A DNA stretch of 63,874 nt, filler included, from Choristocarpus tenellus KU-1152 (Eukaryota; Protista; Phaeophyceae), in NCBI GenBank assembly GCA_964200185.2. It is 9 parts of 9 records of this genome, joined end to end, with 100 filler letters (N's around TTAATTAATTAA, not from the genome) between each part and the next. Parts side by side here need not be neighbours in the genome. Positions count along the whole stretch, not along the records: positions 47,010 to 55,483 come from CAXNAD020004670.1; 8 more parts are not named here. The stretch is one strand, 5' to 3'. Shown piece by piece: positions 1 to 63,874 of the stretch (its first letter is position 1; each line of letters begins with the position of its first letter). The position numbers were made by a program, and so were the translations under genes. The notes beneath the pieces are model-generated. The model saw nothing but the letters and a program-made list of their open reading frames with translations. It did no database searches and was not told the DNA's origin.

Positions 1-2256
1 CCCCCTCCAGCCCTCCAGATTATTTGAGTCTTAGGTCTTCGCCCACACACGACCTGACCCCAATCAATGCCTCTCCTTCTCTACTTCTTTTGCTTCTTTT
101 GCTTCTTTTGCTTCTTTTTTTTCTTCTTTTTTTATTTTGTATGCAGTGTGTGCAATACGTTGATCTCAAATTTATCTTGGAATGATTTAATATTCGATAC
201 GATATTTACAAAGATGATATTGGTATGGTACTTGGTATATATATATCATACCAAATTATATAGTACAATATTATAAGCGCGTTCGTTCAAATAAGCAGGT
301 CATGCGGTGCTTTTCCAAACCTTTGGAATGTTTCTATTGCAGGGGAACTGTAGCTCCTGAAAGGAATGGACAGATAGGTTTGTGGTTTTTCGTGTGGGTG
401 TAACTGACGAAATTCACGACGGGAAGGTTATAAAACATCAGCCAATCATACGTCAGTTGAAATCTATGCGTTGTCACAATGACTGTTTGACTGGGTGGTG
501 TTACTGGTATTAAGGTGATGCGTGTTTGAGAGTACTGGAGAATCAGCTGTAACTTAAATCACTTCTGTGGGCCGAACTGTTACACCATTGCAGTTCTGGT
601 TGTCATCATGGTAGACGAGAGTCATGGAAGTGGGGTGGACAATGTGCTTATTGATAAACCCTAACCCTAAGTGACATCGATAAGAACAAAGAATAGGGCA
701 ATGCGGTGGGAGATGAGGAATCCTAAACCCAACTATACAACAACGTTTATCCTGTAAGAAACAAGAGGGGGACCAGGAAGCCCCTTAGCTTTACATGCAT
801 TGCCGTAGTCCTTGGCCCTCAGACGAAGGGCCTCCCCTGGAAAGATTTACTGGAGAGGGTAGAGTAGGTGCCCTCATCTTTGTCATACTCGAAAGAAATA
901 CTAAAGTTATTTCCTGGTTGTCAGTAAACCGATGCTATATCTTTTCTCACACTACGAAAAATGTGGTAATTCCGTAGGTAATGTGAGTTGGCGTTTGTTG
1001 GTTGGGAAGCAGCAGGGGGTGGGAAGGAGGTGTTCGGACAGGGGGTACCCACATGGGTGTGGTAGAGTACTATGAACCCCTTACATTTATTTGTGGAAGC
1101 CACCTTGTTGGGTAAGGCCAAGCATGTTGTGTTGTTGAGAAAGAAGAAAGTGTCAGCGAGTTCTGTACCCTACCCAATGGCTATAGAGGGATATATTGCT
1201 CTTGGCTGGTGGTTGCACTGAGGTTGAACATTTCTCATTGGTGGGTGGGTCCTTGCGCTTGACAATGTTTGTTGAATGCTTTGCAGCAGTGAACTGTGCT
1301 TTGGTGGGTGTGAAAAAATGAAATCTGAGAGGTAGAGAAGTGGTGAGGTGGAGACTATGCTGCAAGCCTCAAGACATGGTTTAACAATGGTCTGGGTTAT
1401 TTATGTAGGGTGGAGCAGGAAGCAAGGGAGAATGTTGTGGTTATCTTGTGAGTTGTGAACGATGAGGTATATGACTCACTCATGTTGGCTCTTGTCTCCC
1501 CTCAGAAATGAGGATTGTTTCTGCAAACTATTTATTGTAGTACAGTTAGGTGGTGCTGGGACGACCTGGGGACACAAAAGGGGGATATTTCTGATGCAAA
1601 GGGTAAATTGTTATAAATGCTCAAAGCTGGTTCATGGATCAATGAGGCCAATAAAGTATTGTGATTGGAACCATTGAACGCATTGGTTTTGATCTTTAGT
1701 CAGGTTCGCTTTGAACATACTCGAAGTAGTACTTATTTTTTATTATCGTGCATGGTCCATTGTGTATCTATAAATAAATCCTTCATACATACCCAAAGAT
1801 TTGTGTGTGTGTGTGTGTACGCGCGCTTGACTATCACCCTGTAAGAAATTTTGTTTTTCTCATACACTAACCACTCAATCCAAGGAAAAGACGGACAGAT
1901 AGATCATCAGCTCCGACACATGTGACACTACGACTAGAGTTCTATAATAGTATCTTTTTTAATATGTGTTTGAAATAGTTCCCTTACCATCCTGCTGGGT
2001 ACTTCTGAAGCATGGTTACAGTTATCGTTATTGAGTGGTACTATTTGTGATTACAGCATCTATTTTATGTATTTGGACCAACGTGACCCTACATACAGTG
2101 AGCAGAAACACTTGGGTGTTAAATATGCGAGGTTACCTTTACATGAATAGCGTTTTCATCATATTTTGGCGTGTTTACTTCCAGAAGTGTGAGCAGACCC
2201 ATGTTATGTAGTCGCACACTTGGCATGAATAAACCCAAGCAAATTAAGGGACTTTT

Positions 2257-2514
2257 GAGTGAAAGCGTCTTAGAGGTTACGAGTTTTGCCCTGTTTGTCC
2301 ATTTGGGGCTTGGTTTCCCATCACTTTTTTTATGACATTTTCCTACTCCAAAATGTTCTGGAGTAGGTAAAATGTATACGTCATGAAGAGGTGTGTCTGG
2401 AACAAGGATATATTGACACTTCCTAACACGATAGCCAAAATTACATCAAAATCGCAACATTGGATTTTGGGACCCAAATGGACGAGGCCCTACCCTCTTA
2501 AGATACTTTGACCC
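2257..2514 (+). mobile_element. MITE family B (Sola2-like), about 258 bp
   Basis: TIRs GAGTGAAAGCGTCTTAGAGG...CCTCTTAAGATACTTTGACCC with 4-bp TSD TTTT. Homologous to the copies at 16735, 40961, 60448 and 61468. Confidence 0.85.
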
Positions 2515-3420
2515 TTTTATCATCTTGCAAGGTGTTCAAAGGTACTATTTGTAGGAATTCTCTATGCCTCCAGGTAACTTTCATGTGGCATTTGTCCTTC
2601 CATTCCTATTTTACATCTCAACAGAAAATTGAGCATTAATTGTGAGTAATATTTTGTAGCATTCCTTGACCTGCACTTGGCAGTCCTGAGAACCCTGGTA
2701 CTGGCTACTCCATTTTGACAATGAAAATTTAGTCCTCTCCTATGCTAGGTCTAGGGTTATGGTTAGGGTTGGAGTCGTACATATTTTTCAACATTAATGT
2801 TCAGTGGTAGTATTTCTCAAGAACTAAATTGGTCGATCCTGATGTACAACTACAATTATGTTATAATTCATAGAGTAGTAGTAGTAGTAGTACTGAGAAG
2901 GTATGAAGATGATTAAGGTCAAGTAAACCTCTTCAGCACAATCGATTATATAGGGTTTTATTGAGTGAGGTACGTAACATGTACTACAATTCATAGTGGT
3001 AGTAATTGTAGTTTGTATATATATATGTTATTATATAATTCAAACTATTGAATTCAATAGCTTGTGTTTGCTTCTCACATCACGTCATCTCTACTATTTC
3101 CGCGGTCTTGATTGGCACGACTCAATGTATGCTACTCACAGTAAGTGTGTTTGCATACCAAATGTGCAAGCATTCTATGATGAGGCTGTATGAGAGGAAA
3201 TACATGGGGGCATCATCATCCGCACAACCACAGAAAGAGTCTTTCCTGAATTGTGTTAATTTGCGTGTGGAAAGGGTGAGCATCAATTTAGTGTACACTA
3301 TTGTAGACATAAAGCAATGAGATAGTGTATTGCACAGGGTAAGAAAGATAAACTTCCAATGCAAAAGTGTCCAAACCTGCCTACCCCTCGATTTGCTCGG
3401 CTCATTATTGCATCACAGTG

Positions 3421-5880
3421 TTAGAGGGAAAGCAGGATCAAAGGTTTGAAGGTGTTGTACATGATGTTGTTGAGAGTAGGATGAGGTGACGGATGCAGGG
3501 TGTTGGACTTCAATGCGTTCTGCATGGTTGGGAGAGTTGTCCAAAGGGAAAGTTCATGAAGTAATCTGAGTTTTTGTGGGCGGAAGAAATTCTGGTTGGT
3601 TGGGGGGGGGGCACAGGGGAAGGGAGGGGGCAGGAAAGAAATACAAATTAGCAAGAAGGGAATGAAGAGTTAAATACGGAGTGGTTGAGAGGGAGGGGAG
3701 AAGTTAATAAAATGGTTGGCAGGTGGAGGCAGGAGTGGAGAAGGAATTGGACAGTATTGAATCGAAGAGGAACTGACAAGCTTTCCCACCCACCCGCCCT
3801 GTTGCTTGCTCATGACTGACTTGGATCTCAGGGTGGGACGGGAGGTTAAGTTCGGGCAGGGTAGATGTCTTCTAGATCAAGGCACAGTATGAAGGGGATG
3901 ATGAAGGGGCGTTCTTGGATGATTGAGGAGTGTTGTTGAGTGATGTGGGGTTGAAGGGTGTGGTAGTGACCTGAAAATCAGTGGCGAAAGGGGTTGCACT
4001 GGTTGGTCACAAGGGTTGATTGATAGAATGTGGGGAGGAAAGGGAATAGGGAGGAATGCAAACATAGAATTAAAAATAATAATAATCCAGACTTGGTGAG
4101 AAAAAAAAAAATAGGATTCCTGTCTATGGAAAGTGACATGGCTTAGTCAGGAGGACTTCAAAAGGACAAGCTCTCCTTCTCTAGGAGTTCCATTAGGAAT
4201 GCGAGATCACATTTACAAGAGGTTTCCACATGGTGGAGCTCATTGCCTGGGGTAGATAAGCAATTTGGTCAGACCAAACAAGTTCCACCGTGATAGATGT
4301 CTCTGACCCCAACAAATGCATGTAATTATTTTCCTGTCCTAAACTATGTGTGTCTCTGGTCAAAATCCTACCAAGTCAATGTTCGAGCACCTCTATCCCC
4401 ATTGTCTTCTGCCAGGATATCCTCCAAGAAAGCACTAGAACATTGGGAATCTTGATTTCACATTTCCACTGTTGAACCATGCCCAAATTACTGGTGATTT
4501 GACCAAGCCCAAATGAGGGAAAAATACTGGTCAAAATATCCGGCACACTACATAACATCAAACAGCAGAGCAATCCTATTGGGCGCTTCAAGTGACCTGC
4601 AATGATCTCCCCAAAAACAGTTGTACCAAAGTGTGTGTTCGACCTTAATATCCCAAAGATCTTCTCCGGGTCACCTGGGTCTGCTGCAGTCATGTTCCAG
4701 TCCATCTGCTCCACAGCAACAGCAATGCCAGCCAAAAAGGCCCATGACATGCTGGCCCCACTACCTTCCATTCCAAGCAGTTCAAGTGCCCCTACACCAA
4801 ACCTTGAAAGGACGGTCTTTGTCCTGCTACTGAAGAGCAGGGAGGTGGACTTGATGTCCAGTGTCTTTTAAAGCACGTTGTACACGATGGTCCAGCAGAC
4901 TCCTGGTCCATAGAGGGGCAATGTGTGTTGCCATGATACATCTCTATGGACTGCCGTCCAATCCATAAGGACCCCCCACCAGGAATGTTTGAGGCCAAAT
5001 TGTGAAGTACTTCATGAGGGAATAGGCCACCACGAGAGGCATTACTTTGAGTTCCATTTTGATCCACTCCATGCTCAGGTCCACAAGTAGTGCCAGCCTC
5101 ACCTTGAGTTCCCCATCAAGAAAAACTGAGGGCTTGGATTGTGCCAATCAATCCTGACGCGAGCGGGCATCCTTTCGTCCAGACCACATGTCGATCAAAG
5201 TCCTGGTCCCACAAGGGGTGTGTGTTTGAGTTAACTCTTACCATTAGGCCTTGTGCGGCAATTTTGGTAATACCCTAATCTTGGGTTTCAGGCAGCAGCA
5301 TGACGAATCTTCGATATGCTCATGTTATTCAGGTGTAAATAGGTTGCTACAGACACGCCCACCTCATCACCACAGTCACTTAAAAGTGACATGAGCCTAT
5401 GGTCCGACCAAGACCCAATTGGGGCGGCAAGGCCGATGCTCCACCAGCAGGGAGAGAGCAACAATAGTACACCGCAGCGGTCTTGTAGATCCTCACCAGA
5501 CGGCCATATGAACTCTAGAGTGGACCTATAAGTCTCAACACAAGTGGTACTGACAAGATGACCAACCTGTGATCTGCAATGCAATTGGTTATCCTTAATC
5601 GACGTCCATCCTCCATCTGGATGCACAATCTTGGCGGTACAGAATTGGCTCCAACTTGGACATGTAACAACTACATGTGAGCAACATGCCGCAGCCGAAG
5701 TCCTATCAATGCACGACCTTGACAACGATAGATGCTCAAATTGGTAACTACAACATTCGTGGAGCACATTGGTGGGTTCCACCTCTGGACCTCGTGACTG
5801 GTGTATATCTGAAGTGTTAGGCACCGAAAAGCAAGTCTAACCGACTGGGCAGGGTCGCAATGCCACGCCGTGTTGCACTT
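3421..5880 (-). other. Degenerate coding-like region, possibly a retroelement remnant (unassigned)
   Basis: Several broken, overlapping minus-strand ORFs (4376-4771, 4944-5147, 5288-5824) with no splice model and no motif I can recognise. Confidence 0.2.
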
Positions 5881-6171
5881 TGAATCAATAACTATTAGAT
5901 TCGATTGGTGTTTCTGTGTGATTTGGGTGTGAGTTATTTCTTCATTATTGGTTGACAAATGGACCACCTTACAGATCTGCGCGCGGCGCGCTTTCCATGT
6001 ACTGTCACGTTGACTTGACCTCACAGTGTGGGCAAATTGTGCCCCCTATTCTATCTTGAGGATTGTGGTAGGAGGCATAAGTTGCAGGTATTGCCCTTTT
6101 GGGCAACGCCAGGACCCCCTGCGCCCGACGGGGCAGGTGGGCTGCAAGGGGCCATCGGGGCCGATAGGGGG

Positions 6172-8610
6172 ATGACTGAGTTCATTGTGGGTCAGAGGGT
6201 GCGAGTCCGTCCTCGAGTAGGTGATGCACAGGAGGGGGTAGTGTATACCTTGGATTCTGCCACAAACACGCTCACTATTAAACAGGAAATTCCGCATACG
6301 ACAACTCACTGCTCCATCCTCGTCTTTAATCGGAGCTTTATCGAGGTCGATGCGATAGGAGGGGATGAAGGTGGTATTGACCCTGATGTCGCACTCCCTA
6401 GCGTTAGGTGAGAGAAGGAAGCAGCTGATTGGAACTCACTAGGGGAAAGTATGTATTCTTATGCATACCAGCATTTTGTTGACCATATGTTGCGGAGATG
6501 TAAGTACAAGAAGAAACTGGTAGGAGCTAGATTTCCACACGACTACCTCGCTCTTTCCTTGCTATTGCGGAAGCTAGGGGGTGGCAATGGCAGGGCAGAA
6601 CACACACCTGCTCACAGGATCCAAAGGGGAGAATGTGTGCCTCAATCATGAAACTTGCCTTCTCCGTCAACCCATAGCGCTAGGATGGCTCCAACGTCCA
6701 CCTACTTCAAAGATCACTTGATTTCTGTATACCCTCTCTTCTCACGCCCCCCCCCGCTAAATTTCTGTCCATGGAAAAGTATTAGCTGCTTCTGGCAAGG
6801 AAATCCCATTCAAATAGTTACAGATATTGTCTTGGTTTGGATTATCTTCTCGCGTCACGTTATTCAGGGTTGTGTCTTTGGTCACATCAGTCTGTAGGCA
6901 GGCACTTCCAAACCAGGGCCTTCAAGCAAACACCAATCCTTTGTTTCCGCCTCATATCGCCTCCCCACTCCTGATTACATTTTCGTCTCAATTCACCCCG
7001 CCACCCCTTCCCTTCCAACGTCGACAGTGAGCAGGATCTTGAACGAAAAGAAGCAAGGGCGGTGAAGGATGCCGCAAAAGCATGGGCACAGATAAATGGG
7101 AATGCCAGCAAAGCGGGTCAGACATTATTTGATGCCTTTGCAAAGACGTGAGTGTAACTTTATCAAATGTCGGCTTCTTCCTGTGTGGTCTTGATTCGGG
7201 CCTGATACTGAATGCACGAGGCCAGAAATATCCAACGGATGACACTTCCATATTCCCCAGTATGCACCTTTCAGATTTCTTGGAGAGGGTCTACGCTGGG
7301 ATGAATGGGAATGATAGCATTGTATCTTCAACTGTATGGTTACTTCTGTCGTGTGTTGCGGATGATCTGTAAAATTGATGACCGTATCCTTTTCATGCAA
7401 AGCTTCGATACTTTATCCTGCCGCATTCGATTGGTTCACTGGTTGATCTGAATCCTTGTATATCACATTGCAAACTTGCCGTGTATTGATGTCACCAGTT
7501 CCAGACAGTAGCCGACATCTCCTTACTTGAACTTAATGCTTTCCACCTCTTACTTGATTTTACGGAATCTGTGGTGTTCTTCCAATACCCTTAGCATGCC
7601 AGGTTTATAAAGATACTTTGTTTTTTCTTCATTTTTTACCTTCTTAGTATGCCCACTGTCAAGTTTGGTTTTCCGTTTATCATTTCCACAGGTAAAGTGT
7701 CCTATGTAATCCTAAAAGATTCCACTGTCTTTAGTCCATTGTATCTTGGCAGATTGGACACGTAGGAGTGGCCTACATGATCCCAACAAGGGACCCTCAA
7801 GATTTTTCCCCAAAAATCCTTCCCCCTCCCGCCTTACTCCTCCCTTTGTATTTGTTGAACCCCCTGTGTGTTTTGTGCCCTACCAAATCCATGGTGGATT
7901 GCACAGGTTGGAGTGTGAGTGGGACAGAGAGAGTATTGTTGTGCTGGGTTCTGTCAAGATAAATCCACCCTACCAGCCATCAAGCTGTAGTAGTTTGGAT
8001 GGCGACAAGCAGGGGATGGACAGAGTACTACTCATGGTGAGTGCACATCAGGTCGATCCATAGTCATCAGCATTTGGGGGTGGGGGGAGACGAATCTTGA
8101 TTCAAGGTAGATGATACTTCTGACAGAAGTCATCATTTGATGTGATGTTCAACATAGGTTGTGCTGTATTTTGTATTGATTGTATTAATTCCCACCTTTT
8201 CTCATGGGGTTGCATGTCAGAGAGTTACAATGCTCTGATTATGTTTTGTTCGAAGAGCGGCTTACTCTTTGCTGTGTAATAATTGATAACAAATTCTCAC
8301 CGACTTTTTGATCAGCTCTTTTAATTTCATGTTGATTCCATACTACAGACTGCATACACTATGGTGGAAATAGATATGGGTGCACTTATCCCATCAGTCA
8401 AAATTTGTTGCTTCAAATGTCCTCACCACTGCTGTTTTGTCTGAGCGAAGTTGGGCTTAGGACAACAGATCTGCTGCACCCCTCACACCACCCTTCTTTA
8501 CTTAGTACCTCCAGGCCAAAGGAAGGAGCCTGAATGCAGTTATTACTTCCCACACTGTCCTCCTCGTCCCCAATTACTGGCAGCTGAGGAAGTTCCAGGA
8601 ACTTCTGTAG
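6172..8610 (+). CDS. LSM12: LSM12-like protein (N-terminal Lsm fold plus anticodon-binding AD domain), 4 exons
   Basis: Exons 6172-6407, 7028-7147, 7907-8036 and 8584-8610 have GT-AG boundaries and consistent phases. They join to MTEFIVGQRVRVR..EGVVYTLDSATNTLTIK..LPSVS/EQDLERKEARAVK..INGNASKAGQTLFDAFAKT/LECEWDRESIVVLGSVKINPPY..DRVLLM/LRKFQELL*. The motif 'GQ.LF.A..KT..C.W....IVV...V.I.PPY' is the AD-domain signature. Confidence 0.9.
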
Positions 8611-11600
8611 TTCAACAGGTTTAGATTGGAGGGACCACAAGAGGCACCGAGAGAGAGCCATTACCACGCATCACACTCAGAGTCTCCTCCATACAAGGAG
8701 GGCAGACTACATGAAAGGGAATGAAGGGTGGGGGGGGGGTCAAGGGGAACAGCGAGCGAGTCTCATTGGCACACAGCATCGCTTTGTATGTACATGTGGT
8801 CACTATATAGGTGGACTGAAGACCATAGGAGGGGATGCTTTGGATTAACGTAAGTAGGGTGTGGTGTGGTCCTGAGGATGCTGACATAGTGACAACAGGA
8901 ACAGAGAAGAAGGAAGAGGCTGTGGGGGGACTGGCTGCTTGGTTTGAGCTGACATGTTCTAAGAATACGTAAGTGTCTTGAATTGCCCTGTGAAGAGTTG
9001 TAGTTCTTGTCTTTTGAGTGTGTATTGCTGAGTGATTGAAGAATGAAAGTGAGTGTTCTTTACCACCTCTGGTTGTTTGTTGGAAAGGTCTAGCTTCTTG
9101 AATATATTGGGCAGTTGTGTCTTGTGGTAAGAGAAACTGGACTTGTCCGGAGTATGTGGGACATGATTCTTAAAGTAAAGCACCAAAGTATCCTAAGAAC
9201 CCTGGACACAAGGTATGACTCCCTGTGTCTCTAATAGTTAACGTCCTTGCTCTGCTGCACAAGTGTTCTCATCTCTGGACCTTGTGGTTAGATCAATTTC
9301 TCAGCCACATTTACTTGCTGTGTGAACACATGGCACAAAAGAGCAGTGAGGGATATGAAAAAAGATTAATAGCAATAATAAATAGTACGGAAAGAATAAT
9401 TAGGGGCTCGATTCAGAACTTGCGCTACAAATTGTTCTGAACATCTTGAAATGTTCTCCAACCTAGCTCCTTTGCTTCAGCATTGTGTATACGGTTTGAT
9501 TTCTACATGTTTGTGGGCCGGGCCCCCTTGCCTCAATGAAAGCACTGGAGAGTTTAACCGCTCCATTCATCCTTTGGTTGAAACATTTTGTTGGATTGAG
9601 GGAATTTGTGTAAGGTCTAGTCACACATCTGGCACCACTTCTACTTATACTGTACGGTAAAGGTTTTGGGTAGTAAGTTACCGAGTATGCACTGTTGTTT
9701 CCCATCTCTCAACACTTCTTAGTTACATTTGCATATTTTTCAGGGTGTCAACTGTTGAGTTGTAAGCATTCTATCACTGGCCGAGAACTTCAAATATCAG
9801 GACAACAGGCATGAAATAGTTGGCTTTCGATGTACACAAATAGTGTACTTCAATGAATCAAAAATATGTATACTTTTGATATGATGTTAATAGTATTCTG
9901 ACCCTAGCCTACGACTATCCCTACTAAACAGTGTGCAGCTACTACATGAAATATTTAAGTGAGATTGAAAAATGTATAAATGGGTGCCGATATGCAGTTG
10001 TGTTCCTCAGCTGCAAAAACCTTTCCAGCAACATAAGGACTTTTCATGAAGAGAGAGATTCTTTTTTTCTAGTTTGAACATGAACTCTTATATGATGGTC
10101 TACCTGATAGTTAGATTTGAAATGCCTTGTCTTGACATTTTGATTGACAAAATACATGGAAAGTCCTGGAGGATGAGCTTAAAGTGCTATTTTAGTAGAA
10201 AGTATTGCTTTTTCAGTCATAGATCATCTTGCGCTCAGATAATAAACAAAATATACTTCAAAAACAGTCCTAGGTAAGACGTAGCTCCCTTTTTGCTCTT
10301 CACAAATCAGCATAGCAAATATGCAGCAATGCATAATGGAAGATTTGGTTGACCATTAATAATAAAAAAAAAACAGTAGCCACAAAAAGTCCAGAAACAC
10401 TGCTCTGACCATCACTGGTTCTCACATCAGTATTAATAGTTGTGATGTGTTCCAAAGGAAAGACTGCAACATAGCAAAGCAAAGCTATCATTTACGGGAT
10501 TTATAATTTCTTGTCATCACACTGGAAAGATGAACATACAGTCTCTAAGATCCTGGAGATGGATGGGCGGCATCAATCACGCACACCTCTACCCTCCTTC
10601 CTGCTCCATGGCAGGTACAACCCCAAGCTCAGCACCTCAGGTGATTGAGGGGATACTTGTTGTGGGGCCCCCAGCCTCAGTGCATTTGGAGGCGACAGGG
10701 TAATGTAGGAGAATGTTGTGTATTGTTCAAAATTTATGGCACTGTCATTGCATTGCACCCACCTCGTCAAAATAGAATCAACCGATGTCAACAGAGATAA
10801 ATACTACACTGTCCTCAAGAAATTGTTTCAATTTGTCAGACCAATATTTCATGGATTTTAACAGCTTCACACCTCACTTCATATTAAAAAAAATGACCAG
10901 ACCTACATCAAAACCAACACTCTCGCGCCGATGATTTTGTGGCACTCGGCCTATACCCCATTTTTGGAGCGATCTTTTACATACTTGAACCATAACAATA
11001 ACAGTACTAGAACTAAAGAAATGTCCAGCATTTCAGGAACAAAGATACTTCCCCCTCCAAAACTCTTAACGTAAATGTGCTGTGCCTGTGCGTGCTTGCT
11101 CCAGAATAGAAGATAATAGGGAAATTGAAGTAAACACTCCAAAGTAGGTATGTTGACTGGCACTAGAGGATTCTTGTATATTTGTGCTACTGAGTCAGTA
11201 TGATGCGTTTCGCCTGCACTGCTCCCTACTCCTGAGATACTGGAATTATTGTCACTGTATAAATATTTTGGAAATGACCACAAGCAACATATGTGCTGTA
11301 GAATGGTATCCATTAAGACAAGATGACTTAGATTGAAAGTAGGAGATATCCTTAGTCTGAAGGCACCCTTTCCAATCACTATGTGGTGTGAACAAAGAGA
11401 CACATTGTACCATAAACTACTGTGAACACTACCTCCAAGAGGAGAGAGAGGTAGAATGCCATAATTTGATGGGTAAGTTAACGCCACAGATAAAAGACAA
11501 AACCTTAGCATATTGCACTTCCAAGCAAGACATTTTGCTCAAGCACAAAGCACTGTATCATCATAGTGGTGATGTGCAGCACAACTACAGAATAGTGAAT

Positions 11601-11724
11601 AGTAACCTATTGATACTGCTCAATATATTATCCACTGCCCCCCATGTCTTCCATTGTAATGATAGCATGTCGAAATTCAAAATTCAGAAATACCTTCTAA
11701 TAAGTGCTACTGTCGAAGACTAAT

Positions 11725-14295
11725 TCATGGGGCATATTGTGCTATATCAACCTGTTGGTCATACAGTTCCACCTGCTCCCGGAATACCCGCATGAGCACA
11801 TCCATCTCTTGTGAAAGGTCTTCTATTGCTGCTGAGAGCGCATCCACCGGTGTGTTATCCCCATTCGTCTGAACCTGGGAGGGTTCATTAATGTTGAGAG
11901 GGTGGGGACAGGGGTGAATTTGTTCGGAGCCATTCCTAGAAAAACACACTACTCTTGACTGTTCTTGGAACAGGGTGGCCAGGGAAAAGATCATAAGGAT
12001 CTATATCACCGCCTAGTCCTTCGGCAGAAGTGTTCACTTACTTGACCATCTACTAACACGTTCTAATGTCTACAGGAGTGCAGGTTTGACCCCTACTTCT
12101 CATGCATATTCAAAAGATTCAAGCATTGCGCCGTGAAGAGAGTATCAGCCAATATTCCACGGGGCTACTCAATAAGTCATTAAACTGATACATGCAGCAT
12201 AGCCCCAAACCATCATGAAGCTGCCCTGTGGTATAAGCAAAACCTTTACTGTACAAGGGCTTTCAAATGGAGTCATAGAGTGACCAATTTACATGAACCT
12301 TCATTGCGCCTGTGTCCCCATACGCCCGTAATTCAAAAAGGGGCAGGTAGAGCATACTCTGGTCATTGATCCTACATGAGAGGTGGCAAGCAGGCCTACT
12401 TGTATAGAGCGGTTTGGGTGTGAAGATCTGCAATTCAAAGTTGATTGTGATCATTCACGTCTCAACACATCTCCCTCCCATCCCGCCAACCTTGTCCTCT
12501 GACCTTGACGTGAATTTTGTTTTCCAAAGGGTGTGGCTGTACATATCCTGCAAATCGCACCTGCTTGTCCTGCAGCAGTTGCCTGAACACAGAACAACAC
12601 CCCAAAAATGATTACCACAAATAGGTTGGGACGGATTCTATTTGAGGGTGGGAGGTATCAGGATGGCACATGGCGGAAATTCCGGTCAGGAGAGCATCTT
12701 TCATTGAGCAGACTCCATCCCCTCACTAAAACAATCCAACCAAGAGGTTCCCACAAAAGGTGATAGTTACGGAAACATGCATTTCCGTAACTGTAATCAA
12801 ATCAGACACTTTTAATGGGATCGAACAGAGAAGGTCCAGATAGTTTGCCGGTGTGTAGCAGATGAGACATCTGCATAGAAGAGATGTCTCCCCATTCTCC
12901 CCCATTGTGATCATGTCGAATATAATACCAAAGATAACCGTCATTGGTTCACCATAGCCGTTTCCCTCCCCCAAAATCTAACACCTTTGTAAAGTTAACC
13001 ATCTGAATTAAGCACCTTACTCTAGTCTCAATGTGTATCATTTTCACACAAATCCAGTCAATCTATGATATACATGGATTCGGGCTAGTAAAACTGAAGT
13101 ACACCAAACCCCAGTGCATGTACAGACATTGATGCAAACATTGACAATAGACACATCTGTATTGGACACAAGAAAGCCCTTGACCAATTGATTTACATGG
13201 CTTGTCATGATCATTTCTTCAGGACCAAAGAATAGTCAGATATAAACTGTCCCTTTACAACCCCCCTGTCCTTAGTTGGAAGCTCTACTTCCACAACCAC
13301 ATACCCAGCAAGGTGTGATCTATAAGATGCGTAGGTACAAGGAAGGGCAAAGGAACTAGCAAGCCAGGCTTGGATTCCGAGGAGAGAAACCTCTAAACAG
13401 CACATTTCTTGCTACAGGTAAGGAAATGGTGGGGACCAGTGAGTACTGTGCTGTATCAGAATCAAGGTTTGAAAGGTGAAGATATTGGCGACAGGGAAAT
13501 GATACTGGTTCTATATTCAACTCTCTCCCTCTTACATACGTAGAAGATTCCCCAGGGTGTGATCCTCCTTGATGATCTCGAAGGTTCCTGCGTGAGGGAT
13601 CTTTGTGTCTGGACTATAGGCAAGTCTGTCATTGATTGGTGAAGGGATGGGATAGAAGGGCGTATCAATGACTTGGGCTGAGGCGAGGAGAATTTGATCC
13701 CTACGAGCACAAGAACCAAACCTTGCCATAGGTTCAGGCCATGAACCCGGAAGGTTATGCCTATGAAATCCAATTTGTCCTCAATTCAACTACCACCTTG
13801 ACGTCCTCCGACTTCCTCCCCCTCCCTCCGAACGCAGTAGCATGTCTTCCACCGCTAGAAGCAGGAATGAATTTCTAAAAGCAGGACTCACAATCGACCT
13901 CTAGCTGCAATCCAACACACAATTCAAGCTTTTGAAGCTCAGGGGAGTACGGGATGTGTGAGTAATCCAAGGCTCGGTAACCCTTGGGTGCTCACTTTTT
14001 CTCGTCATCGTTGAGTCGCCATGCCTCAGACCTGCGAGGTAGATAGGGTTGTGGAAACACAGGTTTGAGAAGGTAAGGTAAGGGATCTTACTTGCTTTGG
14101 TGCTCAAGTGATTGAGGTGAAATAGATAGAGGGAAAGGTAGGACGGTACACAAATCTATGGCCGTGATGCAGTCTTTGAGTGAGACTTTAAATAGAAGGA
14201 AGGTCGTAGAAAAGGGGGTGCCGGCAGTGACTACACGAAAAAATCAATTCGTGTCTTTGTCCACATCCAATTTTATACCTCTCTGGAGCGTTCAT
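11725..14295 (-). CDS. RPB11: RNA polymerase II subunit RPB11, 5 exons
   Basis: Exons 14295-14279, 14031-13996, 13625-13536, 12582-12504 and 11874-11725 give MNAPERSEAWRLNDDEKKLAYSPDTKIPHAGTFEIIKEDHTLGNLLRMQLLQDKQVRFAGYVQPHPLENKIHVKVQTNGDNTPVDALSAAIEDL..*. The EDHTLGN and FAGY..PHPL motifs are diagnostic. Confidence 0.96.
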
Positions 14296-14759
14296 CGGGC
14301 CCTTGGGATAAAATGCTAAGGTCCTTAGCCCTTTTCAGATATCCTTATTTTTTGGCGTAAGCTAAACCAGAGCCACACGAGCTGCCTCCCAACGTCACCC
14401 TCCACAGTCGAGGATGTTGAGGAGGTATTGAGAACGTTATATCTGTTGAAGCACCACCTACCACACCTGATACTTAAGTTTTTCTAAACCCTTTTATACG
14501 TTCAGAATATGTTTTTCGTACTACAACACTCAATATAGACAGCAACTCTCAAAAATACAGGTGTACCTTTTTTGTTTAATATCAATATTTAAGTGGTCTC
14601 TTTCCACAAGCGTTTTTGTCGCTTCCATCTTCACACTTCACAAAAAAAATATGGGGGAATGTTGAAACATTGTATAGGATATTAAAATAATTTACTATCA
14701 GAAAGTCTTATCTATCACCCCATGTTCTACCTTCATTATTACCAAATGTGATTAAATAT

Positions 14760-14980
14760 ATAATATTATGATGCCCTGACATTTTCGAGATGTGTCAGGG
14801 GGAACACCAATGAAAACTATTCATATGTCAGTCTAAGGAAATAAAATATTTTACAAATCAATAGAGAAATCAACCCTCTCATATCAATGTCAATCTTAGA
14901 AATACAGATGAATCACAGAAGATTAAAAAGTGGCTTAAAATGCAAAACGACCCAAACCTGGATACCTCTCGTTTGCTTTG
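14760..14980. repeat. Dispersed hairpin-containing repeat. Other copies at 21226-21520, 20465-20560 and 60020-60125
   Basis: CCCTGACA-N11-TGTCAGGG hairpin followed by G..ACCAATGAAAACTAT.CATATGTC..CTAA.GAAATAAAAT. The 14760 and 21226 copies also share ..TGGCTTAAA.TGCAAAACG..CAAA.CTGG.TACCTCTC. Confidence 0.75.
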
Positions 14981-15405
14981 GCTGAGATGAAGAAACCCAA
15001 TGATCAAATGACAATAGGAAGTATGTAAATTAAACGAAATTTCCGTTCATATGTGCCTCCTCACATTCTCATTGTGCACATACACAAGTGTATATTCCTC
15101 GTCATTTCGAACCATGAATTGTGGAAGAGTGTAACTTTTCCTTCAATATGTTGCACCCATTTTCATTGATTAAACGAAACAGCCCAATGAAAGAAAAAGT
15201 TGGGTTTGTAGAACGCGTAGTGGACATAAGTCGGACATGCAAGGGAAAAGGTTAGACAGGTCAGTGGACATGGACTGGTACAATACCCAGTGAACAAGGT
15301 CCGGATATGTCAGAATGTTTGACCTGATGTGCCCATTGGACGGAACTTTCTTGATTTACCAGTCTAGCCAAAAGCCCTGATTTTTTTTGCTAATGAAAAA
15401 GCTTA

Positions 15406-16620
15406 CGGTCGGTGTACCTATATAAGAGAGGTTGATATTAGAGAAAACCGGATATAAGAGAGGATAAATTGCCTTGTCACCACTTTTCGCGCTTTATGAG
15501 AGGTTTCGGCGTTTCCTCTCAATTCTCTCTTATATCGAGCAAACTTGCTTTTTTTTTCACTACTTCAGTGAGGGTTTCACAAAAAGCCAAGTCTAAATTT
15601 AAGGTAAATAAAACAAAGGTACCAAACTGCTCGACACCAGCAGTACACAACATTGCAGTCTTTTGTCTCTCAGTACTGCACTGACAGTAGAGTACATACA
15701 GTATATAGGATCAAGGGTTAGACGAATGCACTGTACAGATACAACGATGTCCTGCCAGTGGGATCCAGCTGCAACATGCAAGGTAATACTTGTCATAATC
15801 TACCACACTATACATGCCATAAGTGTCGCATTGTAGCGGCTATCTTCATGGCATTTGTGGCGTCCCGGATCCTTTTTGGTGCCAGTGAAATGAAACACGT
15901 GTGCAAATTGTGCGTGAGCCTCACCAAGCGCAAGGCTTCGATTTCTCCAGCCATCGAAGCACCGTGATAACAAGAACAAGGGGAATGGGAAGGTGTGCCA
16001 AATCTATCTACGGAAAAGCCGCGTCATACAAGCCTCGTGGTGCTGACAATCGTAAACGCTTGAGCTTTGCAGAGAAAGTGGAAGCATTGAAACTCCTGAA
16101 GACAATGACGGGAACTGCGGTTGCTCAAAATTTTGGAATCCGTCACAGCAGCCTCTACAAGTTAAAGAAGGGGGCAGCAACCTTCATGGAGAAAGCACAG
16201 ATGCTGAAGCCTGATGCCAAGTCTACGAAGGGCACCAAACATACCAAGACGCATCAGCACGTGGATTGAAAGTCTGAAAGTAAGTTGATTGTGATCGTGA
16301 TTGAATTGTCTTTATGCACTGTCTGATGATGAGGATCATGATCAAGTTTTTTTATTTTGCACTCGTTTCTGTCGTATTACAATGTCTCTGTACTGTGTAC
16401 TGTAGTATCACAGGTGACCATTTTGCTGGTAGAGGTAACGTCCCACACAAGGTGTCCCTATAAATAAATAAGGATCTCTCTAATGCCCTTGACGCTCTGA
16501 ACATCAAACCCGACGGAATGCCGTCTCAGGCTTCCATCAACGCAGCAAGAGCATGGACCGGTGTGAAAGACAACGATGAAGCAACCAATGCGACAATAGG
16601 GGATATGAAAAACTAGCTGC
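15406..16620 (+). mobile_element. pogo/Tigger-type DNA transposon remnant, internally deleted
   Basis: The left end TA|CGGTCGGTGTACCTATATAAGAG is followed by repeated TATAAGAGAG motifs. ORF 15901-16269 carries a CENP-B/psq-type HTH (RKRLSFAEKVEALKLL..GTAVAQNFGIRHSSLYKLKK). No DDE domain is visible. An acidic C-terminal-like fragment lies at about 16470-16600. Confidence 0.7.
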
Positions 16621-16704
16621 TCGAGAAATTCTTGTACCATCAGACAATAGCCTGTGCAATTTACCTTAGAAGGTATTGCTATTTATCAGTAGTGAAGACA
16701 AGAA

Positions 16705-17760
16705 GGTGTGGATCCTCATTCAATAGGATTAGGTGAGTGAAAGTATCTTAGAGGGTATGGGTTTTGCCCTGTTTGTCCATTTGTGACTTGGCTTCCCTCG
16801 GGGGTTTTTATGATATTTTATTTACTCCAAAATATTTCGGAGTAGATAAAATGTATACATTATGAAAGGGTGTGTCCGGAACAAGGATATTGTAATTTCT
16901 TATCAAACACGATAGCCAAAACTACCTCAAAATCGCAACATTGGATTTTGGCCCCCAAAGGACGCGGCTCTACCCTTTAAGATACTTTGCTTCAGGTATC
17001 TTGTCGCGCTTTGTCTTGAATCAGTGTCATTGCCCCAGTCTGAGTCTCCATACCCGACCAGGCCCGTGTTGTCCATATCACCACCAGCAGGATAGCGTAT
17101 ACCTACTTTTATGGTGCCTGCTAGGTATCGTAGAACATGTTGCAGCCCTATCCAGTGTCGATTGAATGTAGATACTGCGTATCTCCCCAGTTCCCGCACA
17201 CTGTTGGCTTGGTCTGGTAGTGTCATCCCAGCTAGGAACATAAGTTTCCCCAGAATGGGAAGAGGTAAGGTTTGCACCTCTAATCCAGCTCCTCCTCGTC
17301 AGTTCTCCTTGGGGTCAGGTCCATTCCTGGGTTTGAAGGTGATGAGATACTCCGTACTTCTGTGGATCACATTCCCTCATGAACAATGCTCTCTGCATAG
17401 AAACGTTGATCCAGTGTAATGCCAGCCTCATCCTGGTTGATTGCCACCCCAACTAAATTGTCTGTGGTCCCAAGGTCCCGTCCTTCGTACTTGGTAAGCA
17501 GATTATTCTTCATCCCCTTTACTTCTTCGTCGAAGTCTCCAGTCAACGAGATGTCATCCACATAGTGAAAGAGGACAGCGATCCTACCATCTTCACTTAC
17601 TCTTCACATATAGGCAGGTGTCGAAGTCGCTAACACTCCACCCCTCAGCTAAGATTTTTCCCTTTAGCTCCTTGTACCACTCCATTGCTGATTGCTTAAG
17701 ACCATAGATGGCCCTGGCAGCTTTTACGATGGATCCATTGGGCAGTTGTTGTTGAAGTAT
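16705..17760 (-). mobile_element. Ty1/copia pol remnant (RT-RNase H), interrupted by a MITE
   Basis: Motifs RAIYGLKQSAMEWY, VLFHYVDDISLTG, HWIGLQHVLRYLAGT and LVGYGDSDWGNDTDSRQSATRY-LILLNEDP, with frameshifts. Confidence 0.93.
16735..16993 (+). mobile_element. MITE family B (Sola2-like)
   Basis: TIRs GAGTGAAAGTATCTTAGAGGGTA...TACCCTTTAAGATACTTTGCTTC with TSD AGGT. Removing the element and one TSD restores the copia RNase H reading frame. Confidence 0.9.
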
Positions 17761-18073
17761 CCCACTGGACCCGCGGCTTTGGTGCTTTAATAAAGGACAA
17801 AGAACAGCTTAATGTAGATAAGCAAAGTTAATATTACAAGAGGGCTTATGGTGTCGATTCCGCTGACTGAGTACGTGGGCAAGACTATAGCCTAGACTAC
17901 CATTATTATTTCTATAGTGTGGGGTTTGTAATCGTCCACACTAATTTACTATGAATCACTTATTTACTTGTCTTAAATATAGAAAGTGTATCTTGAGACC
18001 CAAAGTATCTGGGGGGGGGGGGGGGCTACAACAAAGAACCCATTTGAACCAAAACCAGGAAAAGTGCACTCCC

Positions 18074-18173
18074 NNNNNNNNNNNNNNNNNNNNNNNNNNN
18101 NNNNNNNNNNNNNNNNNTTAATTAATTAANNNNNNNNNNNNNNNNNNNNNNNNNNNNNNNNNNNNNNNNNNNN
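18074..18173. other. Artificial contig linker. Also at 24241-24340, 35174-35273, 39062-39161, 42172-42271, 46910-47009, 55484-55583 and 60348-60447
   Basis: Identical N44-TTAATTAATTAA-N44 spacers with stop codons in all six frames. Confidence 0.99.
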
Positions 18174-19026
18174 CAATGGATGAGGCAATATGGGAGGGAT
18201 AGTTGCAGGTGGGATAGGACTTTTTTGTGCACCATTCCATGCAGTCAGTCCCCCCCCTCAAGCCCTACAGCCTAGCAAGATTGTGTCCATGAGTTCATGG
18301 TTGGTTTGCCAGTATTGCCTGGTGTTGGTTGCTCAACAAGCCCATAGAAAGTTGAGCAACTAGTCACGGAGTCTGGAAGGATGATTTGTGAAGGCTGTGC
18401 CTACCTTGTGTCAATTCAGTTTTGTTCGTTTCTGGGAGGTTGTCGGTCTGCTTTCTATTAAGAACCACCTCCACATATTCCAAAACGATTTCCATGACTT
18501 GAAGCACATGAGGACAGCGTCATGGGAAAGATGAAGAAAGAAAATGAGGCAACGGTGGGGAGTGGGGGTTTCGGTTGGGGCAGGGGAGACGAGAAGTGAT
18601 GTTCTCAGTTGAACTCTTTTTCTTGATCATCAGAGGGCAGTAGTGTTTATTCTTTCTTTCCTGTGAACTAAGTGATGAAGAGATTGGTGGCTGGATCTCC
18701 TGGCTATAGTGTACTTGGCAATGCAGCGGATAATACAAATAGATGTGCGTATAATCTGGAATGCTTAAATACTGACTGGTATATGCATTTCCTTAAGCAC
18801 TTGCTTGAGAAGCACGACATTCTGAGCCATGCAACAGCATCGCTCATACCTTTTAGGGGTATAGATAGATATAGAATGGTAGGTAAGTACTGTGAGAATG
18901 AGCAGCACTGCCCACCTACCCATCACCAACTCCAAACCCACCAGCGTGGTGGATCTGCAAAAATCAAAAGCAAGCTCGCCACTGGAGGAGTCGTACGCAC
19001 TCTTTCACAATCAGTTGACTTGTCCA

Positions 19027-19208
19027 GGCTCAAAGTATCTAGGGGTGGGAGTGGTGACTGTCCATTTGGGATCAATATTTTTATGTCGCGATTTTTGAGT
19101 GATTTGGTTGCATGCGTCTTATGGATACATATAAGTGCACTTTTCCAGCTTATGGTCCAAATGAACACCCTGGTATAGACCCTCCCCCCCCTCCAGATAC
19201 TTTAGGTC
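19027..19208. mobile_element. MITE family A (about 180 bp, G-tract TIRs)
   Basis: GGCTCAAAGTATCT..G-rich..CTGTCCATTTGGG...C-tract CAGATACTTTAGGTC. The TSD is not intact. Confidence 0.85.
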
Positions 19209-20131
19209 TCTAAGCAGTACAGTAGGTTGAAGACGTGTTCTTCGAGCTGATGTGGAAAGGGACAACAAAGACGATGGTTCACTTCTAAGCCACCCGACTC
19301 ATCATGCTCCAGCCACTTCAACATACCTGAAACGGCTATATTGTATACATGCAAGAACTATCATTATGTCGTAACGTTCAAAGATCTATTATTGTATATT
19401 GTGTTGACTGTCGCCTCCTGCATCAACTTTGTCTTGGCATAACTTTTGATCAACAATGAATTTTTTGATGAAAATTAGTTTGTTGTGATTGCATCAGCAT
19501 GGTTAACCTTATTTGATGGGTCTCGGTTGATCAACTTGAAGTAATCGTGAGAAATACAGCACCATCCTTAAATCAAGTAGTCCGCGCGCGGGGTGCACGC
19601 GAACTGCGCATTTTAGGATGATTTTGACGCCAGAAGAGGCCACCTTCACCCAGAGAACATGGGAGTTGTTGTCTCTCCATTCTCTTTCCATTATTTCCCG
19701 TTTATGTGATGTTGTCACCTGCTGACTAAGGCTCACTTATGGGGGCCCAGGCCTCTGAACCAATCCATGCCAAGTCAAATGAGGTATTCTGAAGGTGCAG
19801 GCGTCCTGTGAGACTTAAATGTCTTGTACTCCCTGCCCAATTTGGTGCACTTCATATCTTTTTCGTTGGAATGTATGAGGTGGTAAGCAATACTCATCCT
19901 GAAGAACCTCTCCACAATTACAGCCCCCCTTCCTCCTTAAGATTGACAGGAATGTTGGCTCTCTTTCCAGGCAACATGTAGTCACAGTGGCCTCGTACAT
20001 AGTGCTTCGCCCACCCCCAGACCATCTCTATCGGGTTCGATTCTCAGTGGTACTTTGGAAGCATCAAGCAGTGTCCTCGAAGACGCTCGACCAGAATCGT
20101 GTCCTGTGAGTGGCTTAAACAGTATTAAGCC

Positions 20132-20397
20132 GAGGTTGCCCAACGAGTTAAATGACAATGAGCATATCAAATGAAAGCTCTGGATCTATACTATCACTGG
20201 TCCAAAGGAATTCTTTCGGAAAAATATGTTTGGTCGTGATAATTTATTCCAGAACATTTCCAAGGTTGTAAACCATTGGACTAAAATTTAACCTTACAAA
20301 AAAAAAATCCGAAAGAATCCCTTTGGACCAGTGATAGCTTAGATCCAAAGCTTCCATTTGATATGCTCATCGGTGTTTATATCATTGGGCAACCCTC
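20132..20397. mobile_element. Foldback MITE with about 90-bp inverted repeats
   Basis: GAGGTTGCCCAA..ATGAGCATATCAAATGAAAGCT..TATCACTGGTCCAAAGG.ATTCTTTCGGA pairs with TCCGAAAGAATCCCTTTGGACCAGTGATA..AGCTTCCATTTGATATGCTCAT..TTGGGCAACCCTC. Confidence 0.85.
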
Positions 20398-20559
20398 TAA
20401 AAAAAACCCAAGACTGGTCTCATCCTAGAGGCGACTGCCAACACTGTACATACAGAACTATTTGTATTATTATGCACTCTGGCATTTTCAAAATGTCAGG
20501 GGGAAACTAATGAGAACTATACACATTGTCAGTGTAAGCCCTAAAGGAATAAAATGTAG

Positions 20560-21219
20560 TAAATATGAAAAACCCTGATCCATTTGTTACTTCACCACTA
20601 TGTTGCACTACTGCCCTCCTGTGTCTCCAATCTACCTATACCTATACGCCGGGAGGAGCTAGGGAGGCATCCCAAGAATCCAATAAACCCCTCCTTCCCA
20701 TCTCCCTGGTGATTCCAGCTTAAGATGCATGACACGTCTAGACAGTGCCACCTGCGTAGTTACCGAGACAATTTGGTATAGCCAGGATTTAACTACTCCT
20801 TTCCTGCTATATCCTCCAGTTCCTCTCCCCCCTACCATGTGAGTAGCCAGCTCATTCAGGAAGCATTCCGCTTGCTTGCCGAGGTGCCCAAAACTTTCCA
20901 CCACAAAGGTGTTGAGGTTATTACTACAAGGATAAAAGGAGCCCTCGTAGTGGGTACGCTTTTGCGCCTCGGCTGCAGCAGCAGCTACACCATTGCTGGT
21001 GCATGAGTGGGTAAGGTGGGAGGTTGCCTGTACCTCTGCGAAGGTGACGTCTAGCAGAAGGCCTTTGTCCCGGTAGGGGGCTGTTCCGGCGTCTGCCAGT
21101 GCCCCTGCGTGGAACACCAGATCCATGCGGAGATTCCTATCCACCGTGAAAGGGCTACTGTCCCCCATAGTGCAAGGGATGCCCATCCCCTTGCATAGTA
21201 GGTGAAGGCGTTTAACCAT
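20560..21219 (-). mobile_element. CRE-clade non-LTR retrotransposon, 5'-truncated (restriction-like endonuclease domain plus 3' UTR)
   Basis: ORF 20659-21219 reads RMDLVF..LLLDVTF..AAAAAEAQKRTHY..FVVESFGHLGKQAECFL, the PD-(D/E)xK RLE motif set of CRE/R2-group elements. Confidence 0.85.
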
Positions 21220-23777
21220 TGGAGTGTATCATTATCTCGTCACGCACCAAGATCTATTATTGTATACATTAACTATTTATTTTATTGTCGCGGCCTTAGA
21301 CATTTTCCACATGTGTCAGGAAAGAATTAACAAAACTATTCACATGAATGTGTATGTTATCTTTTCCGAATTGTGTCGAGTTTTTTCAAACAATATAGAA
21401 ATTAACGTCCTCAAGTCGAACTTAACACTTCATCCATACAAATATGGGTGAATTGTGAAAGTTTTTTTTTAATAGATGGCTTAAATTGCAAAACGGTCAA
21501 AATCTGGGTACCTCTCATTTCGGATCAAATGTGTGTATATATATATCGTTTACATAGTTCAGAAGGAAATGAAAAACTAAAAAAAAAGAAAATCTATTGT
21601 CATGTATTTTTTGTTTTCTCGTAGACAAGTAGCGAGAAACTGCTTAAAAGAAGAAAAGAACATTCTTGACCTTGGGCACCACTCAAATCTTAAGGAATGG
21701 CATACCCTTCTTGAGGAATTGAGCTACTTTTTTTTATCTCTAATTCTTGACTTCACATGGTGGACCATAATACACGGGTATGAATGGTGTGTATATATAT
21801 AGATAGATAGATAGGTGCCATGCCGAATATAATTGCATTGCCACAAAAAGGTGCTCCAGTATTACCAGCAATAATACTTGAGAAGAGTGTCTTGTAAATA
21901 GTGGAAGCCTGCACCCAATACCCCCAAAACGTCAACACGTAAGGTTGTGCTATCCCATTCCCTTACCCGCTGAACATATCTCCTTCATGCACCACTGCTG
22001 GTCGGATTGAAATATGGAACAAATTGGAGACAAGATACACGCCGAGTGCAGGGTGTTTTCACCCGCACGTTGTTTGGACTATGACAATCACCGTGAAAAG
22101 CACACGGGGAATACCTCAAACGTTATTTTTTGGTCAACACAAATATCAGTTCAAGTTCCCTTCATCGTGCCCCATCATACACTCTATGGATACGACATAA
22201 TAAGGTGGGGATAGCAATATACGGTTAAGCTGAAGGTAAGAAATGTACGGGTCGTAGAGTAACGTCTTGTAACCTTTGGGCTCGTGTCCTTCCTGCTAAC
22301 TATACTTCATATCTTTGTAATATGTACACAACGCACCAAACATCCCAAAGATTTCGACTCAATGCAGAACAGTCTACCCTCGATGCCTCACCGTAGAAAA
22401 ACATCCCAAGGGATTTTGGCATTTCGACCAGACTCGAGATAAGGACGGATTTCCTGATTACGCCTTGCCAAGACTTGAATCGTCCACTAAAACTATGACC
22501 ATAATTATGGAACCCCAATTCCTCGCCTGCGCCCCCCAGCTGTTTTGTACATCCCATGGTGGGGTTGACATTTTGACCAAACTGTAGACAACGTACACGC
22601 CACAGAACATCTTCCTATCCACCCTTAATTCATACATCGTCATGTAAGATCACCAATGACTTACACATGCTTATTCTATTGGTCGACACATCAGGGATGT
22701 TTGATCAATCTAGGTGTATGATGATACGGGTCACAAAACAACGTCTTTCAACCCTGCCTGGGTTTTTCCACCATAAACAAAAACACTACCCTCTACATCA
22801 TCTGTCAACACGACAGGAGATGACTACCTCACCTACAGTCCATAACTCTAATTACACACCGCATGGATGGGGCACATGGGATATTTGGATCAAGCCAGAG
22901 ACAAGATGCAGGTCGCAAAGTAAAGTATGTCTGTAAGGAAGGGTTTGTCCGCCATGTGAAATGTAGATACCAAATGTCGCAAACTTTATCGTGTCAACAT
23001 AATATCAGGCTGGATAGGCTTCCCCACGACTTCTTTTGCGACCCACAGCTACTCCATACACCTCTATATGGACGGGTATATTCTATCAAGCTGGAGACTA
23101 GATACCGATCAAAGATCACGCATTCCAACCCTGGGTGCGTCTACCACTACCCACTACCCCAGCCACGATCACATCTCAAGATGGACTTCCTGTGATGTCT
23201 CCTCACCAGTGCCCTACAGCTACTTCATATTCCACATGGACACGGCATCTGGTGGGCTTGGCACTTCAATCAACGTCAACGACAAGATTGGGCCACGTTA
23301 TAGCAACACCTTTCAACCTCAGGTCCGTCTATACCACCGTAAAATGAACGCTATACACCCCAACATTATCGGTAAAGACAGACTACCCCATGCCTTCCCC
23401 TGCGGCCCATACCTACTTCATACACGGTAGGATGTATACCTAGTCGAGGGGGCATTTCGATCGTAAGGTAGAGACAACATACGTTCGTGTCACATCGTAT
23501 CGTCTCTCTGCCTGTCTGGCTGCCAACCTTGGCTTCGTCTGCTAGCACTATTGCATACACAAACTATCCATTCAAAGATCAAGTGTATTTGTTGGCTGCG
23601 GTCATCCTTGTTCCCCATCGTCCACAACTAGATTCACCAGCCTTATATCTTGATAAAGTATTCTTAGAAACAACAGATTACCTTGTATCAAGGACGAAAA
23701 TATTTCGTACACTGACCACTAATATTACTATTACTGCCCGATTCACAGTAGTTCCATAGTTAAGTGTGATAAAGTCA

Positions 23778-24093
23778 GACTCGAAGTATCTGGGGGAGGG
23801 GGGGGGGGTCGTGCAGGGCANNNNNNNNNNTTCGGGACTGTCGCAAATCCATCTAGTGTCGCCGCCCGGTGCACAGTTGGTCCCGTGGTGATGGTGGTAA
23901 CGTCGGCGTGGGGGGGGGGGGGGGGGGGGGGGGGGTGGCGGCTGTCCATTTGCGGTCAATTTTATTAAGTTGTGATTTTTGGGCGATTTGGTTGCATATG
24001 TCGGATGGATAATGTATATACACCCTTCTTGATTTTCCCCAAATGGACACCCTTGGTCTAGACCCCACCTTTCCCCCTAAAATACTTTGGGTC
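23778..24093. mobile_element. MITE family A with extra sequence and an N10 gap inside the left G-tract
   Basis: GACTCGAAGTATCT...AATACTTTGGGTC with 3-bp TSD TCA. Confidence 0.75.
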
Positions 24094-24340
24094 TCATCAG
24101 GGGCTTCTCGGTCGTACCAGGTTGCAACTAGGATGGATAATAACAACCAGAGCCAAAGGCAGCATACATGCACCACACCTACCTAACAGTTACAACGTTT
24201 AGACCCAAAGTATCTGGGGGGGGGGGAGGTCTACATCAGGNNNNNNNNNNNNNNNNNNNNNNNNNNNNNNNNNNNNNNNNNNNNTTAATTAATTAANNNN
24301 NNNNNNNNNNNNNNNNNNNNNNNNNNNNNNNNNNNNNNNN

Positions 24341-24484
24341 CCAGGGTGTCCATTTGGACCAAAATCAGGACAAGTGCATTTACAGTATCCATGCAACGTA
24401 TGCAACCAAATAACCAAAAAATCATGACATGAAAAAATTGACCCCAAATGGACAGCAGCCACCCCCTCGCAGATACTTTGAGCC
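24341..24484. mobile_element. MITE family A, partial. Other partial copies at 1-30, 17997-18073, 24202-24240, 39162-39267, 46878-46909 and 63815-63874
   Basis: Same CAAAGTATCT(G)n / GTCCATTTGG / CAGATACTTTG motifs, truncated at contig or window ends. Confidence 0.8.
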
Positions 24485-24615
24485 ACCATACCCCCATATT
24501 TCTTCTCCTAACCCTACTCTATACAACACCACCTTTGACGTTGAGACCCGCAACAAACGCATGGATCATTAAGCCTAATAACGACTGCACATGAAATCTT
24601 AGAGGCACCCACCAG

Positions 24616-24617
<2 letters not shown>

Positions 24618-24669
<52 letters not shown>
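24618..24669. repeat. (CA)n microsatellite. Others: (CTTCTTTTG)n 84-131, (GT)n 1802-1818, (AGT)n 2874-2893, (GT)n 48528-48548
   Basis: Read directly from the sequence. Confidence 0.95.
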
Positions 24670-24670
<1 letters not shown>

Positions 24671-24719
24671 CATTACACAACCTATTCTTGTGGAACACTC
24701 CATTGCATCAACAAACCCT

Positions 24720-24898
24720 GGCTCAAAGTATCTGGAGGGGGGTGGCGGCTGTCCGTTTGGGGTTCATTTTTTTATGTCACCATTTTTGGGTGATTTGATT
24801 GCATACGTCGGATGGACAACGTAAGAGCACTTTTCTTGGTTTTGACTCAAATGGACACCCTGGTGTAGACCCCAACCCCCCCCCAGATACTTTGGGTC
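24720..24898. mobile_element. MITE family A
   Basis: GGCTCAAAGTATCTGG...CCAGATACTTTGGGTC with 3-bp TSD CCT. Confidence 0.9.
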
Positions 24899-26479
24899 CC
24901 TACACGTGACTCTAAGGTCGTGTACGTTACACCCCTTATTTCGAGAGCATGCTCCTTTACACAACTTGTGAAGGAAGGAGGCATGCTCTTGCAGCCTAGC
25001 CCACATGTACACTCTCAAGAAGACCACGCATGTCAACAAACTCATGAAGTCGCTATTGTTTCGAATGATTGAGACCAAAAAATAACCGCGTCCCTGTTAT
25101 TGTCGATGATGCCAGCCACCACATGTGCACCACTCTACCCTCTTCTCCTCACTAATTCCGAAGTGGTTGTCAATATTGTCAAAGTTTATGAAAACAGTGT
25201 TTAATACATCCCTTCCTATACGTTCATCATGGCGTTGCACATCTCTCATTAATTTCGACGATCCCATGTCCCTGGCACATACGTTGATCAACTTATCACA
25301 GTCTTGTTAGAAAAGGTTTGTAGGTCTGCAAAGCTTACCAACCTCTTCTTTTCGCACAGGTCGGATGCTCCCTCTCAAACATAGTCCGTAATATTCGTTG
25401 CCCTAACTCCCATGCCAGTTTTTAACTAGATCTACGTAAATAGTCACCCTTCACTGCAGCCAAATGTCATCCGTACATGTGGCGCTTCACTAACTACGTA
25501 GTGAAGTGTTGTGGAGAGGAATAGGAGCCCTATTAAATTTTTGCCCTTTCAATGAGTAACACTTTCTTTCAGATATTGCCCCTAAACCTCTCCGAGTTTT
25601 CGGCACCATTTCAAGAGTTCTCAAACATGATAGTCGACACTCCTCTTTAGGCAGTTCTTGTCAGTTACCTTAGCAGTTCACTGCCCGTTCTGTCATGTTG
25701 TTCAAGACACAGGGGAATTATCCCCTGCGCTTTTTACCATTCCAAATTGTTACTTCTTTCAAGTAGTAGATGCCACCCATGCGAAATATACATTTCATTA
25801 TACCTCTCGCGCCGTAGCCGTACCCAATCCACCTGACATCCTGAAGCAGTTCGCCCCCCCCGTTAGGACATGTTGTTGAACAAGGAATAGGCATGACACC
25901 CCGTGTTTTTTTCATTCAATAGTCGTTTCATTGAAGCATAGCATCTTGCCCATTCGGGATTTCGAACTTCGTTTCAGTATTTACCAATAGAAAAGAAACC
26001 AATGTCTCCTGTTTCCAATCCTCGTCACCTCCCTGATCATTCATCTGCCCGTCTTAGCGTGTTATCCATGAAGAAATACACCATACCCCGTATATCTGCT
26101 TTGTCAGAATGTAATCATTTCTTGGAAGTATTGCACCACACCAATCCCTCACTTTCGACATCATATTTATATACAATGACAAAAACCGCCATCCCTTGCT
26201 AGCCCCCATCACCCAGCACCTAAGCACTCCTCCTCCACGCATTCTTCTTGGCACGACCTTTCCCTCTTCTCCGACACGTTCGATATCCTCACCAATGATG
26301 TGCATTCCAAAGGAAGTACCTCAACGACGCTTTCCATCCCAAACATTTCTATTTCGCGTATGACGTGGATGAAAACATTTATTTGTTGTCGATTTTCCTT
26401 TCAAATTTCTCTTTGTCGATTATCCTTTCGCGTTTTTCTTGTCATGGTTTATTTTTTCGAGTAAAGGTTGATGGTCCAA

Positions 26480-26973
26480 CAGTAATCATTTGGATTTTCT
26501 TGTTTCCTATCACGGATCGAGTACAAACTACCCCCTATTTTTAACCATCGTCTTTCGGCATCCGACTTCATTTGATAAGAAAAGCACATTAAATAGATGC
26601 ATTCGTAAATCAATAAACTTTTAATTTCCGCGGCTTAACGATTCATAATTTTTGGGGGTTTTTTTCCTGTCACAGATCGACTATAGACCACCCCCTTTTA
26701 TAAACCAGTGTCGTTCGGCATCCGAATTCATCTGATAATAAAAACACATCAAAAAAATGCATTCGTAAATCAATAAACTTTTAATTTCCGCGGCTGAACA
26801 ATTCATAATTTTCAGGGGTTTTTTTTCCATCACAGATCGACTATAGACTACCCCCTTTTTTAAACCAGCGTCGTTCGGCGTCCGAATTCATCTGATAATA
26901 AAAACACATAAAACAGATGCATTCGGAAATCAAGAAACTTTTAATTTCCGCGGCTGAACAATTCATAATTTTT
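26480..26973. repeat. Tandem repeat, 160-bp unit, about 3 copies
   Basis: CAC(A/G)GATCGA recurs at 26511, 26671 and 26831. Each unit contains TTCGGCATCCGA, ATGCATTCGTAAATCAATAAACTTTTAATTTCCGCGGCT and ATTCATAATTTT. Confidence 0.95.
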
Positions 26974-27070
26974 AGTTCCTGCCCATGTTCAACACCCAAT
27001 CGTGCAAAACATACCACCTGCACACTCGACTGAAATCCATTTCCCGCAAACTCCTCTCTTTCGATGACAT

Positions 27071-30000
27071 GTGTCACGAAACCGTACATCACATGAAGGA
27101 CTACGAGCAAACTGTGGGAAAAAGAAGCCGGCGAAGGCGAAGAAACGAGCCATCGGACTGAACAAATATGCTACTTCAAACTATGTTCGGCCAAAGCAAC
27201 TTACTTGGCCAACTCGAGATTCCTCTTTCAAGACTACAATGCAAATCTACTTGATGCCGCCAGAGTTGCAGCTATGTTCGACAAAGTGACGAGGGATCCA
27301 AACAACGCAGCAGAGGTGATACGGGGAATCCTAGGTTCGTAGTCCTTCGACATTTGTTCATGCTGGAAGACCGAGGCCGAGATAAGGGACTACATGTTGG
27401 AGCAAGAAAGGTCTTTCGGCGAAGATCCCCAACAGTGGGCATATCAAGATGTACATCGCCAAGGAACTCATGAGGAAGGACAAGATGGGGAAGAGGCGCA
27501 ACCCTTCGGACCCCGGCAACATATTCTATTGCCTAAATGGGCAGCATCGGTTAATGCTGCTCAGGATTCTAAACAGCGTACGGTTCAAGGGCAAATTACC
27601 GATAGTGATAAGCCTTCCGGACTTCATTGACCAAGCTTGGGCCGACACAGTACTGAAGAGTCTGCAAGCGCGCGGTGCCCACATTGCATGGCACATGTAC
27701 CCATGTTGCGACAGGGAGAAGGTGGAGTCCATCTCTATCCGATGTGGGGTGCAGTCTAGCAAGTCCCATGTCCCCAACGTGGTGGACGTCTTCCCCAGGA
27801 TGGTGTCATGGTTAAGGGCCATTAAGGACTTCCGGGCAGAATTCGTAAGGGGTCTAGCCCATCCTAAGCACCACCGCAAAAATGGCAAATGAAAGTGAGG
27901 TCAAGTCTAATAGGCGCAATGAACTTGTGAGACTCTGCAAACAGTACTCCCTCGGAAAGCTAAACTTCGAGGACAGCGATGCCGCCTTTAAGGTTGCGAC
28001 TAAGAAAATTGTCGCGACGAAGATTATGGCATTCCTAATAGAGGCATGGGTCAACACTAACCTCGAGAGTGGACTGGACACTGTCAGTCAAGGTACAGCG
28101 AATCAATTTTACAACGTGATCGTGTCTCTGGCCCAGATATGTGCTGACGAAGGTAAGGCTACAAGCACTTATGATTTTGGTATTTGTAATATGGTCCACA
28201 CCAACAACCACAACATTTTCATCTAACCGTACTAATCCCTCATTCGCCGACCTCGTCACTCTGCCATCAGGAACTGATGAATTCGAGAAAGTTTTGTGCG
28301 GTGTGTGGCAGGATCACAAGAGAAGGGAGACAAACGATGTAAGTGCGGCACACATACAAGCATCTCAGTAAGAGAACGTTCGAGTATGCTATGTTAACAA
28401 TGCACCATTGATGAACCCACAACCGCACATGCACAATGAAAAAAACTACTCACGAATAGATCGCAACCTGTCAATATCTCAACCCAATTTGCCATCCACC
28501 CAACCGCGGCTGGCCATGTCAGATTCGCTTCTCGTTTATGGGAGACAAACCATGATGGGTCGTTTATTTTTATGGTATGTGGTGACTTCATACCTGCACT
28601 ATAAAGTTTAGATAGACACTGTGCTACTCTATGATATGACGAAATCCATTTCCACCCTGCGAAGAATGTGTGACATTTCTGACCTTGACCTCTCTTCGAA
28701 AATGTCGCCTCAATTGACACACAGGGTAAGTTCGATTTCAGGGCTGTACACACGTTCACAGTGCTCTGGGATGCGAACCGCGAGGCCGCTCTTGATTCCC
28801 TGAAGAACAGTGGCGGATTCAGCCACGGCTACAGGCAAATGGTAGGCGCGAAGAGTGTATTGGTGTAACATCAGGCGCATGAGTGGTACACATTTTTATA
28901 TATCGACTCTCGGTACGAACGACCGTCGTTGATCATTTTCAGTTTGATCTTTGCTAATTTTCCACGTTCTAATGCCTTCCTACAAACAGGTTGGTCGTAC
29001 TTTGTTAGGGAGAAATTTCAACGTCACAAACTCGTAAGAGTTCTTCTTAAAGACGAAGTAGGGCAGGGCAATCAATGTTTTATCAAACCACATTTTTTAG
29101 TATGGAAATTTATAGTCCCTGGGAATGCACTGCGCTTTCCCGCTTCAACACGTTTCATATATCTCCCAGAGACCCCATCCAAGGCAAGATCTCTTTCTAA
29201 TTATACCCCAAGGTATTCTCGATGCAGACACGAGGAGATCAAAAACGTGTAGTGTATGACTCGGAAAACTCTGTTGTCGACCTTTCCCCTCACGAGGGGT
29301 ACAAATTCCCGTGTCCTGCTGATGTTGTATACGTAGTGCACATTTACATGTTAATGATGAAGGATCCGTGTTGTTCTCACACTCAACGGCGACTGTCACT
29401 GCCCTCACAAGTTTGTTTTCCGTACGTAGCACGACGTAGTGATGCCACCGTTCCCAAACACAACATCCTTGTCTTCCTTTGTGCGTAGCTCCAAAAGCAG
29501 ACACGGATGCAATACTTTGTACGAATGTGCACGGATATTTTGAGCATCAAAGGCCCTGACATCCTTGGAGAGGACACTCCGGGAGGCTATACGTGGAAGG
29601 ATATCGTGGAGACAGCCGCTGGTGTGTTCGCTGAGAACGCTGCGGAAAAGTTGCCAACTGACCTGCTCTCCCTGTCCTACGTGTTGGGAAAAAGAAAGTT
29701 TCCGGAAGAATGGGTAAGCCCCGAATCCGCGTGGGTTCGTCATCGACCCCATACACAGATTACGTTAGTACATTGTACCCCTTTAGTACACAGACAATGA
29801 AAAACGTGCGAGCATTCTTACATCCTGGTCATCACACTTTTACGACATAGATATCACATTCTGCACTAATCAACATAACCTGATCACATGCCAAAGTGAT
29901 TACACAAATACTAAAACGCTCACAACATCCTACTTCTGTCCTTGGCCACTCCGTACGCAAATCGCCTCTTGCAGTTCTGCAGATCTCTGAAGGGTGTTCG

Positions 30001-31221
30001 TTCTAAGAAAGAGAACACCATTAAGACGAAGAAACCTTCCGAGAAAGGAAAACAAAAATGCGTTGAAGAAGTTGTCAAGGAGGCCAGCACATCCGGATGC
30101 GACACGGATGAACTCCCCTTCGTCTCTGAAAGACAGAGAAATGCATACGCCAAGCGTATGCACATGAAGGAGGTGTTCATAGAGCAGACTGTTCTGGAGG
30201 TGGCGTCGATGAAGATCAAGGAACTCAAACTACACCCCCAATCTACCGATCCTGCGAAAGACCTATACATCCTCTCGGAAGAGGTAATTTGTTTCATGCT
30301 CACGGTTTACCCTCCCGACTTTATCACAAGAGTATATCCTTTGGCAAACATTCTTGTGCTTGCATCCGTATTCGGTGTCAATGTCTAGAGGCTCTGGTCT
30401 GTGTAAAAATGAATACATTTTCACTTCAAAAGTCCGCCCCACCCCTGTGTTTCAAAGGTGGGAAGGAGATTGATCCTGAAAGGTGTTGACAAGGGTGACG
30501 TCTTCGCCAAGATCGTGGAAGCCTCCGATGGTGTTGCCCTCCCCCAAGGACTAGAAGGTGAAGTCAAGTGTGCCAAAATAAACGTTTCACTGCATGATGA
30601 TAATGGGAACAGAGATGGAGGAGCAATTGGTCGTTTCTTTCTACGTTAGTGAAGAACAACCTTCAGACCTGAAATATATTTTAGTCAAGAATACCATGTG
30701 TATTGACACGCAACCCCCTCTCCGCACTATAATCATGCAATTAAATTTTAAGGCCATTTGCCTATATGTGGTACTTTAATATGTATTTGTGTATAGGATG
30801 GAAGGGGTGCTTGTGTGAGTGAGCTATGCATATTTTTTGTTAAAGTTCAAAATGGTAGAGCAATGTCAATCAAATTGTCTCTCCTAGATATATGTGTGTG
30901 TACCACAATTATGTAACATCCTTAATGGGGGATGGACTCCTGCATAGTCTGCCTCTTAATACTGTGTGCATCGAGTATTGTCTAATTGTTTATCCTCTGA
31001 ATGTTTCTTCCCACGACCCCTAAGACCGACCTAGTGATTACATAGATAATAATATTAACAACAGCCCTGGAATTTCTAACTTCTTCATTTTAAGGAATCA
31101 GAGTTACACATGACATTAGTACCATAATGTTTTTCACACTTGCAATGGATAATGATATGGAGCCCATTAAGTTACTTTCTCTGGAGTTTCAACTTACACA
31201 TCCACGGCTCTCTAACTGCGA

Positions 31222-31252
<31 letters not shown>

Positions 31253-32845
31253 CCCCCACCCCCCACCCAACACACCACACACAAACACAAGACCAAAAAN
31301 NNNNNNNNNCCCCCCCCCCCCCCCCCCCCCCATAACACGCGTTTCGAACATGTCAAAGACAAACATAACAATTTCGTGTGGAACAAGAACACAAGTCGTA
31401 AACCCCGGCCTCGATAGCGCATGTTCCTCACTTCCACACATTAGTTTCTAACGAGCTCACCTTAAGGGCTGTTGTAGGGGTTTGAACACCACAGGCTACA
31501 ACAAAAAATTACACTTGCCCCAAACCAGACGACAATACACACAAGATACTCTTAACACCTCTACTCCTGACATTCATTTCCCGCGCCGATCCAGGTCCGA
31601 GGCGTGCCACCTGTGCTGTCATCGCGCCAGGCAAGACCACCCATGGGGTCCACGACATCGACGATGTTTGGGCCAAGTTGAAGACTTCGTTCAACGATAG
31701 CTTGTCGTCTATGAATGTGCGCCAGGGGGGGGTGGTTATGGCATTTGCCAAGCTTTCGGGGAATGGTGACCCCGACAAGGACGAACGATTCGCACATGAG
31801 CTGGTGAAATTGTGTCACAAGTTCTGGTCAGATGAAGAGTTCGAGGAAGAAAAGGACGGGGGGGGACTTCGTGGCACTCCAGACGCGCCGGGGAGTGTGC
31901 GGCTCTCCCCTCTTGTAGTTGTGGCTGGAAGTGAGTCCGATGATGACCTTGGACCCGCTCCTATTGGGTGGGATGCCATCGACTCCGACATGGAGGAGAC
32001 GGCGTTGCCACCCACAGGATGCCTGACGAATCCAACACCCGAAGTGGAATCAGTCCAGGATGGGGAAAGCGATGACGGATCCTCAAGTGTTGGGGGATGG
32101 TGTCGAGGAGGTCGATGCATACTGTCGATCCCCCCCCGTTAAGCGACAAAAATCAAAAAGGGATGCACACAGTGTCAGGGATTCTGGATCCGCACAACCT
32201 TCTGCTTCAATAAAAAGCATTCCCACTCGCAAGGGGAAGCGTATGCCTGGGACTCCGCCTACAGCCTTGCTGGACAATATATTCTCTCCGGTGCATGGCG
32301 GTGGGGAGTCATCATCCCACAACACATCATCCGACGTCAAGGGGAGTGACGTGGAATTGGCAGACAGCGAAGATGAACTACCCATGTCAGAGGATGGTAA
32401 GTTTAACATCGGAATGACAGATCAATTCCTTGAGGCTTGTGCGCAGGAACTCCTCCGCTCGGCAAACCTGTCCTCATCACCATACTATCGTGTGCAAACC
32501 TGTGTCCTTCAACAGGTTATTCATGACTACGGCTTTAGGTCGATGCGGGCTGGGAAATCTGCCAATCGTATTGTACTTGACGATCACTGCTATGTGCACA
32601 AGGCTATCCACGATGGCTTGTGCCGCGGGGGGGCAAATGTTAAGAGGACACTGTGTGCGAAGGACATAGAAGCACTCGCAGCGAGAAAAGCTGTGTTTCT
32701 CGGTTGTATCGAGGCAGAATTGTGGAACGACAAGTACTCCTCCCCCCTAAATCTTTGGCATGTGTTGACAGAGGCTAACCCAAAGCTTATAGGTTGGTGG
32801 AAGGAAGGGAGGTGCGACTTCACACGTGCTCACCGGCTCAAGTAG
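27071..32845 (+). pseudogene. Decayed multi-exon gene or genes encoding a large unknown protein with an N-terminal ParB/Srx-like motif
   Basis: A chain of plus-strand ORFs broken by frameshifts and stops (27071, 27449, 27882, 29507, 29942, 30458, 31678, 32060). The motif FYCLNGQHRLMLL is at about 27523-27561. Plausible splice sites include TGCGTAG|CTC at about 29488, TGG|GTAAGC at about 29713 and GAG|GTAATT at about 30283. Confidence 0.5.
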
Positions 32846-34699
32846 TTCTTTTGGGGGATTCAGGTTGAACTTAAAGTGAGATTGTTCTTTTCGCGGACTT
32901 TATTGTTTACATTCCTTGCGCAATGTGTCGAACGCACAGGTTTGCACTGCCTGGACCAAAGGTTTCGTTTCTTGACTCCGTAGTTGTACCTTTACGGCGT
33001 CTGACTTTGCACGGCCTCAGGCAAATATTGTGGATTTTGGAGTTTACAACTGGAAGGGTAACCCTAATTCAAGGCAAATGCATGGAAACGTTATCCTGGA
33101 TTCAGACCATTCGACTTTATCAAGTCCAAAGTGTCCTTCTCTTACAAAATAGTGAATCAGCTTTGGTTCCATATTCGAGTTATCAATTTCATATTGCATT
33201 TGCCACTTGTCCTACCTAAGCATACACCTCCTCGTAAATATATTACTTTACGCCGCGGAAAACATATTCCCACCCCCTCAACTCTTCTTCTGATGCAAAG
33301 CGAGGTTGACAATTTTTAACAAAAACAAATACCTAGCACGACATATCGTCCTCGTCCTACCGTGAAGGTGAACACCCCAATTCACGGCTGTGTTTTCCAC
33401 ACAACGTTATGGGGAGCTTTGGTAGTAACAGGATAAGACTGATAGTCTATAGTTTGCACATACCATATACACGTGCACTATAACACACATTCGAAACTTG
33501 GCCTAAGCACTACACCAAACAAGGATACGATTCAGCCTTATTTTTAATCGTCCAAGACTTTTCCGAGTGTTCAACAAAATTTCAAATAGACATTTTAACT
33601 TTGATCAAGCCTGTGTCGCTGTGCGTCGTACCTCTGGAACAGATATCATTTGACCCAAACTGTGACATCCTTCTCTTCCATTGAGCTTTTACATACATAC
33701 GAAAGTAGGCATGCTCTTATCTACAGCCTGTTTCCTTCATGGTGTCACAATGTTTAACATTAAGGGTTTCAACATAGTGTCATCGGTTTATTGTTAATCG
33801 GTCACGTTGTTCCTAACCCTAAGTAATCAACGATTTAACGACTCTAAATCACACACCCTGTTTCCCATGATACCCAAACCTACAGATATCAATATACAAG
33901 CAGGTTATTGTATCATACATTTTTCATGCCGCGTTTGTCAACAAAATCTACCTACATTCCTTACTCGACCCACCCATCACCCACATGGACAGCTGTGAAC
34001 CCAACAAGCCAACCACAACACTACCCTCATGTGGACATAATCAGGAAAATCGTCACATAGCCCCTCAAGAAACATTATACTAACCCTTTGAAAATATGGA
34101 ATTACAACAATATTCGTCACCATACAACAAATATAACTGCTAGGCGAACTCCAATTAATCCGACTAATCCAAAACCCGTTAGTCTCATGCCTCCTCACTA
34201 TAGATTTAGACATTTTTCACCAACAATTGAAGAAGTAATTGATAGTTATTTAACTCTATCTATTAGTAATTTAACTTGTTATAGAACTTTTATTCTACTA
34301 CAAATAAATGGTCATTGAGCATGTAGCAGTAAGTTTTTATTAGATTGCCGCATCGCTAGTTCTTCACGGATGATATACTGAATTTCGTCATTGCGAGGAG
34401 CACTAATCAATGACCGTTTCTTTCAATACTTCAATTGAACAAAAGCACACGAAAATGGGCACTTTCGACCATGTACCAAAAAAACTAACCCCAACCACAT
34501 ACCTTTCGTTATCTCGAGTCCAGAATTCAAGAATCCTCAAAGCATTGGTGCTCCACTTTAGCTGGACTTAAGCCCTACCACGACCATAACCAAATGTGTA
34601 GTCCACACACACGCCCACCAAACACACCTTAAACCCCCCTCATACAAGCAACTTATCCGAGGAACACGATATGGTAAAATGGACCCCGAATGGACCCCC

Positions 34700-35173
34700 C
34701 CCCCCCAGGTACTTTGGCCCTTACTCGTTGGGCTATTGCTCTTCAAACCTATGATTTCACTGTCAAAAACAAACCCAGTAAGCTCAATTTTATACCTGAT
34801 ACTCTATCTCGTATTTTCAAGTTTGAGGAACAGGAGAAATCCGTTACTCCAATGCTGGCACCAATCTGTCGTAAATTGCCTGAAGGTAGTCGTGCATTTA
34901 CCACATATGTTCAAAAGGAATATGAGTTATCTGCTTCTAACCTTGACCAAGCAACGCCCGTCCAAAGTGATCATGTACTATTTTCTAGTTCCACTACGGT
35001 GTTTCCTGCAGTGGACCAGGAGCAATTGCGCAAGGAGCAGGAATCCGAGTTCGGACCATATTTCAGGTATTTGCAGTCCCCCAACGTCGCCCCACTACCT
35101 CATAAGGAACCACCGACGTCTATGTCGTATTTTTCCCTTCGTAATGGCTTAGTGTATCGTTCGTATTTACCAG
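34700..35173 (+). mobile_element. Ty3/gypsy pol fragment (RNase H end to integrase linker)
   Basis: LTRWAIALQTYDFTVKNKPSKLNFIPDTLSR matches the conserved RW...LQ.YDF.....PG..N..AD.LSR motif. Confidence 0.88.
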
Positions 35174-36175
35174 NNNNNNNNNNNNNNNNNNNNNNNNNNN
35201 NNNNNNNNNNNNNNNNNTTAATTAATTAANNNNNNNNNNNNNNNNNNNNNNNNNNNNNNNNNNNNNNNNNNNNGATGAGGAGTGACATTATATTTCCTTG
35301 TCCAATCGCCTGTTTATCGCATTGAAGCAGTTTTGCTTCATGCTAGGGGGGCATGTCACAGGCGATATGTCTTCATGGCGGTTTCATAAACACCATTATG
35401 ACATTGAAGTCCTAGATTTGATATATTTGTACTTACTGATTATTTATTTATTATTTGGCCATTATGGTCCCCGATTGAGATAAGATCGTTGATCAGCTCC
35501 TTTTTTTACATGATTTTTACGATAATCCAAGTGAGAGAGATCCAGCATACTTGACGACTTGTGCATCTGGAGTCCTATACCTACATCAGTATCATCTATA
35601 AGATCGTGGATTGGAGCTATACATCATGTATGTGGAGGTAAGCTTTCTGGGGCGCCTGTAACAAAAATTCTATGTAGTACAAAATATGTATGATATATAT
35701 ATAATAAAATGTATTACTTCTTGTCCCAACTATTGCGTATTATTAATAGAATAAGTGTCTTACGCCCGGAGGGCTTTTCACTGGACTGGGTAATTGGGCT
35801 GCCAAGTCTGGTCAGATTTCTGACAGTCCGACTGACTATCGAAATATACTATGCTTAGTTGTATTCCACAGGGATGAGCCCTCGACCCAGACCTGTTGAA
35901 CACTGCGGCACTCCTGGATTGGTACTATTCAAATTTCTCTGGGGCAGGTACACGGCCCTATCCAGTTCAAACCTCTGACAATCCTGGGATAAGGTGTTAT
36001 GATGATAACCGGACCAGACTGGTCAATATATTATGTCAGACGGACCTACAAATTTTTTTTAAATACATGTGAAAGTAAACATGTTCAGAAAATCCATCGC
36101 AGTCTATATATTCCCACCGTATAATAATCAACTGAGAGCCAATCTGGTCAGCTCCATCACACCTTTATTGTTAAT

Positions 36176-36348
36176 GACTCAAAGTATCTGGGGGGGTGGC
36201 GACTGTCCATTGATTGGGGTTAATTTTTTCATGTTGCGATTTTTTGGTGATTTTGTTACATAGGTTGGATGGACAATATAAGAGCACTTTTCCTGGTTAT
36301 GGTCAAAATGGACTCCCTGGTGTAGACCCCCCACAGATACTTTGGGTC
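36176..36348. mobile_element. MITE family A
   Basis: GACTCAAAGTATCTGG...CAGATACTTTGGGTC with 3-bp TSD AAT. Confidence 0.9.
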
Positions 36349-36624
36349 AATGAGGTCACAGGCTGACCCATTGTCCAGTCCGATTATAGCATTTGAAGGC
36401 CCTGGACTGGGCATTTCAAAACCCTGTTTCAACAGGTCAGCCCGAGACCTGGTGGGTTTGAAACCCTGACAGTCCTGGATCAACTCTCTTTATTTTTAGT
36501 AAGTAGATTTTTTCTGGTGAGATTTTGTAGAGGTATTTTGTAGAGGTACTATTAATATAAATATGCACAAAAATATATTACAAGTTTATTATGATTATGA
36601 AAAGATAACGTTGTCATGTTATTA

Positions 36625-36696
36625 GCGTTGATAGCTCAGTGGTAGAGCAGTAGATTGCAGCTCTACGGGTCCTTGGTTCGATCCCGAGTCGACGCT
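36625..36696 (+). tRNA. tRNA-Cys(GCA)
   Basis: GCGTTGA-TA-GCTC-AGTGGTA-GAGC-A-GTAGA-TTGCAGC-TCTAC-GGGTC-CTTGG-TTCGATC-CCGAG-TCGACGC-T forms a full cloverleaf, followed directly by an oligo-T Pol III terminator. Confidence 0.9.
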
Positions 36697-37379
36697 TTTT
36701 TCCGATCGTCTTCACGAGTGGAAAATGGTGTTTTGGTGATGAAACCTCCGAAGTTTCAACTCCATCCACTCCACACCTAATTTCATGGAAACCTGCTCTC
36801 GAATATCTACAGCCAATGTTGCATAGTGTACAGTACAGTATACCCATTGTGCACATAAATTATCTTATCTTCCTTTTCTTCCTCTTGTCATCATTATCTT
36901 CTTTATCATTAATTTCGATATCTTTTCACAACACTTGTATCGTATTCGTGTTATTAATGGTGACACCTATGGGTAGGAGAGTGGAGAGAACTCTCGCGAT
37001 TTAGTTCATAATGTACTCTACCCACATGGGATATACCATCTTTACATTGTCTGAACAAACAATGAGGACCGATGAGAGACCAAAAAAAAAAAAACATTTT
37101 CAACATGAACCTGTGGAGCACCTAAGGCGAACACCACCAGCTCTCAACGGTAATCGAAAAGATTCCCATTCACCATCAGTGGGAATGAACACGTTTTTTT
37201 CCTACCTACTTCGTTCGTAATCATCATTTGTCAATAAGATAATTGGAAATACATACAACTGAAGTATTTCACAATACCCCAACAACTATCAAGAAAATCT
37301 TCCATCGATGGTTGAGCCTAATACTGTCCGATTAGATGTGCTTGTTGAGTGCATGCTTATAATCATGGCAAAAAAAAGG

Positions 37380-38690
37380 TAGAGATCCATCAGCTATGAC
37401 TGCAAGCGTGACATGTGACAACCAGAGACTGGAAGAGACGGATGAATGACACCTTAATACCATGGCTCCGAACCACTTGTGAAGGGTATCATGGACTCAA
37501 GCGGTACTCAATATGGGGCATATTTGACTGGATGTGTCTCTGGTTCAAATGGAATTCAGCAGCAGTAGCTGTGGTATATTGCCCTAATTCTTGCTTCAAC
37601 AGGGCAAAAACTGGCCTGTATTTGTCACAAACATTTGGGTACTCTTATGTTTTCATTGGCAGTAAGATTGTCCATATCTGATGTATCTGATAACTTTGGA
37701 GGGTAAAAATGCTTCTTTATGTTTCTCTCACATACGGCACAAAGATCTGAATATCTGGTAGGTGTAGTGGTGGTGACTGTACTAACAAAACCATCTTATG
37801 CAAACTCGTGTTCTGTGGCTAGAGCAACATGCCCAAAATCAAACTCTGCAGGTAACTAAACTCCTCGAAAAAAGGGATTGACCATTTACTTGATACATGA
37901 GCCATCATCGTACAGATATGGAGGGTATGACTCACCATCAAGCGGGACTAAGGACTTTGGCAACCCAGAGGGTTCCTGCAGACAGCCAGACTTGAGGTGG
38001 CGTCCAAAAATAGCCTCTACTCCTCAATTGGAAGTGCTTCTGATGTCATGACAATCATTGTTTCTGAACGGGAAGGTACACACTGACAACGGTCAGTTGA
38101 AACTGGTGCCAACTGACACCTTATTTCAAAAGTCCCCTCGAAATACACCAAAAAGAATTTTCAAGGGGGGGGGGAAGGGGTTGAATCCTAAGCACATACA
38201 TATGGGGTCTGGGACATGAATGTTACACGATGGGTGCCTGACACGATAACATCATCATAATTAAAGGAAAACTGCTCGCTCCCCCAGGACCTGCTTCCCA
38301 GTGCTGCCGTCACGCCATTGTGAAGCAAAAGCTTATTATCCACACCAAGACTTGGAACCACAGCAACTACTATATTGACAGGTGTTAGCCCAATCTGAAG
38401 ATTAAATTGGAAGAGACCTCCAACAATCAAAGAATGCCTATCAGTGACATGTAGATATAGAGTTCCTCCAGAAATATTGTGGATAGAAGTTATACATCGG
38501 GTGGGATGCATGCTAAGGTAGTAAGACTGATGACAGGACTATCAGTGCCTGTGTCAATTGCGATGCCTGAGATAGGATCATTGTTGACAAAATCAGGTGA
38601 GCGTAAACACGTCTTGATGAGACGTTGACGAGCGTATCCCACACTCTTCATCGCAGACAAGACAGGTTGGGCTCGATGTTTCAACATAAT
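37380..38690 (-). mobile_element. Ty3/gypsy pol remnant (aspartic protease and start of RT)
   Basis: GIAIDTGTDSPVIS (retropepsin DTG), ..IGLTPVNIVVAVVPSLGVDNKLLL, then YRPVFALLKQELGQY..ETHPVKYAPY..GVIHPS. Heavily frameshifted. Confidence 0.7.
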
Positions 38691-38999
38691 CGAGACATCC
38701 TAAACATAAGATCTGTGGAATTTTTTCTTGGGGATGACACATATTATCACTTTTATTCTTATTTCAACACTCTGCAGAGCCTTTAGGCCTGGATAGTTGC
38801 ACATTGAAGACCTCAAAAAATGTCTTCTCGGTGACGCAAGTGACTCCACACGTCCTTTCTTATTGCCCTTAGGACTACAACACGTAGACTTAACACTCCC
38901 TATCTATTCCCGCAACACAGGGATGACAGGGTATCCCTACGTATTAAAAAAAAATGAAGGGTTCAGACCTGGAAGAGAATTGTATTAAAAAGGTGATAC

Positions 39000-39061
39000 T
39001 GTGGAAAGCATGTTTGTCTGTTATTATACCATTATTGCCGTATGCCATATACCGTTATACC
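39000..39061. repeat. LTR-like repeat terminus, truncated by the contig end
   Basis: TGTGGAAAGCATGTTTG.CTGTT.TTATACC.TTATTG matches 41926 onward. The homology begins exactly at TG and the flanks differ. Confidence 0.6.
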
Positions 39062-39720
39062 NNNNNNNNNNNNNNNNNNNNNNNNNNNNNNNNNNNNNNN
39101 NNNNNTTAATTAATTAANNNNNNNNNNNNNNNNNNNNNNNNNNNNNNNNNNNNNNNNNNNNGTATCTATGGGGGGGGGGGGGGTCTACACCAGGGTGTCC
39201 ATTTGGACCAAAATCGGGAAAAGTGCATTTAAAATGGACAGCCGCCACCCCCCAGATACTTTGAATCTAGGGCTGTTGTCTGTTGTGGGACCGCTGTGCC
39301 GCGTTGTTGGTCCTGTGCTGTCCATTTCAAATTTTGAACAAGAGAGGGTGAGTAGATGTATAGGGATATGGTTAAGGATTAGGGTAAGGAAATGAAATAA
39401 CGAAATTGAAAAATGTTGGTTTTGAAGTGATTGATCGTGATTTAGGAGGTATCCCGAGCATACTGTTCGCAAGGCTTCCGATTTCTCACCAAATGTCGAT
39501 AAGGTCAGCACAAGTGTCCAGTGCAAACACCCTGATCCTGCAGTCGAAGGATTCGATAATCAAAATCAAATTTGGCTAATACTGAAGTCTGAGGACGAGC
39601 GGGTGCGCACACTTGCAAGAATACTGACCGAGCCGAACTATCTATGTCGACATAAGGACGCTCACACAAGAAATACCTAAATCTAGAAATGGGTAACAAA
39701 AGGTAGGTATTCGAAAGTGA

Positions 39721-39792
39721 TGACCCTGACGAGATTCAAACTCGCAAACTTCAAGTCTGGAATCTGACGCGCTATCGTTGCGCCACAGAGTC
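39721..39792 (-). tRNA. tRNA-Trp(CCA), probably a pseudogene
   Basis: Reverse complement GACTCTG-TG-GCGC-AACGATA-GCGC-G-TCAGA-TTCCAGA-CTTGA-AGTTT-GCGAG-TTTGAAT-CTCGT-CAGGGTC-A. Lesions: D-loop GG changed to GA, T-loop TTC changed to TTT, and an anticodon-stem mismatch. Confidence 0.8.
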
Positions 39793-40472
39793 AATGCTGA
39801 CCGATGAAGTCCATATTGTTTCACAATGTCTCTACAACACAAAACAGATAGGAAACAGACTAAAACATTGTTATTGCACCATCACATTTTGTCCATTTAC
39901 CCGTGTTTTTCAGATTCCATGACCGAAGAACAGCCATTAACAATAGTAGGTAAATAATGTTAGTCCCAAACCACCTTACTATACACTGGCTTCTTCCACG
40001 TGTGGGGTGCACTTCTGTGTATCCAAAAGAGTTATTCACATTGGAGTGTCATGTGCATATCAAACCTATTATTATATTGTTGTACTTCACTACTAAAAGG
40101 TAATTAATAGCAGAAATTACTGCTATTACCTTTACCATCTTTCACTTAGTCTGAGGCGTCTTCTGATCTGTGATGAAAGGTATTGAGGAGGAGAGCACAT
40201 GTAAACAGGAACGTAAAATCAAGAAAAAAGAAACGTGGCAGCACAAACGTCTGGGTCGTGTCCGCTTTGCCCTCCCCTTGAACGCGCATGCAGTATGAGG
40301 AATCAGTCAAGCTATGAACACGATTTTATTGAATGATATCTGATAGATGATCTAATGAATTTGTCACGGAGAAGTTTTCCCCATCTTACAATATATCCAC
40401 CACTTCACGACTTAAACAGGTCAAACTAGAGGCAATTTATATAATTCTTTGATGACCAACTCACAAAGCAAC

Positions 40473-40793
40473 ATGTCTGGACGTGGCAAGGGCGGGAAGG
40501 GACTGGGTAAGGGTGGTGCCAAGCGCCGTCGTAAGGTGTTCTTCGTGGCAACATCCAGGGTATCAATAAACCAGCTATCTGTTGTCTGACACACACATCG
40601 TGGGGTTGTGAAGTGAATCTCGGACCTTATCTATGAAGAGACTCTTGTGGTGTCCTGAAGGTGTTCCTTGAGATCATGATTCGTGACTCAGTGACCTACA
40701 CCGAGCATGCTCGCCGCAAGACTGTCACTGCAATGGACGTGTTGTATGCCCTGAAGTATCAGGGCCGCACCCTGCTATGGTTTCGGCGGCTAA
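40473..40793 (+). pseudogene. H4: Histone H4 pseudogene
   Basis: [58 protein letters not shown], with several frameshifting insertions and an internal TGA. Confidence 0.95.
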
Positions 40794-40960
40794 GATCCAA
40801 TAGGACGTCTTCAAGCTGTTGGGCTGGTTATGCCCCTCTGTTGGACCGGATCACCACAACTAGTGTTTCTTAAACAACACCCTTATCCAAAATAGGCCTT
40901 TTGAAAATGACTGGTCTAAAATATGTTTCTTCAATCATAGCATTTGGTCCTTCTTCAATG

Positions 40961-41216
40961 GAGTGAAAGTGTCTTAGAGGGTACGAATTTTGCCCTGTTT
41001 GTCCATTTGGGGCTTGGCTTCCCTCGATTTTTTATGACATTTTACCTACTCCAAAAGGTTTCGGAGAAGTAAAATGTCTACGTTATGAAAAGGAGTGTCC
41101 GGAACAAGGATATTGACATCTCCTAACAAACATGATAGCCAAAATTACATCAAATTGCAACATTGGATTTTGGCCCCCAAATAGACTCAACTCTACCCTC
41201 TCAGATACTTTCACTC
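40961..41216 (+). mobile_element. MITE family B (Sola2-like)
   Basis: GAGTGAAAGTGTCT...AGATACTTTCACTC with the same internal sequence as the other copies. The flanks (AATG/CTTG) do not form a TSD. Confidence 0.85.
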
Positions 41217-41895
41217 CTTGGCCAATAATTTGAGCCAGGCCTTCTGAGGGGACACCTGTGGAAAGGAGGGTGTGTATGGACAATCCTAAGGCCTGTATTG
41301 GAGGGCTTGTACGTACAGCTTGTGAGAAGGACTCGCCATGAGGCCCTTGCTGCTTTGCTAGGAGGGTGGGGAGAGTAGCCACCATTGATCCTACGAAAGC
41401 TGCATGTTGGCGGTGTTTCATAGAGGAGAGGCCCAGACCCCCCGCCCTTGTAGGCATCTGTGCCTGTACTTTTTGGTGGGTCTCTAGGCGGAGAGACCTA
41501 TTGTTGCACCCTTTAAGAAATCTGTCACCTCTGTCGCATCGGCTATCTCCATTATCTTCTCTAGTGTCCTCAGGGAGGTATTGTCTGCTTGCTCCATGGT
41601 GGAGTGTTCCAGGAGGGGGAGAGTGCCCCTCACAAGATAGTCTAGCCGGGAGGAGAGGGACCAGGAGTTGAGGAGCCAGGCCACCTGCTTGTCCTCCATC
41701 TCGCTTAGGTGTGTGGCTAAAAAGCTCATGTCCCAGAGCTCTCGATCACCTCCGACATGTGGCTCGAACGAAGTCATCTGTTCCTACTGGAGCCCCTAGA
41801 GTGACAAAACCACTGGGATGCGGGGCTAGGTTGATTCTCACTGGGGAAAGGAGTTCTAGTTCCGAGGGCGTGGGTTGGTGGTCCTATATTTTGTA
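41217..41895 (-). mobile_element. CRE-clade LINE fragment (end of RT and thumb)
   Basis: GFVTLGAPVGTDDFV, SRLDYLVRGTLP and QAQMPTRAGGLGLSS..AAFVGS, with frameshifts. Confidence 0.85.
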
Positions 41896-41925
41896 GCCTC
41901 TTTCTAACATTTGTATTATTTGAGG

Positions 41926-42171
41926 TGTGGAAAGCATGTTTGCCTGTTGTTATACCGTTATTGTCGTTTGGTATATACCGTTATACCGTCGTACCGATTG
42001 AGGTTCCTTGTCAAGCATCCATGATTCCACTGGTCAAGCTCCCGTCAGGATAAAACCATGGGATCTCTTCACGAGACCAATCCCACAGACTTGGGACAAC
42101 TCGTCATTCAGCGTTGTCACACATGGAAGATCCACTTTGTTCTCACGTCTTGACTTGTGGTGATTAAGCCC
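41926..42171. repeat. LTR-like repeat, truncated by the contig end
   Basis: Second copy of the TG-starting repeat at 39000. Confidence 0.6.
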
Positions 42172-42441
42172 NNNNNNNNNNNNNNNNNNNNNNNNNNNNN
42201 NNNNNNNNNNNNNNNTTAATTAATTAANNNNNNNNNNNNNNNNNNNNNNNNNNNNNNNNNNNNNNNNNNNNAGTTTGGGAGCAAATAACATGAACAATTA
42301 AACCCCCTCCCTTCACCCCCTCCCCCCTCTGCAGTGTTGCTGTACCAGTATCAACTTAGAAAAGGATATCAGATTCTGTTGAGTAAATAATTTGTTCATA
42401 ATACACATAATAGTGACCAGTGACCCCTTTCGCTACAAACA

Positions 42442-45400
42442 TCAATGAGAGATGCTCCTCAGTGAAAGATACCCCTCCAACCACAGGAATATTTGTGTTG
42501 ATGACGCCCACAAAGGCACACAAAGGATCGTGAATATCAACTCCTCCTTGGAAATCTTCAAAGCATGAAACGGACCTGGCAAAAAGGTCATGGATCTAAC
42601 AAGATTTGAACCCACAATGAATACCATAATACAGTAGACTTCACTTGTTCTAGCCTTCCGTCGCCCAACCATGCTTGCCAAGCGGGGATAGTTACTTAGA
42701 AATACCAGTCTTACTATGTACGACAGTTACTTAGAAATTCTAATGTATTATGTGCTTCCATGAACTGTGTTTGAAGTTAAACGCCATAGGGGTTAGTCAA
42801 GCAATGCTGCACAAATGTTGCAAGTGGGGTATGATAGCTTCCATTGTTCACAATCAAGTATCAAGTATCAAGTATCAACAACTAACAACCAACAACCCAT
42901 GCCACAGCGATAGTAGTTTATAACCACAAGAGCTTTAAAAGTAGTTGTATTGCACCATTCAAGTGTAACAGTTATCACAACAGAAAAAGATAACTGAAAA
43001 ATACAATATTCGTATCAATGAATCAAGATATTCACCTCTCCATTGTGCAGCATGAAGTATGTCAGATCCAAAAAGAATAGAGTCAGCACAAAATCCCACA
43101 TTGCATCATCCAACGATGATGAAACCTTAGCACTCTCATCCAAGTCATGTTGTGCATGCTTAGATGGTAAGGCCTTGATTGCGGCTGTAAGGTAGGATTG
43201 CATCTGTGCATCAGACATTGTTCAAATCACTAGGCAGGGGGGGGGGCTATGGAATGCCATTTTTTAACTCTCCTATTAATAACCACATAAGCATTGGCTT
43301 TGATTGTTGCAAACAGGAAGGACAAGTCCAACATGAGCCTCAAAGTGACAACACACAGAGGTATCACACATATGATTTGACCAAACCAACAGTCAGGGTA
43401 CAACCATCACAGGACATACACTTCCAATATGCAGCTCAAGTTAGATTTGTGAGGTGCATCATGATCGATTGGCTTACAATTCACCTTTCCAGTGCAGCAG
43501 TTAGACGTGTCATCATGTATGATACAATCCGCATGTATTGTTACTGCTTCAGATACAATGTGTGTAATCAGTCAGTTGTCTCCGGTACTGAGATTTCCCT
43601 AACCAAACCAGCTACTAATCTTCATTTTTCAACATTGCCATCTCAGTTATACTTCACTACAATCCAGCTGTTCCATAGTACATATCAGCAATAGTCCTTG
43701 TGCCATTGCTGTATGTTCAATGGTATCCATGCTTTATTTACACAACAGAGTGAACTAGTGACAAATGAAGGACAAAACAACATTACAACACTGCAAAATT
43801 GAATGTCCCAGTACATCAATAGCTTGTTTGATTCGTGTGAAGTGGGTCCTTTTGCTTCATAAATAAATAAATAGCGTGTGATATTGACTTAACTTCAAAG
43901 TAGGAGCATGCCCACACTATATATATTATGCCAATATCATAAACAAGTAAAAGGTGCTGGGCATTTCCTTGTATCTACAATAGTAGGTTTATGTCAAACA
44001 CAAACTCAAACACACACCTCCTGCATGAACAGAATTTCTCCATTGCAAAGGTGTGATTGAAAATGAGATGCGCATGAACTGACCCAGAACATGGGGGCTT
44101 CTTGTCTCAATGCCAAACTGCAGCCCACACATTCTCAATCACGCCATGTGTATTTTAAGAAGGTAAACATAATCTTACAAACCAACCTCAACCTAAGGTC
44201 ATTGTCAAAAGACTAGGCAGGAAAATTGTCACACAAATATAATACTAGAACCTGGTTGTCCATAGCCATTTAAGGTATATCAGTTTTGTTTGTTACTTGG
44301 AGTTAGCAGTTAAGACTCCAAAAAGAGATTTGGGAGTGCAAAATGTTGAAATCACACTATTTAACAGCACATCCTTTTCACTCACAACAGTCTTTTTACC
44401 AGAAAGAATCATTAATTTATCTCAGTTAGGGAAACCAATACCAGCACCTATATATACCCCCACTAACTTTGCCAGCCCTTATTGTTCCATCCATCAAGGG
44501 ACGACCTCAGGGGTCCGGCCCCATGGTGTAAGATATGAGCACCAAAGAATACAAGAGACATCAAAGCAACCGCCAACTACTGGAGGAGAGAATGTTAAGC
44601 TCACCTTTCACAGTCTGAGCCCCATTGGATTCTCCTCGAGATGAAGGTTTTTGCCTAATGCCTTCCAATGAGCGTACTGACCCCATAGGCTGATCAATAT
44701 TTTGCACATCTTGAGAATTCCCTCTTACAATCATATCCCGCAGGGCCTTCAATCAGAGAAAGCAGTACTAGAATGAACGGGGACGTATTTGAACTATATA
44801 TCCACAAAAACGAAAACACAGCCAAATTGCTTCAATACTTCTTGCAGTGCTATAGATGGATAGTAAGGATATAGCCAAGTACAAACCTTCTCCCAGCGGT
44901 CAATCTCTCCTGGCTTTTCAGAAGACAGTTTCCACTTTTGCCCTCCTCCACCTGCTATGACCATGACCGAGTCTCCAGTGCCATCCCCATCTTGCTTGGG
45001 GAATTTAGTGATGGTGATATCCTCATCCAGAGTGAGGATGCCCCTTGGGGAGCTGCAGAAGTCTACACTCTCGAAAAGGCGAGCCTGCATCAAACCAGGA
45101 AAAATATAGTAGGGACGATTGCAACATCTACATCCTTCAGTCATATCAAGGACCAGATTCGTATAGGCAAAGGTCATGGCAAGATTGGGAACATGTCCCA
45201 AGAGATGCTCAACCTGGAATATTGTGACAATAATGTTGGGACTGGAGAATTTCTGATCTCACCACCAGAAATCTTGTAACGTCGATTTTCAATTGTACCT
45301 CGAAATAACAAAGGTTGCCGGACTTCAGAAGAACGAAGCATCGATCCTTCCAGTTATGCTGGGCAATCTTTCCAAAACCCCCTCTTCGCTTTTGCAGGTT

Positions 45401-45624
45401 GCCCACCATTTCGAAGTCACTCTTCGACGGAGGGACCGGGATATTTTGTGTATCCTGACAGTTCACGTGTCAAGGAGTAGCAATTAGAGTATTTAGAGCA
45501 ACAGCAGCACCAAGCAATGGTGTAACAAACGACTTCTGTCAAACCGTGGATCGCATGTAACGCCAAGTGGTAAGAGCTTACACCACAAACCGTTCAATCC
45601 CGAGTTGTCCTATACCCTTGCCAT
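42442..45624 (-). CDS. PH-domain protein with C-terminal hydrophobic (putative transmembrane) segments, 3' end uncertain
   Basis: Exons 45624-45616, 45454-45299, 45084-44887, 44746-44605, 43184-43036 and about 42654 onward are phase-consistent. GNLQKRRGGFGKIAQHNWKDRCFVLLKSGNLCYFE..PRGILTL..KWKLSSEKPGEIDRWEKAL is a typical PH domain. Confidence 0.75.
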
Positions 45625-47109
45625 GCACGTACTGATAATTGGAGGAGACGGTCGGGAAATCAAGAGTGGAAACTACCGTCTCCAAGGATGTATACGAAAT
45701 AAAATGGGTGATTCCTGTTCAAATCTGAATCAACCAATCCGAACCGACCTGAATGCAATAACCTCCTTTGTAAACACAAAACAAACACACTAAGGCAACC
45801 ACTTTCTACTCTAGATAACACTGCTTGCTGGTGGCTGCGGCCTTTCTTAGCTTGACCCTCGGATGCAAAACAGAGACCGCACTACCGAATAGAGCGCACC
45901 GTCAGCCAGCAAGATCTTGACGTCGGCCTCTCTGTAAACCCCTTGCTGGAGGACCGTGCAAAGGAATCATCCGAGCCTACTGTTCGGGCCAGGTTGTCGG
46001 AAAAAATCACAGGGCGTTCAGGGTTGCCCCTACCATGCAGGAAATAAGAGCAAAGGGGCATGGAGTGTTCTGATTAAAGGAGAAAACTGTAGAACGGTGG
46101 GAAGATAGCATTGGCAAAGGTTGAATATTGATTCATACGGTTGGCCCCGGCTACAGTGTGATAGTTCTTACGCCTCCATTAGCTTTCACCTTCCATTTCC
46201 AGCCATGGTCCCACAGTCTGGCAACCCTTCACGTGTCTTACGGGTTCTCTCCAAAATGTATTTTTTGAAGTCTTGTTCCATCAGTACGAGGTTATGTTTG
46301 CCTGTTTTTCATATAACTCAGGTGTTTATCCGTCCCAATCCCATTGTGGTAGATCTTGGATCGAATCCTGAATGAGAAGTCTACACTTCCTGAAGGGGAA
46401 TTTTATTTCCGTTTTTCACCTAACTAACATTAACTTATACTTCATCTGTTCGGAATTAAATGTAATATAACTTTTTGCACATATTATTTTTATGGGTATA
46501 TTATGTAGGCAGTAAAAGGTTGCCCACTGAAATCTCAAGTAAAATGGGAAGGTCTACACCTATCTATGATTCGAGTACTTTGAAGTATTTTTTATTATTT
46601 AGTCAATATGATGTCATATAGAGGTCATAAATGTGGCTTGTTCAGTCCTACTTATACACCCCAATTCAAGGCGCTAAAGTGAAAAATTGCAGCGAGAGAT
46701 CCACCATATCTGACGACATTTAATTGTATGGAGCCTTCTACGAGTCTCATCATTCGCCTACAGGCTTGTGGATTGGAACTACATATCCCATCATGGTAAG
46801 CTTGCGGACCGTTTTGTAACATTGGAGGTCCTACCTTGTCTCTTAAAACCAGAGAGAATACTCAGCTTAATGCATCAGTGTCAAAGTATCTGGGGGGGGG
46901 GGTCGGCATNNNNNNNNNNNNNNNNNNNNNNNNNNNNNNNNNNNNNNNNNNNNTTAATTAATTAANNNNNNNNNNNNNNNNNNNNNNNNNNNNNNNNNNN
47001 NNNNNNNNNCCCTTCTTGATGCTCCCCTTGTTTTTTCTTGTCGTGGTTGCTTTCCCCCCCCCCCCCCCCCCCCCCGCCACACACATGAAAGCTTGCTTTT
47101 GAGCTCCAG

Positions 47110-47493
47110 CAGAGCCTGCAGCACCTTGTGGCAGGAGACAAGGGTCTACTGGCCAAGGCACGTGCCGCATTCCAGAGTCATGTCCGAGCCTATGCTGCGA
47201 GGGCTCCAGACAGTCGTGCAGTGTTTCAAGTGCGTTCCCTGCACCTTGGTCATGTTGCACGCAGCTTTGCGCTGAAGGACCCCCCAACCGCAGTTAAGGT
47301 TGGCAAAAAGATTGTCCGTCGCCCTGGGGCCAGTGCCAGAACCGGTTCCAGGGCTGGGAGTGGAGGTGGGAGGGAGGGAGGAAGTAGGGTTGAAAAGAGG
47401 AAGCGGGATGGAGCCAGAGGCGGGGGGGGAGGCATCCGTAGGCTCGGGTTGAGCAAAAAGATTGAGCGATTTTCACGTGCTGAGTTCTTGTAG
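47110..47493 (+). CDS. DDX31: Final exon of DEAD-box RNA helicase DDX31/DBP7 (DUF4217/CTE domain), 5' part outside the contig
   Basis: LLAKARAAFQSHVRAYA..VFQVRSLHLGHVARSFALKDPP followed by a basic tail ending in EF. A pyrimidine tract and CAG acceptor precede it. Confidence 0.85.
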   Translation, partial: QSLQHLVAGDKGLLAKARAAFQSHVRAYAARAPDSRAVFQVRSLHLGHVARSFALKDPPTAVKVGKKIVRRPGASARTGSRAGSGGGREGGSRVEKRKRDGARGGGGGIRRLGLSKKIERFSRAEFL

Positions 47494-50400
47494 ATTTTTT
47501 TTTTCTTTGTTCTCCCTCCCTTTGATGCCCTTAGCGTATCTTTTAATGCCCGTATGGTCCAAACTTTTGCTGATTTTGAATGTTTGGGATGTCTTTACCA
47601 TTACACTCCCTGCGATGTTTTGTGCTGACCCTCACATCTGGTTGATGTTAAGTTGCCAGGATGTTTGTTTGCTTCCGGTGCCCAATACCAGTGCTGGGTT
47701 TTGTCTACTTGCTCTGGAGCACTTGTAGGTTGACTTCATATGCAGTGTATATTAGATCGACGAGCTTAGGAAGAGATTTGTGTTGCTGGGGTAGGTGACA
47801 AGGGTCGAGTGTATGTCATTTCTGTTTGTAGGTGACCTGGCTGACGTATTGTCGGGAATATTGGCATGTGATGTCTTTGTGACACAATGGATGCATGTAT
47901 AAATTATTCGTGTAGATGTAGTAGCATGCTCTTCGAAGTGTCCGGGGTATAGTCCTTGATTAGTGTGACTATTCCGTTGCAGAGGATGCAGGCTCTTGCT
48001 TGCCTCTGCCGCTATGAATTTCTTCCATTGGTTTTTTCTTGTATTTGCTGCTGAAGTGGGTCGTATAGTGCACTCATGTGTTGAGAATTTCATAGCACAG
48101 CATATCGGCTCTTTTTAGTGGCCCTTCCGTCCAATTTGTCAGTGGCCAGACAATTTTGACTACAAAGTAGAGATTGCCACCGAGTACATGTTGGGATGTT
48201 GGTATGGCGGAGCAAGGTGCTATTTTTACTGCTGATGTGCAAATATGCCACTGACGGTATAACTTTAGTGTGTCACATCATCATCGGTTTCTTTTTCATG
48301 CATACTGTACCACCAACCCCACTATCTCTACCCTTCCCTTCCGCGTAACAGGTTGATGTTGAGAAACTACGGAAGAAAATGTAACTTTGTTTTTTAATTA
48401 GTCTAAGGCCCGGGTAAAGGTAGAGCACAGGAAATGTATGTACCAGAGCCTATGTTTCCTCTGGAGTGAGCTCAGTGTGTTTGGCAGTGTTAATCCCAAG
48501 TTGTTGATGCATTGTTCAACAGCTCCTGGTGTGTGTGTGTGTGTGTGTTTGAATGGAATGCTGTGCTGGTTAATGCAGGTGAGTTGCCCATGGCTAGATG
48601 CCAAGTTGAGGGGTCAAAAATAGTAATTCCTTCCTTCAAGAAAAAATATAGAGACGACAGTCCGTCAACAAAAGCCATCAAGACTAAAGCACAAACTAAT
48701 GGCCCTGTGCAAGAACTTGGGATAAATAAGGTAGTCAAGGACGTACTCGAGATAGGGAGTGCTAGGTATTGCATAATGTGGTCCTTGACAGAAGGGACAA
48801 GGGACTAAAGAGACGGCTCGTCCCATTGACCCTAACTGCCTGTGAGTAGTGGTCTGTTGATGGGGATATATTGGCAGTATAATATACTATGTGATAGACT
48901 TTGATCTTGACTAGACTGTGCTGCATGCAGTGTTCAGCCCAACCAAAATTGATGCTCATTTTACAGTTTCTCAGAGTGTGCAGTATGATACAACAGGATG
49001 GAAGAGCATGGCAGAGGAATATGTAGCAAGATGGGATGGATGGTGAACCCATGCACCTTGTCGAAAACGAGAGCAGGAGTGAAAGGTGATGACAATAACA
49101 AGTGCCATTTTTCTTCTGGCAGTTGATGTCAACTTTGCACCTGGAAGACAGGGAGTGGATTGTTGACCGTCACAACAGATGAAGCTCTGATAGAAGTTTT
49201 CTTATTTGTTGTGGCCAACTGTCGACAGTGAACGAGAGAGTGTGCATGAAGTACTAGTAACTGCTCTATGTCGTACTTCACCAAGCACCACATAGGCCAT
49301 ATTTTAACAGTCTTTCATTATACTCCCTTTCACAATAGGATAACAGACAATGAATGGATAAAGAGGCTATCCTATGTTAGAGGGGAGCCTATTTAAGCCC
49401 TTTGGAGTAATGAAGAACTCTTCGAGCCTTCTCCCTGACATCCCATTCCCATGAAGGAAATTCATGGTTACCAAGCTTTTAAAGAGACACTCTGGTGCCT
49501 GTAGAAGAGTATCCAAACTTTAGTCTACAAAATTAGTGTGGTGTTGAGAACCAAAATTGATGGTTAAAGTTGTATCACCTAGAAATTTGCAATTAATTCC
49601 ATTGTGTAGCTGTCAGCACACAAGGCGAGAAATACTCTGGAGTATATAGCACTCCAAGGCAGAAGGCCCCCTACCTGGTGAGGGACCCTGCTGTAGGCGA
49701 AAAATTTACTTAAGACTCCTTGTGCTCTTTGTCCATCACCAGAAGCATGGTATACTGCACTAAGAATAGTGGAGACAGGCTATTGCTCATGTTTTTGCTC
49801 AAGGAAGGCTGAAGAATATGTTCCCCAAGGGTTGACTGAATGAACAACGGTGGATTTACCATGATAATAATTATAAACTCTATTACACACAGAATACTTG
49901 GGATGTATACAAACAAGAGAACAAAAGACGACCAAAACATGTATGTACAGCTTACAACTTTTGAGAAGTTCACAATACAATAATCGATGAACAGAACAGC
50001 AAGACACCTCGGCAAAATAGAAAATAAAAAATAACAGAATCAACCAACTGTTCCCTTTGTGATCTAGGTCATTTCTCAACCATTAATTGACTGAGTCAAC
50101 TAAACTGTTGCAGTTCATAACACTAAAAATTGCCGTTCAGAGTGCTAGAAGCACATGCACTACTCCGAACATGTCAAAGGCAGTCACAGGGGCCCCAAAC
50201 ACCCAATTGCACCCCCCTCATTTGACAGCATAGCTCAAACCAATCGCTTTTTTCAAGTTGATCAACGATGTGTTTGACCTTCTATCTTGCGCAAGCAATA
50301 GAGGAAGAGGAGTGGGTTGATGGTTGCCTAGATCTAGCAAATGAGCTCTGTGCATCCTGGAATGGCACTGCCCCAGAAGTCTGGATGTCTAAAACAACCC

Positions 50401-50937
50401 TGCTGTGCCGTCCCTATCCACCACTCCAACCAATATTACATACAGTAGTAAATGCATTAATCTTTAGGGAAAATAGAATGCAAAATGAAATCGCGATATT
50501 TGCAACCTGGTGCTAAGAATCTACAGCATAGGGAATAGCCTAAACCTATTCATCCTCCTCCTGCATAGAGTACAGGGATCTTTACAACTTCATTCTTGCT
50601 GACTTGTGTACTGTTGAAAACACCGTACATCTAAGTTCTTCCAGTCGAGTTGATCCCCACAGCCCAAGCAAGTAACCATATAATGAGCAAGGAGGAGGAG
50701 GGACTCCTCCCTCCAACAGTAGGATGTAGTATCAGCACATGGGTTGTCTGACCCTCCAGGAAGAGGTCAAGAAACATTTAAGAAGACAGAAGGATTTCTA
50801 TCCCAATTTCAAGGGGCACTGCACACTGTGCTGCCTGCAGAGAGCCTAAAGCACCTGAGCATCCACTGTGGGAGAGCGGCTGTGGAAAACAGGAGGGAAG
50901 CATGCCCAGGAGCACATTTTGTCATCTGACAACATAC

Positions 50938-53900
50938 CTCCCTGGCTCCTCGCTGCCTCCTCTTAAATACTTGGACTCAATCAGTCCAATTGTCTGTTGG
51001 CAGAGGAGGCAGACGAAATGGAGGTAGGGCAAGGGAGCGCTGCGGTGAGACTGAGCAGGATGATCGATGACAACACTAAGTTAGTAGGATAAATACAGTT
51101 TTATGTGGCCCCTAACTTGTGGTCCTATTCAGGTGTTCTGTGCTTCAGCAAAAGGGGGGTGAGGGACTTACTGTGTTGGATATCATGAATAGTACACACG
51201 GGGAGAGGAAGGGAAAGGGTCTTTTGTTCTAGCTAGAAGGGTAGCAGCACTGTAACAGCTTATTGAGATAGACAAAGAAAGTAGCCTTCATTGAGACACC
51301 TAACGAACACCCTTTTCATGCTGCATTCCCAAGCATACTGTATCCCTACCCTCACCCCTCCCCCTCAATTCCCTTGATTGTCAATCACTGAACACCCACC
51401 TCTCCCTCATCAGAGTCGGACAAGGCCTCATCATCTGTCATCCCATACTCAATCCTGGGCACTACCATCAGGTCTGTGGTAGATGGTGCGAAAAACGCCA
51501 AAGCACCCCGTCCAACACCAGCGCTGCCCCCCGTCCCCTGTCCCTCCCGAGAGTTGAGGGCAGACCTCCCCACCATCAACGACAATGGTGCTACTCTGCT
51601 GGCCCTGTGAGCAGCTCTGATACCACCAGTAGGGCTCCCCAGGGAGGACAGACCAAGTGCCGATGAGACCTCAGCCTCTGTTAATCCTGATTCGTCTGCT
51701 TCTCCGCCATCTGGTTCAATGGGCACCGCTAGCAACCCTTCCCAACCACTTTGGTCAAGACCATCACCCTCAAAATCCACCGGCAATCGAAGTGTCTGAG
51801 TTGTCGGGTCTCCTTCTGCATCAGAATCCCATGGTGCCACAACAACTGCTGCTGGTGGCATCGGCTGTGACTGCGGCACTGATGGTTGTGAAGACGCAGT
51901 TTCAAATGGCATTCTCCTGTGTTGTCCCATGCCCTGCAATTGAGGATGACTGTCCACTTCCTGATGTGCAGAGGGAGAAGACCCAGGAGGCACTTGGAAG
52001 TTTCCAGTGTATTCTTCCTCTTCAGCTGATGTGTTCTGAATACCACTCCCATGGCCTTGGCTACCATCCCCTTCAGCCTTGTCTTTGCCACTGGCACCCA
52101 TACTCTGCGCTTCAAGTGACTGTGCACTCCCAGAGAGTCCACTTACTCCTCGGAGTTTTTTGCCCATAATCGTTGTCGCTCCTGCATGAGTTAGGACTGG
52201 ACTCCGCACATCTTCCTCATATTTGTTTCCATTTACACCCACTCCGTCACCATCCACTGCATCCTTGTCCTCAGTTGACCCAACTCCCTGTCTCCCTCCA
52301 GACAAACGGACCCCTGACTCATCTCCTCCTACATCAGGCCAAAAGAAGCTGGTATTTGTTCCGGCATCGGCTGTGTACCTAGCACTCACAGTCTTGGCAA
52401 AAGAGCTGTGGTCTAGGGCAGGCGGTGCTTGATAGACGGCATTCACTGTAGAGGTGCCCCCTGCCTTGGCTGTAAGTACTGGGGAGCCTGGTGTTGGGAA
52501 GTCATGGTTTTGGGAAGGGGCACCATGGGGTGAAGGTAGGGAAGCTGGGGCCCCAGCCATTGGAGTAGAGCCAGAGGTATTGGCAGTAGATGCATGAAGC
52601 ACAGCCTGCAAATTACGCAACTGCTCTGAAAGGTGAGCGAGCTGGCGCTGTTGTTCTACAAGAAATGCCCTGGCCTCAGGACTCAGGCCCCCCAGATGAA
52701 CTCCATTAGGGAGAGATGATGCACAAGGTTCCAACACCTGTTTGTCTGGAGTTGCCCGGGGCGGGGTGGGGGTGGCAGAGACAGCAATATCGGCAAGTGA
52801 CATAGAGTCCGTTGCCATCAAAGGAGGAGTTGGATACGAGTGGGCCTGGCTCGGATGATAGCCTGAGATACCCGCTCTATTCAGTGGAGATGAAATCTGC
52901 ATTGTAGAACCCTTCTCCCTGGTGAATTCATTCTGCTGCTTATGCACATGCCCACACCCATCCAACTGACTCTGACTCATCTGACCCTGGTTATCCTTTC
53001 CAAAATCCCTCCCTTCAGATACAAATCTCTCGTCTTGAGGCTGCCGCTGCAATCCCCCTGCCCTGCCCCCATCCTGCTCCCCTCGCCCCACCAATCCGTG
53101 CTCAATATCACTCTGAGTCCTCTCCCGATAGTCATTCTTAGCGTGTGTTGAACCCAGCAATTGCATTGCATACTCGGCATCCTGCTTTAGGACTTGAGGG
53201 GTCACACGTTTTTGAGTGTATTTCTCCCGAGGGCCTGCAGAGGTGGCCATATCAGCCTGTGCTTCATCAAGAGATGACTGCAGGCTTACTCGCAGGTCAG
53301 TGATGTCTTCTTCAACTTCAGGTAGAGGTGTAATTGTCCCAATGTCAGACTGGGGTCTGCTCACACTACTTGCTCGGCTTTTGGGAAGTGGTTCGCGACG
53401 TTGCTGAGGGGAAGGAACAACTGCCCTGGTCCTGAGAGGAAGCTGAGGTAGGGATGAGGTGGGCCACATGCAACCAAAAAAGGCAGTAACAAGGAGTGAA
53501 GGGGTTGGGAAGGTGTTAAGCTGGACTCCTAGCAATGATGATTCCAGCTGGGGCAATACAGGATTTGTGTAATGAATGGGAGTCTAGTGCGGAGGAGCTT
53601 ACAGTTAGTCATTTTAAGGCAACTTAAGTTTGTCATACAAACAGGTACATGTGTCCCTCACCTTTGTGGGCGGTGTTGGTGCCTGGGTCGGCGTTGGTTG
53701 CTGGTGGGGAACTGGAGTGTGCTGCTCTTCCTCCCAGGCGTCTCTGACTGGGTTGTTGTAGTGCCGATGATACCTGTTGGTGTTGCTGGGGTTGCTGACA
53801 GGCCTGGCCTCTCCTGACTCCAGTGCCATCTTTAGGGGAAGACCTCGGGTAGTCCCCCTGCCTCAAGATAAAATAGGGAAAGGGGTGTGTGTGTGGTCGG

Positions 53901-55062
53901 AGGTCAGAGATGAATTGAACAGACAGAAACTCAAAATAAACCAAGTTGCTGGGGGGGGGGGGTTCACTTCCCATACCTTTTTTCCTCGCTCTAGAATTAA
54001 GTCTAGCTCCGTGTCTGCTCCCTCCACTTCTGTTCTCAATTTCTTTTCAGTGGTCAAACCCATCTCCCAATCCAATAATCACTACCGCTGGCATATAATG
54101 AACCAGGAAAACATTGTCAGGTCTGCGGCAGGAAGGAGTGCCAAACAACCACTGTAGTAAGCCCTGCCCCCGCTGTCAGCCAACAAACACTCAAAACACA
54201 AGAGAAAATAATAAGGATTTCTCTATAGCTTGACATACAGATATTCCTGCCCTGCAGCCTCTGTAGCGGTGGTGAAACATACCTTCTTGGGTGTCCTGCA
54301 CGACTGAATGGTCCAGCAAATACAGAATTGGACACTGGGCGGAACTGCCCCACCACTGCAACCCGGTCACCGCCTCCCTCACTCATTTTGTAATCATTGC
54401 CGCCACCACCGCCACCACCGCCACCACCGCCACCACGAACTGCTCTTCCCCTGAGCCCAGCTTTGACCTTCCCCCCCGATCTCATCCCTGGTCTGGCCAC
54501 TGATTTTGTCTCCCCAACAACTACATCTGCGGAGAAATCCAAAAGCATGAATTTTGTCTTGACAGCAGAACTGGTTTGACTTGAAGATTCTTCTGTGCCA
54601 AAACCCACACTGCTGTTGCTGCCGCTGCTACCTCCATAATATCTGTCAGAATACTGACTCGCCTCATATAGCAACGGCATTCTCTTCCCCATTGCGTCTG
54701 CTGCATCAACACCCTCTTCAGCGTCAGGGAGGTGCAGAACCAGGAAGGTGGAGGGGGGCACTCCAGCAGCTCTGACTGCCCGCAACCGTGCCTCACTGCT
54801 TAGTAAGAAGCGAAGGCAAGCAGGGTATAGGTATGGGTGATGGCGAGTTCCACTGTTGATGACCCCCGGAGCAGTATTTGGAGCACCTCCTCTCCCATGC
54901 CCACTCCTGCTCTCACCATTGCTGTTACCCACATTTTCCTCTGTCTTGTTGCTTTCAGCTTTCCCACCAGACAGCCAGACGCCAACAATGGGGGTCTTGG
55001 AGGAGAGTGGATCTCCATCTGAAAGCAAGACTGCACGCCTTCCCTCATTCAGGGAAAGGAGA
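50938..55062 (-). CDS. STIL: STIL/SAS-5/Ana2-like centriole assembly protein (5' partial, final exon uncertain)
   Basis: Exons 55062-54283, 53857-53662, 53442-51400 and 50993-50938 are phase-consistent. They encode a STIL_N-like block (LLSLNEGRRAVLLSDGDPLSSKTPIVGVWLSG..HPYLYPACLRFL..FLVLH), a coiled coil (LSPEARAFLVEQQRQLAHLSEQLRNLQ) and a C-terminal VPRIEY..IGLIESKYL. Confidence 0.78.
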
Positions 55063-55614
55063 CTGGCAGAGAGAGGCACAGCAGAAGGTCACGACCCACA
55101 AGTGTGAAGTTTGCCCACCAAGCGGTTTGCCGAAGAATTTGACAGAGAGGCCAACAAGGTGAAGAGGTCAATATGTAGTGAGGAATTTCATGAGGGGTGG
55201 AATTGATTGAAATTGAAAGAGGTGTGGATGTATAGTGGAAGGTTCAGGCTAAACAGCAACGGCAATGTGCTGATTCGCGCAACCTCTGGACTGAGGAATG
55301 GTGGATACCAACCAACACAAGTAACTGTGGGAATAGAAAATGTCGTACAGAAGAGAGAGTATTTCACGCTTTTGCCTGTTGCGGAGTCTCTACCCCCACC
55401 CATTTTGCTGAGTATCCCTCCCAACTCCCAAGATTCTTCAGAAACAAGAACGTCGGAAGTCATGCCAACCTTTGAAGGGGGGGNNNNNNNNNNNNNNNNN
55501 NNNNNNNNNNNNNNNNNNNNNNNNNNNTTAATTAATTAANNNNNNNNNNNNNNNNNNNNNNNNNNNNNNNNNNNNNNNNNNNNGAATCCCCCCCCCCCCC
55601 CCCCCTGAAAATAG

Positions 55615-56535
55615 ACTGAAAATGAGGACCTCCAGCGTCACGAGGACATCCTTGAGGTTGCCCCAGATCCGATCTTTGCCTTCAATGCAATGTCGGGGCA
55701 GGTTTGGTTCGCAAGTAATTCTGCAGTTGCTCACTTTGGTCTACAGCTCTCAGATCTCACCGCTGGGTCCTTCTTTGATCTCATGACCAATGACTGTTCC
55801 AAGAGGCTTCGAACTCTAATTGAAAACGTGGCAAGCTCAATCCCGGAGAAGGAGAGTGTCCTCCTGAAGGAGGTATGTATGTAAGACTGAAGATTTTCTG
55901 TTTAGGTTCAAATAGGTACACTACACAATGGAGGATTAGATTGGCTGTGAACCCTCTCTTTCCTGTACCCCTCCCTAGTTTTTTGTTGTTACTGGGTTGT
56001 CGCTACAGATGGGGGGTTGTGAGGGGAGTGGACTTTCTGGGATTTTTTTATTCTTTCCATTTTTTTTGTTGTTGGCTGTTCCCATGTCCTTTCTTATCAT
56101 CTCGAGACCTCCCCTCTCCTTGTGCAGTGGGAGAGGAATATTGGAACACATCAATAGGAATCACATTATTAACCTAACATTTTTGTATAATATGCAGTAT
56201 TTAATTGGTGTTCAAATGAGGAAAAGTTAATGGAAGGTTGTGGGGATGAGTCAAGAGATTTCTGGTCTTCTATTCGGGAGAGGCTCTCTTCTCCCCCCCC
56301 TCACACTCTACTCTGTCTATACATGCGGATCACCCTAACCCTAAGTTTTGGAAGAACCAACTCTTATACATTGCTGAGGATGGTTTGATTAGTCATAAAT
56401 GCAACTGATGACACTTTTTTTTTTTTCTCTTACCCCTAGCGGCTTCAGGAAGTATTCAAAACATGTTGATTCAGGTAACAACCGACTTCAGGAAGTATTC
56501 AAAACATGTGGCAGCTCTTGTCCTCTGCCTAACCC

Positions 56536-56583
<48 letters not shown>

Positions 56584-56608
56584 ACACCCCGGGCCCGCCC
56601 TCTCCCCC

Positions 56609-56639
<31 letters not shown>

Positions 56640-58386
56640 ACTCCTTCCTTTACCTGTTCTGCCAACTCCTTTTTGGGTCTTGTGCAGCGCATGACAGTTC
56701 GATTCAAGAAAAGGAGACAGACAACACTCCTTGGAGAGCTGAGCGGTCGTCTCACCCGGGAGGGCACCTCAATCACTGCAGTTTGCAGTGTTCGACCACT
56801 TTCATTGATGTTCGAGGACAGTGTTCCCAAGGTGTGCTCTCCATTTCCTTTGGCATGCTTCCTTGTAGTGTTGCAATGTCGTCCTTCAACGGCATGCCCT
56901 GGTGTAATACCAACTCCCTTGCTTGCTATAGCTGGGGCTGGCATCTGTAGGTTGTCCTATATGCTGCCCTGCATGTTTATCTACCTCTGATATGTGGGGA
57001 AGACCTTCAACTTGAGTTGGACTGTTTCACCTTGATGCACTCCTTCCAGACTTTCATAGAGTATTAGACGAGGAGGATATAATTTTATTTTTGTTCCCCT
57101 CACATACGTGAAAGAGAGGTTCCTCCTACTCAATGCCTACATGGTTGGTCTTAAAAAAAAATCGCTTCAATTGTGTATTGTGGTATGATTTCTGCTTTTC
57201 TGATACCAAAAACTAACATGTATGCATACATATATATATGCATATTGATGTATGTAGTAAAATTATATCGTGTGATTGACAAGAATGGCCAAAATATATA
57301 CATTTTTCTGAAGTTCCCTTTGTTTTTTGTTTTAATATTTACTTTTGTGCACTGTAGGGATACTGTGGTGACAACAGTACAAGTGACATGGCCGAGGATG
57401 ACGGCCCTGATCATGGCAGCGGTGGGGAAGAGAATCAGATCATGAGCAGCAGTTACAACACCACTCTTGAGACCACAAGGGCGTCGGCGGAGTTATCTTG
57501 TCATAAGGCCGACTGCAGTGGAAACAGCAGTGGCAATGGGAGTGGTACTGGGAGTGGAAGTGGCACGGGGAGCACCTCCCTTCCAGACGAGGCCTCATCC
57601 ACTTTGTCCAGCTTTTCATCTCTGGATATGCCTGAGGCAAGTGGCTACAGTGATTCAATATCTTCAGGTGGTAACGAGGGGGATGATGAGAACCTCACGG
57701 ACAGTGAGGGAGACGAGAAAGGGGCAGGGAGTAGTGGTGCCCCTAACAGAACCAGCGACAGTGGCGGAGAGGATAGTATGAACACTGCCGAGCAACCTAA
57801 GCAGCAGAGGTCTAAGGGAAGTCGAAAGGGTGAGGAAAAGGCCAGGGGTCACAAGCGCAAGAGGGTCCAGATGAACAAGGATGGCAAGGGAGTATCCCCA
57901 TCATCGGGCTGTCGTCAAGTGAAGCCCCCAGTGCCTCCTCCCACGGCCGTGGAACCCTCGAAGGAAAAGGTCCCCGATGGTGAGAGAACAGCTCAAGATA
58001 CTGGTGGCAACGGGGGAGGTGGAGGGGGTAAAAAGAGACAAGTGGTTTCAGCCCCGACTAAGCCATCTGCTGCAGAGGTGTTGCCGACCGCTACAACTGG
58101 CGGGAAGAAAGTTGATAGTGGGGGAAAGGGTGCATTATCAGGCAAGGCGCCATCATCGGCCAATTCCTCATGCACTGCAGCTGTGTCATCAGACTCTGAT
58201 GCTAAGGCAGCCGCAGGGCTGGAGCCGGCCGTAAGCACGCCTTCTACAGGTGTGGGGAAGAAAGAGGAGGAAACAGTAATGAAGGAGGGAGTGGTGGAGT
58301 TGGTTGGACTGACCGCGCCAGAGTCAAGTGGTGCGATTGTGGCAGAAGTTACTAGTTGTCCACCAGCAACAAAGTCACAGGATTGA
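55615..58386 (+). CDS. PAS-domain protein, probably the 3' part of a bZIP-PAS transcription factor
   Basis: Exons 55615-55872, 56688-56831 and 57358-58386 (all phase 0) give TENEDLQRHEDILEVAPDPIFAFNAMSGQVWFASNSAVAHFGL..SFFDLM../RMTVRFKKRRQTTLLGELSGRL..AVCSVRP (PAS plus PAC). A long S/G/acidic tail with HKRKR follows. Confidence 0.75.
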
Positions 58387-60129
58387 ATCCCTCCCCTCCA
58401 TTTGGTGAGGATTTTTGACATGTAGAGATTTCATTTGGTTTGCTAGGGATATTCTGGTGGTGGTTCGTGTATGTGTCTGTGTCTGTGTGTTATGAGGCAT
58501 CATGTATTGAGGGGAGAAGGGGTGGGGAACTCCCTTGTGGTGGTGGTGTGCGCATTGAACTAATTTGCCTTCCATAACGGATCACTTTATTTTCTATGGA
58601 ACCAACGATATGTATTTTTGTTTTTACTAGGTTCTATTAGTACCATTGTTAGGAGTAGTTCCTGGTGCCCTTTTTTTCATCCCTCAAATAGCCCTTCTAT
58701 GTGTGATGCGTGATGCTCAGCTAGTTGCCTGGAAGGGAAAGCTGTTCGTTTGAGAGTGATGCTGTGTATACAGCTTTAGGGATTTGGTGATGCTTCATAC
58801 AATACAGTACAGTACTGAAGAGAAAACCTGCAGAATATAGCCTATTTTCGAGTAGAAGTACTAACTTAAATAGTTCCTTGATATTTTTCTCATTAATAAG
58901 TCCTATCTGTTGTGTGTAAGTCCGATTGAGCAAAGAGTAGTCAGGTGTTGCTCTTGTTGTTCACTATTGATACTTACAATGTCAAATAAGCATTCAAGAT
59001 ATGCTGTGAGGAATAATGAGGAATAATACTCTGTCATCACAAGAAAAAAACGAAAGTTTCCAAGACATGTGCTGAGGTGCCTCAATGTGGAGTCATAGTC
59101 AGGTCGAATCGATGATGGCCATTTGTGCTGATGACTGGACAATTGGACGGATGTGGATGCCACGATCTACTTCCATTTGCTCTGTAGGGCCTGAACGAAT
59201 CCTTCGTAATATTTTTGAAGGTGTCTAAGTGATACTACTTGTTCATAGTAGGAGGTAATACAAGTGATGCACATTTGGAGGGTCTCCGATCAAGTGAGTT
59301 GTGGAGGATTGTCAATTTTTTGTTGCTTTGGTTGGTCTCATACATCGGGTCACATTCATGTGTTTATCGTGTGTTTAGTTTCAATATCTTGTGACTGTTG
59401 TACACTCTACACCTACCTCTTTCGTTTGAAAAGACTTGGATAAGTGCGTTTTTCAGTTTACATCGGCCTGCTAGGCGTCCATATGCTGCGAGGACCGAGT
59501 CTCACACAGAGAGTAGAGAACAAGTACTGCAGTCTATATGGTAATCTATTATTGGTTGGAGATGCGTCCTACATCATAGAAGAACAAAGAATGGTACACA
59601 TTTCGTGTAGCTCCTACACCACACCACTCTCTCTCATGGCGCAGGGTTATATCAATTGCCCCACACATACACGCTTGATTCTCAAGTCTTTTGCCTCTCC
59701 ATTGTATTGCCGCAACGGGACTGAGCACTTTGTGGGAGTATGTAATAATATCCATCCCTACTTATCAATCTTACCAATATTGCGTAATAGTAACACTTCG
59801 AGGTAGTACATACACATACATACGACACACATCTCCCTTATCATGGATGCCTGGATTAAGATTCTGTGCCTATACTTCAATGGACAATTAAAAAACATAC
59901 TGCGTATACGGTATGAAGGTGAAACTGGCGAAGTTGTGACACCTAAGAACCCCTTCACATTGATTGGGTGATAAATGGAGTGACCAGAACCTGACTCACA
60001 TATTCAATTTACAACTCCGTAATATTATGTTATTATGCCCTCTGACATTTTGCAGATGTGTCAGGGTGGAAACCAATGAAAACTATACATATGTCGTTAT
60101 TTGCCCTAAAGAAATAAAATATCCTAAAT

Positions 60130-60347
60130 ATAAGAACACTATAAAACATTGTTAGTGTGGAAACCACTAATTTATCAGTTACTTCCCCAATATAAAATAT
60201 TGTACTACTGTCGTCCTTTGCTTCCTATCTACCTACTCCTGCACCCTGGGGGGGAAGCTAGGGAGGCATCCCAAGAATCCAACAGACCCCTCCGTGCCCA
60301 TCTCCCTGGTGACTCTAGTTTGAAGTGCATGACACGTCGAGACAATG
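60130..60347 (-). mobile_element. Second copy of the CRE-like 3' end, cut by the contig end
   Basis: GCTAGGGAGGCATCCCAAGAATCCAA..CCCATCTCCCTGGTGA..GCATGACACGTC aligns to 20658-20745. Confidence 0.85.
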
Positions 60348-60447
60348 NNNNNNNNNNNNNNNNNNNNNNNNNNNNNNNNNNNNNNNNNNNNTTAATTAAT
60401 TAANNNNNNNNNNNNNNNNNNNNNNNNNNNNNNNNNNNNNNNNNNNN

Positions 60448-60526
60448 CCAAAATTACATCAAAATCGCAACATTGGAATTTGGTCCCCAAATGGACGTGG
60501 CGCTACCCTCTAAGATAGTTTGGCTC
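60448..60526 (+). mobile_element. MITE family B, right-end fragment at contig start
   Basis: CCAAAATTACATCAAAATCGCAACATTGG...TACCCTCTAAGATAGTTTGGCTC matches the family B 3' end. Confidence 0.8.
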
Positions 60527-60991
60527 CTAATTGGGCACAACAACACAACGCGGGAATCCACGGTTACGAAGGATCACGAAATTGGCGGCGCAAAACAGTA
60601 GTGAGATACAACAGTCGGTGATGTACATGCATTATTAACACACAATCGGACTGTGGTAAATAAAGAGACGTGGGGGTAGCGACCGCAGTGCTGCACACAG
60701 AGAGACCCCGCAACATTCCACCGGTTCAATGGCGTGCGCCACTGAAAAGATACAACGTATCTATCCGTTCGGGGCATTGGATGGAAACCAATCTTATGCT
60801 ATTAATTACACTCCACCCTACACGTGTACCGTTACAACTACATTACTCACCGAGATGTAGGTGGAGGATTGCATTCAGTACAGCAAATGCCCGCGTTCCA
60901 CCCTCCCTCTTCGTTTTGCATTTCTTTAGATGCACCAGGAACACTGCCGACAGAACCCCCTTCGCCCGCATCCTCCCTGTCTGGCAGTCCG

Positions 60992-61055
60992 TTCCCTCCG
61001 ACGTCTTCGTTCCCTCCGACGTCTTCATCCCCTCCGATGTCTTCGTCCCCTCCCT
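60992..61055. repeat. 18-bp minisatellite, about 3.5 copies
   Basis: T(T/C)CCCTCCGA(C/T)GTCTTC(G/A) repeated. Confidence 0.9.
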
Positions 61056-61467
61056 TGTCTTCTCTCTCACGGTCATTTGATGCCGATCCAAAAGACCTTT
61101 CAACTTCTGCGCTGCCGCCATCACAGCCCCGCCCGCTGTGGACCTGATAGAGGTTGACCCGGTTGAGTACATCCTGGTATTTACCATCCCAGGTGGTGAG
61201 GCAAGTGCGTAGAGACGAGTCCTTCTCGATAATCTAGTAGTGGGGACGGCGGGGGACGTCGTTGAGGAGAGGAGGGGACGATGGTGACGTAAAAAAATGG
61301 GAGAGCATAATGGAAGTACGTGTCAATCGGGCAGGGCAAACGATATGGTTGGCGTGGTGAACGTGTTTAATGGAGGCGGCTTGCGGGGCGAAATAGTTTG
61401 AAACAAGTCAATGTCGAGGACGCCAATCATATACATTTTTTTTCAGTGACGCGTATTGGAGGCAGAA

Positions 61468-61731
61468 GAGTCAAAGTGTAATAGAAAATAGAGCTTCGTC
61501 CAATTGGGGGTCAAAAGACAATGTTGTGATTTTGATGTAATTTTGGCTATCGTTTTTGTTAGGAAGTGTCAATATCTATGTTTCGGACACACCTTCCATA
61601 ACGTACACATTTAACCTACTCCGAAGCATAGACATTGACGGAAAATGTCATAAGAAAACCCATGGGAAGCTAATCCCCACAAATAATGAACAAACAGGGA
61701 AAAATTCCTACCCTCTAAGATAGTTTCACTC
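61468..61731 (-). mobile_element. MITE family B (Sola2-like), inverted copy
   Basis: Reverse complement of family B, with GAG...CTC termini and TSD AGAA (61464-67 / 61732-35). Confidence 0.85.
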
Positions 61732-61906
61732 AGAAACGAAGTGGAGATTGACCAAGATCGTTTTCTATAGTGGAAGAAAACGATTTGCTATTCTCGCTAT
61801 TAGCAACGAAAGACTAGGACTGACAAAACTGCAAAGTTTGTAGTATGGAAGGCAACCTTGTCGCCACAGAATCACGAAGAAGATCCGCAACCAATCCTAC
61901 CAAGCA

Positions 61907-63768
61907 TCAACTATTTTTTTCGGTACAAGCCATTTCAGCTGTAGTTACGAACATGGGAGGAACACTCACGGCTCTGATCCGTTGCAGAGGTTTCATTTCG
62001 ACAATCGTGGAGATGTTTGCCCTCAGTTGGCGGACGGGCCCCGCCTGTTGGTCGCCAGATGAAGCCTTCTGCAGAAGTTGGGCCACCTCCGCCTTCCTCT
62101 CCTCATAGTGGCGCTTGACCCAGAGCTCGTGCATATCGCACTTCTTGTATGCGAGCCTGTCCATTTCCCTGGTAGCATCATTCACGTAACGTCCGGAATT
62201 AAGGGTGATTTTGCAATAATCAATGAGTGCGGTGCAGAAAAAGACGCTGATGGTGTATTTTACGATGCAGGGGCACATGGCGACGTATGGGTGCGCAGGA
62301 GATACGAAAAGGAAAAACAAAATACTCAACACCAACTGCGCAATTTACCGACCTTTGGAGCTCTGATGTCCACTTCTCCTTGGGCACAATCTGCCTGGTG
62401 CGCGAGATAAGCATCTCAGACATGTGCGCGTCCGATTCGATCTCCTTGTGGTCCCTCGCTGTAGGAGCCTTCCCGTAGAACGACTTGTATCTGCTAAAAT
62501 AGAATTGCCACGAAGGGCGTCAAGGGGAACGATGCGCAGGTTATGAAGAGGAAAGGGTCGCCACTGCAGCAAATATCCATCACTCGACTGTCGTACTTCC
62601 TAAAAGACAAGAGCGTAATTCTACAGGCAACACGCACTGTAGAATTATCAGAATACTACGAAGAAATTTTCGTATGTACAAAACAATGGCCGACCAAATT
62701 CTTCATCGTAGGAGACACTTCTTTCACGCTCCTATGCAATGTGCTGCGACCTGCATAAACTGTGCTTACTGCTGCCTACACGATAAAACACGATGGCGTT
62801 TTGACTTGCCTAGCAAGCAGTTGGATGCATAGCCCCTGCTTGAGAGAAGTGAAGCCGGCAAACTCCTCGGTCGTCAGATAGTTTAGGAGGATTGCATTGC
62901 GGTCAATCGTTGGCGACGAGGACTCACACACTTCCTTCAGTACCTCGAAGGACTCTGGTTGCAGGGAGTTTACGCCTTGCTGCCATTTTCGTAGAGTTGA
63001 CTTCGACGGGGCAGTAACGCCCACCTTCGCGATGGGCAGAAAACGGAAAACATTATGCACACAGCCAGCGAGGATGAGGCACCGTCATTACCATACCAAC
63101 TTTGTATATATATATGTGTGTGGGGAGGTGGGTGGGTTTCAGGCAACACCGTCAATAAAACAATAAAGAAATAATTTTTATTGCACGTCTGCGGTTAACC
63201 ACACATACATACTACATGGTCACCCGAATGTCAATAAGTTGGTTGACAGGGTATCTAAACGTGGGATAACTATCTCAACTTAGGTTGTATAGTTCGACAC
63301 AGGGATATCTCGCAACAGCTGTAACCCAACTAGAAGAGGAGTAGAGTGCGACAATCCCACCAATCTCGACAACTCTCTCACCTTCTGGTACATTTTGTGG
63401 ATATCTCCTAGTGACATTTCTTTCTTCTTCCTCTGTCGCTTTATAGCTTGTTGGAGCTTGTGCTGAAAATATATCTTATCGTATAACGTGCGCTCAACCA
63501 CACTCTCTGTCTTGTCGTTGAATACTATAAGCATAGCGGTGCAGTGGGCGAACGGGACAAGGGTTAGGTGGGGAGCGATTGCGGGACACACGCGGCCTGC
63601 GGCACCGAGAAACATGTTTCTGTGGACAGGAATACCACGAGGGATAAAAAAGATGAGCAAAGAAGAGATCCACAATGGGCTGACTGACAATGAACATAGC
63701 AAGGGAAACTCGACAACAACTTCGTATATCAGAATAGTCATCAGGTGATCACGGAACAACGAAAACAC
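61907..63768 (-). other. Fragmented or spliced unknown protein-coding region, interrupted upstream by MITE A
   Basis: Minus-strand ORFs 63280-63768, 62776-63060 and 61907-62335 with helical, charged, protein-like composition. No confident family assignment. Confidence 0.4.
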
Positions 63769-63874
63769 TCAACTTACTTCGGTGCTTGGTTGATCAGAAC
63801 GGTCAGGCGATTATGGGTCAAAGTATCTGGGAGGGGGTGGCGGCTGTCCATTTGGGGTCAATTTTTTCATGTCG

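Follow-up and report, generated by a model that had tools for sequence, protein, structure and literature searches.

Does a brown alga encode STIL, the scaffold with which animals begin to assemble a centriole? The question is raised by a locus on the minus strand of the window, the whole stretch of 63,874 nucleotides (filler included) from Choristocarpus tenellus that was analysed, where the initial annotation described a spliced gene with four blocks in the order of vertebrate STIL. We put the probability at roughly 0.6 that the gene is an ochrophyte (brown-alga-like) orthologue of the STIL/Ana2/SAS-5 centriole-assembly scaffold, with its 5' end missing.

The locus is a single, spliced, expressed gene. 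In a public run, X3, transcript-like contigs leave the introns without depth: they skip 50994-51399, 53443-53661 and 53858-54282, whose CT..AC ends on the plus strand are GT..AG on the minus, and these gaps match the exon borders first proposed for a phase-consistent minus-strand gene. The RNA nature of X3 is read from this splice pattern, not from its record, and it is because of the pattern that we take X3 as transcript evidence; the stretch is absent from every run on record as RNA. One reading frame continues through exons A, B, C and D. The contig that covers 54757-55063 goes on for 27 nt that are absent from the piece of DNA holding the gene, so an upstream exon lies off the contig and the piece therefore lacks the gene's 5' part. 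This upstream exon ends in ..PQSG; compare ..KLQSG ahead of the matching motif in Ectocarpus. About 1030 residues of protein are visible, the N-terminus being missing in addition, and protein searches were run exon by exon. Scans of the piece for tRNA and Rfam families came back empty. From the 5' end of the gene, the features are these:

54283-55062, minus strand: exon A, the first visible exon, with splice borders from transcript-like contigs; it encodes, in this order, subdomain 2 of the STIL N-domain (its C-terminal half), a low-complexity stretch and the conserved block DRVAVVGQFRPVSNSVFAGPFSRA
54963-55061, minus strand: core STIL_N motif LLSLNEGRRAVLLSDGDPLSSKTPIVGVWLSG (tuatara STIL 217-247; Trichoplax STIL 234-263)
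54798-54845, minus strand: second STIL_N motif HHPYLYPACLRFLL (Trichoplax STIL 267-284, HHPYVWSACMRYLYS)
54400-54436, minus strand: (CCGCCACCA)x4 repeat found by tandem repeat finder, for a poly-glycine run in exon A (no contig spans 54397-54441)
53858-54282, minus strand: intron of 425 nt, GT..AG, donor GTATGT, skipped in an X3 contig
53662-53857, minus strand: exon B, 65 codons plus one split-codon base (X3 contig record 13)
53443-53661, minus strand: intron of 219 nt, GT..AG, skipped in an X3 contig
51400-53442, minus strand: exon C, 681 codons in open frame, with X3 contig cover but no joints
52594-52695, minus strand: short central coiled coil LGGLSPEARAFLVEQQRQLAHLSEQLRNLQAVLH, exon C aa 250-283
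52333-52371, minus strand: post-coil motif ..AGTNTSFFWPD.. (TNTSFVW in the relative L001)
51400-51474, minus strand: C-terminal block DLMVVPRIEYGMTDDEALSDSDEGE, PRIxY plus an acidic serine-rich run (L001 73% identical)
50994-51399, minus strand: intron of 406 nt, GT..AG, skipped in an X3 contig
50922-50993, minus strand: exon D coding part TIGLIESKYLRGGSEEPGRYVVR with TGA stop codon at 50922-50924 (L001 77% identical)

A 40-aa low-complexity insert lies between LLSLNEGRRAVLLSDGDPLSSKTPIVGVWLSG and HHPYLYPACLRFLL; the closest relatives, which are Ectocarpus-like, retain the block DRVAVVGQFRPVSNSVFAGPFSRA; and the poly-glycine repeat is where the short-read X3 contigs break in exon A. Exon B is a proline/glutamine-rich linker on which Pfam has no hit. 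Exon C is mostly disordered and contains the coiled coil, the post-coil motif and the PRIEY-acidic block, and below 50922 the 3' UTR runs on.

The STIL N-terminal domain, the first hallmark of the family, is present in part. It consists of two MPN-like subdomains, and the gene carries the second MPN-like half, of which the contig holds the C-terminal part only. BLASTP places the core motif on tuatara STIL 217-247, where it is expected, with E 4e-5, and two parts of exon A fall collinearly on the structure of the Trichoplax STIL N-domain (5oi9_A), at 234-263 and 267-284; the identity of 5oi9 is confirmed in PMC5928214. Against Pfam STIL_N (PF15253), exon A scores 19.8 bits (E 4e-4, aa 2-33). 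Exon A stays below the threshold of 27 in this profile check, which was proposed at the outset; its Ectocarpus (34 bits), oomycete (Pythium, 69), Amoebophrya (53) and haptophyte relatives, and an unnamed fragment, P0006 (80), rise above it. A predicted model of exon A superposes on 5oid_A with Z 7.6 and rmsd 2.5 Å over 85 aa (VIA-align), MPN domains coming next at Z about 5; Foldseek likewise ranks 5oid first, yet with E 1.6. The column block of HHPYLYPACLRFLL is conserved in stramenopiles, Amoebophrya, haptophyte-group sequences and the tuatara. Exon A is 51% identical to Ectocarpus P0004 (E 2.7e-10), and the Ectocarpus orthologue carries the N-terminal start motif FP.S+.ALW. A search of 1.84 billion representatives returned nine matches, in eight of which STIL_N is the sole Pfam match; a protein-atlas search with exon A as query returned no usable match.

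The central coiled coil, the third of the blocks originally described, also stands, at modest significance and in collinear position. It comprises four heptads with the STIL signature LSPxAxxFLxEQxRQLxxLxxQ, about 500 residues past the N-domain. The best alignment of exon C with tuatara STIL is this coiled coil, at 725-753 (E 0.013), within the tuatara protein's Pfam CC_STIL match of 731-758, and a protist profile (A4) run against the whole of STIL gives one hit only, at 726-755 (E 0.0019). In a PDB search, the human STIL coiled-coil peptides 8oyk, 8oyl and 4yyp ranked third, fourth and sixth. Pfam CC_STIL (PF25775) itself has no hit on exons B, C or D, nor on the coiled-coil and C-terminal segments searched in isolation; Pfam gave generic coiled-coil noise only on these sequences. 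The post-coil motif has its best local match in tuatara STIL at AVSTGASLFW, 799-810, but with E 0.26.

At its C-terminal end the protein has a module, PRIxY followed by an acidic serine-rich run and a short I..IE.KY(L) stretch, that is common to stramenopiles, Amoebophrya and haptophyte-group sequences. The last stretch may correspond, in a weak alignment, to the beginning of animal STAN, a SAS-6-binding motif of about 90 aa with PLK4 phosphosites (PMC2819680). Here the proposed likeness of KYL to STAN fared unevenly. A family profile of the C-terminal KY region has tuatara STIL EANAIALKYLSESQL, 1076-1090, as its top hit, with E 0.082 against the whole protein and 0.032 against its C-terminal quarter; the Amoebophrya sequence matches the STAN stretch pairwise at E 0.12; exon D alone gives no alignment with STIL. 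The profile match, at E 0.03-0.08, spans about 15 of STAN's approximately 90 residues. Since the protein terminates 14 residues past KYL, it can hold no more than the first part of STAN, and it lacks the animal PLK4 phosphosites, TIM motif and KEN box; no KEN string occurs in exons A-D, and neither TIM motif nor KEN box was found at the C-terminus. PRIxY, conserved in oomycetes, Amoebophrya and haptophyte-group sequences, was considered as the STAN start (IPELNY in the tuatara) and rejected, because hhalign chose the non-collinear RIQYSP, 613-618, instead.

One of the four blocks first described finds no support. RAVVPSPQQ..ITPLPEV, read as a CPAP-binding site, does no better than chance: BLASTP of exon C against tuatara STIL aligns nothing there, the PDB search matches it to no STIL/Ana2 peptide, and it is not conserved in L001, the closest genomic relative. 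The proline motif by which STIL binds CPAP/SAS-4 (CR2, PRM_STIL PF26399, PRxxPxP) was not found by BLASTP against tuatara STIL, in the PDB search or in the comparison with L001. Another candidate for CR2, the block closing exon A that the closest relatives keep, was set aside at E 0.63.

The top matches of four independent blocks are collinear on tuatara STIL, at 217-247, 726-755, 799-810 and 1076-1090. The claim of an animal domain order survives for the N-domain and coiled coil, weakly for KYL at the start of STAN, and not for the CPAP block. Compared with vertebrate STIL (Sphenodon punctatus A0A8D0H2X8, 1318 aa, and human STIL), the alga protein is similar in overall size and shares the N-domain motifs. 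It has counterparts of the vertebrate coiled-coil signature LSxDAxxxLTEQDRQL and, weakly, of the AVSTGASLFW-like post-coil motif and the EANAIALKYL-like C-terminal stretch, in matching order. It differs in having no detected PRPIPSP/CR2 CPAP motif, no second STAN half (the main PLK4 sites), no TIM motif and no KEN box, in the long low-complexity inserts of its N-domain, and in a PRIxY-acidic block with no collinear counterpart in STIL. Ana2 and SAS-5 are not known to have a STIL_N domain, and this sets them apart from the alga protein. In Ana2 of Drosophila and SAS-5 of C. elegans, a central coiled coil and a C-terminal SAS-6-binding region form the minimal design of the family (PMC2819680).

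If the gene is an orthologue of STIL, what might the protein do? Brown algae keep centrioles in both vegetative cells and zoids, and by analogy with animals the protein may act at the basal body. The N-domain would dock it on a centriolar partner and the coiled coil would oligomerise it, as in animal STIL; the acidic, phosphorylatable tail and KY(L) would engage the coiled coil of SAS-6, and so start the cartwheel when the centriole or basal body duplicates. The activating kinase would probably not be PLK4, which the literature treats as confined to opisthokonts; in animals the main PLK4 sites lie in the second half of STAN, and the alga protein lacks that half.

The chief rival to this reading accepts the protein as a true member of the STIL_N family and assigns it a main role in stramenopiles other than centriole or basal-body assembly, perhaps as some other cell-cycle or mitotic scaffold, the links to SAS-6 and CPAP in animals being later additions, or else lost in this lineage. 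We consider it unlikely, though a serious contender. The initial annotation had named equal retention in centriole-less lineages as grounds for abandoning the idea, and something of the kind is seen: full-length, well conserved copies persist in downy mildews that have no flagella (Hyaloperonospora arabidopsidis, H. brassicae, Peronospora spp., Bremia and Peronosclerospora), which weakens a strictly centriolar reading. H. arabidopsidis, moreover, is reported to have none of the centriole proteins surveyed (PMC3471859), and in the alga the CPAP-binding motif was not found, STAN is a stub, and TIM and KEN are absent. Yet H. arabidopsidis may or may not have centrioles (PMC3471859), and the status of the downy mildews is not a demonstrated absence. 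Most oomycetes use centrioles in mitosis (PMC3471859), so that retention of the gene among them is to be expected; and outside the N-domain it is the coiled coil and the STAN-core stretch, the parts with which animal STIL serves the centriole, that are best conserved.

Far less probable is a chance resemblance, in which an unrelated and largely disordered protein happens to contain short STIL-like strings. Exon A does fall under the Pfam threshold, and the CR2 and KYL likenesses, each alone, are not significant. Chance would also have to supply two collinear N-domain motifs together with the structural superposition of the model, a coiled coil whose single best match is to STIL, and a chain of transitive matches leading through Ectocarpus, oomycetes, Amoebophrya and haptophyte-group sequences, all of which pass STIL_N. 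Least credible of all is that the exons belong to separate genes, or to a pseudogene, for although no one contig crosses the poly-glycine repeat or the small gaps within exon C, X3 contig record 13 links exons A, B and C, another links C and D, and a third links A to the upstream exon, while every frame is open and phase-consistent and L001 shows a matching exon order.

Read as a STIL orthologue, the gene bears on the age of the scaffold. We suggest tentatively, at a shade under even odds, that STIL predates animals and is at least as old as the ancestor that animals share with stramenopiles, alveolates and haptophytes; together with its oomycete, Amoebophrya and haptophyte relatives, an alga orthologue with the coiled coil and a putative STAN start supports such an old origin of a cartwheel factor. 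The ancient core would then be the N-domain, the coiled coil FLxxQQxQL and, towards the C-terminus, an acidic run after which KY(L) closes the protein. The protist form would show the minimal element that engages SAS-6 and a way of switching it on independently of PLK4, and animals would have acquired the CPAP-binding motif, the second half of STAN, TIM and KEN later. The conserved elements make up a brief list that can be put to the test. Brown algae possess centrioles, and genetic tools exist for them, so the function of the gene can be tested; that downy mildews without flagella retain it poses a concrete puzzle.

The gene credibly adds to a known family, similar water mould and protist proteins having already been labelled automatically. 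STIL is not, in other words, the surprise outside animals that it was first taken for: UniProt and NCBI auto-names for oomycete and haptophyte homologues include 'STIL N-terminal domain-containing protein' and 'SCL-interrupting locus protein-like'. Because automatic annotation holds the assignment already, the advance is one of interpretation, not of discovery. Our literature searches returned no paper on STIL in stramenopiles. According to one review (PMC10425847), orthology searches often fail to pick up STIL owing to its fast divergence, and another states that Toxoplasma lacks a STIL homologue (PMC7750520). Reviews still describe STIL/Ana2/SAS-5 mainly from animals.

The guess that the gene is of stramenopile origin holds, because its best matches are in Ectocarpus. 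No closer relative was found than Ectocarpus fasciculatus (CAN0286921.1 / CAM9527758.1), which is 51% identical in the N-domain piece; both proteins contain the coiled-coil string LSPEAR..F..QQRQL, and both have the block RAVVIARLRRVS where the N-domain region ends. The Ectocarpus entries are partial and unnamed, and they include the N-terminal half that is absent here and exclude the C-terminus. The oomycete proteins (Pythium oligandrum TMW62908.1, Phytophthora spp., Hyaloperonospora) have the architecture of the alga protein, with STIL_N, a coiled coil (ILENQQxQL) and, at the end, a PRIK[FY]-SDSEDEE-IRxIExKY module. Their N-domains are only about 26-32% identical to that of the alga, whose protein is longer and more disordered than the approximately 950 aa annotated for oomycetes. 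When an oomycete/Amoebophrya/Ectocarpus alignment or the Amoebophrya N-domain served as query, word-index searches returned no animal STIL; a haptophyte-group query found one.

On the minus strand of places 47010–55483, a single 8474-bp contig, lies a STIL-like gene that is real and expressed. Three public runs of one study contain the stretch, and their contigs were placed on 50900–55483. In run X1 a single colinear genomic contig spans this region. Run X3 has zero depth at 51053–51358, 53501–53653, 53960–54265 and 55184–55483, and its contigs, one linking exons A, B and C and another C and D, skip three introns, each CT..AC on the plus strand and hence GT..AG on that of the gene. Because of this pattern of splicing and depth, we infer X3 to be transcriptome-like, that is, derived from RNA. 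The visible parts of the gene are:

54283–55062, minus strand: exon A, 259 full codons
53857/8–54281/2, minus strand: intron A/B, 425 nt
53662–53857, minus strand: exon B, 65 codons and a split codon
53443–53661, minus strand: intron B/C, 219 nt
51400–53442, minus strand: exon C, 681 codons
50994–51399, minus strand: intron C/D, 406 nt
50925–50993, minus strand: exon D, 23 codons, with the stop codon at 50922–50924

All four reading frames are open and their phases consistent, which, with the X3 junctions, bears out the coordinates and splice phases of the initial annotation. A database protein, P0001, is an ORF product that matches exon A exactly. A third X3 contig covers 54757–55063 and then runs on for 27 nt not present in the piece, so at least one further exon lies upstream, past the contig end; the extension is in frame, ending ..VVPQSG ahead of LLSLNEGRR, where the Ectocarpus relative has ..KLQSGFVTLNEGRR. 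No X3 contig bridges the poly-Gly repeat at 54397–54441; the frame is nevertheless continuous. A (CCGCCACCA)x4 repeat at 54400–54436 gives a 13-glycine run in exon A, the N-domain exon, and every short-read contig breaks there. Between runs of the study we see a synonymous C>T at 54675, a C>T at 52947 that changes Val166 of exon C to Met, and, within the last intron, a 2-bp deletion at 51118; they resemble differences between alleles or between strains.

We put the probability that the gene belongs to the STIL family at about 85%. The top matches of four independently built queries fall in order on our vertebrate reference, tuatara STIL (Sphenodon punctatus A0A8D0H2X8, P0054, 1318 aa), at 217–247, 726–755, 799–810 and 1076–1090; two of the four lie inside Pfam-annotated regions of that protein, and the third, past the coiled coil, has an E of 0.26 only.

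For the part of the domain present on the contig, we take the proposed STIL N-domain as established. Exon A aa 2–33 match Pfam STIL_N (profile 205–236 of 404) at E 4e-4 and 19.8 bits, under the threshold of 27, and BLASTP places the exon at 217–247 of tuatara STIL with E 4e-5. Its top PDB match, 5oi9_A, consists of two collinear stretches, aa 3–32 on 234–263 and HHPYLYPACLRFLLS on 267–284, with 40 residues of low-complexity sequence inserted between them in the query. 5OI9 and 5OID represent the Trichoplax STIL N-domain, whose tandem MPN-like subdomains bind CEP85 (PMC5928214). The AlphaFold model of exon A, from a 21-sequence alignment, is confident at aa 1–33 and 70–140 only, and this part superposes on 5oid_A 229–314 (Z 7.6, rmsd 2.5 Å, 85 residues); MPN domains such as CSN6 rank next, with Z about 5. 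Foldseek alone returned no significant match for the model. When exon A aa 1–200 were searched exhaustively against 1.84 billion representatives, just nine proteins reached E <= 1e-3: the ORF of the contig itself; fragments resembling Ectocarpus; partial proteins of Ectocarpus fasciculatus, 51% identical at E 2.7e-10; TMW62908.1 from Pythium oligandrum; and CAD7959978.1 from Amoebophrya. STIL_N is the sole Pfam match in eight of the nine, and it scores over threshold in Ectocarpus (34 bits), fragment P0006 (80), Pythium (69) and Amoebophrya (53).

Support for the central segment as a STIL coiled coil is consistent, if modest. Exon C aa 250–283, LGGLSPEARAFLVEQQRQLAHLSEQLRNLQAVLH, have a 3-4-3-4 leucine spacing. 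When the whole exon of 681 aa is compared with tuatara STIL (1318 aa), this segment forms the top HSP (725–753, E 0.013), within the Pfam CC_STIL match of that protein at 731–758. A profile built from exon C, the relative on genomic contig L001, Ectocarpus, four oomycete-group and three Amoebophrya proteins, with QQ.QL as invariant columns, finds one place only in whole tuatara STIL, 726–755 (E 0.0019). Human STIL coiled-coil peptides (8oyk, 8oyl, 4yyp) are among the first six matches in the whole PDB, at E 0.3–0.65; the Pfam CC_STIL model itself matches neither the exons nor the coiled-coil segment. Some 80 residues past the coil stands TNTSFFW (52333–52371), TNTSFVW in L001 (13109–13144). 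This motif is similar to AVNTS[IV]Q of Amoebophrya and to AVSTGASLFW of vertebrates; the latter, at 799–810 in tuatara, is its top hhalign match, with an E of 0.26 only.

The reading of RAVVPSPQQ..ITPLPEV as a CPAP-binding motif is not supported: it gives no HSP with tuatara STIL and no STIL or Ana2 peptide in the PDB, and L001 does not conserve it, the alignment there being confined to the coiled coil, post-coil region and C-terminal blocks. Another candidate, a stretch closing exon A that the closest relatives conserve, failed as well.

The resemblance of IGLIESKYL to the start of STAN, the SAS-6-binding motif, is suggestive only. One terminal module is common to stramenopiles, Amoebophrya and a haptophyte-related group: hydrophobic-P[RK]IxY comes first, an acidic run rich in serine follows, and I..IE.KY closes the protein. 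Here it reads VPRIEYGMTDDEALSDSDEGE and TIGLIESKYL with the last intron between, and in L001 VPRIEFGQLTDDELGSDLDEGE and TIWRIESKYLKGG on separate exons. The family profile of the KY stretch does fall, weakly, on the STAN start of tuatara STIL (EANAIALKYLSESQL, 1076–1090; E 0.082 for the whole protein, 0.032 for the C-terminal quarter), as does Amoebophrya pairwise (E 0.12). Exon D alone does not align with that protein, and the PRIxY block, tried as a STAN counterpart, does not map onto its STAN. STAN spans about 90 residues (PMC2819680) and the present protein ends 14 residues past KYL, so that at most the first part would be present. Exons A–D contain no KEN string.

Early work, by Carvalho-Santos et al. 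and Hodges et al. in 2010, reportedly found STIL confined to animals. Oomycete homologues are already auto-named 'STIL N-terminal domain-containing protein', 'SCL-interrupting locus protein-like' or 'SCL-interrupting locus', and the haptophyte Chrysochromulina tobinii has an auto-named homologue too; our literature search found no paper treating STIL in stramenopiles. Toxoplasma encodes none, according to a 2020 review (PMC7750520), and orthology inference often misses STIL (PMC10425847, 2023). A complete collinear relative, N-terminal exons included, occupies L001 5194–15150 (ENA ERZ26962164, a 477-kb contig) and may serve to work out the complete gene structure of the family; it occurs also on L002, a near-identical contig of the same assembly, and the two are probably haplotypes. 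A group of STIL_N proteins of 670–810 aa (P0043–P0053, P0055) comes from marine metagenomes, and C. tobinii KOO25038.1 falls in one of its clusters. In these proteins poly-Asp comes after [VIM]P[RK]IxY, the terminal KY stretch is missing from most, and their N-domain core, GYLTMDQTRR..ESDPK..PLVGVWVSG, is nearer to vertebrate STIL than the stramenopile core is.

A centriolar function has moderate probability. By analogy with animal STIL, the N-domain would dock the protein on a partner at the centriole, its coiled coil would oligomerise it, and the acidic, phosphorylatable tail with its KY(L) stretch would recruit SAS-6 to start the cartwheel, presumably with a kinase other than PLK4. Aflagellate downy mildews (Hyaloperonospora arabidopsidis, H. 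brassicae, Peronospora, Bremia, Peronosclerospora), which form no zoospores, have full-length copies (P0013, P0014, P0021, P0025, P0027, P0028, P0037) with coiled coil and C-terminal module intact. Judelson et al. (PMC3471859) report that H. arabidopsidis lacks every centriole-associated protein in their survey, and describe it as unknown whether the species has centrioles. Either centrioles are still built in the downy mildews, or the protein has another role.

At 47128–47493 on the plus strand, a DEAD-box RNA helicase gene converges with the STIL-like gene; its last exon (Pfam CTE_SPB4, 59.5 bits) is on the contig, and its earlier ones lie past the left contig edge. The two genes are separated by an AT-richer spacer of about 3.4 kb (47500–50900, 39–45% GC) in which neither a long ORF nor any tRNA or Rfam match turned up. 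An X3 contig extends to about 50774, so some of the spacer must be 3' UTR.
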